Origin: Octopus vulgaris
Taxonomy: Eukaryota
DNA length: 64,000 bases
Assembly: GCA_951406725.2 (NCBI GenBank)
Contig: OX597840.1
Coordinates: 29,450,001-29,514,000 of the forward strand
Reading direction: 5' to 3'
The notes under the pieces were generated by a model, which saw nothing but the letters and a program-made list of their open reading frames with translations, was not told where the DNA came from and did not search any database. This document shows, in pieces, positions 1 through 64,000 of the stretch. The position numbers and the translations under genes were made by a program. Numbering within the stretch: the stretch's first letter is position 1; every line of letters begins with the position of its first letter.

Positions 1-318
1 CACCTAAAGCTCCACGAGGCTCCAGCAGGTGGTGGTGGTGACCCCTGTTGTACTCTTTCGCTCCAACTTTCTCTCACTCTTTCTTCCTGTTTCTTGTCCC
101 CAACTTCCTACGCAACCGCTGAGCCTGGATGTGCATTCATCCATCCGTCGATGCTCTCGGTGTCGGGGGTTCACCTGCTTTCTCTTCTGCGAGTCTTACG
201 AATAGCAAAGGACCATGTTTTGGACTTCTACAGACAATCCTGAGGCGCGATCTTGTGAGCTCTGGGACGAAGACTGCTTTGCTCAACAAACAAACAAACA
301 AACGGCAACAACAACAAG
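1..318 (+). mobile_element. SINE family B (tRNA-headed), cut by the window edge, with an alternative 3' body ending in (CAAA)n
   Basis: cacctaaagctccacgaggctcc...tactctttc...ctctttcttcctgtttcttg matches the family B body at 28052-28115 and 39120-39215. Confidence 0.7.
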
Positions 319-796
319 AAATAGATGTTCATGTGGTGATATGGATAAGATGTTTGTTTAGCTGTGACAGGTTCAATTCCACTGCATGGCACCACTGAGA
401 GAACCAGTACTGATGTTTATAGCAGACTGCTATAATGACTATTATTAGCTTCCCAATCGCCATTCTCTTTTTCTTCCTTTATATGAATATAAACTATGTT
501 TTTTATACATATACCTATTATTTTAAGGAAATCGTTTCCCCCAGAATACTAGGTATTGAACCAGTATTTCTTTGGATGAAACCATCCATTCATAAGGTTA
601 ATACAACCTCTAATCAAAGTTTATATGTGTGTGTATATATATATATATAGGTATACATGCACACACAATCACACATACACAGATATTTATATATATATAT
701 ATATATATATTTAATGTAGGATAAAATTTTTTTCGTAAAAAAAAATTTTATCAATGGCCAGCATATTAAAAATACCTTTAAAGGTTAAATTTATGC

Positions 797-996
797 ACAA
801 CTTATAAATAAGGGCAAATGAAAAAATTTCTAATGCCAAATATGCCGAAAAATTGTCCATATTGTCCATTAACCATATAATTTTTCACAATACACAGCGA
901 GCGTATTGTGAAAAATTATATGGTTAATGGACAATGTGTCCAATTTTTCGACATATTTGGCATTAGAAATTTTTTCGTTTGCCCTTATTTATAAGT

Positions 997-999
<3 letters not shown>
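797..999. repeat. Fold-back inverted repeat (~97 bp arms, 9 bp spacer) between (TA)n tracts
   Basis: 797-893 is the near-perfect reverse complement of 903-999. Confidence 0.9.
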
Positions 1000-1045
<46 letters not shown>

Positions 1046-1470
1046 GTGTGTGTGTGTATGTGTGTGTATGTGCGTGTGTGTTTGTGTGCATGTGTCAATG
1101 TCTCATTGTCTTGACGTCATGTGATAATTGTAAACCAGGGTCACTCTCATGCAAACGGAGTCCTTCATTTCCAATCTTCCATGGAAATATGCCTGGTCTT
1201 GAAGAAATAATCCCCTATTTGGAATCAGGTAAGAGTTCACGACAGGAAGGGCATCCACCTGTAGGAAATCTGCCTCAACAAAACTCCATCCAACCCATGC
1301 AAGCAGGAAAACTTAGATGTTAAATAATGATGATGATGATGTTTATGATAAGCTTTTGAGCTATTATTTCTAGCAGACTGAGTAACCAAATAGATGCTAG
1401 CCCATTAGTTTATTAAACAAAATGTTGTTATTGTCATTTAACCCTTGGGTTAGCTCTCTGATCAAAGCAT

Positions 1471-1693
1471 TTACTCTTTTACTTGTTTCAATCATTTGAC
1501 TGCGGCCATGCTGGAGCACCGCCTTTAATCGAGCAAATCGACCCCAGGACTTATTCTTTGTAAGCCTAGTACTTATTCTATTAGGCTACTTTTACCGAAC
1601 CACTAAGTTACGGGGACGTAAACACATCAGCATCGGTTGTCAAGCGATGTTGGGGGGACAAACACACACACACAAACATATACACACACATAC

Positions 1694-1752
<59 letters not shown>

Positions 1753-1931
1753 TACATACATATATACGACGGGCTTCTTTCAGTTTCCGTCTACCAAATC
1801 CACTCACAAGGCTTTGGTCGGCCCGAGGCTGTAGTAGAAGGCACTTGCCCAAGGTGCCATGCAGTGGGACTGAACCCGGAACCATGTAGCTCGTAAGCAA
1901 GCAACTTACCACACAGCCACTCCTACGCCTA
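1471..1931 (-). mobile_element. SINE family A, full length (tRNA-like head, internal (TA)n/(TG)n, LINE-like 3' tail)
   Basis: Minus strand: aggcgtaggagtggctgtgtggtaag...ggttcagtcccac (A/B-box-like) ... aaaggcggtgctccagcatggccgcagtcaaatga..gaaacaagtaaaagag; more than 10 copies in the window. Confidence 0.85.
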
Positions 1932-1963
1932 TTGATTGCCAATATTTTTTCATTTCTTTTTTA

Positions 1964-2181
1964 CCCTTTCGATACCAACCTGGCTGAAACAGCCTCTGGC
2001 TCTGAGTACAAATGTCTTGTTTTCATAAATTTTGAATTAAAATCTTTCCCCAAACCTTAGTCACAATATATGTTCCTAACACTAGCTGAATGATAACCAA
2101 GTTATTTTGCTAAATTCTTTGCGATATCTAAAATAATTGAGAGAAACACAGCATCTCAAAATAAATGCGGTAACGAAAGGG
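1964..2181. mobile_element. piggyBac-like MITE
   Basis: TIRs ccctttcgatacc / ggtaacgaaaggg, flanked by ttta and ttaa. Confidence 0.65.
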
Positions 2182-3204
2182 TTAAAATAGTAAGGTTTTT
2201 GGCTGCTGTTTCTAGCACGTCGAACGACCACGTGGATGCTCTCCTTCTCTTTGACTCATCATAGACAAACATAGTAATGGCCACTTGAAAGATTAAAGTG
2301 AAGAATATAAGCAGCAAACATCTGCTTCCAGTATATGGAAATATTTCAGCCAAAGACAATAGTTTATGAGGAAAGTAAGATAAAGATAAAAATAAAACAA
2401 TATAAAAATATATATTAGAAATAAGAAATTGCTCTTAATTGCTTCCAAAAGACAGAAAATTCTTTTCTGAGAAGAAAATTAATGGATGCAAAGAATTTTA
2501 TTCCAAAGAAACAGACAATACAAAAGGAGTTGTGTTGTTGTTTGTTATTTTCTTTCCACTTCTCACCGTTAAAATGCAATTAAAACGGTAAAGAATTGAT
2601 GGCGCTAAATATAATTGCAGAGATTGCTGGGGAATCACCAAAAAAAAAAAAAAAATAGAACTATAGATTGCACCATCCTTCTCTTCACTAATTGTTCTTC
2701 AGAAATTAAGATGAAATCTCTTCAATTAAATTTACTTATCTAATCTGAAGAATTTGCACAAATAAATTGTCTTATGGCTCTGGCTTAAGCCATTCTGAGT
2801 AAATTTCATGTGGAATCACAAGAAATCAATGTTTTGCGTCTTTTGTGAGCCAAATTCTTGAATTCTTCATATGTGCAGAAGCATAATTGAGTCAATTACT
2901 TCATGATTGGAACCTAGGTTCTCAAAATAATCTTGTTTTTTTTTTCCTTTCTCTATCGCAATCTCTACTTTTAGAAATCAGATTCTTCTCAGACATGATT
3001 TTCTTTATGGTTGTATTACAGAAAAGTTTCAATGAGGGCGGTCTGTGAGTGTGTGTGTGTGTGGGGTGGGAAGATGTAAGGTAAGTAGTTTGCTTTCCAG
3101 CTATTGTAGTTCAAGATTACCTTGAGCAAATGTTTTCTACTACAGCCCTGGGCCAACCAAAGCCATGTGAGTTGATTTGGTAGATGGGAACCGAAAGAAG
3201 CCTG

Positions 3205-3246
<42 letters not shown>

Positions 3247-3255
3247 TCCTCCTCC

Positions 3256-3428
3256 TCATCATCGTTTAACGTCCGTTTTCCAAGCTAGCATGGGTTGGAT
3301 CGTTCAACTGGGGTCTGGGAAGCCAGAAGGCTGCATCAGGCCCAGTCTGATCTGGCAGTGTTTCTACAGCTGGATGCCCTTCCTAACGCCAACCACTCCG
3401 TGAGTGTAGTGGGTGCTTTTTACGTGTC
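3256..3428 (-). mobile_element. RTE-type LINE/SINE 3' end with (GAT)n tail
   Basis: catcatcgtttaacgtccgttttcc..gctagcatgggttgga...ctggatgcccttcctaacgccaaccactcc; the same tail follows the RTE ORF remnant at 42960-43335. Confidence 0.75.
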
Positions 3429-3429
3429 A

Positions 3430-3502
<73 letters not shown>

Positions 3503-3686
3503 AATGAATGTTTTTATATATAATGAACGTGAAACACAGGAAGGGACGAACACGGAACACAGACAAATCATTCGAAGCCTTCAATCTTCAGTCAGACACC
3601 GAACCATCATAGCAAATTTCGGCTGTTCAATTCATATATATATATATAGGTGAGAGAGTTGGTGTGTGAAAGCACGTGGCTGGATG

Positions 3687-3995
3687 TATAAAAAATAGAA
3701 AAGAGTGTAAAAACTACAGAAGGCTTGTTTTATAAGGTTAAAGAATATATTTAAGTCATTATGCTAGAAAAATGTTATAAAATTTTGTGCATAGTAACAT
3801 AGCGAAGACATGACACGATGTAGGTAAAGAAATTTGAGAAAATTGAAAAGAAAATATGAAACCGGTTATTTTTCCAAAAACTATGTTACTATACACAAAA
3901 TTTTATAACCTTTTTCTAACATAACGACTTAAATATATTCTTTAACCTTATAACACAAGCCTTCTGTAATTTCTTCACTCTTTTTTATTTTATAT
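3687..3995. repeat. Fold-back inverted repeat (~115 bp arms) abutting (TA)n
   Basis: 3687-3802 is the reverse complement of 3881-3995 with scattered mismatches. Confidence 0.85.
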
Positions 3996-4011
3996 ATATA
4001 TATATATATAT

Positions 4012-4920
4012 ATGAGGTGGTATCAACTAGTTCTATAGTGTGCCAACAGATCGCAGCACAAGGTTGTATGCAGTGAGAGCTTGTAGTGACCTTCATGAGA
4101 CAGTGTGCACAGTGACATTTCTGTGTTTACTTCACAAGTTGGGAAATTTGTGTGTTTTTGTGATTAGGTGTATGCTGTAGTCTATGGATTTTGTCATGGA
4201 GAGGTACAAAGAACAAATGGGAAACTTTGCATTAAATTTTGGGAGTCTGTTACAGAGACAATGAACATTCTTCGGCAAGATTATGGCAATGGGGCACCCT
4301 GGGGTGTACACAATGTTTTGAGTGGCACGGGTGCTTTAAAAATGGAAGAACATCCCTAGAAGACAATGAGTCATCTGGAAAAGCTACTATGAGCTTCGTC
4401 CCTGAAAATGTGGTCTCATTGCATTGTGAATTAAGCCCATCCTCCCAGGGCCAGACCATCAATCAAAAGTTCTACTGCAACATTTTGAAATGCTTAAAGG
4501 AGGACATTTGGTGAAAGGGACTGGATTTGTTGAGCATGGAAAATTGGATTCTACAGGGTGACAAAACACACCCTGTCATCAAACTCTCCTCACCTGCGGA
4601 TTTCTTGCTAAAAACAACATGGTATCACTTCTGCACCCACCTTATTCCCCACATTTAGCACCTGGAGACTTCTATCTCTTCCCCAAGAGGAAAATGTACT
4701 TCAGAGATCACGTTTTAACACTGTTGTTGAAATCTAGAACCAATCACAGAAAGTCCTCAGCTCACAGAAAATGACTTCCAAGTCAGATTCCAAAAGTGGT
4801 AAGAATGCTGGCACTGGTGTATTGCTGCACAATGGGACTGTTTCAGAGGAGATGATGTTAAAACTTAGGTAAATAAGTTATGTTTTATTTATTAAACATA
4901 ACTAGTCCTTGCACTTTTTG
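4012..4920 (+). mobile_element. Degenerate mariner transposon
   Basis: Fragments ETMNILRQDYG..., QGQTINQKFYCNILKCL and HPPYSPHLAPGDFYLFPKRK (mariner YSPDLAP motif); frameshifts and stops. Confidence 0.8.
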
Positions 4921-4924
4921 TTCC

Positions 4925-5570
4925 GTGGACTGTGCTTCTGCTCTCTCTCCCTGCACCTGCCCCACCGTTGCTTGTCTCCCATTTCTTCTCACTTACCACC
5001 TCTCCCCCTCCAACGCACCATTCTCTGAGCCTTCTGGTATCCCCAGTTCAACCTCTCCACCTCGCACATCTTATCTAACTTACCCCTTTCCTCCTTCAAA
5101 CGAGCCCACAACCTGTGTGACCCCCTGATCCACAGTTTCTACCCTAACCCCTCCTCCCAATCTGGCTCGTTCCCCAACTTCCATCCACACTGCCTCACTT
5201 GCCCCTGCCTCTCCAGCACCAACATCACAAGCAACCATCATCGTTCCTATCATATCACTGACGCCTATACCTGCACTTCTAGCAATATCATTCACTGCAT
5301 CTCCTGCTCTTTCTGCCCTTATCTATACATTGGTCAAATGGGAGGCTGCTTGGCTGACCAGTTCGTGGAGCACTTCCAAGACATCAGACTCGGCAACGAT
5401 ACCCTGGTCTCGTGCCATTTCTGCTATACCGGTTGTTTACTACAACACCTGTCTGTGTTCGGATTGTCTTTAGCACAAGGACCATCCAGACATCCGCCTT
5501 TGCTGTGAATAGGAAATCATCTTCTCTCTTCGCTCTTTTGCCCCACATGGGCTCAACTCCCCTTCTCTCC
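4925..5570 (+). mobile_element. Decayed Penelope-like element, GIY-YIG endonuclease region
   Basis: ~5265-5420 translates as YTCTSSNIIHCISCSFCPYLYIGQMGGCLADQFVEHFQDIRLGNDTLVSCHF, a PLE GIY-YIG with CCHH. Confidence 0.75.
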
Positions 5571-6181
5571 TCTCTTCATCTGATACCTACTTCCTCTCTT
5601 CACTCCTACTCACCTCTACTCTCCTCTCTTGCTCTGACACCTACTTCCTCTCTCCACTCCTACCTACATTCTCTCTCCATTGATACCCCTCCATCCATAC
5701 CCCACACCTGCACCCCACTCCCACATACCCTACCTCTATCTCACACCTCCACCTGCATCCCCACCCTAAGCCACACCACACACCACCACTCCACACCACA
5801 CTCCACACACTAGCACCAACAGCTTCCCAGTACCCACACCACACACCCACACATTACAGATGCACACACTTACACATGCACACAGGCACACATCCACACA
5901 TCAGAAAAACTGAAAGACAGAAACTATGATAGAAGACACTTGTTGAACAAGTGACGTGCAGTTGAATTGAACCGAGAATCACCTGGACGAGAAACACAAG
6001 TTTTCTAATCAGACAACTATTATAACCAAAATTCGAGCAACAGGCACCAAATTACAGACTAAGATGTATCCTTCTGATAATGCTAAAAGAATCCTGCCAG
6101 CGTCTGTATGGAGCTGCAATCATTTATCTAGCACAAAAGTATTGACTTAATTTCAGAGATCACTGCCCAACAGTTTTGCAC

Positions 6182-6248
<67 letters not shown>

Positions 6249-6326
6249 GTAATAAGAGTAATAATAATAATAACAATAATAATAATAATAATAATAATAG
6301 TAATAATAATAATAATAATAGTAATA

Positions 6327-6362
<36 letters not shown>

Positions 6363-6371
6363 GTAATAGTA

Positions 6372-6410
<39 letters not shown>

Positions 6411-6603
6411 GTAATAATAATAATAATAATAATAATAGTAATAATAATAATTATAGTAATAGTAGTAATAATAATAATAATAGTAATAATAGTAATAATA
6501 ATAATAATAATAACAATGATAACAACAACAACAATAATAATAATAATAATAATAATGATAATAATAATAATGATAATAATAATAATATAAAAATAAAACT
6601 ACA

Positions 6604-6684
<81 letters not shown>

Positions 6685-6690
6685 TAATAA
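6182..6690. repeat. (AAT)n microsatellite, ~500 bp
   Basis: Direct reading; source of the poly-N/poly-Y/poly-L ORFs. Confidence 0.98.
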
Positions 6691-7033
6691 ATGATATGAA
6701 AGAAATTCAAAGAGCCACTCACATTGTTTATGGAATAACAAAATTCTTTTCATTATTCGAAGAAAAAATATATACATTCGGGAATAACTGTATACGAAAT
6801 AATTTCTTATACTGGAAAATATATTTTATTTATCAGATTCTTGGAGAATTCTATTAAACCGAAGCTGTTTAATAAGACTAAATTCGTTCTGGGACCAGTA
6901 ATAGAAGGAAATTGCCTTGAACAATGGTAACTCCGAGAATTAGAGAATTTCCAATTCTGTGAAAGTTACCAGATAAAAGTATTTCAATGATGTTAAACTA
7001 AGATTAAAATGCTTAACTTTATTGGTGTTTGTG

Positions 7034-7048
7034 ATATACATACATACA

Positions 7049-7101
<53 letters not shown>

Positions 7102-7184
7102 GCATACATACATATATATATATATATACATATATATATATGTATATATACATACATATATATACATACATACACACACACATA

Positions 7185-7239
<55 letters not shown>

Positions 7240-7260
7240 TATTTATATATATACATACAT

Positions 7261-7310
<50 letters not shown>

Positions 7311-7397
7311 ATATATATAATACATATATATATACATACATATATATTCATACATACATATATAAATACATACATATATACATATATATATATATAC

Positions 7398-7428
<31 letters not shown>

Positions 7429-7470
7429 AACATAAACAAATATATGTATGTGTATGTATATATGTGTATG
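7034..7470. repeat. Compound (TACA)n/(TA)n/(CA)n microsatellite
   Basis: Direct reading. Confidence 0.95.
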
Positions 7471-7629
7471 CTGGCGTGGCTGTATGGTAAGAAGGTTGCT
7501 TCCCAATCTCATGGTTTCCGGGTTCAATCCCACTGTGTAACACCTTGGACAAGTGTCTTCTACTAAAGCCTTGGGCCAACCAAAGCCTTGTGAGTGGATT
7601 AGGTAAACAGAATCTGAAAGAGTTCATTG

Positions 7630-8045
7630 TATGAGGACAAGTCAAATATCATTCGCACTTTCGCCATGACATATCTTTATTATTGTCACACGGCCTTCTG
7701 CACATGTATGCTTATAGTTGGTACTATTGTGGTCAAGTGGTCGAAGTTTGAGCCTGATCATGCCATTTTTCTTTCTGGTTTTACAATGTAAGCATGGCCG
7801 CTCCACTACAAATGCGCACCAAAGAAGAACTAAGAGCAGTGATCCGATTTCTCAGGCTGGAAAGTGTGTCAGGTGCTGAAATTCAGCAGAGGTTTTTAGC
7901 ACAATACGGGGACAGTGCATTACTGCGTAGAAGTGTGTATGAGTGGACTGAGAAGTTTAAAAGATGCCGGGCAAGAATGACACACGGAGAGGGAACAAGA
8001 CACCCGTCAACCTCGACGACTGGCGAGAAGATTCAGCAAACGATG
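7630..8045 (+). mobile_element. Mariner 5' fragment (terminus plus N-terminal HTH of transposase)
   Basis: ORF 7794-8048 MAAPLQMRTKEELRAVIRFLRLESVSGAEIQQRFLAQYGDSALLRRSVYEWTEKFKR; related copy at 8771-9015. Confidence 0.8.
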
Positions 8046-8738
8046 TGACAAAGTGGATAATACAGCAAGATGTTTCAAAATTGGTGAAAATATATTTGTG
8101 AGGGCATATAAGAATGGTAAACAAAGTTTGGAAGACGGCGTGATTACCAAACGCATATGAAAAATGCTTAACTTGATAAAAAGAAGAAAATGGGTATACA
8201 AGAGACGCATGAATCAACTAAAAACAAAAGATTTGTTCAGAACGAACCCAAGAGAATGGAAGAACCAAAGGAATGGTTATATGACACTTTTCAAGTACCA
8301 ACTCCACTACAAATAATTGGATCCAGACGCATAAGCGAAAGAAAAAGAAAATGTACGGAGTTCCTGGAAGTGGACACCAAACAAAAAATATTAAATTTGC
8401 CATTGTGTGAAAAAAAACAACAAAAAACTCAGAAAAGGGAAGTGGGTAATGTAAAAATTATTGTTAATAAAAAGAAATAAAATTACACTCCCTAAGAAAA
8501 AATTCAATAGGAGATGTTGCGGGGATAATAATAATAATGGAACACTCCTCCCACGTGACAAGTGGTATGTGCTAGTCGTTACAAGTACTGTGATGTAGAA
8601 AGTTGAGAGGTTGGCAAGTCGTTCATAGATAGTCGTATCTTACTTGTCCAAGTATACTGCTATACCAGAGTGGACGTTACAAGACACAAAGGTACACACA
8701 CACACCTATATATATATAGGTGTGTGTGCGTGTGTACG

Positions 8739-8770
<32 letters not shown>

Positions 8771-9015
8771 TATGAGGGGAAGTCAAAAATTATTCACACT
8801 TTCGCCATAGCATATCCTTATTATTGTCACACCCGCTTCTGCGCATGCGTGTATATAATTGGTATTGTTGTGGTCATACAACCGAAGTTTGAGCCTGATC
8901 ATGCCATTTTTCTTTCTGGCTTGACAGAAAGATCATGCCATTTTTCTTTCTGGCTTGACAGTGTGAGCATGTCCACAAACAATGTCATGAAAGAAAAACA
9001 AAAAGTAGTGATCCG
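8771..9015 (+). mobile_element. Second copy of the same mariner 5' fragment
   Basis: tatgagggga agtcaaaaattattcacactttcgccat... homologous to 7630-7850. Confidence 0.7.
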
Positions 9016-9069
9016 AGAGATGGTAATGGTGAGTCAGTTCACCATTGTCATCTCACATGCTTGCTGAAT

Positions 9070-9660
9070 CTTATTTCTTTATTGTCCACTAGGGACTAAA
9101 CACAGAAGGGACAGACAAGGACAGACAAAGGGATTAAGCCGATTACATCGACCCCAGCGCGTAACTGGTACTTAATTTATCGACCCCGGAAGGATGAAAG
9201 GAAAAGTCGACCTTGGCGGAATTTGAACTCAGAACGTAACGGCAGACGAAATACTTATTTCTTTACTACCCACAAAGGGCTAAACAAGGACAGACAAACG
9301 GATTAAGTCGATTATATCGACCCCAGTGCGTAACTGGTACTTATTTAATCGACCCCGAAAGGATGAAAGGCAAAGTCGACCTCGGCGGAATTTGAACTCA
9401 GAACGTAACGGCAGACGAAATATCTATTTCTTTACCACCCACAAGGGGCTACACACAGAGAGGACAAACATGTACAGACAAAGGGATTAAGTCGATTACA
9501 TCGACCCCAGTGCGTAACTGGTACTTATTATTTAATCAACCCTGAAAGGATGAAAGGCAAAGTCGACCTCTGCGGAATTTGAACTCAGAACCTAAATACA
9601 GACGAAATATTGCTAAGCATTTCGCCCGGCGTGCTAACACTTCTGCCAGCATGCCGCCGT
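9070..9660 (-). mobile_element. SINE family D (Meta-domain-like) with three tandem ~170-185 bp 3' units
   Basis: Repeated gaccccgaaaggatgaaaggcaaagtcgacctcggcggaatttgaactcagaacg; head ...gcatttcgcccggcgtgctaac...gccgcc at the right end. Confidence 0.8.
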
Positions 9661-11190
9661 AAGTAAAAGATAAACATTGTAAATAAAGTTATGAACCTTC
9701 ACCATATATTGACTATAGAGAAGAGTTTAATATTAGGGGAGATGAACGCACGTGACAGGAAAATATGGACATTAATACACATAGGAATTGAACTCACATC
9801 TCTTGCTGACCAATTGCACCAATATGTTCTCCGTTAAAATTAGGAACTATGATTTCAAAGCAGTAAATATGTAAACGTGTGAATTCCGCATGAATTAGGC
9901 AACGGTGCGACGAAAATTTCGTAAATAGATTTATAAGCTTTTGCAGTCAATAGAAAATAATCGAATATTCAGGTTTATCATGATATACAAACACTGTAAC
10001 GTGCACGAGTGCCTATTTGCCCTGTCACAGGGTTTGTGTGCCTTAATATTAGGCAACTTTTTAAAGCCAATGTATACGGTAAAGGCTCATAATTCTATTT
10101 ACAATCTTTCAATCGGTTCCATTTTTTTGTATAATTTGCGTTTTGGCTGTCCTTACTGCCTTCCTGCATTTGTGAATTCTTTTATTTTTGTAGAATACTG
10201 ACACACTCAGCTCTTATAACTTCGTGTACAAAATGGTCTCACATTCCAAAAGCTATCATTTAGCATTATAAAAAGGCAGTATCTTTTGTCATGGGTCTCT
10301 TAGCTTAATGGATCAGAGCGCTCAGCTGCAATTTGAGATGTGCAGGATTCAATTACTTGTGGACATTTGCAGGACAGCTTTTTTCCATTTCTTTTAAAAG
10401 GTTATTTACCTGATTTTCTAAGCTGTCCTCACAGCCTTCTTGCAATCATTAATTCCTTTATAAAAAATACTGATACTTGCAGTGTTTATAAGTTTGTTTA
10501 CAAAGTGTTCTCATATACAGATATATGTAAAAATATGTATACAAGTTATGAGGAGTTGAGGTCAAGGTAACCCAAACTAAGGATCTTTTCCTTTTGAACG
10601 GCAGTTTTCAACACAATTTCCAGTTAACTGAACACTTTTAAACTTCGTATACTGGTAGAATGTGTCAAAATAAAACATTTTTTCTCTTGGCTTTCTTGAG
10701 AAAATTGTAATTTGTAAGTTTAACGTAGTTTAATTATTCGAATTTTAACCAATCGATGGCCTCTATTGAGCTAAAATCATTTGCTGCGTCTAAAACTGAG
10801 ACGTATATCCAAATTTGGCCAAATGTGTTTTCTTTTACAATATTTATTTTTGCTTGAAGTAGCCGGTTCTTTTGGTCAAACTATCGTATCTCCAGTTGCT
10901 TCAGATGCCAAGATGTCAAAAATTGTCAAAGTGTAGTATAACGGTTTTGCTATGGAAAGGTGAAGCTATTTTTTCGTTTTCAGAAAAAGCAACGTTTTGG
11001 ACTTACTATTCTTTTTCATAATAGCAATGGCATATTCTCTTTTACTCTTTAACACATTTTAGTCATTTGACTGTAACCATGCTGGAATGCTGCCTTTAGT
11101 CGAAGAAATCAACCCAAAGACATATTCTTTGTAAGTTTAGTACTTATTCTATTCTTTATGTATGCACGTACATATGTATGTACGTGTGTA

Positions 11191-11246
<56 letters not shown>

Positions 11247-11264
11247 ACAATTACTCGATAGTCA

Positions 11265-11327
11265 AGATAAAACTCTGAGTTTCAGATGCCGAAGTGGAAA
11301 TCCACAACACCATCTCTTCGGTTATCT
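11265..11327 (-). ncRNA. Minimal type I hammerhead ribozyme motif
   Basis: Minus strand AGATAA-CCGAAGA-GATG..GTGG/CCAC..CATC-T-GAAAC-TCAGA-GTT-TTATCT: 6 bp stem I, extended stem II, GUU site, one extra U before GAAA. Confidence 0.55.
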
Positions 11328-11658
11328 GGCCATCTGAAAAAACGCTATGAAAAAATACCGTTATATAAAGGGAAATTACTGTGTTATAATTCTGCTACTT
11401 ATATAAAATAAGATTAAAATTTCATAGTCTAGTCATACGCTCACATGTGCGCTCGCGGACCCACGTGCGTACTTATACGTCACTATGAAAACGTACACAT
11501 CTTCACTCGCATTTTTCGCCAAATATATACGCATATATATATACAAACTCATACACACACACATGCGTACCGTAAAAGTTCATACATACGTCTATATACG
11601 CACAAGCACAAGAAAAACCATGGTTAAAGGTAACAGAAAAAAACAAAAGGAAGTGTAC

Positions 11659-12275
11659 TGTAACGAACTTAGTGAGTGTGTGAATATCTCTTTCTTGTAC
11701 TTTCGGGGTACAAGAAAGGCAATCACTAGCCGTTGCTTTAATAATCCAGAATTCTACTAGTCAGAAACAACAAGACGCAGACGTAAAATATATATATACT
11801 ACTTTATTCTCTTTCTTGGTAACAATAACAATAAGTGGTTATCTGATGTCCTTGGTTCGGGGCGCGCAAGGCTGAAAGTTAATCGATTGTAATATTTACA
11901 ATATTCAGCCGCTAAAACCAGAACGGGTTCAAGATGGCGTCGAACAGGGAAGTTGAATGTGGTCGGCAACAATTTGGTTAAAGGCATTCGGCCGACTGCT
12001 GCTAGAATCAAGTCCTGAGGGAGAGAGAATATACGTGACCGTTGCCTTCGATAGCCATGTCTCAAAGTCACCCCTGACTGCTGCTAGCAGTCAAACGTTC
12101 TACGACCCCCTTGCCTCGCTAATGAATGTGGTCGGCAATAGGGTTCTTCTTCCGGTGCTTCGCGCATGCGCGAGAGGGCCCTTCCTTTCTCTGCCTTCAT
12201 GAAGGCACCAACACTCGCACGCGCGAAATAGAAAATGGAAGGTGCGCGCGCGCGCACCGTTATAGGGTCACTACA
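11659..12275 (-). repeat. 3' LTR
   Basis: tgtaacg...gggtcactaca; direct repeat of 13820-14431; AATAAA on minus at ~11802-11807 followed by a GT-rich tract. Confidence 0.9.
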
Positions 12276-12276
12276 A

Positions 12277-12289
12277 GGTTCCCCTCCAG
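12277..12289 (-). other. Polypurine tract
   Basis: Minus strand ctggaggggaacct immediately upstream of the 3' LTR TGTAG. Confidence 0.7.
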
Positions 12290-13799
12290 TGCGTACGCAC
12301 GAAAGGAAACTTATTGTAGTGACTGCAAAACTCAAGGTGGACACCAGATAACCAAATAGCACACAATAATATAATGGCAAAATTTATAACATACACAAGA
12401 AATTTACTAAAGGAAAAAGAGAAAAAATACTCAATGAGCAAAAATCAAGAGTGCATGCATGAAAGTGTATACGTCACAAAGTATAAACCCTTCCGCTGAA
12501 AGGAGCGGAGGGAAAGCAAAACTCACAGTCAATGAACCTAGGCGAAATTAAATCCAACTTCTCTAAAGGTGGTTGATCCTGCAAAATAGCAGTTAAACCA
12601 ATTGCTGCAGGAGAGGAAATGGAATTGACAGAAGCTCGCTAGTAACACAAAAGGCAAAAGTGCAAACATGCTGGTGTGATGCGCGACACAGATAATTTTC
12701 TGTTATTTACGTGACCAACAGTGGTCTAACAGGGAAAAATAATTACGCCTAACCATGGCGCAGCGCATGTGAACATCCGACGTCCTATGAGTCGGGAAAA
12801 GAACTAAGCCAACGCAAACGTGTTGCAAAAAACAAGGCAATACACGTGCGAAGCAAAGCCGCATGAAATGCAATAGAGCTTGCCAGACCGAAAAAACAGC
12901 AATGAATATGCCAGTGGTTAAGCGATTATATGCCTCGTTCGTACAGGAACAAAGGTATGACATGCCGGCGCGTTATAATGGACAAACAACCCTCTCTATG
13001 TATACGTGACCGCTAGGGTCTATAGAAATGAGGGGTGTCCAAAAAAGGCAAATTCAGCATGGAAAAAAAACAAGCGAGAAAAGCATGTGTGACGTATGTA
13101 TGTGAGAGAGAGCATTTATGTGTGTGTACGTGTGTGCGACAGAAATACATACAAGGTGAATGCGAGCAAAATATAAAAACAGCGCATAGAAAAAATGTCT
13201 CTCAAGGCTATTCCAGACAAGAGTTATTTTACCAGTCTCTAATAGCCTGATGCACAATAGCAGTTCGTTCTGTAACAGAATGTTGAGATCACAAAGGCAG
13301 ATGCCGATTGAACACATATCGTGTAGCGGTTGTGGCTTCAATGCTGTGACAGGTTAACTGGAACAGAAGAATCTCGTAGATAGACGGTGCTGTTTTCCCT
13401 TGGTGTGCATATGCACAAAACAGCGTGCACGCTAAAGTTCCGCGAGTTGCTATGTACATCATGTGGAGGTCGACGGTGTTGAAAGGCGACGGTGGTGGTG
13501 GAAGGCGACTGTAGTGGACTTGAGACAACATCGTTCTTAGTGATGATGGCGACGAAGATAGCGACGACGTGAAGTAGAAAAACGACGATGGCGATGACGA
13601 AGGTGGAGAAAAGGCATCGATGATGTGATGGCGTTCGTCATCATGGCTGTAGAATAAGAAAGAGGCTCCTTCTACAACTGTTTGTGGTGGCCGGAAACAA
13701 ATCGTCGAAAGATGATGCGTAGAGTTAAATCGTGTTCCGACTTCGCAGAAAAACTGGATTTTTTTTTGTTGATAAGTGATCTCCGGTTTTAGACCAGAA

Positions 13800-13818
13800 T
13801 CACGTCGGGAGGTCACCA
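13800..13818 (-). other. Primer binding site, tRNA-Trp
   Basis: Minus TGGTGACCTCCCGACGTGA, 1 nt after the 5' LTR; complement of the tRNA-Trp 3' end (TGGTGACCCCGACGTGA) with a 2-nt insertion. Confidence 0.8.
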
Positions 13819-13819
13819 G

Positions 13820-14431
13820 TGTAACGAGCTTAGTGTGAGTGTGTATCTTGTCTTGTACTTTCGGGGTACAAGAAAGCAATCACTAGCCGTTGCTTTAATA
13901 ATCCAGAATTCTACTAGTCAGAAACAACAAGACGCAGACGTAAAATATATATATACTACTTTATTCTCTTTCTTGGTAACAATAACAATAAGTGGTTATC
14001 TGATGTCCTTGGTTCGGGGCGCGCAAGGCTGAAAGTTAATCGATTGTAATATTTACAATATTCAGCCGCTAAAACCAGAACGGGTTCAAGATGGCGTCGA
14101 ACAGGGAAGTTGAATGTGGTCGGCAACAATTTGGTTAAAGGCATTCGGCCGACTGCTGCTAGAATCAAGTCCTGAGGAGAGAGAATATACGTGACCGTTG
14201 CCTTCGATAGCCATGTCTCAAAGTCACCCCTGACTGCTGCTAGCAGTCAAACGTTCTACGACCCCCTTGCCTCGCTAATGAATGTGGTCGGCAATAGGGT
14301 TCTTCTTCCGGTGCTTCGCGCATGCGCGAGAGGGCCCTTCCTTTCTCTGCCTTCATGAAGGCACCAACACTCGCACGCGCGAAACAGAAAATGGACGGTG
14401 CGCGCGCGCGCACCGTTATAGGGTCACTACA
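13820..14431 (-). repeat. 5' LTR
   Basis: tgtaacgagc...gggtcactaca, followed by the gtac TSD. Confidence 0.9.
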
Positions 14432-14737
14432 GTACAAAGCATAAAAACCACGTTCATATACGGACATGCCCTTATGCACTCATACACATACACGCCCATA
14501 TATGTACATACCCGCACATGTTTGTATACGCATACATACACACGCATATACAAAAAAAGAATATACATATGCCCCCCCCCCCAAAAAAAAAACCTTAAAA
14601 AATGGAAAAATACTAAGTAAAAACGTCTATATATATATGGATTCTTATGCCCGCACACACGCACACATCTAAAACTGCCCACTCATACATATTCACACAC
14701 GTGTACAAATAAATCTATATACACGTCTATATATATA

Positions 14738-15318
14738 TGTAGTGAAGTGATCCTATACAACACGGCGCGCGCGCGCAACGCCCTCTCGCGAATACACGAA
14801 GTCCGAAAGAGGGAATTTTGCTGACGTGGCCTTAGCTGACAGCCTTGCTGACGTGGCCTTAGGCAAGGGAGCGTGAGCCTTAACAAAGAGGCAAGGGAGC
14901 GTAAAGGTTGACCATTAGCGTCCGACAGACAGCGGCAGGCATTTCACCAAAGCAGACGTTTAATTCGCTCTCTCTCTGGTTTTGATAGCAGCAGTCTTTT
15001 GGCCGAAGACATTTAACCTGAATTGTTGCAGACATCATCTTCTTCCTCCGGACGCCATTTTGACCCGTTCTGTTTTTTAGCGGCTGAACATTGTAAATAT
15101 TACAATCGATTAACTTTCAGCCTTGCGCGCCCAGAACCAAGGACATCAGATATACCACTGATTTCTCACCGGTATAAAACAATAAAGTATATCTATTTTT
15201 TTACGTCTGCGTTTTGTGTTTCTTTGACTGGTAGAGTCTGGATATAAAAGCAACGGAAAGTGATTGCACCAACTTGCACCTCAAAAGTGCAAGAGGAGAT
15301 ATTCACATATTCCTTACA
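14738..15318 (+). mobile_element. Solo LTR of a related subfamily, opposite orientation
   Basis: TGTAGTG...CCTTACA flanked by tata/tata; 15050-15305 is a diverged reverse complement of LTR 11680-11940. Confidence 0.8.
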
Positions 15319-15324
15319 TATATA

Positions 15325-16150
15325 TCAAGAACTCGGCTTTCTCACACTTGAAAATCAACATACTGATAGCAGACTTAGGATAATAAATAACTTATCCCCC
15401 TTATGCGAAACCTATGAAACAAAGAAACGTGTACTGAACTTTATGCACCACATGCAAGTCCTCTGGACATGATCAGAAAGATAGGGTTAGGAGATGTAGG
15501 GGTGCTAGAAAGAAGTTAGATAGCATTATATATAATGAAACCAGTGGTGCCCGCCCTTGATACAGAGGTAAAGACTGGAATAGGATGCGGAGAGTTTGTG
15601 ACAAAGCAAACAGGGTAAACACATGGTACAAAGCCGACAAATATCAAGGAGTGAGGTTTGTAGAGGCCACAGCCCATGGAGAACTGGCCTAAAGATTTAG
15701 GACAACTTTGAAGGGGACTAAACTCAATATCAAAGATCGTTGAAAAACTGGGGAGCTCCATCAGATTACAGTTATGTAGGACGTACCCCTTTGAGAATAC
15801 CACATGCACTATGGAAAACTGCATGGTATGTAACATTAACTGTAGAACTAGAAATGTAGTCTACAACATAAGACGCTTAAAAGGTGCTTGTAAAGGCATG
15901 AACATGACATACATAGAGGAGACATGTAGTAGCATTGTGGAATGACAAAATGAACATCTGAGACAATATAATGACAAAAACCAGTCTTCCATATTCTACC
16001 AACATGCCAAAGACCAACATGGAGGCGTATTGGGTCGACTTGACAACTGCATTTTATCCACGCACCTGAAGAACCCAACACTCAAACAAATTCAGGAGTA
16101 CATCCTCATAAATGAAACATCCTCCATACTAAATAGGAAATACGCATAGA
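15325..16150 (+). mobile_element. Decayed Penelope-like element: RT thumb, linker and C-terminal GIY-YIG
   Basis: Frameshifted translation ..LRIINNLSPLCETYETKKRVLNFM.., WYKADKYQGVRFVEATAHGELA, IVEKLGSSIRLQLCRTYPFENTTCTMENCMVCNINCRTRNVVYNIRRLKGACKGMNMTYIEETCSSIVE*QNEH..IFYQHAKDQH..LKQIQEYILINETSSILNRK. Confidence 0.8.
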
Positions 16151-16736
16151 AGATAGTGATATCCTAATAACCACAGTTTATACACACACAAGTAGATTTG
16201 TTAGTAGGCTGTTATGTAGACGAATATATATATAGAGAGAGGTAGGCAAATGGATATATATGGTAAGCAGATACATAAGGAGATAAATAAGTACATAATA
16301 CGGGCAGACAAGTACACACACATACATATACAAAAGAAGATGGAAACACATGACCATATACAGAGGCGAACACTCACGCATACAAAGACACATGGACACA
16401 CATCCATACATAACAGACACACATACATAGTCAAAGAAACCTATACACATAGACACACTCAAACACGCACACACGAGGAGACAGAGGCACATACACATAC
16501 ATGCATACATATGTGCATACATGCACACTGATGCACACAATATACGCACAAACAAACAAAGGATGCAGTTCCGATAACGGACTGAGTCAACAGCTATTGA
16601 AGAGGTTGCAAGAAGCAACGAAAATTTTAGGGAAAAATAATAATAAATGAATAGAAACTGAGCCAGTGAATGTGTTAATTAATAAGGCATTAAAACAGAA
16701 TGACTCTCTCCAGACACAACATATATATATATATAT

Positions 16737-16908
16737 AGGCGCGGGAGTGGATGTGTGGTAAGTAGCTTGCTTACCAACCACGTGGTTCCAGGTTCAGACC
16801 CACTGCGTGGCATCTTGGGCAAGTGTCTTCTGCTATAGCCCCGGGCCGACCAATGCCTTGTGAGTGGATTTGGTAGACGGAAACTGAAAGAAGCCTGTCG
16901 TATATATG

Positions 16909-16943
<35 letters not shown>

Positions 16944-17150
16944 ATGTTTGTGTGTCTGTGTTTGTCCCCCTAGCATTGCTTGACAACCGATGCTGGTGTG
17001 TTTATGTCCCCGTCACTTAGCGGTTCGGCAGAATAAGTATTGGGCTTACAAAGAATAAGTCCCGGGGTCGATCTGCTCGACTAAAGGCAGTGCTCCAGCA
17101 TGGACGCAGTCAAATGACTGAAACAAGTAAAGAAAAAAAGAGAAAAGAGA
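16737..17150 (+). mobile_element. SINE family A, full length
   Basis: Same head, body and tail as 1471-1931. Confidence 0.85.
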
Positions 17151-17163
17151 ATATATATAAAGA

Positions 17164-17478
17164 CTAGCAGTATCACCCGGCGTTGCTCGGGTTTGTAAGG
17201 GAAATAACTATATAAGCATTTTTAGAGAGTTATAGACAAGAAATAGCAAAAAATACATTAAAAATGGAAAAAAAATGATGGTAAATTATTTTTTAAATCG
17301 TAGACTCATCGTAAACGCGCGCTAATACCCAGAAAGGCTCGATATGAATCACGACTATAAGATACCCGGCTTTGGTTAAACTGCACCGCAAAATGTGGGA
17401 GTAGTTAGGAATCTAAATCGTAGGAGACAGACACTCACACAACTAGAGTTTTATATATATATATATATATATATAAAG
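17164..17478 (-). mobile_element. Non-autonomous Helitron
   Basis: Minus-strand 3' end: hairpin cccgagcaacgccggg then tgatactgCTAG; the other end runs into (TA)n. Confidence 0.8.
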
Positions 17479-17797
17479 TGGTTTTCCAGCATGGCTGTAG
17501 TGCAATGAATGAAACGAGTAAAAGATAAAATAAATAAAACCAAAATGGACTCTACCTATTTGTAAGAAAAAAATAAAGAATCTAATAGGTTATATAATCA
17601 AGACAGAGAATAACAAGTTGTAAATGGAATAGAAGAATCTCGCTGACAATTAAATTAAATCACTCTTTAGCTAAAGTCCTCGTATGTACCATAAAGAATA
17701 CTTGTGCTATAAAATGTGGGAAACTGTGATTAGAATATATATCACACAGTGTGGAAAACTGTCTCCTGTGATATATATATATATATATATATATATA

Positions 17798-18196
17798 CTA
17801 GCAGTATCGCCCGGCGTTGCTCGGGTTTGTAAGGGAAATAACTATATAAGCATTTTTAGAGATGTAAAGTATAATAGCCATCTCAATATAGCTAACCACA
17901 AAGGGGGGTGTTACTGTAGCTTTTTACGTTCTGAGATTTAATAATACATTTTAAAGAGTTACTTCCCTTATATAATAGCAAAAAAAATGCATTAAAAAAT
18001 GGGAAAAAATGATGGTAATTTTTTTTTTAAATCGTAGACTCATTGTAGACGCGCGCTAATACCCAGAAGGGCGCGATATGAATTACGACTATAAGATACC
18101 CGGTTTTGGTTACACTGCACCGCAAAATGTGGGAGTAGTTAGGAATCTAAATCGTAGGAGACAGACAGCACACAACCTCTCTTTTATATATAAAGA
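17798..18196 (-). mobile_element. Non-autonomous Helitron
   Basis: Minus 5'-TCTTTATATATAAAAG ... cccgagcaacgccgggcgatactgCTAG-3'. Confidence 0.85.
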
Positions 18197-18289
18197 TATA
18201 CAAACACAGATATGCACACAGAAATGTATTCTATTCTTTTACTTGCTTCAGTCATTTGACTGTAGCCATGCTGGAGCACTGTGCTAGTA

Positions 18290-18657
18290 GGATGCCAAGA
18301 GCACCATCCGAGCGTGATCGTTGCCGGAGCAGCCAACTGCTTCCGTGCCAGTGGCACGTAAAAGGGCACCATTCGAGTGTGATCGTTACCAACGTCGCCT
18401 TACTGGCACCTGTGCCGGTGGCATGTGTAACAAGATTGGAGCGAAGTCATTGCCGGTACCGCCTGGCTGGCTCCCGTGCCGGTGGCACGTAAAAAGCACC
18501 CACTACACTCTCGGAGTGGTTGGCGTTAAGAAGGGCATCAAGTTGTAGAAACTCTGCCAGATCAAGATTGGAGCCTGGTGCAGCCATCTGGTTCGCCAGC
18601 CTCCAGTCAAAATCGTCCAACCCATGCTAGCATGGAAAGCGGACGTTAAACGATGAT
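18290..18657 (+). mobile_element. RTE-type 3' end
   Basis: aaaagcacccactacactctcggagtggttggcgtt...gcggacgttaaacgatgat. Confidence 0.75.
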
Positions 18658-18658
18658 T

Positions 18659-18723
<65 letters not shown>

Positions 18724-18780
18724 TAGCAGAGATACCCGGCGTTGCCTGGTTACATTCAATTGAAGAATTAGACTTTTCTG

Positions 18781-18814
<34 letters not shown>

Positions 18815-18922
18815 ATGCACACACACACTCAACACATATATGTATATTAATATAAATATATGAAAGTACATGAAGTTTGTTAAAAAAGAGGTGATCATGT
18901 ATATACCTCCTGGCTGTTGAGA

Positions 18923-19387
18923 TTATAACACCTTGTTGTAAACAATGTTCCTTGTTTTTCCTTGTGCAGCATATACAAAAAGGTTTCTTTTGGTTCCCAC
19001 TCTTGAGCAACCAACATACAGTTGCCCATGCGAGAAGCAGGGCTCTTCCAAGAGAAGACCAGCTACAGAGAGGGTTTGACCCTGAGATTTGCTAATGGAC
19101 ATGGCAAAGCTGACACGAAGGGGGAATTGCAGTCTTCTGAATGTAAATGGAATTTCTGCTCCTGATGGAGTAAGAGGAAATCTTGGAATAAAGACGTCAT
19201 CAGCTTTTCCACATCCAGAAAGAATGATCGCCTCGATAACGTGTGACATCATTTTCTTTATCACCAGTCGTGTTCCATTGCAAAGTCTTGGTGGTTTCAG
19301 ATTGCGGAGTAGCATTACAGGAGTTCCCACTCTAAGTGCTAATATGTGTGGAGGGAGTCCAGGAGGCTCCAGTGAATTGAGAAATTC
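18923..19387 (-). pseudogene. Helitron RepHel C-terminal Pif1-family helicase fragment
   Basis: [41 protein letters not shown]...[23 protein letters not shown]...[13 protein letters not shown]...[10 protein letters not shown]; upstream part replaced by microsatellite. Confidence 0.92.
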
Positions 19388-19400
19388 CACCACCACCACC

Positions 19401-19432
<32 letters not shown>

Positions 19433-19992
19433 CGACAACAACGATATCGTCGTTTTGCCATCTACCATAACTGCCAACAACAACACCACTACTACAACCT
19501 CAACCACTACAAGTGACACCAACACTACACACTACCACCAACACTACCACCAAAAGCAAATCCAATTTTGCACAAGCGTTAAAAATAAAAAAAAGACAAT
19601 ACTAAACTTCAAAAGTTTGTGTTCGGATAATATTTTTTATGCAAAAGTTGTGCAACAACTAATACATTCGGTTGTGCAAATTCTTTGCACGTGAAACCTT
19701 CCCTGTGTGGCGTGTTTCCCGATTTTGTAGAATTTGCTTTCGGCTTTCTTAGCCATTTCTGTTTTGGCGACTTCAAAGCCATGAAGTCATCGTCGAAAAG
19801 AACGCCGGTCTCCTTGACAACGCTTACGACGTTAATTTCCTTACCCTGCCTTCCCCACAACTTCGTGAAGGAGGGAGGAAGGGGAGGAGCAACACAGGTG
19901 CAGGTGCGAGCATGGACGCCAACTCCGCCACCGACAAAAATTGGAAGAACCCAGACGACAGCTTCACAGTCAAAGGACAACTGTGCCACAAA

Positions 19993-20810
19993 CACCACCA
20001 CCATCACCACCACGACGACGACCACCACCACCACCACCATCACCACAACCACCATGACCACCACCACCATGACCACCACCACGACCACCACGACCACCAC
20101 AACCACCATGACCACCACCACCATCACCACTACCACCACGACGACCACCACCACCATGACCACCACCACCATGACCACCACCACCATGACCACTACCACC
20201 ATGACCACCACCACCACTACCACCATCACCACCACCACCACCATCACCACGACGACCACCACGACCACCACTACCACCATCATCACCACCATCACTACGA
20301 CCACCACCACGACCACCATCACCACAACCATCATCACCATCACCACTACTACCATGACCACCACCACCACCACCACACCATCACCACCATCACTACGACC
20401 ACCACCACGACCACCATCATCATCACTACCACCACTACAACCATGACCACCACGACCACCCCCACGACCACCATCACCACTACCATCATCACCATCACCA
20501 CTACTACCATGACCACCACCACGACCACCACCACCCACCATCATCACCACCACCACCACCACCACCACCACCACCCACCACCACCACCATCATCACCACC
20601 ACCACTACAACCATGACCACCACGACCACCACCACGACCACCATCACCACTACCATCATCACCATCACCACTACTACCATGACCACCACCACGACCACCA
20701 CGACCACCACTACCATCATCACCACCATCACTATAACCACCACCACGACCACCATCACCACTACCATCATCATCATCACCACGACCACGACCACCACGAC
20801 CACCACCATC
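19993..20810. repeat. (CAC/CAT/GAC)n compound trinucleotide repeat
   Basis: Direct reading; explains the poly-T/H/V ORFs. Confidence 0.95.
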
Positions 20811-21089
20811 GTATTAATAGTTTTAGTATTAAAGTGAAAGTGTCTGCATTACAATAGGGAGAGGTTTTTGTTTCACTTTTAACACGTAATACTGAAATAG
20901 TGGAGAAGATATGATATTGCTGTGGGGTCACCCTAGGAAAAAAGTTAAGATTTTTGCCGATGACATTCCCCGGACCTTAAGTAAGGCATGTGTAAAATTT
21001 GAATGAAATTGGTTGTGTAGTTCTCAAGTTTTAGGGAAACACACAGACAGACATACAGACAGACACACATTCTCAGTTTTATATATATA

Positions 21090-21488
21090 TTAGCAGTATC
21101 GCCCGGCGTTGCTCGGGTTTGTAAGGGAAATAACTATATAAGCATTTTTAGTGAGTTATAGCCCCCAAATAGCAAAAAAATGCATTAAAAATGGAAAAAA
21201 ATGATGGTAAATTTTTTTTTAAATCGTTGACTTATCCTCGATATTTTTAGAGAGTTACTTCCCTTATATAATAGCAAAAAAAAATGCATTAAAATGGAAA
21301 AAAAATGATGGTAATTTTTTTTTTAAATCGTAGACTCATCGTAGACGCACGCTAATACCCAGAAGGGCTCGATATGAATCACGACTATAAGATACCCGCT
21401 TTTGGTTAAACTGCACCGCAAAATGTGGGAGTAGTTAGGAATCTAAATCGTAGGAGACAGACACACAACTTGACTTTTATATATAAGA
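21090..21488 (-). mobile_element. Non-autonomous Helitron (tandem copy 1)
   Basis: ttagcagtatcgcccggcgttgctcggg ... ttttatatataaga. Confidence 0.85.
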
Positions 21489-21883
21489 CTAGCAGTATCG
21501 CCCGGCGTTGCTCGGGTTTGTAAGGGAAATAACTATATAAACATTTTTAGAGATGTTATAGTAAAAAAATAGCAAAAAAAATGCATTCAAAATGGAAAAA
21601 AATGATGGTAAATTTATTTTAAATCGTTGACACATCGTAGTCATTTTTAGAGAGTTACCTCCTTATAAAATAGCGAAAAAATGCATTAAAATGGAAAAAA
21701 ATTGATGGTAAATTGTTTTTAAATCGTAGACTCATCGTAGACGCGCGCTAATACCCAGAAGGGCTCGATATGAATCACAACTATAAGATATCCGGTTTTG
21801 GTTAAACTGCAAAATGTGGGAGTAGTTAGGAATCTAAATCGTAGGAGACAGACAGCACACAACCTCTCTTTTATATATAAAGA
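21489..21883 (-). mobile_element. Non-autonomous Helitron (tandem copy 2)
   Basis: ctagcagtatcgcccggcgttgctcggg ... ttttatatataaaga. Confidence 0.85.
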
Positions 21884-22311
21884 TAGATACATATGGATGT
21901 ATGTATTTGTTAGATTGCTTTCTGTTCCTTCCAGAAGTATATATATATTTCCATTGTACACTTCTTCCCTTCTTGATTTATTGCTTTATATTCCTACACT
22001 TTTCCAGACAAGTATTTTGCTTGTATTTTCATACATTATTTACTCTTTACTCTTTTACTTGTTTCAGTCATTTGACTGCGGCCATGCTGGAGCACCACCT
22101 TTAGTCAAGCAACTCGAGTATATATTTAAAAGAGTATATATATATATATATTGAGAAAGAAAGAGAGAGAAAGAGGGAGAGAGAGAGAGATAAATTGATA
22201 GCTAGAGATAAAAGAATAGGTATATATATTATATGTAGATATATGCTTATGTTTATATATATATATGTATATATATGTGCCACGCAGGGACTAACCGAAC
22301 CATATATATAA

Positions 22312-22360
<49 letters not shown>

Positions 22361-22854
22361 TCATCATCATCATCACTATTAAATGATTATAATGATGGTG
22401 ACTATATATATATATATATGCCTACGAATATATATGTGTGTGTGTGTATGTATATAAAAGTTTGTAGATGCATATATATATATATATACGTGCATGCATA
22501 TATATCTGCGCGTGCACACACACACACAGATAAATATATATACGTAAGGTCAAAGTGCTGTTCTGTGGAATTTCCATCATTCCATGTTGTATTGATTGAA
22601 CACATTGAAATCAATAACAGCAACAGAAAACGTCTCTGAAACAATTCAGTCATCAATAACAACAGCTTGTGTTGTGCAATATGTTGACAGCAGAGTCTGG
22701 GGTAAGAAAACAACGTCTGTGCCTCTGCTGTCTACAGCTACAAAGAACAGGATGTCCACATACAAGCGTACACACATACACACATACATACATAAATGCA
22801 TACATATATACATACGTAAAAGAAAATACAGGCGGATCACTTAATTCTTTCTTT

Positions 22855-23441
22855 TTCTTTTCTTTTTCTTGTTTCAGTCATCTGACCGTGGCCATACTGG
22901 AGCACTGCGTTTAATCGAACAAATCCATCCCAAACTTATTCTTTGTAAGCCTAGCACTTATTCTATCAGGATCTTTTGCTGAACCGCTAAGTTACGGTGA
23001 CGTAAACACACCAGCATCGGTTGCCAAGCGATGTTGGGGGGACAAACACAGACACACATATATATCCTCTTTTACTCTTTTATTTGTTTCAGTCATTTGA
23101 CTGTGGCCATGCTGGAGCACCGCCTTTAGTCGAGCAAATCGACCCCGGGACTTATTCTTTGTAAGCCCAGTACTTATTCTATCGGTCTCTCTTTTGCCGA
23201 AACGCTAAGTTACAGGTACGTAAACACACCAGCATTGGTTGTCAAGCGATGTTGGGGGGACAAACACACACACACATACGATGGGCTTCTTTCAGTTTCC
23301 GTCTCCCAAATCCACTCACAAGGCTTTGGTCGGCCCGAGGCTATAGTAGAAGACACTTGCCTAAGGTACCATGTAGTAGGACTGAACCCAGAACCATGTG
23401 GTTCGTAAGCAAGCTACTTACCACACAGTCACTCCTGCGCT
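22855..23441 (-). mobile_element. SINE family A, one full copy plus an extra 3' half
   Basis: Tail motif cttgtttcagtcat..gac.gtggccat at ~22868 and ~23085; head at ~23440. Confidence 0.8.
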
Positions 23442-23648
23442 TATATGAACAACTTCTTATCATTTAAGTTAAAATGATAGATAGAAATCAAGGAATTCTC
23501 CATCATGTAAGCAAGATAACATGGAAAAAAAGAGGTGAATTCAAATTCAGCTGCTAAAGTAAAATATAAGCATAATTATGTAAAGTCATCAGACGAAATG
23601 CTGCAAGAATAATCTGAAGAGAAAGTTCTCCACCTTGACTTGGACATG

Positions 23649-24165
23649 TCATCATCATCATCATCATCATCATCGTTTAGCGTCCGTTTTCCATGCTAGC
23701 ATGGGTTGGACGGTTCTACTGGGGTCTGTGAAGCCAGAAGGCTTCATCAGGCCCAGTCAAATCTGGCAGTGTTTCTACGGCTGGATGCCCTTCCTAACGC
23801 CAACCACTCCGTGAGTGTAGTGGGTGCTTTTTACGTGCCACCTGCACTGGTGCCAGACAGAGCTGGTAAACGGCCACGAACGGATGGTGCTTTTTATGTG
23901 CCACCGGCACGAGGGCCAGGCGAGGCTGGCAACGGACACGAAACGGGGCGGTGCTGGCAACGGTCGCGAAATGGAAAGTTCTCTTACATGCCACCTGGCA
24001 CTGGTAACACATCTGCAATTTCCATTGATCGATTTCCATTGATCGATTTCCATTGATCGATTTCGATTCTGATCCTCACTTGCCTCAACGGGTCTTCACA
24101 AGTAGAGTTTCGACATGCCACCAGCACTGGTAACACATCCGCAAATTCCATTGATCGATTTCGAA
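23649..24165 (-). mobile_element. RTE-type 3' end
   Basis: (CAT)n then cgtttagcgtccgttttccatgctagc...; nearly identical to 28419-28808. Confidence 0.8.
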
Positions 24166-24264
24166 ATTCATATTTTGTTTTGGGCTGTGAGTAACATCCT
24201 CAGATCGGTAAATGACCAAGTTAATTTATATAATTGACAAGACAGAATGATCCAAAAATGTGAT

Positions 24265-24727
24265 GGAAGCACTCTGTTGGTTCCGACGACGAGGGTTCCG
24301 GTTGATCCGAATCAACGGAACAGCCTGCTCGTGAAATTAACGTGTAAGTGGCTGAGCACTCCACTGACACGTGTACCCTTAACGTAGTTCTCGGGGATAT
24401 TCAGCGTGACTCAGAGAGTGACAAGGCCGGCCCTTTGAAATGGAAGCACTCCGTCGGTTACGACGACGAGGGTTCCGGTTGATCCGATCAACGGAACAGC
24501 CTGCTCGTGAAATTAACGTGTAAGTGGCTGAGCACTCCACAGACACGTGTACCCTTAACGTAGTTCTCGGGGATATTCAGCATGACACAGAGAGTGACAA
24601 GGCCGGCCCTTTGAAATACAAGTACAACAGAAACAGGAAGTAAGAGTGAGAGAAAGTTGTGGTGAAAGAGTACAGCAGGGATCACCGCGAGTCCACTGCC
24701 CTAACCACTGGGCCATTGCGCCTCCAC
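24265..24727 (-). mobile_element. SINE family B with tandemly duplicated 3' module
   Basis: ggaagcactc...ggccggccctttgaaat occurs twice (~24265 and ~24442); head ccactgggccattgcgcctcc at ~24706-24726. Confidence 0.75.
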
Positions 24728-25590
24728 ATCCAAAAATGTATGCATTCTTTGATGTAAGAACAGCACTCACAGCCGAAGACAAAATATATATTTACACAAA
24801 TCTAGGTGGAGAATTCTCTCACAGGAATATTTGTGCAGTTCCTGCATGCTTCAAAATGCTTACAGGGAGATTTTTGCCTCTATACCAGCCAATGGTATAA
24901 GCAAAGAATTGAGCTTTTGACACAGTGATGGCAACAGATAATAGAATATGATGGAATACATTTTGGTGAATAAGATGCAGGTTGGAAGAATTTCCCTTTT
25001 ATCTTTTACTTGTTCTTGTCATTAGACTGCAGCCATGTGGGGGGTCGGGGAGACACCTTGAAAAATGTTAGTCGAATGAATCAATCGCAGTACTTGTGCT
25101 TTTTGAACCTGATAATTATTCTATCGGTCTCTTTTGCCATACTGCTAAGTTACAGGGATGTAAACACACAAACACCACTTGTCAAACAGTGGTGGAGGAC
25201 AAACACAGGTACAAACATGCACACATACACATACACTCATACAAAGGGCTTTTTTCAGTTTCTATTTATCAATCCACTCATAAGATTTTGGTCAGCCTGG
25301 ACCTCTCTAGTAGAAAACACTTGTCCAAGGTGCCAGGCAGTGGGACTGAACCAGGAAGCATGTGGTTGGGAAGTGCAAGTCTTACCATGCAGCCACTCCT
25401 GTACCTCTACAGAACCACCCTGCATGACTTTACACTAACACACACACACACACACACACATAGTCATACATATACATTCATTATGTAAATTTTCACTTCA
25501 AATTTTGTGTATGATGTAAATGATTTAAACAGCATCTTCAGCGTTTGTCTCCATTTTCCATAGGTTCTTATATATTTTGGTAAAAAAAAA

Positions 25591-26600
25591 TTAAATAAAG
25601 TCAGAAAAGGCAGAAAAATGTATTTTAGAGAATGTTTAATATTTTTCTTACAGTGAAAGATTTAAAATACAACCAGTTTTGATGTATCCATCTTATCAAA
25701 TATGAATGACAGTTTTTTGGAGAAGTCAAAAAGAAAACACATACACACACACACAAAACATTCCCAGAAACCAAACACCATAATAACGCACACACAATAG
25801 CACACACACCACACACACATCACAATAACACATGCATACACACAAAATATTCCCATAAAACCAAAAAACACTGCATAAACCCAAAGACCACAAATTCCAG
25901 AACATATTGTCAAAAAACCAAAAAGAGCACACATACACACACTCACACTGACAAAACAACACACACACACACAACAAATCCTTTGAATGATCATCCTTAA
26001 AAAACCCACTGAACCACTGATCATATTCTCTCAATAGAAAAATGGAAAAGAAGAAATATTTTGACAATATATTATAAACACCCCACACATCCCCACACAC
26101 TCACACAGACAAAACAATACACACACAACAAAGTGAAAGATAATTCCTTCCAAATCCTTTGAATGACCATCCTTAAAAAGAGACATTTAACCACTGACCA
26201 TATTCTCTCAAGAGAAAAAGGGAGAAAATAAAAATGCTTTGACAATATATTCCAAAAAGATACAGCTGGCCATATTCCTGAATAGAAACAACCTATTAAG
26301 TTCAAAAGACTTCTTTTCAATAGAATTCCTGAAACTTTAACTCTTGTACCCAACTCCAAACCTACATAGACAAAACATCTAATAAGAATCAACTCTAAAC
26401 TAAAATTTCTCTGTGCACTAAAACACAGGTAAAAACTTTTAACCCCCAATATTTTTTCCCTTTGACTTCCTCAAAAATTCTTTTTAATATTTGATAAGAT
26501 GAATACATCGAAACCGGTTATATTTTAAATCATTCACTGTAACAAAAATATTAAACATTCTCTAAAATATACTTTTGTGCCTTTTCCAACTTTATTTACT
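25591..26600. mobile_element. Fold-back/MITE-like element with ~112 bp terminal inverted repeats
   Basis: 25591-25703 is a diverged reverse complement of 26488-26600; internal direct repeats at ~25974 and ~26151. Confidence 0.65.
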
Positions 26601-27006
26601 TTTTTAACCATAATTTCTGATTTATATAGAATCATAACACATTTTCAACTATATATATATATGTATGTATGTATGTGTGTGTATGTATATATATATATAT
26701 ATATATAAATATGTGAATATATATGTATGTATGTATGTGTAAATATATATATATATATATAATCAAAATGAGGGTGAAATATTGGATATTAATTTGATAA
26801 CATCAATTTTAACAGCAGTCGTCTAGCATATAAAAAAACTGAGATTCAGTAAATAGTATTTCATACATAAATATAATTTAGATTAATCATAAACAATTGT
26901 TTCTGATGTGCTAATTTTTCTGGAGAACAATTCTTAGTGGTGAAGACCATAGCGGATCTTCTTCTAGCATAAGGGATTCCACATAGTGGTTAAAAAAATT
27001 TCCTCT

Positions 27007-27057
<51 letters not shown>

Positions 27058-27237
27058 GTGTCATTAACCAGTGGAGGTTTTCCTGGGGTCAAAATGTAGT
27101 AACGTTTGTCATGTATGGAACAGCCACATAAAAGTGGTAACAAACATTTCTATCTAGTACTGTTACTATGAGAATCTCTTTCAGCGATTTCAAGACCAGC
27201 TACTTTATACACACACACATGCACCACACAGATATAT

Positions 27238-27284
<47 letters not shown>

Positions 27285-27359
27285 CGCCATGTTGAATTGC
27301 TAGCTTCTGCATGCATTTTTTTTCTCTCCTTGTTTCTCTCCGTGTTTCTTTTCTGTGTA

Positions 27360-27397
27360 TCTTTCTGTCGAAGAGCGTAGGCTCGAAACGTAAAAGA
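27360..27397 (+). ncRNA. Ultra-minimal hammerhead-like motif
   Basis: TCTTT-CTGTCGA-AGAGC-GTAG-GCTC-GAAAC-GTA-AAAGA: stem I tcttt/aaaga, stem II gagc/gctc, core deviates from CUGANGA. Confidence 0.4.
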
Positions 27398-27952
27398 CTT
27401 GTTTTATTTCTATTCCTGAGCGCCATACTAATACAATTGTTTGTTTGTATTCCACCTGCCTTCGTCTTTTGTTTATTTTCATAAAGCTTCCTGTTATATA
27501 TACATCTCGAATGGAGATAGCTCAGAAAGCATCGATAGAAAGCTCACCTCGCATTTCAAAGCCAGATAGTGGTTCACTTGGCAAGATCCCGCAGACTATG
27601 TCTTCGGTAATGACATTTGAGGATGTTGACGACGACGACGACGACGACGACGATGATGATGATGATGATGATGAAGATGACGATGACGACGACGACGATG
27701 AGGATGACATTGAAGAAGATGATAAGCATACTACTTTTGATAGCTCCAACAGAATAAGCTCAATGCAAAGCACCAATATGTCAATTTATTAGCTGTCCTG
27801 CAATTCCCTCCCAGATCCCTGCATAGCCTAAACAAATGACTTTTTATTTTTTTTGTAATTTTCCTTACTTGTCCTGTTTTTTTCTTTTTCTCTCTTCTTC
27901 TTTGGCAGATATGGCACATAAAGCGTTGGTCAGGCCCTGGGAATGGCCCCTC

Positions 27953-28180
27953 GGAGGCGCAATGGCCCAGTGGTTAGGGCTGTGGACTTGCGGTCGGAGG
28001 ATCGCGGTTTCGATTCCCAGACCGGGCGTTGTGTGTGTTTATTGAGCGAAAACACCTAAAAGCTCCACGAGGCTCTGGCAGGGGGTGGTGGTGATCCCTG
28101 CTGTACTCTTTCACCACTCTAAAGGCGGTGCTCCAGCATGGCTGCAGTCAAATGACTGAAACAAGTACAAAAAAAAAAAA
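27953..28180 (+). mobile_element. Chimeric SINE: family B head joined to family A 3' tail
   Basis: ggaggcgcaatggcccagtggttaggg...tactctttcaccactc then taaaggcggtgctccagcatggctgcagtcaaatgactgaaacaagtac. Confidence 0.8.
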
Positions 28181-28418
28181 ATATATATATATATATATAT
28201 GTATATGAAATAACCAGATGAGTATATCTGAAAGTAAACTCATAGTATCAGTTTGCACAACACGAAATAATACTTAAAGTATATAACCAAAATTACCAGC
28301 ACTGTATAAATTATACTTCATTAGTATCCCCTACTTTAGTTAATACTTAAGTTTATTAAATATAAAGGAACTACATGAGTTTCAGTATTGGAAGATTGCA
28401 ATATATATATATATATAT

Positions 28419-28808
28419 CATCATCATCATCATCGTCGTTTAGCGTCCGTTTTCCATGCTAGCATGGGTTGGACGGTTCTACTGGGGTCTGTGAAGCCAG
28501 AAGGCTTCATCAGGCCCAGTCAAATCTGGCAGTGTTTCTACGGCTGGATGCCCTTCCTAACGCCAACCACTCCGTGAGTGTAGTGGGTGCTTTTTACGTG
28601 CCACCCGCACAGGTGCCAGACAGAGCTGGCAAACGGCCATGAACGGATGGTGCTTTTTATGTGCCACCGGCACAAGGGCCAGGCGAGGCTGGCAACGGAC
28701 ACGAAACGGGGCGGTGCTGGCAACGGTCGCGAAATGGAAGGTTCTCTTACATGCCACCGGCACTGGTAACACATCTGCAATTTCCATTGATCGATTTCCA
28801 TTTCTGAT
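28419..28808 (-). mobile_element. RTE-type 3' end
   Basis: Near-identical to 23649-24050. Confidence 0.8.
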
Positions 28809-29513
28809 CCATATATATATATATATTAATAGTTATCACCATATTGATATGGCAGTCTTATAAATATAAGACTAAAGTTGTTGCTGATTAGCTCCAAGAG
28901 GCCACCGCCTGAAGCTAGCTATTTGACATATATACATATCCACTACCGTATACATGTATATATACACATATGTAAATACATATATGCAATCGTCAGATTT
29001 ACAATTATTCCAACACATCTTCAGGTTATATTTCAAAATATTACATATCTAATACAATTAAGCATTAAAGATTAAAAATTAGAAATAAAAATTATACTTT
29101 GTAATATTAAGAATTAAAATTTATAGATTATGCATTATGAATATGAATTAGTATATATATCAATCATGTAATATCAAGTATATGTCAAACACAGAATGTG
29201 AGATATAAGATTATACATCAGAATTAAAATGTCTGTGCTTAAATGTGATATATAAGAGATAAAATTCAAATTGCTGGTACTAAAATGGTAATTAGAGGAA
29301 GATGATAGCAGGGAACTATGGGTATTTATAGGTGATTAGTACCAAGGAGGGGGGGTAATTACACTATACATAGTTTTAATTTTAAATTATCCTCTATTAT
29401 CATTTTCACATTTACATATATTAGGAGGGATATATAATTTGTTATTATATAATTTTAGTAATATTTAATTCATATATTTATTTAGAATACTGCATTATTT
29501 TTTTTATTTATAT

Positions 29514-29685
29514 AGGCGCAGGAGTGGCTGTGTGGTAAGTAGCTTGCTAACCAACCACATGGTTCCGGGTTCAGTCCCACTGCGTGGCATCTTGGGCAGG
29601 TGTCTTCTGCTATAGCCCCGGGCCGACCAATGCCTTGTGAGTGGATTTGGTAGACGGAAACTGAAAGAAGCCTGTCGTATATATG

Positions 29686-29726
<41 letters not shown>

Positions 29727-29937
29727 CTGTGTTTGTCTCCCTAGCATTGCTTGACAACCGATGCTGGTGTGTTTACGTCCCCGTCACTTAGCGGTTCGGC
29801 AAAAAAAAGAGACCGATAGAATAAGTACTGAGCTTACAAATAATAAGTCCCAGGGTCGATTTGCTCGACTAAAGGCGGTGCTCCAGCTTGGCCGCAGTCA
29901 AATGACTGAAACAAGTAAAAGAGAAAAGAGTGAAAGA
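29514..29937 (+). mobile_element. SINE family A, full length
   Basis: aggcgcaggagtggctgtgtgg...gactgaaacaagtaaaagag. Confidence 0.85.
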
Positions 29938-30216
29938 GAATGTGTTCAAGTGCTTTAGAAATAAAATTAAGTGGTTATTTGATTCAGGGTCTGGGGGTTC
30001 AGTACTTCATTTTACTAAATGTAAAATTACTTTGGTGCCTACATTTAACTCCTCGTTCATCATATGTGTTTAATAAATCATCTCTAGACTGTAGTAGTTT
30101 CATAAATTCTGTTATGCATAATAAAAGGCAGTGCTCCAGCATGGCTTCAGTCAACTGACTGAAACAAGTACAAGAAAAAAGAAACAACACACACACACAC
30201 ATATTTATATATAAAT

Positions 30217-30256
<40 letters not shown>

Positions 30257-30337
30257 ACACATGTATATGTATGTATACATATATATATATATATATATAT
30301 ATGCATATATAACTACACAAACATACACATGCATGCA

Positions 30338-30388
<51 letters not shown>

Positions 30389-31825
30389 CACACACACATA
30401 GGAGAAATAAATTGAAAGTTATAATGAATAAATGCTCTAATTGGTCAAGGCAAATTTAAGATTCCCATATTATCATGAATTAGATATAAATATATGTTAA
30501 AACATCAGGGCACCCAATGGTAAAACCCAATAGCATAAAATATATATATATATACATGAATAAAAGGCGTTAAAACCTCAAAGGGTAATACAAGTGAAGT
30601 CGAATGAAGAAAAACATATGAATTAATGTATAATAAAAGTGACTAAAAATTTAAGGCAATGAAACCAAAATAAAATAAATATAAATAAAAATAAAAAGGG
30701 AAATAAAGGGCCAAGTGATAACCAGAAAAGGGTCTGTTCAAATGCATTTATTGCTTCAAAGGATATGCATAGAGGCATTATATGGCTAAACAGTTATAAC
30801 ATTCACTTTATAAATGCTGGGTCCAAGGTTCAGTTCCAGTTGATGCAATCTAGGGCAAATTCAATTTTTCATAGCTTTGAGAGAACCTATATCTTATGAA
30901 TGAAAGTGGATAGATAAAAACTATTGAAACCCTTCAGGTGGATTGCACCAGTAATTCGATAGGTACAGCCTTGTCACACACACACACAAGCACACACACA
31001 CACACACACACAGGCCCAAACACACATACACTCATACACACACGGACACATTAATGTCCCCTCAGCATCACTTCACAACCGATGCTGGTGTGTTTACGTA
31101 CCATAACTTAGCAGTTTGGCAAAAAAGATCAATAGAATAAGTACTAGGCTTACAAAGAATAAGCTCTGGGGTCAATTTGCTCGACTATAAAGGCAGTGGT
31201 CCAGCATGGCTGCAGTCAAATGACTGAAACAAAAAAAAAGTACAATATCCACATACCTATTTGTGACATAGGTTGCGTTTCCACTACAACTTAAAATTGT
31301 CAGAAATTGTCCGGTGATTGCCATTTGAATGGAAATTTTGCTTTCACAATAAAACACATATTGCTAAGTTTGTACCACCCTCTTGAGACCCAACTACACT
31401 CTAGCTGAAAAAAATTACCTCATAGGTAATGTAAATATTCTAAATTCAGTGGTAGTGTTAATGAAGATATGTGCCAATTTTAAACTTATCTTTATTAATG
31501 TATATTGAATTATACATAGATATATACAAAATTTACGCCGATATGAGTTAGAACTTGTGATCTGCCTGTGGACCTTTTGCTTTGAAAATTTTTGCCTGCT
31601 GCACTAAAAAGTTTCCCCACCCCTGATTTAAGGGACACAATACATGTCTTAAAGCACTACTAATAGTTTCATATGTTGAGAAATATCTCAAACATATTCT
31701 TCAAGCACAAACCTCGTATAATGAACTAAAAAAAGTGAATAACAGAAGAAATGTAAAAAAACTTGGAAAGCAGCAAAGAGAAAATGCAGAAAATAAAAAA
31801 TGGAAAATAAAGAAAGGTGAATTGG

Positions 31826-31829
<4 letters not shown>

Positions 31830-31859
<30 letters not shown>

Positions 31860-32295
31860 TTAGCGTCTACTTTCCATGCTAGCATGGGTTGGACAGTTCA
31901 GCTGGGGTCTGGGAAGCCAGAAGGCTGCACCAGGCCCAGTCAGATCTGGCAGTTTCTACAGCTGGATGCCCTTCCTAACGCCAACCACTCCGTGAGTGTA
32001 GTGGGTGCTTTTTATGTGCCACCGACACAGGTGCCAGACGAGGCTGGCAAACGGCCATGCTCGGATGGTGTTTTTTTGTGCCACCGACACAGGTGCCAGA
32101 TGAGGCTGGCGAACGGCCATGCTCGGATGGTGTTTTTTTGTGCCACCGACACAGGTGTCAGATGAGGCTGGCGAACGGCCATGCTCGGATGGTGTTTTTT
32201 TGTACCACCGGCACAGGTGCCAGACGAGGCTGGCGAACGGCCATGCTCGGATGGTGTTTTTTTGTGCCACTGACACAGGTGCCAGACGAGGCTGG
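31830..32295 (-). mobile_element. RTE-type 3' end with ~5 tandem ~61 bp units
   Basis: Repeated tgtgccaccgacacaggtgccagacgaggctggc.aacggccatgctcggatggtgttttt. Confidence 0.85.
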
Positions 32296-33110
32296 AGAAA
32301 TGGAAACACTAAAAGCTCAAATTTAAAATGTAAAAAGATAAAAGAGTTATCCCCCTTAGACATTAATCCTTTAGCATTTAAACTGGCCATATCTGTCTCA
32401 AATATTCCATGTGCTTTATGTTTAAACCAGCCAGATCCAGCTTCTCATGCCTACCCTACAAGGTCATTCTAAAGACATACAGTCGCGTCATTGAAATCTT
32501 GAAGCCACAAGATAATACATGATTAATTCAAAATAATGTAAATAAATAGGGATTACATTTGACAGAATAATCTGAATGCTAAGTGGTTAAATTATAGTGT
32601 TGGAAAGACATCAACAAGTCAATCAGGAATAGGTGGAATTTTCCAATTCTTCAAAATATATTTATACATATGCTTGCAACTACTGAAAATTTCTGATCTA
32701 GAGTTCAGTAGAGAGTTAGGGATCTTAGATCTGGACAGGACCTGTGCTCTTTCAGCTAAGGCGGCGAGCTGGCAGAAACGTTAGCACTTCGGGTGAAATG
32801 TTTAGCGGTATTTCGTCTGTCTTTATGTTCTGAGTTCAAATTCTGCCAAGGTCGACTTTGCCTTTCATCCTTTCGCGGTTGATTAAATAAGTATGGCACA
32901 CACATTTAATCACTGTGAATGAATCATTTGTGCAGAAGTTGAATGCTCATACATCATCTTCAATGGGAGAGTCCATCATATACATATATATATATATATA
33001 TAATACTTAATCATATCAAAGGGAAATTGAAATTAATAGAAATTTTCATTTCCAGTGGCCTAACGCGTAAAAATTTGGTCCCAAAAGACTATGAATTAGT
33101 CATAATGTAT

Positions 33111-33342
33111 AGTATACATTTAAACACATGAGGAATCCACTCGTGGGATTCAACATGCTAGAAAGAACAGCTAGGTTCTATAACCACAAAATTAGGGATA
33201 AAATTCGACAGGAACGAAATGAAAAAATAAAAACATTTCACCTGTCGAATTTTATCCCTAATTTTGTGGTTATATAACCTAGCTGTTCTTTCTAGCGTGT
33301 TGAATCCCACAAGTGGATTCCTCATGTGTTTAAATCTACACT
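33111..33342. repeat. Fold-back inverted repeat (~100 bp arms) between (TA)n tracts
   Basis: 33111-33212 is the reverse complement of 33241-33342. Confidence 0.9.
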
Positions 33343-33351
33343 GATTTAGAT

Positions 33352-33404
<53 letters not shown>

Positions 33405-33431
33405 ATTAAACCTCGCTAAATTAAATATTTA

Positions 33432-33500
33432 AACCACCTGATGAATGACTGTAACTCGAAAATTTAAAGAAATTAACAGCCATGAAACGATCGTAGTGTT
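33432..33500 (+). ncRNA. Minimal type I hammerhead ribozyme
   Basis: CAC-CTGATGA-ATGACTGT..ACAGCCAT-GAAAC-GATC-GTA-GTG: canonical core, stem II, palindromic stem III ACGATCGT, GUA site. Confidence 0.75.
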
Positions 33501-33716
33501 ATATTAATTATATTTTTATTAATTTTGTTATATATTTAAATAATATAAATTAAATAATCTTACATATTGGCTTAAGTTTTTCATTGTATGATTTGCCTAA
33601 TAGTGGTTTTATCTCTAATTTAATATAATATAATATTTTACTATAAAATTGGATTCAATCCTAAATCTGATTTTTCCCTGTAAGTTTGGATTTATTCCCT
33701 AATATTTATTATTATA

Positions 33717-33768
<52 letters not shown>

Positions 33769-34036
33769 CACTTTGGACATATGTAATGCAAAAAGAAATC
33801 AAAACTGGACAATAACAACCAATAGTTACTAATCCCTGGATTAGAGAGTAGAATTACAATATATATAAGTTAGAAAAGTTATCATGTATTGGGAAGTCAG
33901 AATTTGCAAATGGAAACACGGCATATACGCTTAGCAATTTATCAAAGTTGATGCTGTGCTGAAGGAAAATTTGTTGTTGTTGCTGTTGTTGTTAGTTGTG
34001 TTGTTGTTGTTGATATTGGTGCTGCTGTTGTTGCAG

Positions 34037-34075
<39 letters not shown>

Positions 34076-34219
34076 TTCCTCTTAAAACGTAAACTTGCAG
34101 ACGGAAGTAGACACATGTCGGAAAATAATGGAAAGATATACGATACAGACATATCTGAGAAACTTTTATCACAATCATCTAGTTAGATGTCAGGTACTGA
34201 TATAGCAGTGACACATATG

Positions 34220-34269
<50 letters not shown>

Positions 34270-35280
34270 TATATATATACATATATATATGTGTGTATAT
34301 ATATACATTTATATGTGTGTGTGTATATATATATATACTGAAATCTGTTGAATTTACATCTCTCTCTCTCTGTATGTATATATATGTCTGATCATGTGTG
34401 TGTGTGTCCATGTATGTAAGTATATATGTCAGTGTGTATATACATATATATACATATGCCTATATATATTCTTTTATTCTTTTATTTGTTTCAGTCCTAT
34501 TTGACTGTGGCCATGCTGGAGCACCCACTTTAGTCAAACAAATCAATCTCATGATTTATTCTTTGTAAGCTTAGGACTTATTCTAATGGTCTCTTTTGCC
34601 GAACTGCTAAGTTATATCTCTTCTCTGTCTATCTCTCTTCCTCTCTTGTTCTTCATCTTTTCTGGTTTTCTCTCCCACCCTTCCCTATTCCTCTCCCCTT
34701 CACCGTTCCCTCTCTCTCACTCCTCCTCTTTGACTCTCTCGTCGCTGACACATGATGAGAGGGAATCCATCTTTCCAACTGCTACCTTCACAAAGACTAA
34801 ATGGGCTTATCCTGTCTCTTCATAAGCCGTCTCCTTAAGCGTTCAGAATCCTTTTCCCATCGTCTTGGCTTAACAGCCCTCATCGTTTGTTTTTACTGTT
34901 CCGTTCTCACTTTCCTGTTCTTGTTACCACTTTCACCCTTTGCAAAAAATCCCAAATTTTATTTAATTTGCTTTGCGGGAAGGATTGTTTCAACGAAGTC
35001 GCGTCTTGTCCTTACCTTCGAAACACAGAGTACATGAAGCAGGGACAACTGAAGAAGGAGAATATTCTTTATGTTGTATGTCTCGTTTCCTTGTTTTTTT
35101 CGTTGTTTGAAAAAAAGTTTGTTTCTATGTTTTCATTTCGCATTGTGTTCAACGTTTTTTGATATCCTGTACCCATATATGCTTGTATATATGCATATAT
35201 ATGCAGGTATGTACATATTTGTATGTATATATGCATATATTTATATATCATTTATATTATATATATGTATATATATATAT

Positions 35281-35335
<55 letters not shown>

Positions 35336-35341
35336 TACATA

Positions 35342-36095
35342 CAGTCTTGGCCAAAAGTATTAGGCCATCCCAATGTTTTGCAGTTTTGCTATGCATCCAA
35401 CATAAAGCTAATATTATTTTTCCTGTTTTTAGTCAGGTTTTTGGTACATCTCGTGCAACTTTCATGCGTCACAGCCTTGGGGAAGCATTTAAGACTGAAT
35501 GTCTGGTACCAACCATAAAACAAGGGGATGGTTCTAACATAGTGTGGGCCTGCATGTCTGTCACAGGACCCAGTGAAATGTTTTTATGTCAGGGAAGGAT
35601 AAATTCAGTTACCTTTGCTTCTACATTATCGGATGTTTTAGAGCCATCAATTGCTAAATTGCATCCAGGAGTGTCGAAAAACAGTGTTATCTTTCAACAG
35701 GACAACATCCATGTCATACAGCAAAGAATACTCATCAATGGTTTGAGACACGGTATTGTTCCCATGGACTGTCCAGCTCAAAGTCCAGATCTAAATCCGA
35801 TCGAACACCTATGAGGAACTCTTGGTGAAGCTATCAGGAACACAACAATTGAAAATAAAAGGCATTTGTACCAAACGTTAAGAGAAGAAGGGAGTAAAAT
35901 TGCACCTAGCACCTGCAAGAAACTAGTTGATTCAATGCCTAACTGTATAAAAGCGGTAATTGATGCTAAAGGAGGGTCAAACAGATTTTAAAGCTAATGT
36001 ATATTGTGAAATATACCATGTGCACGAGTTTCATTAAAATTGAGATAGCAGAACCCCAAAACATTGGGGTGACCTAATACTTTTGGCCAAGGCTT
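35342..36095 (+). mobile_element. Internally deleted Tc1 transposon
   Basis: TIRs cagtcttggccaaaagtattagg / cctaatacttttggccaaggctt with TA flanks; transposase C-terminus PTIKQGDGSNIVWACMS..FQQDN..PAQSPDLNPIEHL..VIDAKGG. Confidence 0.9.
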
Positions 36096-36299
36096 TATAT
36101 GTGAAATGTGTAAATTTTATATTTTTAATTTCACGTATGCAATTTGTTTGTTTTTGATTTTGTCAACTACACAGTATAGTAGGGTCAGTTGGGCACTGCT
36201 GAGAGAAAAACAGCACCATAATGCAATTCACTCTGCCAGAAATTTGGAAACGACCTGCTGTACTGTTTGGCCATCACACCTGAAGCTCCTATACGAATA

Positions 36300-36710
36300 G
36301 ATGGTGAACACACACAACAACTTTTGGCTTGCCATGTTCCCAAAACATGTACTGAGAGTGACAAAAATTAAACATCCACTCAACATGATGGTGTTTGGAG
36401 TGATCACTAGTGATGGCAACGTTATGCCTCCATTCATCTTCCTACACGACCTCATACTCAACATGGAGGCTTACATCAAGTGCTTGGAGGTGGTAGTGCT
36501 TCCTTGGGTCAAGAGGGTGGCTGCTGGAAGACAATGTGTCTGGCAACAGGACTTTGCACCATGCCACACAAGCAGGAGAACCTAGCCGTGGCTGTCAGAC
36601 AATTTCTGCAACCACATCACCCCTAACATCTGGCCACCTAACTGCCCAGACTGCAACTCCCTTGATTATCATATATGGAGCACAGTTGAGCAAGAGACCA
36701 ACAAAGTTCC
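36300..36710 (+). mobile_element. IS630/Tc1/mariner (maT-like) transposase fragment
   Basis: KHPLNMMVFGVITSDG..YIKCLEVVVLPWV..WQQDFAPCHTSRRT*..WPPNCPDCNSLDYHIW. Confidence 0.8.
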
Positions 36711-38074
36711 TTTACACACACTTATATATATACATATAATCAATTTACACACACACAAACAAAATAAAAACATACATAAATATTATATATATCGTTACCT
36801 GCGTTGTCTTACTGGTACTTGTGCTGGTGGCACGTGAAAAAACATTCGAGCGAGGTCTTTGGCAGTGCCGCTGGACTGGCTCCTGTGCAGGTGGCACACA
36901 AAAAGCACCATTTGAGCATGGCCGTTGCCAGTGCCGCCTGACTGGCCCTCATGCTGGTGGCATGTAAAAAGCACCCACTACACTCTCGGAGTGGTTGGCG
37001 TTAGGAAGGGCATCCAGCTGTAGAAACTCTGTCAGATCAAGATTGGAGTCTGGTGCAGCCATCTGGTTTGCCAGACCTCAGTCAAATCGTCCAACCCATG
37101 ATGATGATGATGATACAGAGAGATTATAATTTAAATGCAGAAATATATGTGCATGTGAGTTTGTGTGTATAAGTATGTATGTACATGCATATATGAGATA
37201 TAGACTGTTATCATACAGTAAAACCTGGGTATATCATCATTAATATAATACAGTATAGTTTCTAAAGGCTATTTCCATCACAGGTGAATTGATAACATGT
37301 GGGTGCCAGGATAAACCTTGGTAAACTTATTCATCACATGGTCGCTTTGTCTGACTGCATCTCCATGAAATTCTTGACATAGCTTTCTTTTCTTCTTGTG
37401 ACTGCATCTCGAGATTAGTTCAGTTCTTCTTTTTGTTGGGTGGTTTCTTATTTTGCCTTAACATTGTATATTAATCTATGAAAGCAACATTCAAATCTTT
37501 AAGCCTCTACAAAATAATATTTTCCTGGGCTCAATGAGGGACAAATTTACTTAGTTATTTACTGTCTCTCTTCTTTTTATAACCAAATATGTTATAACAA
37601 TGTCAGATCATCATTGTCTTTTTTCTTCACACACGTTTCAGAAAAAGCTGTTATTCTACATACAATGGCTTTTAAATATATTATCAATGAGTCCTTATAT
37701 GTCCTTTCATACTTGCTTTTATTTGGATGCCATTAATGATTCTCATTCTCTCTCTCTCAACTTCTTTCTGTTGAATGGACAGCACTGAGATTTTTTATCA
37801 AGACAATTCTTGAGTTTCTAAATCCTGAATAACACTGTTTACTTTTGTTCTTATTTATGCTTCACAAACTTCATAAGCAACTAAAACCTGATATTATATT
37901 ATTTCTATTATATATTTTGTGGCACCTAATGCAGGAAATTGGCTTAAAAATTGTTTTTGTGTTCCACAGTTGTTAAAATTCTAAGTGCAATGTTATTATT
38001 ATTATTATGGCATTTTTATAAAGTGGTAAGCTGGCAGAATTGTTAGCATGCTGGGCAAACTACTTTCTCTCTTT

Positions 38075-38486
38075 TTCTCTCTCTTACTTGTTTCAGTCAT
38101 TTGACTGCGGCCATGCTGGAGCACCGCCTTTAGTCGAGCAAATCGACCCCGGGACTTATTCTTTTGTAAGCCCAGTACTTATTCTATCGGTCTCTTTTGC
38201 CGAACTGCTAAGTGACGGAGGCGTAGACACACCAGCATTGGTTGTCAAGCAATGCTAGGGGGACAAACACAGACACACAAACAGATACACACACATACAT
38301 ATATATATATATATACATATATACGACAGGCTTCTTTCAGTTTCCGTCTACCAAATCCACTCACAAGGCATTGGTCAGCCTGGGGCTATAGCAGAAGACA
38401 ATTGCCCAAGGTACCATGCAGTGAGACTGAACCCGGAACAATGTGGTTGGTAAGCAAGCTACTTACCACACAGCCACTCCTGTGCC
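38075..38486 (-). mobile_element. SINE family A
   Basis: Same body as 1471-1931. Confidence 0.85.
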
Positions 38487-39019
38487 TTTGTGGCATTTCA
38501 TCTGAGTTCAAATGCAGCTGATGTTGACTTTACCTTTCACTCTCTTGGGGTCATTAAAATAAATACCAGTTGAGCACTGGGGTCAATATAATCGATTTAC
38601 CACCTCTAGTGAAATTGCTGGCTTTGTGCCAAAGCAAGAAAGGATTATAATGATATAGTTATACATTTTTATGTCTGTATTTTCTATGCATGTGTAACTA
38701 TCATTTACATTATTGCTATCAAAGTGTTTATGACAATGTAGAAATATACATACTGAGATCATCTCACAATTATATATACATAGCTTCTTATGATCATGAC
38801 TGTATTAGTAATCAATAAATTTCAATACTTCAAAGTATAAAGACTGATAACATTATATGTCAAAGTAGATGGAACTCTGTAAGTGAAAGGAATTTAACCC
38901 ATATTGACTAAGAAACACTTCTGATATCTTAAGCACATATATTCCAAATGTATTATCATACTATTCCATATTTGTTACGTTCATAGGTACAATATTGTTA
39001 TGGTGTTATACTTTAATGT

Positions 39020-39335
39020 GGAGGCACAATGGCCCAGTAGTTAGGGCAGCGGACGCACGGTCGGAGGATTGCAGTTTCGATTCCCAGACTGGGTGTTGTG
39101 CATGTTTATTGAGCGAAAACACCTAAAAGCTCCACAAGGCTCTGGCAGGGGGTTGTGGCGACCCCTGTTGTACTCATTTGCCACAACTTTCTCTCACTCT
39201 TTCTTCCTGTTTCTTGAGTAATGCTGTGATGGACTGGCATCCTGTCCTGCTGGAGGGAACACATACGCCACAGAAGCCGGGAAACCGGGCCCATGAGCCT
39301 GGGTAGGCTTGAAAAAGGCGAAAAAGAAGAAGAAA
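39020..39335 (+). mobile_element. SINE family B, full length
   Basis: ggaggcacaatggcccagtagttagggc...tttcgattccc (tRNA A/B boxes), tail gatggactggcatcc...gggcccatgagcc; minus-strand copy at 62065-62360. Confidence 0.8.
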
Positions 39336-39681
39336 GTTATACTTTAATACGAGCTGTACATTTTTATGATTCATATATTTTGTCCAACCTATGCCTGCTA
39401 TCCAACTCATGCAAGCAGTCGAACCCATGACACCGTTGAATATGGACATTGTATGAAGATGATAATATTATATAAGCAGCTATAATTGCCTTTTAAATTG
39501 TTTCTATTAAACTGTTTATGATACTTAATACTGGAATTCAGTCACAAAGATCAGCTCACAACTATAAATACACAGCTTGTTAGGGTTGCAACTAGATCAA
39601 TAATCAATACATTTCACTGATCAGAACTATAAAGAAGTATAACATTATAAGTAAAAAAAGACCATGCCATCTTAGTATATA

Positions 39682-40465
39682 TTTCTTTATTGCCCACAAG
39701 GGGCTAAATCTAGAGGGGACAAACAAGGACAGACAAACGGATTAAGTCGATTACATTGACCCCAGTGCGTAACTGATACTTTTTTTATCAACCCCTGAAA
39801 GGATGAAAGGCAAAGTTGACCTCGGCGGAATTTGGACTCACACCGTAATGGCAGATGAAATACCTATTTCTTTACTACCCACAAGGGGCTAAACACAGAG
39901 AGGGCAAACAAGGACAGACAAACGGATTAAGTCGATTACATCGACCTCAGTGCGTAACTGGTACTTTATTTATCGACCCCAAAAAGATGAAAGGCAAAGT
40001 TGACCTTGGCGGAATTTGAGCTCAGAACGTAACGGCAGACGAAATACCTGTTTCTTTACTACCCACAAGAGGCTAAACACAGAGAGAACAAACAAGCACA
40101 GACAAATGGATTAAGTCATTTACATCGACCCCAGTGCATAACTGGTACTTATTTAATCGACCCCGAAAGGATGAAAGACAAAGTCGACCTCGGCGGAATT
40201 TGAACTCAGAACAGATCGGCAGATGAAATATCTATTTCTTTACTACCCACAAGGGGCTAAACACAGAGAGAACAAACAAGGAGAGACAAACGGATTAAGC
40301 CGATTACATCGACCCCAGTGCGTAATTGGTACTTTATTTATCGACCCCAAAAGGATGAAAGGCAAATCGACCTCAGTGGAATTTGAACTCAGAACGTAAC
40401 GGCAGACGAAATACCGCTAAGCATTTCACCCGGCGACCAAACATTTCTGCCAGCTCGCGCTGCCT
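39682..40465 (-). mobile_element. SINE family D with four tandem ~183 bp units
   Basis: Unit atttcttta.t.cccacaaggggctaaa...ggcaga.gaaata repeated four times. Confidence 0.85.
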
Positions 40466-40999
40466 TTGTATAACCATTTTAGTATAACTTTGTATGCCAT
40501 CTTAGTATAACTAGAAGAAATTTAACCTCCAGTGATTAACAGATATTTCTGATATAATTAGTTTACATATTCCAAATATATTGCTATTGTATTCCATAGT
40601 TGCACAGTTCCTAAGTACAATAATTTTATGATGCTGTATTTTTTTATATGACTCTTCTATTCTATAAGCAGCTATAACTGTCTCTTACGTTATTTCTACT
40701 AAATTGTTTATGCCACTTAATGTAGGGAAATTGGCTTAAAATTGTTATTTTATTCCATATTTGTTAAGATTCTATGTACAATGTTATTATGGCATGCTTA
40801 TATTTAAATATGATTCTTTGTTCAACCGAAACCAGAAGTCCAGTTCATAGCAGCATGGGACATAGACATTAAATGAGGATTATCATGTTTTGTGTGCAAC
40901 TGTAATTGCTCTTTAAATTATTTCTATTAAATTATTTATCGTACTCAATAGAGAAATCCAATATAGAGATGAGCTCACAAATACACACACATGTACATA

Positions 41000-41046
<47 letters not shown>

Positions 41047-41318
41047 ATAATATTATGAGAGGATATTATTCCAAACTTATAGGGAAAAATTCAATTTAGA
41101 AATACTAAATAAAATTTCACAAAATATAATATATATATATCTATAAATTAGAAAAACAACCACCTTTTATCAATTCAATAATGAAAAATTATATTATACC
41201 ATTTAGAAAAATTATATATTATAGAAATATAAATATAAGATATATATATATATAGAAAGACATATATAAGATATATATATATGGAAAGACATATATATAT
41301 ATATATATATATATATAG

Positions 41319-42222
41319 TAAGCAATTAAGGGTTTAGCAACGAATTGCCTCGCCATACACTGAATTTAGAAATAGCAGTCAAAGAGATATAGCTATTCCT
41401 TCTACTAAAAGGGAGATCTCAGTAAAAACACAGCACTTGAAAGGCAAACACAGACAGGTAAGAAAGAATGAGATGACGGCAATCTATCATACAATTCTAA
41501 GTTACCTACGGACGTACGTTTCGAAATCAAGTTTTAGGAAAGCATAAGAATTAGAAAATTCTACCTTACCCAAACTTCTTTTCTCATCGGCGTAGGATAC
41601 TACAATTATGAATAATTGTATATTAAATTTTGAGATACTAGAAGGCATTATCTCAACTCAGTGTCAGAGCGAGCCAAAGCATTACCAGTACCACGAAATT
41701 CAAAGTGTGAATGAAAGTTTGTGTCACCAGCCCCCTTCCACCCGCGTGTGGTCATTTACTGGGTAAATGACCACAGCATCTTGTCTTGGCTACACGCGGG
41801 TGGAAGGGGGCTGGTGACACAAACTTTCATTCACACTTTGAATTTAGTGGTACTGGTAATGCTTTGGCTCGCTCTGACACTGAGTTGAGATAATGCCTTC
41901 TAGTATCTCAAAATTTAATATACAATTATTCATAATTGTAGTATCCTACGCCGATGAGAAAAGAAGTTTGGGTAAGGTAGAATTTTCTAATTCTTATGCT
42001 TTCCTAAAACTTGATTTCGAAACGTACGTCCGTAGGTAACTTAAAATTGTATGATAGATTGCCGTCATCTCATTCTTTCTTACCTGTCTGTGTTTGCCTT
42101 TCAAGTGCTGTGTTTTTACTGAGATCTCCCTTTTAGTAGAAGGAATAGCTATATCTCTTTGACTGCTATTTCTAAATTCGGTGTGTGGCGAGGCAATTCG
42201 TTGCTAAACCCTTAATTGCTTA
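41319..42222. repeat. Near-perfect ~900 bp palindrome (431 bp arms, 42 bp spacer) between (TA)n tracts
   Basis: 41319-41749 is the reverse complement of 41792-42222 with only a few differences. Confidence 0.95.
41945..42036 (+). ncRNA. Minimal type I hammerhead ribozyme (mirror copy at 41505-41596, minus strand)
   Basis: CCTACG-CCGATGA-GAAA..TTTC-GAAAC-GTAC-GTC-CGTAGG: 6 bp stem I, palindromic stem III ACGTACGT, GUC site. Confidence 0.8.
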
Positions 42223-42321
42223 GTATTACTTAAATTTTCCTCGAATGAGGCTTTTACATGCCGAAATCTACTTGGTGTAATTAATAATTATTCCAAATTA
42301 ATTAATTTCACCCTTTATTGT

Positions 42322-42375
<54 letters not shown>

Positions 42376-42377
42376 GT

Positions 42378-43335
42378 CATCATCATCGTTTAATGTCCGC
42401 TTCCCATGCTGGCATGGGTTGAACGATTTGACTGAAGACTGGCGAAGCAGATGGCTGAACTAGGTTCCAATATCTGATCTGGCAGTTTCTACAGCTAGAA
42501 GCCCTTCCTAATGTCAACAACTCTGAGAGTGGGTGCTTTTACATGCCACCAGCACGTGGGCCAGTCAGGCAGTACTGGCAACGGCCACGCTCAAATGCTG
42601 TTTTTTATGTGTTTCCTGCACAGGAGACAGTCCAGCGACACTGGCAATGACCTCACACAAATATTTTTCATGTTCCACCAGCACAAGTGCCAGGAAGGTG
42701 ATGCAGGTAATGATCATGCTCGAATGGTGCTTTTTACATGCCCCTGGTATGGAAGCCAGTCAGCTGCTCTGGCAACGATCAGGCTCGGATGGTGTTCTTA
42801 GCACTCCACTAGCACGGATGCCAGTCATTGAATTTGATTTCGATTTCGATTTCACTTGCCTCAACAGGTCTTCACAAGCAGAGTTTAGTGTCCAATGAAG
42901 AAAAGGTATGCATAAGTGGCCTGGTTACACCCCTGGCATAGGCCATGGGTTATGGTCTCACTTGGCTTGCCGAGTCTTCTCAAGCACAGCATATTTCCAA
43001 AGGTCTTGATCACTAGTCATTGCCTCGATGAGGCCTAATGTTCGAAGGTCGTGCTTCACCACTTCAGCCCAGATCTTCCTGGGTCTATCTCTTCCACAAG
43101 TTCACTCAGCTGCTAGGGTGTGGCACTTTTTCACACAGCTATCCTCATCCATTCTCACCACATGACCATACCAGCACAGTCGTCTCTCTTGCACACCACA
43201 ACTGATCCTTCTTAGGTCCAACTTTTCTCTCAAGGTACTTACACTCTGTCGAGTATGCACACTGATATTACACATCCAGCGGAGCATGCTGGCTTCATTT
43301 CTTGCAAGCTTACACATGTCTTCAGCAGTCATGGC
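42378..43335 (-). mobile_element. RTE LINE 3' portion (ORF C-terminus, 3' UTR, (GAT)n tail)
   Basis: MTAEDMCKLARNEASMLRWMCNISV..LREKLDLRRISCGVQERRLCWYGHVVRMDED..GRDRPRKIW. Confidence 0.85.
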
Positions 43336-43361
43336 CCATATATATATATATATATATATAC

Positions 43362-43716
43362 TCTTTTACTCTTTTACTTGTTTCAGTCATTTGACTGCGG
43401 CCATGCTGGAGCACAGCCTTTAGTCAAGCAAATCGACCCCGGGACTTATTCTTTGTAAGCCCAGTACTTATTCTATCGGTCTCTTTTGCCAACGTAAACA
43501 CACCAGCATCGGTTGTCAAGCAATGCTAGAGGAACAAACACAGACACACAAACATATATATATATATACATATATACGACAGGCTTCTTTCAGTTTCTGT
43601 CTACCAAATCCACTCTATAGCAGAAGACACTTGCCCAAGATGCCACGCAGTGGGACTGAACCCGGAACCATGTGGTTGGTTAGCAAGCTACTTACCACAC
43701 AGCCACTCCTGTGCCT
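43362..43716 (-). mobile_element. SINE family A with internal deletions
   Basis: Head and tail motifs as above. Confidence 0.8.
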
Positions 43717-43729
43717 ATATATATATATA

Positions 43730-44112
43730 AGAGCACTCCGTCGGTTGCGACGATGAGGGTCCCAGCTGATATGATCAACGGAACAGCCTGCTTGTGTAAT
43801 TAACGTGTAAGTGGCTGAGCACTCCACAGACACGTGTACCCTTAACGTAGTTCTCGAGAAGATTCAGCGTGACACACAGAATGTGACAAGGCTGGCCCTT
43901 TGAAATACAGGTACAAGAGAAACAGGAAGAAAGAGCGAGAGAAAGTTGTGGTGAAAGAGTACAGCAAGGTTCACCACCATCCCCTGCCAGAGCTTTGTGG
44001 AGCTTTAGTTGTTTTCGCTCAATAAACACTCACAATGCCCGGTCTGGGAATCGAAACCGCGATCCTCCGACCGCGAGTCCGCTGCCCTAACCACTGGGCC
44101 ATTGCGCCTCCA
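43730..44112 (-). mobile_element. SINE family B with the 3' module also seen at 24265-24620
   Basis: gggaatcgaaaccgcgatcctccgaccgcgagtccgctgccctaaccactgggccattgcgcctcc is a tRNA-like head on minus. Confidence 0.85.
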
Positions 44113-45789
44113 CATATATATATATATTATTAAGAAATATAGCATTATAATTTAAAGCTAATGGAACCATGGTACTGGAAAGAATTTAAACTCTTGTGAT
44201 GAATAGGCATTTCTGATATCTCAAGCATATATATTCCAAATATATTGTCATTGTATTCCATATTTGTGAAGTTCCTTTGTACAATATCATAATGGTGTGT
44301 TTATATTTTGTTTATATTTTAATATGATTTTAATATTTTCTCCTTCCCATGCCATTGTGCAATCCATGCCAGCATAGAGCATGGACATTAAATGCAGGAG
44401 ATATTTTGTATGCATCTGTAACTGTCTTTTAAATTAATTCTGCTAAATTGTTTATAACACTTAAGCATAAAATCCAGATGCAAAGATCACAAATATATAT
44501 ATATATTGCCTCTTATGGCTACAACTGTATCAGAAGTCAGTAAATTTCAATACACCAAAATATAAAGAACTATAAAATTATAAATCAAAGGAGATTGAAT
44601 AACATCAGGTAGGAATTTAAACCTCAGAGACTAACAGACACTTCTGATATCTTATACATATACATTCTAAATACATTATTATAGTATTCCATATCTATTA
44701 AGATTCTAAGTGCAATGTTATTATTATCGCATGCTTACACATTTTATGACTAAATTTTCTATGCAGCCGTAACTGTCTTTTACATTATGTCTATTAAATT
44801 GTTATGGTACTCAATGTAGAAATCTAGATACAGAGATCAGCTCACAAATATACATATATTACCTCTTATGGCTACAAGTGTATTAGTAATTAGTAAATTT
44901 CAACACCCCAAGGTGTAAAGAAATGAATGATTTTAGTCGAAACAGATCAAACAATATAGCTGGAAGGAATTTAAATTTCAGTGACTAACAGACATTTCTG
45001 ATATCTTAAGCTTATATATTCCAAATACGTTCTGCTTTTACAGGTGCCAGTCATTTGACTGCAGCCATCCTGAGTCGCTAGAACATCAGATAAGACTCTG
45101 TCATACATATATGTATAAATATTTTTACTTTTTTATATATCTATTTTATTTTATTTATATTTAAATCTTATTTTATTGATTTTTTAAAATTACATATCTT
45201 TTACATTTTTTTATTTTTATTTTTATTTTATCTTTTTTATGTATGTATAAGCTGCTCTGTGTCAGATGCCAGAATGATATTTAGTCCCTCTATGGAGCGT
45301 TTGGGTGTTGGTTTGGTGTCTGGCACAGGATAGCTTACCTCATGGGCAAGTTTGTTTATTGTTTGTTCCTTCTCGAGCCATGCCTGGCTCATAAGGGCCA
45401 GTTTCTCAGTTTCCTTGGCATATAGATTCTTCACCTGGACAGGACGCCAGTCCGTCGCAGGTGAGCTGCAAGATGCAGGAGGAAAAAGTGAGAGAAAGTT
45501 GTGGCGAAAGAGTCAGCAGAAGTTTGCCATTACTTTCTGCCAGAGCCGCGTGTTTCACACCTCGACCATGAGACCACTGCTCTAACCACTAGGCCATATG
45601 ACTCCACTCATGGGCAGGTAGATGCTCTTTAACCTTGGTTGGTAATCTACCCAGGGGAAGGAAATCACCAATATAAAACCTGAGGCCTTGGAAGTTCCCA
45701 GTTTTGTCAATTTTCATGTCACACTGGTGAAAGTATTCTTGGTCCAATAGGTGGGGGTAGGGCAATACAAGCTACACCCAGTGAAAATT

Positions 45790-46526
45790 ATTCATCTGTG
45801 CAGGTACTTCCTGTACACCAAATCAGAGTAAAATCATTGAATTGGTTGGCAGAAATCTAAAAATGCACTTGCAGCTTATTCTGAAATGTCTCAAACAGAT
45901 TCAGTAAATGGGAAAAACGAACCATATCATGCTATATAAAACTGATAAAAGATGGGTTTCTTAACGTTGGCAGTATTTATGCACCAACAATGTGCTGTTC
46001 TGATGAAACTGTAGGACAGTTTTATGATGATCTAGCACAATTATCGAAGAAAGTACCAAGTTCTGACAAACTGGTCATATTGGGAGATTTCAAGGCAAGA
46101 GTTGGAAAGGGCTATGTTTCAGGGCCTGTTTTGGGCTGAAATGGGATTGGAAAATGTAATAAAAATGGAGTAGATCTTTTGATGTTTTGTACTGAAAATA
46201 ATCTGGTTGTTACTAACACTTTGTTTAAGCAGAAAACAGCTGCAGGAGAAATACCTAGCCAAAGATAAACATCTGTGCCTGGCTTTTATTGACATGGAGA
46301 AAGTCTTTGACAGGGTCCCCCAATCCCTTATCCCAAACTGCATATCATCTAGACTGACTCTCTCTCTAATTAGTTGGGCTGTGTCCCTCTCCATGACTTT
46401 CATTACCTGATCCAATAACTTGATACCTCTGTAATTATTCACATCTAATGCATCACCTTTACCTTTGTAGCAGTTGGCTATGGTTCTGTTACACCAGTCA
46501 TTGGTTATGACTCCTTCATGTATCAC
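45790..46526. mobile_element. Scrambled LINE (RTE-like) APE and RT fragments in both orientations
   Basis: Plus: IYAPT..FYDDL..LVILGDFKARVG..NLVVTNTLFKQK and LCLAFIDMEKVFDRVP; minus: YKGKGDALDVNNYRGIKLLDQVMKVMER..QFG. Confidence 0.8.
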
Positions 46527-46539
46527 CTGATTGACTGTA

Positions 46540-46900
46540 CAGGTGAAACTGATGTACTATTTGATCTTCATCGATAAAATGAATGACTGCTAAGAGTTGC
46601 ACCTTTTTGGTGATGTCTGTTGACTCATTAACTTGCAATGCAAAAGGTGAGTACTTAAGTTTATCACTATATACATTTTTCTCGATATCAGAAGATGTTT
46701 CTAAACTACACCTGTGAACTTTATCGTTGGACAGTGGAATCTTGCTTAATTCTTTTGCTGCTTCATTCCCAAGCATTGCCAAGTATACCTTTTTGCATTC
46801 AAGCAAAATGAATGACTCGCCTACAGTATAAGCTTTCATATTTTGTGTTATCAGTTCTGAGACTTGGTGGGAAGCGATTTGAGCTTTCTCAGAGACAATC
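46540..46900 (-). mobile_element. hAT (Buster/Charlie, ZBED5/8-like) transposase fragment
   Basis: AYTVGESFILLECK..KIPLSNDKVHR..FALQVNESTDITKKVQLLAVIHF. Confidence 0.8.
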
Positions 46901-46904
46901 ATTT

Positions 46905-47135
46905 TATTGGGTTGTCCGGAAAGTTCATGCCGATTTATAGTAGCTTACCTTTTGACTTATTTTAGAACATTGCTGAGTCCATAAAATAGGATTTGACTAC
47001 ACCATCATTTAGAGCACAATTTAAGCTATCTTTTCGTGGAAGAAAGTTTATGTTCCTATAACCTGTGTTAATTCTGTAACCCTTTAAAATGGGAGATAAG
47101 AAAGTTCATTTTCGGCACTTGATGCTTTGGGAACC
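46905..47135 (+). mobile_element. Mariner 5' end fragment
   Basis: tattgggttgtccggaaagtt TIR-like start; MGDKKVHFRHLMLWE. Confidence 0.55.
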
Positions 47136-47574
47136 AGACAAAAATTGCACGTCTGTGTCTGTGTTTGTCCTCCGTTTGGCAACTGGTGTTGATGTGTTTA
47201 CATCCCATGGTTTAGCAGCTCAGCAAAAAGAAACTGACAGAATAAATACCAGGCTTTAATAAAAAGCAGAAAAGGCAAGTACCAGGATTGATTCGTTTGG
47301 CTAAAATCCTTCAACGTGGTGATCCAGCATGACTGAAACTAACAAAGGATATAAACAGAAAAGAAAGAAAACAACCAAATACTGTCGTACAAAACATTTC
47401 AAAACTGTGTCAAAGCACAAAGAATTTGCAGTCCAAGAAACCCCTAAAACCAAATTCCGTTTTGAAAATATCAAAGAATAGCAAAATGAGGAAAAAATGT
47501 GTAATGAATAAAAAAATATCGTTGAATCTATTCAGCAGTTAATCTTAAGTTGTCTTCCAGGATGTATATCAATA

Positions 47575-47643
47575 TTCTTTTCTTTTTATTCTTTTACTTG
47601 TTTCAGTCACTTTGACTGCGGCCATGCTGGAGCACCGCCTTTA
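47575..47643 (-). mobile_element. Family A SINE/LINE 3' tail fused to U6
   Basis: Minus taaaggcggtgctccagcatggccgcagtcaaagtgactgaaacaagtaaaagaataaaaagaaaaag. Confidence 0.85.
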
Positions 47644-47644
47644 T

Positions 47645-47697
47645 AAAAAAAATATGGAACACTTCACGAATTTGTGTGTCATCCTTGCGCAGAGGCC

Positions 47698-47737
<40 letters not shown>

Positions 47738-47747
47738 ATTGCCGAAG
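47645..47747 (-). pseudogene. U6: U6 spliceosomal snRNA retrocopy
   Basis: Minus cttcggcaatacatatactaaaattggaacgatACAGAGAagattagcatggcctctgcgcaaggatgacacacaaattcgtgaagtgttccatatttttttt; a few substitutions and a disrupted 5' stem-loop. Confidence 0.93.
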
Positions 47748-49533
47748 TATATGTATTAAATATATAACATTAATCTGTTTATTACGAGATTAATCCATTT
47801 CCTTTATCTCAGAATCTTTGATTTTATCCCAAATTCATGCTGAAAGATGAAAATCAAAATTTCTTTAGTAACACAAATATCTCTTGAAAGGTTGCTGAAT
47901 AAATATAGATCTTATTTTGTTGCTTTTATGTGAAAGCAGATGATGGCTCAAAGAGATTCTAGATCAGAAATTTCAATTCTTGTAAAGCGAAAAGATGGGT
48001 TTTGGAGATTCTTAGAAGACTCTTTAATGATTCTCTGAAAATTGCCTTCAAGACATTTGGTTTCTCTCTTGTATTTGGTATCTCACTTTCGTAAAAGTTA
48101 TTTAGATTATAAACTAGTTTGCTTCCCTCCTCAGCTCATGCCAGTATTGTATATACATATGTATGGCTGCGTATTTATATAAATGTATGTATAGAGAGAT
48201 GGATGGATGTATATATCATCATCATCATCATCATTGTCATTGTTTAATGTCCATTTTCCATGCTGGCATGGGTTGGACGGTTTAACCAGAGCTGATAAGG
48301 CTAAGAACAACACAAGACTCCATGTCTGTTTTAGCATTATTTCTATGCCTGAATGCCCTTCCTAATGCCGACCACTCCGCAGAGTGTACAGGGTGATTTT
48401 TATGTGGCATCAACACCAGTGCTTTTAACATGACACCAGCACATATGCTTTTTATGTGGCACCTCAATGAGTGCTTTTCATGTGGTACTGGCTCCAGCAT
48501 CAATTCCGCTGAGGTGGACAGGTTTTCTTCAGTATATCAAGGCACCAGGTATCACAATCCTTTGCCATCACCTTCATAAGGGTCAGTGTCTTAAGATCTG
48601 CTTCTATTTTACATTTTTGATGACACAAGTTCGCTAGTACACACATGCACACACACACATATATATATACTTCGAAACAGCTGTAAGACCTATCTATAAA
48701 TGCTCTAATATCTACACAGTCTTGGTTTTTTTATCTTATTATGCAAAATATCCTTATATATATATATATAAATATATATATATATTCATTACCTATTCAT
48801 ATAAGCAAACTAGATATTAAACTGACATTTACCATCGAAGCCCAGCCATCTGTTTACATAGGGCCAACTTAATTAAAAATCCCTTCCATGGAAGTATTTG
48901 AGTGCCCTTCTGTAGTAGTATAAACCTCTTAGGGCCACTTCCTGCCCACTGTTAAGCAGCTGGTGTTCAGCTGTGAAAATATGGAATGTTTCTCCTATGC
49001 ATAAATTGCATCTTGCCCCACCACCCCAATTACATAAGGTTCAGCTAAGCCTATTATTTCCCATTCTATATTAATGTTAGTGTTTCTATATTTAAGGACC
49101 AGATAAACACAAGCCCATACCATGCATTTTCTCTGTATTCCTCTCTAATGCTAGCTAAACCTACATACAATCAGTTTGCTTGAGACCACAGCAGTGGATG
49201 GACTTCGAATAAAGTTACAGTTGAAAGGAACAGGATGCAAATATAATTGCTAATTTTCTATGCAGCAATGTGCATCAGACAAATTTGAATCAAATATGCT
49301 GTATTAATTAACTGTAGAAATAATATGCATATGTACTAATTTCTGTATTCATTGTAATTGTCTTGGACATACAATTGGTAGAATATTCATAATCCAATGA
49401 AGTGAATCAGGATTTACCCATCAAATGCTCATACCATGCATTTTCTGTCTATCTCTAGGAGCTCCTTACAACCCGATGTGGTTAGCCTGAACCTGGATTA
49501 TAAAGGGGTACTCATATAGTGTCTGCCTGGATA

Positions 49534-49953
49534 ATCGTGACATACATTTGCCATTTAAATATGGCTAACCCCTAAGGGTGGATGCTACTGTAGTTTGTAG
49601 CCCAGGAGGACACCTCCTCCAGCTGGCTATAGACACACTTTCTGTGCCCTATCACTTTTTCGATATCAGTGTCTATCAATACTGGAAAAAGGTTTAAGTG
49701 TTTGCTAAGGGAACCTACTTTTCATCGACAACTGTGATTGTCACACGCCGATGAAGGGTCAATACCCAGAAACTCGAATCCGTGTGTATCATAAGTTGGA
49801 GACGGGAAGGATGGCTTCCCTTTGCAAATACTGATAGGGCACAGAAAGTGTGTCTATAGCCAGCTGGAGGAGGAGTCCTCCTGGGGCTACAAACTACAGT
49901 AGCATCCACCCTTAGGGGTTAGCCATATTTAAATGGCAAATGTATGTCACGAT
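49534..49953. repeat. Inverted repeat (~121 bp arms) enclosing a hammerhead motif
   Basis: 49534-49654 is the reverse complement of 49832-49953. Confidence 0.9.
49742..49786 (+). ncRNA. Minimal type I hammerhead ribozyme, stem III mutated
   Basis: CACACG-CCGATGA-AGGGT-CAAT-ACCCA-GAAAC-TCGA-ATC-CGTGTG; ATC replaces the expected GTC. Confidence 0.7.
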
Positions 49954-49997
49954 GTGTTGTAGCTACTGTTTATAACTCGCTCTGAGATTTATTATTG

Positions 49998-50034
<37 letters not shown>

Positions 50035-50972
50035 GGCGGTGCCCCAGCATGGCCACAGCTCATTAGCTGAAACTGGAAAAATCAAAATCAAAATCAAAAT
50101 CATATATATATTTATTTATTTTCTTGTACATGTATTTTTATCTTGTAATTTATTTTGTATTTTTATTTGTATCGTTTTTACGTCCTGTTTGTGTTACATT
50201 TTATTATTTTTCTTTCATGTTTTTACCCCTCTGCAAAGTAATTTTATTTTAATTCTCTCGCAGGAAGGGCTAGTTTCGATGAGTCGTGTTCTGTCTTACC
50301 TTCGAAACACGCTAGAGTCGAACTAGAGACAGCTCATGAAGGGGATTTTTCCTTGTGTAGTTTGTCTTGTACTCTGTTTTCCGGTTGTAAAAAAATGGTT
50401 TGTTCCATGTTTGTTTTTACGTTTTCGTTTCTCGTTGAGTTCTACGTCTATTTGTGGTGTCCTGTACTCACGTATATATATTTATATATGCATGTATATG
50501 TACATGTAGATGTAGGTACGTACATATATGTTTGTATGTATGCATATATTTTATTTATTACACTATATATATATATATATATATGCCTTTCTCCTTGGTA
50601 GCTTTCTTCAGGTATCTAGGTTCCAGTTCAATCTACTGATGATACCTCTCTGTACAAACATATTTTGTCTACACAAGAATTACAGCTTTGGTTTAATTTG
50701 CGAGCTTATTATTCACTGCGACATGTATCCCTGCAGAGAAATGTCCACACATTATATTTTGCGCAGCTCGTTGCAGACAACTAAGCCGATTCATGTTACA
50801 AAATACATTTGTATATTCTTCTGCAATATTGCCAAGTAAGGAAAAAACAAAATTACGATGTCTACTTTATGCTAACAATATACAAATATATTACTAGGCT
50901 CCTTAAAGAGCTGTTGGAAAATTCCAGAAGGTTGCAATATTAATTTTTAAAAATTTTATTTTATTTTAGTTG

Positions 50973-51078
50973 ATATATATATATATGTATGTATGTATAT
51001 ATATGTATGTATGTATATATATATATATGTATGTATATATATATATGTGTATGTATATATATATGTATGTATGTATAA

Positions 51079-51111
<33 letters not shown>

Positions 51112-51253
51112 TATGTATGTATGTATGTATATATATATGTATGTATGTATATATATGTATGTATGTATGTATATATATATATGTATGTATGTATGTATAT
51201 GTATGTATGTATATATGTATGTATGTATATATATGTATGTATGTATATATATG

Positions 51254-51284
<31 letters not shown>

Positions 51285-51592
51285 GTATATATGTATGTAT
51301 GTATGTATATGTATGTATGTATATGTATATGTATGTATGTATGTATATGTATGTATGTATATGTTTGTGTGTATTTATATAGGTACATATTATATGTATA
51401 CATAAATATAATATATATATATACACACATACATATATATATACACACACATATATAATATATATATATACATACATACATATATATACACATACATACA
51501 TACATATATATATATATACATACACACACACACATGCATATATATGTACATACACACACATATATATGTGTGTGTGTATATATATGTATATA
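50973..51592. repeat. (TATG)n/(TA)n compound microsatellite
   Basis: Direct reading. Confidence 0.97.
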
Positions 51593-53117
51593 TTATTGAC
51601 AACAGACAATCTTAACCGTGTAGGTAATCCTTCCTTTCCTGTTTCATCTGACTTTTGCAATGAAAGGTTTTTTTTTCTGCAACTGAAGAACGGCTAGCAG
51701 CTATTCCAATTGATAACATTCTGAAAATGGAATATTCTGCCAAAGCAATCTTTGACAAATAATGCATTTCTTTCCTTAAGAACAATTCTGCTTTCTTTTT
51801 TTTTTTTTGTATTTTTTGATTTTTGAAATCTGTTGGGTTTTTGTTGTCACTTTTTTTTTTTTTTTTTTTTTTGAAGTAATTTTGATGTGAAATTTCCATT
51901 AAGTTACTGGTGAGAAATTTAGATTTTCAGTGCTGAAGAACACCCGAATGCCAAAAAAAAAAAATAGAAACACTTTCCTGACTTTAACAAGAAATATGAA
52001 TGTGATGTAAGTCTTTGGATAACAACCTACTTTGAGACCATTTAGAGCTGTAAGATACACATTTCCTGTTTTAAATTGATCTAAATTTAAACTTTCCACC
52101 GAAATTGTATGTTAACAAAGAACAAAGTTATTTTACTAAATTCTTTGTCAAAATTCATTGAAACAAAGGTGGTATATTAAGAAAGAAATATGGTAACTAA
52201 AGGGTTAAAGTGACCTAAATTAAAACATTCTTTCAAAAGTTTGTGTTCATTTATGTTTGAAACGCTAACTTAATAATGATAAAGTTAGTTTTCTAAATTT
52301 GTCCAAAATTATTAGCAATTAACAGGATGCATTTCAACAAAAATATGGTAGCAAAAGAATTAAAAATCACAAAATCATTTTATTAAATTCTTCAAAATTT
52401 TTCAAAATTAATCAAAACAAAGGCAGTGTCATCCTCATCATCATCATCATTATCATCATTGTCATTGTTTAACGTCCGTTTTCCATGCTGGCATGGGTTG
52501 GATGGTTTGACTGAGGACTGACAAGCCAAGAGACTGCACCAGGCTCCAATCTGATCTGGCAGAGTTTCTACAGCTGGATGCCCTTCCTAATGCCAACCAC
52601 TCTGAGATTGTAGTGGGTGACTTTTATTTTTTTACATTCCACCAGCACAGGAGCCAGTCAGGCGGCACTGGCATCGACCACATTCAGATGGTGCTTTTTA
52701 TGTGCCATCGGCACAGGAGCCAGTTAGGTGGGTGGGGGCACTAGAAAATTATGGTAACAAAAGGGTTAAAGTGATCTAAACACCTCTCAAAATTTCATGA
52801 TCATTTCTGTTTCAAACACTGACTTAATAATGATGAAATTATTTAATTAAATTTGTCCAAAATGAATAGCAACAAAAGGAGTGCATTTCAACAGAAATAT
52901 GGAAGCAAAGGAATCAATAATGACAATGTTATTTCACTAAATTCTTCATATTTTCAAAATTAATAGAAAACAGAGGCAGTGTATTTCTAAGGAAATATGG
53001 TAACAAATTTTTTAACACTTTCAATTCCAGTTCAACTGAAATTACCCTTTCTTATACAATACAAACATTTTATTTTAAAGTGATCTAAATTTAAACTTTC
53101 CATCAAATTCAAATGTT

Positions 53118-53590
53118 AGGCGTAGGAGTGGCTGTGTGGTAAGTAGCTTGCTCACCAACCACATGGTTCCGGGTTCAGTCCCATTGTGTGGCACCTTGGG
53201 CAAGTGTCTTCTACTATAGCCTCGGGCCGACCAAAGCCTTGTGAGTGGATTTGGTAGATGAAAACTGAAAGAAGCCTGTCGTATATATGTATATATATAT
53301 ATACACATATATACGATGGGCTTCTTTCAGTTTCCGTCTACCAAATCCACTCACATATATATATATGTATGTATGTGTATATGCTTGTGTGTCTGTGTTT
53401 GTCACCCCAACATCGCTTGACAACCGATGCTGGTGTGTTTGGGTCCCCGTAACTTAGCGGTTCGGCAAAAGAGATTAGTAGAATAAGTAATAGGCTTACA
53501 AAGAATAAGTCCCGGGGTCGATTTGCTCGACTAAAAGGCGGTGCTCCAGCATGGCCACAATCAAATGACTGAAACAAGTAAAAGACTAAA
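53118..53590 (+). mobile_element. SINE family A with an internal inverted segment
   Basis: gtgagtggatttggtaga..aaactgaaagaagcc is followed, after (TA)n, by its reverse complement ggcttctttcagtttccgtctaccaaatccactcac. Confidence 0.8.
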
Positions 53591-54120
53591 AGAGTTAATT
53601 CATATTCCAAACACTAGGTTAATAATTGAAAACAAGGGCAGTATATTTCAACCGATATAGGATCAAAATAATGGTTAACCCTTTTGATACCAACTCAACT
53701 GAGACTGTTTCTAGCTCTGTTATACAAGCTTTCCATTTTAGCTGTTTAACATTCAGGTTATTCTGTCGAAGTAATACTTATTTATTCACAATCATCATCA
53801 TCATCATCATCATAATCATCATCATCATCATCATCATCATTATCATCATCATCATCATTGTTTAACGTCCGTTTTCCATGGTAGTATGGGTTGGATGGTT
53901 TGACTGGGTCTGGGAAACCAGGAGGCTGCACCAGGCTCCAGTCTGATCTGTCAGTGTTTCTACAGCTGGATGCCCTTCCTAATGCCAACCACTCCATGAG
54001 TGTGGTGGGTGCTTTTTATGTGCCACTGGCACAGGGTCATATATATATATATATATATATAGTTATTTCGATCTTGAAAGGATGGACTTGGTGCTAACTT
54101 AACTGTATCTATTTTTATTA

Positions 54121-54182
<62 letters not shown>

Positions 54183-54544
54183 TATTATTATTATTATTAA
54201 TATTAATAGTAATTTTTATTAACTTTTATAGCTTTAGAATTTTATGAACTGTACCATGGTTTTAATTATTATTTTTCATCTCCATATGTGTTAGCCTTTT
54301 TTTTTATAAAAAAAACTATTAGCCAAATATGTATAATATCGGTACTTATTAATATTAATATATACACTGTTATATATTTTGTTTTATTTTGTTCTGTTTA
54401 CCTTCCTTTTTTGTACGAATGTGTATTATATTATATAAGTGTAGCATTATGATGTATAAGTTTTTATATTTTACATTTTTATATTTTTATATTTATATGT
54501 ATATGATTATATAATATTTTTCACTATTATAATAAAATTAATTT

Positions 54545-54660
54545 AATTCTCTGAAGAGGCCGTGGGGCATCCTTGTTAATGCCTCATTTATACCTGCCTT
54601 TATGGCTTATAGGTTAAATGAGGTATGACTGCCCTCACTGCCGAAACAGCTGTCAGTTTT
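54545..54660 (+). ncRNA. Type I hammerhead ribozyme with long stem II
   Basis: CT-CTGAAGA-GGC.GTG.GGGCA..ATGCCTCATTTA/TAAATGAGGTAT..TGCCC.CAC.GCC-GAAAC-AGCT-GTC-AG; weak stem I. Confidence 0.7.
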
Positions 54661-54853
54661 GATTTATTTGCATATTATATTTGAAATTTTTTACTTATAT
54701 CTCTTTATCTTTTTACTATTACTGTATATCTCATTTCATTTTATATATTGCCTTTACTCATATGTAATGGTGTATTAAAGTATGGATTGAGTATCATCGG
54801 ATAGTTGATGTTTTACTGATTTAAGTATGTTTCTCCATTCTCTAATTTTGTAG

Positions 54854-54885
<32 letters not shown>

Positions 54886-55271
54886 AGTATAAAAATGAGA
54901 AAAAAACACCTTTCTAAATTGAATTTTTTCCTTGTAAGTTAGGATTAATATTCTCTCAAATAATTATTATATGTATATATGTATATATGTATATATATAT
55001 AATCATCATCATCATCGTTTAACGTCTGTTTTCCATGCTAGCATGGGTTGGACGGTTTGACTTGGTCTGGGAAGCCAGGAGGCTGCACCAAGCTCCAGTC
55101 TGATCTGGCAGTATTTCTACAGCTGGATGCCCTTCCTAACGCTAACCACTCCATGAGTGTGGTGGGTGCTTTTTATGTGCCACTGGCACAGGGTCATATA
55201 TATATATATATATATATAATCAAAATAGATGTACATCAATGGAATTTGTATCCTATTTGTATCCTTTTATG

Positions 55272-55920
55272 GTACCAGTGCCGGTGGCACATAAGAAAAC
55301 CATCTGAACGTGACCGTAGCCAGTACCGCATCGACTGGCCTCCGTGCTGAGGGCACGTAACAAACACCATCCGAGCATGGCCGTTCGCCAGCCTCGTCTG
55401 GCACCTGTGCCGGTGACACATAAGAAAACACCATCCGAGCGTGGCCGTCTGCCAGCCTCGTTTGGCACCTGTGTCGGTGGCACATAAAAAACACCATCCG
55501 AGCGTGGCCGTCTGCCAGCCTCGTCTGGCACCTGTGTCGGTGGCACATAAAAAACACCATCCGAGCGTGGCCGTCTGCCAGCCTCGTCTGGCACCTGTGT
55601 CGGTGGCACATAAAAAATACCATCCGAGCGTGGCCGTCTGCCAGCCTCGTCTGGCGCCTGTGTCGGTGGCACATAAAAAACACCATCCGAGCGTGGCCGT
55701 CTGCCAGCCTCGTCTGGCATCTGTGTCGGTGGCACATAAAATCACCCACTACACTCTCGGAGTGGTTGGCATTAGGAAGGGCATCCAGCTGTAGAAACAC
55801 TGCCAGATCTGACTGGCCTGGTGCAGCCTTCGGGCTTGCCAAACCCCAGTTGAACCGTCCAACCCATGCTAGCATGGAAAGCGGACGTTAAACGATGATG
55901 ATGATGATGATGATGATGAT
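55272..55920 (+). mobile_element. RTE-type 3' end with ~6 tandem 63 bp units
   Basis: Unit aaaaaacaccatccgagcgtggccgtctgccagcctcgtctggcacctgtgtcggtggcacat. Confidence 0.85.
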
Positions 55921-56421
55921 GTAAGTATAAAAATGAGAAAAAAACACCTTTCAAAATTGAATTTTTTTCTTGTAATTAGGATTAATATTCCCTCAAATAA
56001 TTATTATATGTATATATGTATATATATATAATCATCATCATCATCGTTTAACGTCTGTTTTCCATGCTAGTATGGGTTGGATGGTTTGATTGGGTCTGGG
56101 TAGCCAGGAGGCTGCACCGGGCTCCAGTCTGATCTGGCAGAGTTTCTACAGCTGGATGCCCTTCCTAATGCCAACCACTCCGTGAGTGTAGTGTGTGCTT
56201 TCTTATGTGCCACCGGCACAAGGTTTTGAATTAATCATGCACTATCTCATAGCATCAAGACCTCAATAATGTGACTGTTCATCTTCAGAATGGCATTGAA
56301 GGGTTGGTGTGAGAGGCCAGATCTGGCCAGTTGGAGCATAAAGCAGGTAGAATATAAGGGGCTGATAAGGCTGGTTTTACCCTTTGGTATTCAGATTACT
56401 CTGTCAAATTTAATGCTTATT

Positions 56422-56642
56422 TACTCTTTACTCTTTACTCTTTTACTTGTTTCAGTCATTTGACTGCGGCCATGCTGGAGCACTGCCTTTAGTCGAGCAA
56501 ATCGACCCTGGGACTTATTCTTTGTAAGCCCAGTACTTATTCTATCGGTCTCTTTTGCTGAACCGCTAAGTGACGGGGACGTAAACACACCAGCATCGGT
56601 TGTCAAGCAATGCTAGGGGTACAAACACAGACACAGATACGC

Positions 56643-56673
<31 letters not shown>

Positions 56674-56839
56674 TACAACAGGCTTCTTTCAGTTTCCGTC
56701 TACCAAATCCACTCACAAGGCATTGGTTGGCCCGGGGCTATAGCAGAAGACACTTGCCCAAGATGCCACACAGTGGGACTGAACCCGGAACCATGTGGCT
56801 GGTTAGCAAGCTACTTACCACACATCCACTCCTGCGCCT
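56422..56839 (-). mobile_element. SINE family A
   Basis: Same body as 1471-1931. Confidence 0.85.
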
Positions 56840-57589
56840 TTATTCACAATGTTTTCAGTTAATCATGCAGTATCCAATATCTTTGAGATTTCAATGATAT
56901 AATTGTTTATTTTTACAATGACATTGTAAGATTGGTGTGAGAGGCCAGAATTTAATTTCAAAACCATCTACTGTGGTTCAGGTTTCCTTTCTTTCTTTCT
57001 TTCAATATTAATTGTCTTGAACACACATACATAATTTAAGGACATTTGAAATATTTCCCAGACACGCCTTCTGCATGACAAATATATAGTTAAGTGTTGA
57101 GTAAGGAATGATGACATAATAATATTTGTTTCAAAGTTTGGCATAAGGCCAGCAATTTAGTAGTGGTGGTGGTGGTGGGGGGGGGGGTTGAATGTAAGTC
57201 GACCCTAGTACTTAACTGGTACTTATTGGCTTCAAAAGGATGAAAAGCAAAGTTGACCTTGGCTGGATTTGAACTCAGAACACAATAACAATATTATTAG
57301 CATGACTAATATTTGGGCTCACTATGGATAGTTTAACTCTTTAGCATTTAGATTACTCTGTCACATGTGATGCTTATTTATTCAGCATTGTTTTGAATTA
57401 ATCATGGATTATCTCACAGCTTTAAGATTTCAATGACTTCATTATTTAGTTTAAGGGTAACATCGTAGAGGAGATGTGAGAGGCCAGGTCTGACTGGTTT
57501 AGGTAGAATATAAGGGCCGGATATGGCCTGTTTAAATGCTAATGGATTAAAATGTTCTAAATTAAAACCTTCAATCAAAATTCCATAGT

Positions 57590-58022
57590 CTTTACTCTTT
57601 TACTTGTTTCAGTCATTTGACTGCGGCCATGCTGGAGCACCGCCTTTAGTCGAGCAACTCGACCCCGGGACTTATTCTTTTTTGTAAGCCCAGTACTTAT
57701 TCTATCGGTCTCTTTTGCCAAACCGCTAAGTAACGGGGACATAAACACACCAGCATCGGTTGTCAAGCAATGCTAGGGGGACAAACACAGACACACAAAC
57801 ACACACACGCATATATATATATATATACATATATATGACGGGCTTCTTTCAGTTTCCATCTACCAAATCCACTCACAAGGCTTTGGTCGGCCCAAGGCTA
57901 TAGTAGAAGACACTTGCCTAAGGTGCCACGCAGTGGGACTGAACCCGGAACCATGTGGTTGGTAGACAAGCTACTTACCACACAGCCACTCCTGCGCCTA
58001 TCCACACAGCCACTCCTGCGCC
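57590..58022 (-). mobile_element. SINE family A with duplicated 5' 20-mer
   Basis: ccacacagccactcctgcgcct occurs twice at the head. Confidence 0.85.
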
Positions 58023-58310
58023 TCCATGTTACTTTATGTTCCAAACACCAGGTTAATAATGACATGGGAATTTTACTAAATCTTTCATTATTTTCAAACT
58101 TAATTGCAATTAAATTTGGGCACGTTTATGCATGTTTATAGAAGCAGAATTGGAATGGAAGGAAATGGCAGCAGAAGAGACCGAGGAAGGCACAAGAATA
58201 AATGGTGACACTTGATCCCTGGAAGAGGAACCTTTCCCAAAGAAAATGACAAAGGACTACAACAAAGAGAGGTTATTAAGTGCATGCAAGCATGTGAGAG
58301 CAGATGTAAA

Positions 58311-58730
58311 ATGATGATGAGGATGATGATGGCAATGATGATGATGATGATGATAATAGTGATGTTGATGATGATGATGTAGAGGAAGAGGAAGATGAGG
58401 AGGAGGAGGAGGATGACGATGATGATGATGATGATGATGATAATATTGATGTTGATGATGATGATGTAAAGGAAGAGGAAGAGAAGGATAATGATGACAA
58501 TGATGATGATGATGATGATGATGATAATAGTGATGTTGATGATGATGATGTAGAGGAAGAGGAGGAGGAGGAGGAGGATGACAACGATGATGATCATGGT
58601 CATGATCATAAGGAGGAAGAGGAGGAAAAAGCTGGTGCTGGACAATGACAGTGCTGATGACAACAATAACGATGATATTGAATATGATGATGATAATGAT
58701 GATGATGAGGATGATGATAATGAGGATGAT
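58311..58730. repeat. (GAT/GAG)n repeat with ~90 bp higher-order units
   Basis: gataata.tgatgttgatgatgatgatgta.aggaagagga recurs three times. Confidence 0.85.
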
Positions 58731-59526
58731 GCTCAGATCCATAATGCATGACAGACAATACAGAACAAGAATTACCAAATAAATGCAAAGAAATTGGAAT
58801 CAAAATTATTCTGGTAGAAGAATTTAATTTCAAAACCATCTGCTGCGGTTCAGGTTTCCTTTCTTCATTTCTTTCAATATTAATTGTCTTGGACACACAT
58901 ACATAATTTAAGGCCATTTGAAATATTTCCCAGACACGCCTTCTGCATGACAAAATATATAGTTAAGTGTTGAGTAAGGAATGATGACATAATAATATTT
59001 GTTTCAAAGTTTGGCATAAGGCCAGCAATTTAGTCATGGTGGTGGTGGGGGGTTGAATGTAAGTTGGCCCCCAGTACTTGACTGGTACTTATTGGCTTCA
59101 AAAGGATGAAAAGCAAAGTTGACCTTGGCTGGATTTGAACTCAGAACATAAAGATGGACAATATGTCATGAAGCATTTTGCCCGGTGTACTGGCAGTTCT
59201 GTCAGCTTGCTGTCCTAATGATGACACAATATATTGTCTGGTTTTGGCATATCTTGTATTATATTTCATTGTGGTAAGTAGTTTTCCTCCTAACAGCTGG
59301 GTTCTGGTTTCAATCCCACAGCATGGCACCTCAGACAATTGTCTTTTACTGTCGTCCTAGGCCAATAATGTCTGCGTTTGATTTGGTTGATGGAAACTGA
59401 AAAAAACAACATGCTATATAATGTATATGATTTTTGATTTTGATTTTTCCAGTTTCAGCTAATGAGCTGTGGCCATGCTGGGGAATATTATATACATATA
59501 TATGTGTGTATGTGTGTGTATGTATG

Positions 59527-59565
<39 letters not shown>

Positions 59566-59585
59566 AAAGACAATATATATATAAT

Positions 59586-59625
<40 letters not shown>

Positions 59626-59631
<6 letters not shown>

Positions 59632-59921
59632 TAGTTATCGCCATACTAATATGTCAGTCTATAAATAAGACTAAAGCTGTCTCTGATTAGCTCCAAGAGG
59701 CCATCGCCTCTAGCTAGCTATTTGACACACAAACCTGAAACATGTCTGCAGATGTCTGACTAGCAACGTGAAGCGGCTGACCTCCCCTGTTCAAAGGTTG
59801 TAATGGATGCAGGTTTGTGTGTCAAATAGCTAGCTAGAGGCGATGGCCTCTTGGAGCTAATCAGTGACAGCTTTAGTCTTATTTATAGACTGCCATATTA
59901 GTATGGCGATAACTATTAATA
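59626..59921. repeat. Fold-back inverted repeat (112 bp arms) abutting (TA)n
   Basis: 59626-59737 is the reverse complement of 59810-59921; a single homologous arm lies at ~28824-28928, also beside (TA)n. Confidence 0.9.
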
Positions 59922-59967
59922 CCGAGTAATGCTGCCGTAATCTCCTTTAGAGAGACTTAGTAATTTT

Positions 59968-60240
59968 ATGGGTCATCCCATAAATATTGTGGTTTTTTTC
60001 AATTGCATCAACTAAAAGTCGAGTGTGGATGGTATAAACTAACTGCATCAACTTGCTATAAAAGCATGCAGTAAATTTTACTTTTGGAAGAGAGGCCTTG
60101 CAAGTCTATCAGATAGATGGAAGAGCATTGTAGAAAATGAAGAAAAGTATATTTTAGATTAAAAAGTAACTTTGTTTATCTTAAATTTGAAAAATAAAAG
60201 TAGTATAAAAAATCTGCATTATTTATGAGATAACCTAATA
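59968..60240. mobile_element. Mariner-derived MITE
   Basis: Imperfect TIRs tatgggtcatcccataaata / tatttatgagataacctaata. Confidence 0.6.
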
Positions 60241-61149
60241 TATAAATGTGTGTATGTATATGTATGTATGTATGTATGTATGTATATATATATATATATA
60301 GATATATATGTGGTATAAATATATACATATATATATATATATATGTATGTATATGCCGATATAACTAGCACTTTGTCAGTTACGATGACAAGTGTTCCGG
60401 CTGATCTGATCAATGAAACAGCCTGCTTATGAAATTACTGAGAGGCCGAGTACTCCACAAACATGCTTACCCTTAATGCAATCATTGTGTAAATAGTTAC
60501 TAGATATAACAGGGTAACACTATTGGATACACCAAATTTACATATGTATATGTGTGTTTATATGCATATGTGTGTGTGTGCATGTATGTGTGTTTGTGTG
60601 TGTGTGGTGGGCTTGATAGAGTCTCCCTCTATATTTCCAATGATGTGGATTATGATTTTATCAGAATTCGATGTCAAAAAACTTTTTTGGGAAATGAGTT
60701 TCTGATAATTTACTCACTTCACTTTTTTTTCCCCTTCATACATTTCAGAAAGATTGGTATTTCCATTTTCTAATGACCTTTTCTCGAAATACCTTGCAGG
60801 TGGTTCAGATTACAATTACATAGGAATTTAATGCAGAAGAATATGGCGTGCGGAAATGGATATTTCATGCATCTGAATTTTGTTTCTTCATCATTTTGAT
60901 GATTTTAGCATATTTAACGACCATGAATCGGGTGGAATACTTCTGAGTTTGTTTAAAAGAAAGTGATTAAGGTTGTGGAAAAATAACGAAAGAAATATGA
61001 ATTCAATAACACCATGTTACAAAATTGTATCTGTTGTGCCTTTGGTCAGTGAGTGTTATATCCTATTTGCTTCTGTCTAGAAATTAAAGGAAATGACTAC
61101 CATTCCCTTAAAACTTTGCTTTTGTAACCTGGACATCAATGTTTCCAAA

Positions 61150-61842
61150 CTGTTATTTCCTATTTGCTTTTCTTGAAAGTATGAAAAGTGGCTAAGATTT
61201 CCTTCGAACTTTGCTTTTCTTACATTTATCCAAACTCCAGAGAATCCCTCTCAACACATGGTTATGATGCTTCCCCACTACTTCTGCTCATCATCAGAGA
61301 TACACATAACTGACCTATTTTCCCATTACATTTCACACAGATTCAGTGCTGAGTTGCTGAAACAGAAATATCATTACGGCAAATATTCTGCTCAATACCA
61401 CAGATCTGTTTGTTGTCTTCGATCATTAAGTGCTATTTCCTATTTGCTTCTATTTAGAAATCAAAGGAAATGACTACTATTCCCTTCAACCTTTGCTTTT
61501 ATTACCTGGACATCAATGTTTTGAAACTGACCTATTTCCCATTACATTTCAGACACATTCACTGCTGAATTGCTGTAGCAGAAATATCGTTATAGCAAAT
61601 ATTCTGTTCAATATCACAGATTTGTTTTGTCAGTTGGTTGACCTTAACCACTTGAGCGTGTCCTTTAGTGGCTGACAATATGTTCCATCTCTGATGATGA
61701 GCAGGAGTTGTGGAGAAGTATCACAGCTATGTGTTGAGAGGAGTTCTTCGGAGGTTTCGATAAATGTAAGAAAAGCATAGTTTGAAGGAAACATTAGCCA
61801 TTTTTCATACTTTCTAGGGGTAAGCAAATAGGAAATAACAGT
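61150..61842. mobile_element. MITE-like element with long (~160 bp) diverged inverted repeats
   Basis: ctgttatttcctatttgct...ctgctcatcatcagagat vs atctctgatgatgagcag...agcaaataggaaataacag. Confidence 0.65.
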
Positions 61843-62064
61843 TGCTATCCAAAGATAAAAACCGTGTTACACAATGTTGTGCTAGCATTTTAATTACCTT
61901 TCTCCAAAGATATCAGGGAAGAGAGGAATCATTTCCAAAAGTAATTCTTTTCCGACATAATTGTAATGAAAATTTCAAAATGTTTTTAAAAAAATCAAGT
62001 CATGATTCATGAAATGTACCCCTCCCTATTTTTCTCTAATATAATAATTTTTTTTCCCACCCTT

Positions 62065-62360
62065 TTCAAGCCTAGCCAGGCTCATGGGCCCAGTTTCCTG
62101 GTTTCTGTGGCGTATGTGTTCCCTCCAGCTAGATGAGACGCCAGTCCATCGCAGCGTTACTCAAGAAACAGGAAGAGAGAATGAAAGAAAGTTGGGGTGA
62201 AAGAGTACAACAGGGGTTGCCACCACCCCCTGCCAGAGCCTCGTGGAGCTTTTAGGGGATTTTGCTCAATAAACACACACAACGCCTGGTCTGGGAATAG
62301 AAACTGCGATCCTCTGACCATGAGTCTGCTGCCCTAACCACTGGGCCATTGTGCCTCCAC
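62065..62360 (-). mobile_element. SINE family B
   Basis: Reverse complement of 39020-39320. Confidence 0.8.
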
Positions 62361-62639
62361 TTAATATAATCATAATCTAAACTATTTGAAAGATATCTGT
62401 AGAAAATTTCATTAAAAATCTCCATTTTCCTGAGAATTATGAAGAAATGAAATTGGTGGATATTAGGGATGTATTTCTGTGGTTATTCCCGACTCATGTA
62501 AGTAAATTAAAATCAGTTTTCGTATTCAGTTTTCTCTTTCTTCAACAACACCCCAAAAATATGAAAAGATGCTGGAATCATCATTATTAGATGGATACTG
62601 GATAATTCATAGAAAGTAGCATTGCCAATACTTTGGCAC

Positions 62640-63192
62640 AAGAAATGTGCCTAACTGTGGAGGGAACCTGTGGAAGAGGTTAGACCCAGGAAGACATGAG
62701 ACGAAGTGGTGAAGCATGATCTTCAAAGGTTGGGCCTCACAGAGGCAATGACTAGTGACTGAGACCTTTGGTGATATGCCGTGATTGAAAAGACCCATCA
62801 AGCCAAGTAAACCCATAATTGTAGATGATGCTGGTGTCACACAACAGGCACCCATGCTGCTGATGTGTAAAAAGCACCCCTTGAATATTGGGCATCACAG
62901 AGGTGGTAAGTGACAGAGACCTTTTGTGATATGCTATGCCTCAGAAGACTCATCGAGTCAAGTGAAGGCATCGTTGTAACCAATGCCAATGTCACATAAC
63001 TGGCACCTGTACCAGTGGCACGTGAAAAGCACTCATTACACTCTTCGAGTGGTTGACATTAAGAAGGGCATCCAGGTGTTGAAACCATGCCAAATCAAAC
63101 TGGAACCTGGTGCAACACCCTGGCTCACCAGTACCACTCAAACTGTCTAACCCATGCCAGCATGAAAAACAGATGTTAAATGGTGATGATGA
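62640..63192 (+). mobile_element. RTE LINE 3' portion, degenerate
   Basis: VEGTCGRG*TQED.. region homologous to the 42960-43110 reverse complement; ends aacccatgccagcatgaaaa..gatgatg. Confidence 0.7.
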
Positions 63193-63802
63193 CTTTATAT
63201 TTTCCAATAGTTTAATCAGGCACCAAATGCATTAAATAAGGTTTGTAATTGAAGCCTGTATTTGAAATATTCATAGAAGTTTCAAAACCATCTTGTGATA
63301 AAAATATATTAGAATTGGAATTTATACAAGTCTAGCCTTTCTACTTTCTATTAATAAAAGTTAAATAGTTCCAAATGATCGATAATCAATATTTTATATT
63401 GTACTATAGATTTTGAAGCTGAAGTTATCGCCCTTTTCCTTTTTGATCTGAATTTTTGGTTTAGAAACTGATAGCTTGTAATGTACGCAAAATTAAACAT
63501 TTGATTAATCTCTATGGAGGAAAAATATCATGTTGTTATATATTTAGACATGATGTGTGTGTGAGTGTGTGTGTGTGTGTGTGTGCGTGCACCTATGCAT
63601 GTGTGTGTGTGTGTGTGTGCGTGTGTGTGTGTACCATCATTGTTTTTACATAACTTTACCATGCTTGCCTGGACATTTGAAATGATGATGTTTTACACAC
63701 ACACACACACACAAACACACATATATATGATACTTATGTGTGTCTTTGTGTGTATATGTGTGTGCGCGTTTATGTGTATACATATATGTATATATATATA
63801 TG

Positions 63803-63862
<60 letters not shown>

Positions 63863-64000
63863 TAGATATATTTCTATGCATATATAGATATTTGTTTATA
63901 TATGTGTATATATATATAGAGAGAGAGATAGATAGATAATATATATATATATAAATATTATATATATATACATATAGATAGATAGATAATATATATATAT

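Follow-up and report, generated by a model that had tools for sequence, protein, structure and literature searches.

The locus described here raises the question whether a U6 snRNA copy and the retroelement 3' end adjoining it arrived separately or as one unit, and which machinery placed them there. It lies within a stretch of 64,000 nucleotides of Octopus vulgaris DNA, referred to as the window (assembly GCA_951406725.2, contig OX597840.1, positions 29,450,001 to 29,514,000). An earlier note on this DNA proposed a chimeric retrocopy made by a non-L1 LINE machinery in an invertebrate, and this proposal is supported by the APE- and RT-encoding LINE and the family of U6-tail chimeras described below. 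In the preferred reading, which is considered probable, the dead U6 retrocopy and the LINE/SINE 3' tail stem from one insertion, in which a CR1-like reverse transcriptase (RT) stopped and jumped.

The U6 copy at the locus

Rfam family RF00026 identifies a minus-strand U6 at 47648-47752 (105.6 bits, E 1.8e-26), the sole Rfam match at gathering score within the window. Together with reading of the sequence, this confirms the earlier description of a nearly full-length minus-strand U6 whose T8 is joined to a tail. The locus is composed of the following features:

47748..47757, minus strand: replacement of U6 positions 1-6 by about 10 nt that repeat U6 positions 14-23
47645..47747, minus strand: U6 snRNA retrocopy of the L304 gene variant, from position 7 to the oligo-T, with three substitutions, two of them at CpG
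47644..47644, minus strand: extra A between the U6 oligo-T and the tail, recognised by comparison with the family A context
47601..47643, minus strand: tail module T1, with 4 leader bases, hairpin 1 and hairpin 2 (z -3.6)
47573..47600, minus strand: A-rich short-repeat 3' end of the tail, from sequence reading

The oligo-T comprises 8 T (47652-47645), and the extra A is likely a non-templated base. A precise RtcB-type join, with 4-5 T and no extra base, is thus absent at this locus, although later slippage of the T run is possible. Compared by eye with the L304 gene over U6 positions 7-101, the copy shows C61>T, G79>A and C93>T. G79>A and C93>T lie at CpG, which bears out the two CpG-type substitutions reported before. 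On the scale of PMC13282606, as given in its excerpted text, the divergence of about 3% would date the copy to very roughly 10 million years ago. The copy is likely an inert fossil with no function.

The 5' end is truncated by 6 nt and carries the slip-like repeat instead. The earlier note had described a 5' stem-loop replaced by a duplication; an exact 12-nt duplication (47757-47746 and 47740-47729) is present, but the 3' arm of the 5' stem reflects the gene variant rather than decay, as the same arm is found in the L304 gene. The repeat at 47748..47757 is likely, though with low confidence, the product of an RT slip or of a second short jump, or it is possibly due to chance in an AT-rich target. 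A comparable 5' repeat with an 8-of-9 match occurs at L002, and target DNA is slip-copied at L306.

U6 genes and the missing promoter

Three U6 gene variants, represented by L302, L304 and the tandem array L309-L313, differ in their 5' stem, and all three give rise to retrocopies. Inspection by eye of L302, L304 and L309 located two motifs, near -78 and near -30, which we take to be an octamer-like motif and a TATA box, respectively. By eye, neither is present at the -78/-30 offsets in the flank of the U6 copy, so that the Pol III promoter found at the three real gene variants is absent here, in line with the check that had been proposed. One of the three variants forms a tandem array of at least seven copies with a changed tetraloop (L044-L050, G000:C1:139.42 Mb).

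The tail module, SINEs and the partner LINE

The T1 module at 47601..47643 is the 3' end of the family A SINE and is homologous to the 3' UTR ends of CR1-like LINEs. The tail had been described as the last ~65 nt of family A; it is indeed the same module, but its length is about 70 nt and it contains a 1-nt insertion. From 47643 to about 47573 it agrees at 77-95% with approximately 20 further tails in the window. Three features in the window provide context:

29512..29930, plus strand: full-length family A SINE with tRNA-type head and T1 tail, the reference for the tail context
30122..30184, plus strand: stand-alone T1 tail with the same 5' boundary
50028..50110, plus strand: stand-alone T2 LINE tail in a (TA)n tract, with the same 5' boundary and without U6

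A fold into two hairpins is shared by ten tails, and 7 of its 12 pairs show two-sided changes. The covariation score was reached by none of 500 shuffles, the structure being taken from the same alignment. The LINE tail is structured and has short tandem repeats at its end, as in the CR1 group.

The 3' UTRs of a LINE family end in the tail types T2, T3 and T5. One T2 LINE copy has an intact 1039-aa ORF with APE and RT, ending ~25 nt before T2. ORF2 matches PF14529 and PF00078 over the cut-off, and the upstream frames give a weak CCCH finger match below the cut-off; an ORF1 ahead of an ORF2 with APE and RT agrees with a CR1-group LINE. Among named proteins, the nearest relative comes from Argonauta hians (59%). 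We take the element to be CR1-like on the strength of its C-terminal motifs rather than of a tree. An RTE element was considered as partner and rejected, as the LINE upstream of the T2, T3 and T5 tails has CR1-like motifs instead. The tail was also considered as a known ribozyme, and none lies over the L172 LINE tail among the matches listed.

At the loci examined, T1 was found on SINEs only. Within 658 kb, 91 of 122 T1-class matches follow a family A body, a class that includes a few T2/T3 tails. No LINE with a T1 tail appeared among 11 tblastn rows over the loci examined, and in a broader search all 30 sampled of 5,995 matches were SINE variants. Because no LINE with a T1 tail was found, the donor RNA of the tail on the U6 copy is likely family A SINE RNA. 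One SINE body carries T1, T2 and T3 at the same joint (window 28120, L037 and L369).

Close to the locus, the minus strand of the window at 46507-46944 contains a 146-codon open stretch with a weak DUF4371 match (E 0.005), which adjoins an RT-like fragment. It may be a remnant of a hAT/Buster-type transposase.

U6 3' ends across the genome

A search of the genome with the chimera returned 40 scored matches, and the U6 3' 24-mer has 206 exact genomic matches. From the first 100 of the latter, 95 U6 3' ends were examined, the 5 on C9 being left out. A lone tail follows in 36 of the 95, corresponding to ~30 events without duplicated loci (T1 11, T2 8, T3 8, T4 8, T5 1). Six of the 11 T1 loci belong to one segmental duplication, L038-L043. 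Another 30 ends are joined to a 5' head, namely of the family A SINE (18), a second SINE (8), a third SINE (1), a 5S-like sequence (1) or U6 itself (2). The remaining 29 were sorted by eye into 8 genes, 7 non-repeat flanks, 3 AT-rich flanks, joints inside a SINE (3), inside a LINE-like element (1) or to another repeat (4), one family A head with a deletion, one tail cut inside hairpin 1, and one unclassified end.

T1 and T2 were each found behind every one of the three U6 variants, T3 and T4 behind at least two. This combination of variants with several tail types points to separate events and excludes one master element. The U6 part begins within the first 9 nt of U6 in 42 of 51 copies.

More complex arrangements were also observed. 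L055 (G000:C1:187750244) is a tRNA-U6-U6 multi-part retrocopy recognised by Rfam tRNA and U6, L061 (G000:C2:23366751) has U6-U6 head to tail, and L067 strings together U6, a family A SINE, (TA)n, a further SINE and a T2 tail. Fold-back inverted U6 copies with fragments on both strands occur at L074, L075, L083, L116 and L089. At L073, L077, L092, L107, L307, L322 and L330, U6 is joined inside another repeat family with short internal repeats. At L086 (G000:C4:80599046), U6 is joined to the 5' end of a sequence that we take to be 5S-like by eye rather than from Rfam.

A fixed joint and the 5' ends of the LINE

The oligo-T had been expected to join the tail at variable points. The joint is fixed instead, with 19 of 21 scored U6-tail events keeping 3-4 donor bases before hairpin 1 (five duplicate loci were dropped; T4, T5 and copies missing strict anchors were excluded). 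Extra bases are present at 16 of these 21 junctions and absent at five, and the T runs vary from 2 to 9. SINE-head junctions are alike, with extra bases in 16 of 24.

The same boundary is used by tails without U6. Exact T2 tails number 1,753 in non-LINE context (0 of 30 sampled were LINE), while 2,847 continue into LINE. Of 30 sampled from the latter, 15 stop upstream at various distances from 11 to 1,131 nt, and just one of the 30 stops within 66 nt. A further 277 T2 copies end inside hairpin 1, mostly at the start of the upper stem, and 21 are devoid of hairpin 1. From these counts, the boundary is a peak and not a pile-up of ever shorter copies. The peak exceeds neighbouring positions by roughly a hundredfold or more, an approximate ratio because the patterns counted are of unequal length and degeneracy.

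For T3, 31 of the first 100 among 1,158 matches were in non-LINE context by eye, 13 with a variant upstream being taken as LINE, as checked at L370. In two LINE subfamilies, lone tails make up about a third of the copies. Lone T1 tails amount to 3 of 133 after 24 T2/T3 LINE ends were dropped, and a lone T1 tail is found in 6 of ~27 U6 events on family A parts. In T1, T2 and T3, the boundary is at or beside a C-A or U-A step.

Other captured RNAs

The boundary also captures pre-tRNAs. Thirty sampled lone T2 tails are preceded by U6 in three cases, by tRNAs with trailers in two, and by a SINE ending in T in one. Among 30 of 53 loci with oligo-T before T2, a tRNA-like 3' signature is found at 16, compared with 86 of 1,617 control T tracts. 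Six of the 30 pass Rfam tRNA, with trailers, and one keeps its intron. Several other tRNA-like acceptors are 5'-truncated and retrocopy-like. ARAGORN at relaxed score produced many spurious calls and was replaced by Rfam plus a motif test with control.

T2 tails captured one and the same unusual tRNA-like RNA at four unlinked sites (L213, L223, L229, L239), where its leader and trailer are identical. At L216, L219, L226 and L232, a non-tRNA sequence with oligo-T precedes T2 and has no listed Rfam match at the joint; these sequences are candidates for unannotated Pol III RNAs.

U5 is joined to SINE heads in 2 of 26 matches and to a lone tail in 0 of 26. For U2, the best 30 of 48 matches all look like genes; this sample is biased and uninformative as a control. 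The U2 genes (L241-L270) are dispersed, with 48 scored full-length matches on many chromosomes, and several have near-identical flanks, as though moved as DNA blocks.

Probable insertion as one block

Long target-site duplications were found at 1 of 51 loci against a null mean of 0.46, and thus not above chance. At 3 of 52 U6-tail loci, a paralogous empty site lacks U6 and tail together, as a single block, with overlaps of 2-4 nt. Where lone tails lie inside other repeats, the flanks close around the tail in 3 of 60 loci. The flanks of the locus at 47573..47757 are unique, with no paralogue in the DNA compared. Among the sequencing data sets listed, 13 contain its 5' flank, all of them as assembled contigs and none from RNA.

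Proposed mechanism

A CR1-like LINE RT would copy only the ~60-nt two-hairpin tail and stop once it is 3-4 nt beyond the 5' edge of hairpin 1. It would then add one base and jump to the oligo-U end of U6 RNA. All chimera classes would follow if the enzyme runs off, adds bases and then jumps to an oligo-U end. By analogy with zebrafish L2 (PMC4176376, in excerpt), the tail hairpins may be bound by ORF2p. Whether the stop marks the putative 5' end of an RNA trimmed to the bound hairpins or the point of enzyme release is rated at about even odds. Each of the two stops coincides with the 5' edge of a helix. An RT passing through would already have opened these helices, so the position of the stops speaks for an RNA trimmed to a protein footprint.

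The two routes named in the earlier note fare differently. Template switching is strengthened by the pre-tRNAs and the extra bases, whereas RtcB ligation fits the family less well. Pre-tRNAs with oligo-T trailers are caught at the same point as U6, which favours template jumping over RtcB. Pre-tRNA trailers end in a 3'-OH, and SINE and U6 5' ends are phosphorylated or capped. As these partners have no RtcB-ligatable ends and yet account for a sizeable share of the chimeras, we infer a jump rather than ligation. The small stand-alone class (3 of 133) speaks against the preferred reading for T1. Extra bases alone are no proof of a jump either, because 5' extra bases are in any case found on about half of the L2 insertions in zebrafish (PMC4245944, in excerpt). 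In the excerpted text of PMC8857657, R2 jumping in vitro is blocked by 3-nt A overhangs, L1 chimeras are credited to pre-ligation, and jumping in vivo is doubted.

Alternative explanations

The tail might have been a tail-only element that landed in the T tract of an older U6 copy. Such insertions are common and prefer AT-rich DNA, and no empty allele has been seen at the locus. However, a sense tail lies within a few bases of U6 at 36 of 95 ends, while the chance of a tail per site is ~1e-5 (our estimate, taking ~1e4 tail-only copies per 2.8 Gb). In addition, tRNA ends are ~tenfold enriched at the T tracts preceding tails, and where a chimera lies in another repeat, the flanks of that repeat meet around U6 and tail together, so that two insertions are very improbable. 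There is hardly any likelihood in a U6-headed SINE amplified from one or a few master copies, even though dozens of copies share one architecture and the O. vulgaris repeat library includes a 'U-L1' SINE family of 52,753 bp (excerpts of PMC13282606). U6 variants, tail types and junction bases occur in free combination, and the sole shared junction is the six-copy segmental duplication L038-L043. The upstream promoter required by U6 is absent in the copies. Moreover, the partner LINE and tail-only copies far outnumber the chimeras, and an abundant partner is Kojima's criterion for independent retrocopies (PMC4494074, in excerpt).

RNA ligation before retroposition deserves more attention, as it is the proven route for human U6/L1 (PMC6789731, in excerpt). 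Here, the tail RNA would be cut at a pyrimidine-A bond just 5' of hairpin 1 so as to leave a 5'-OH, RtcB would join it to the U6 cyclic phosphate, and the fusion would be retroposed. The C-A or U-A step at or beside the boundary in T1, T2 and T3 agrees with such a cut, as do the five of 21 tail junctions without an extra base and the seeming over-representation of U6 (3 of 30 tail-only T2 loci). Ligation is nevertheless considered unlikely, given the extra bases in the other 16 junctions, the T runs of 2 to 9, the use of the same joint by pre-tRNA trailers and the one U5 copy joined to a SINE head. U6 is joined to intact SINE and U6 5' ends equally often, and no ribozyme was found over the L172 LINE tail among the matches listed. 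A stronger contender, somewhat short of an even chance, accepts the fixed boundary but not a short RNA; the enzyme would be released past the bound hairpins, or AT microhomology would act at the first A-rich spot. Many tail-only copies within (TA)n are consistent with this, and the minor stop inside hairpin 1 likewise starts on T. Yet hardly any copies end in the LINE sequence immediately upstream, which is just as rich in A (1 of 30 within 66 nt), both stops are at helix 5' edges that the enzyme would by then have melted, and the junctions mirror those of true RNA 5' ends.

Implications

The preferred stop-and-jump reading can be extended to a more tentative proposal, which is rather doubtful at present. 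The LINE hairpin pair would act as a putative discrete ~60-nt, ORF2p-bound adaptor RNA, inserting itself and handing the enzyme to nearby small RNAs. If so, the adaptor would mobilise U6, pre-tRNAs and tail-less SINEs, and SINEs would acquire or exchange tails, the joint being the same every time. This would amount to a standing factory for SINE birth, seen as thousands of independent events. The proposal makes one sharp prediction, the existence of a short tail RNA.

The gain of tails by SINEs has long been ascribed to template switching. Intermediates are abundant here and share one joint, among them pre-tRNA plus tail, U6 plus tail, and one SINE body with T1, T2 or T3. The system also lends itself to a natural test between jumping and RtcB, in which partners that have ligatable ends are tallied against those that lack them.

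Comparison with known systems

The human U6/L1 chimeras resemble those of octopus in having a sense U6 5' of a shorter-than-usual LINE 3' end (PMC6789731, PMC11838501). RtcB needs a cyclic phosphate and a 5'-OH and yields precise joins (PMC6789731). As far as the excerpts of these sources go, octopus differs in lacking poly(A) and long target-site duplications, in its fixed junction, in its common extra bases, and in partners that RtcB cannot join. The L1-type traits, i.e. poly(A), a 10-20 bp duplication and a variable junction, were thus not found in octopus.

SINEU of crocodilians likewise has an snRNA head on a retroposing body. In the excerpted account, SINEU amplifies from masters and without a 3'-sharing partner, while the octopus copies are independent and their partner is abundant (PMC4494074). 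The traits of an snRNA-headed SINE, namely a shared junction, head-tail linkage and no abundant partner, were not observed. The 'U-L1' SINE family of the O. vulgaris annotation, with 2 recent insertions over 353 bp in the excerpts of PMC13282606, may be the octopus U6-tail chimeras under an automatic label.

Zebrafish ZfL2-1 and ZfL2-2 have a conserved 3' stem-loop, which is the ORF2p binding site in zebrafish L2 (PMC4176376). ZfL2 and the CR1-tailed mollusc SINEs (PMC4758252) share with octopus a hairpin tail with upper and lower stems and short repeats. In the excerpts of both sources, as in octopus, these tails are common to LINE and SINE, whereas a clustering of 5' ends at the edge of the hairpin is not mentioned in them. 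Run-off, non-templated bases and a jump to an RNA 3' end have been described in vitro for another clade and fit the octopus junctions, although the authors reporting jumping in vitro, in their excerpted text, doubt its role in vivo.

In the open-access literature, to which the search was confined, no cephalopod U6 chimeras or fixed tail boundary were found. The closest parallels come from vertebrates, with U6-L2 and U6-Mon-1 in platypus, U6-L2, U6-RTE and U6-AnolisSINE2 in anole, and one unresolved U6-CR1 chimera in turkey (excerpts of PMC4476161). The platypus and anole cases likewise involve a stringent LINE whose tail is structured, a U6 placed upstream of a short LINE/SINE part, and short target-site duplications, and they are put down to template switching (PMC4476161). 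Platypus copies are mostly truncated in the excerpted account, while octopus U6 is mostly near full length. Octopus also differs from platypus and anole in being a mollusc, in using one joint at a hairpin edge over five tail types, and in capturing pre-tRNAs as well. U6 chimeras with non-L1 LINEs are thus already known in vertebrates, and the genome-wide joint is the part worth pursuing.
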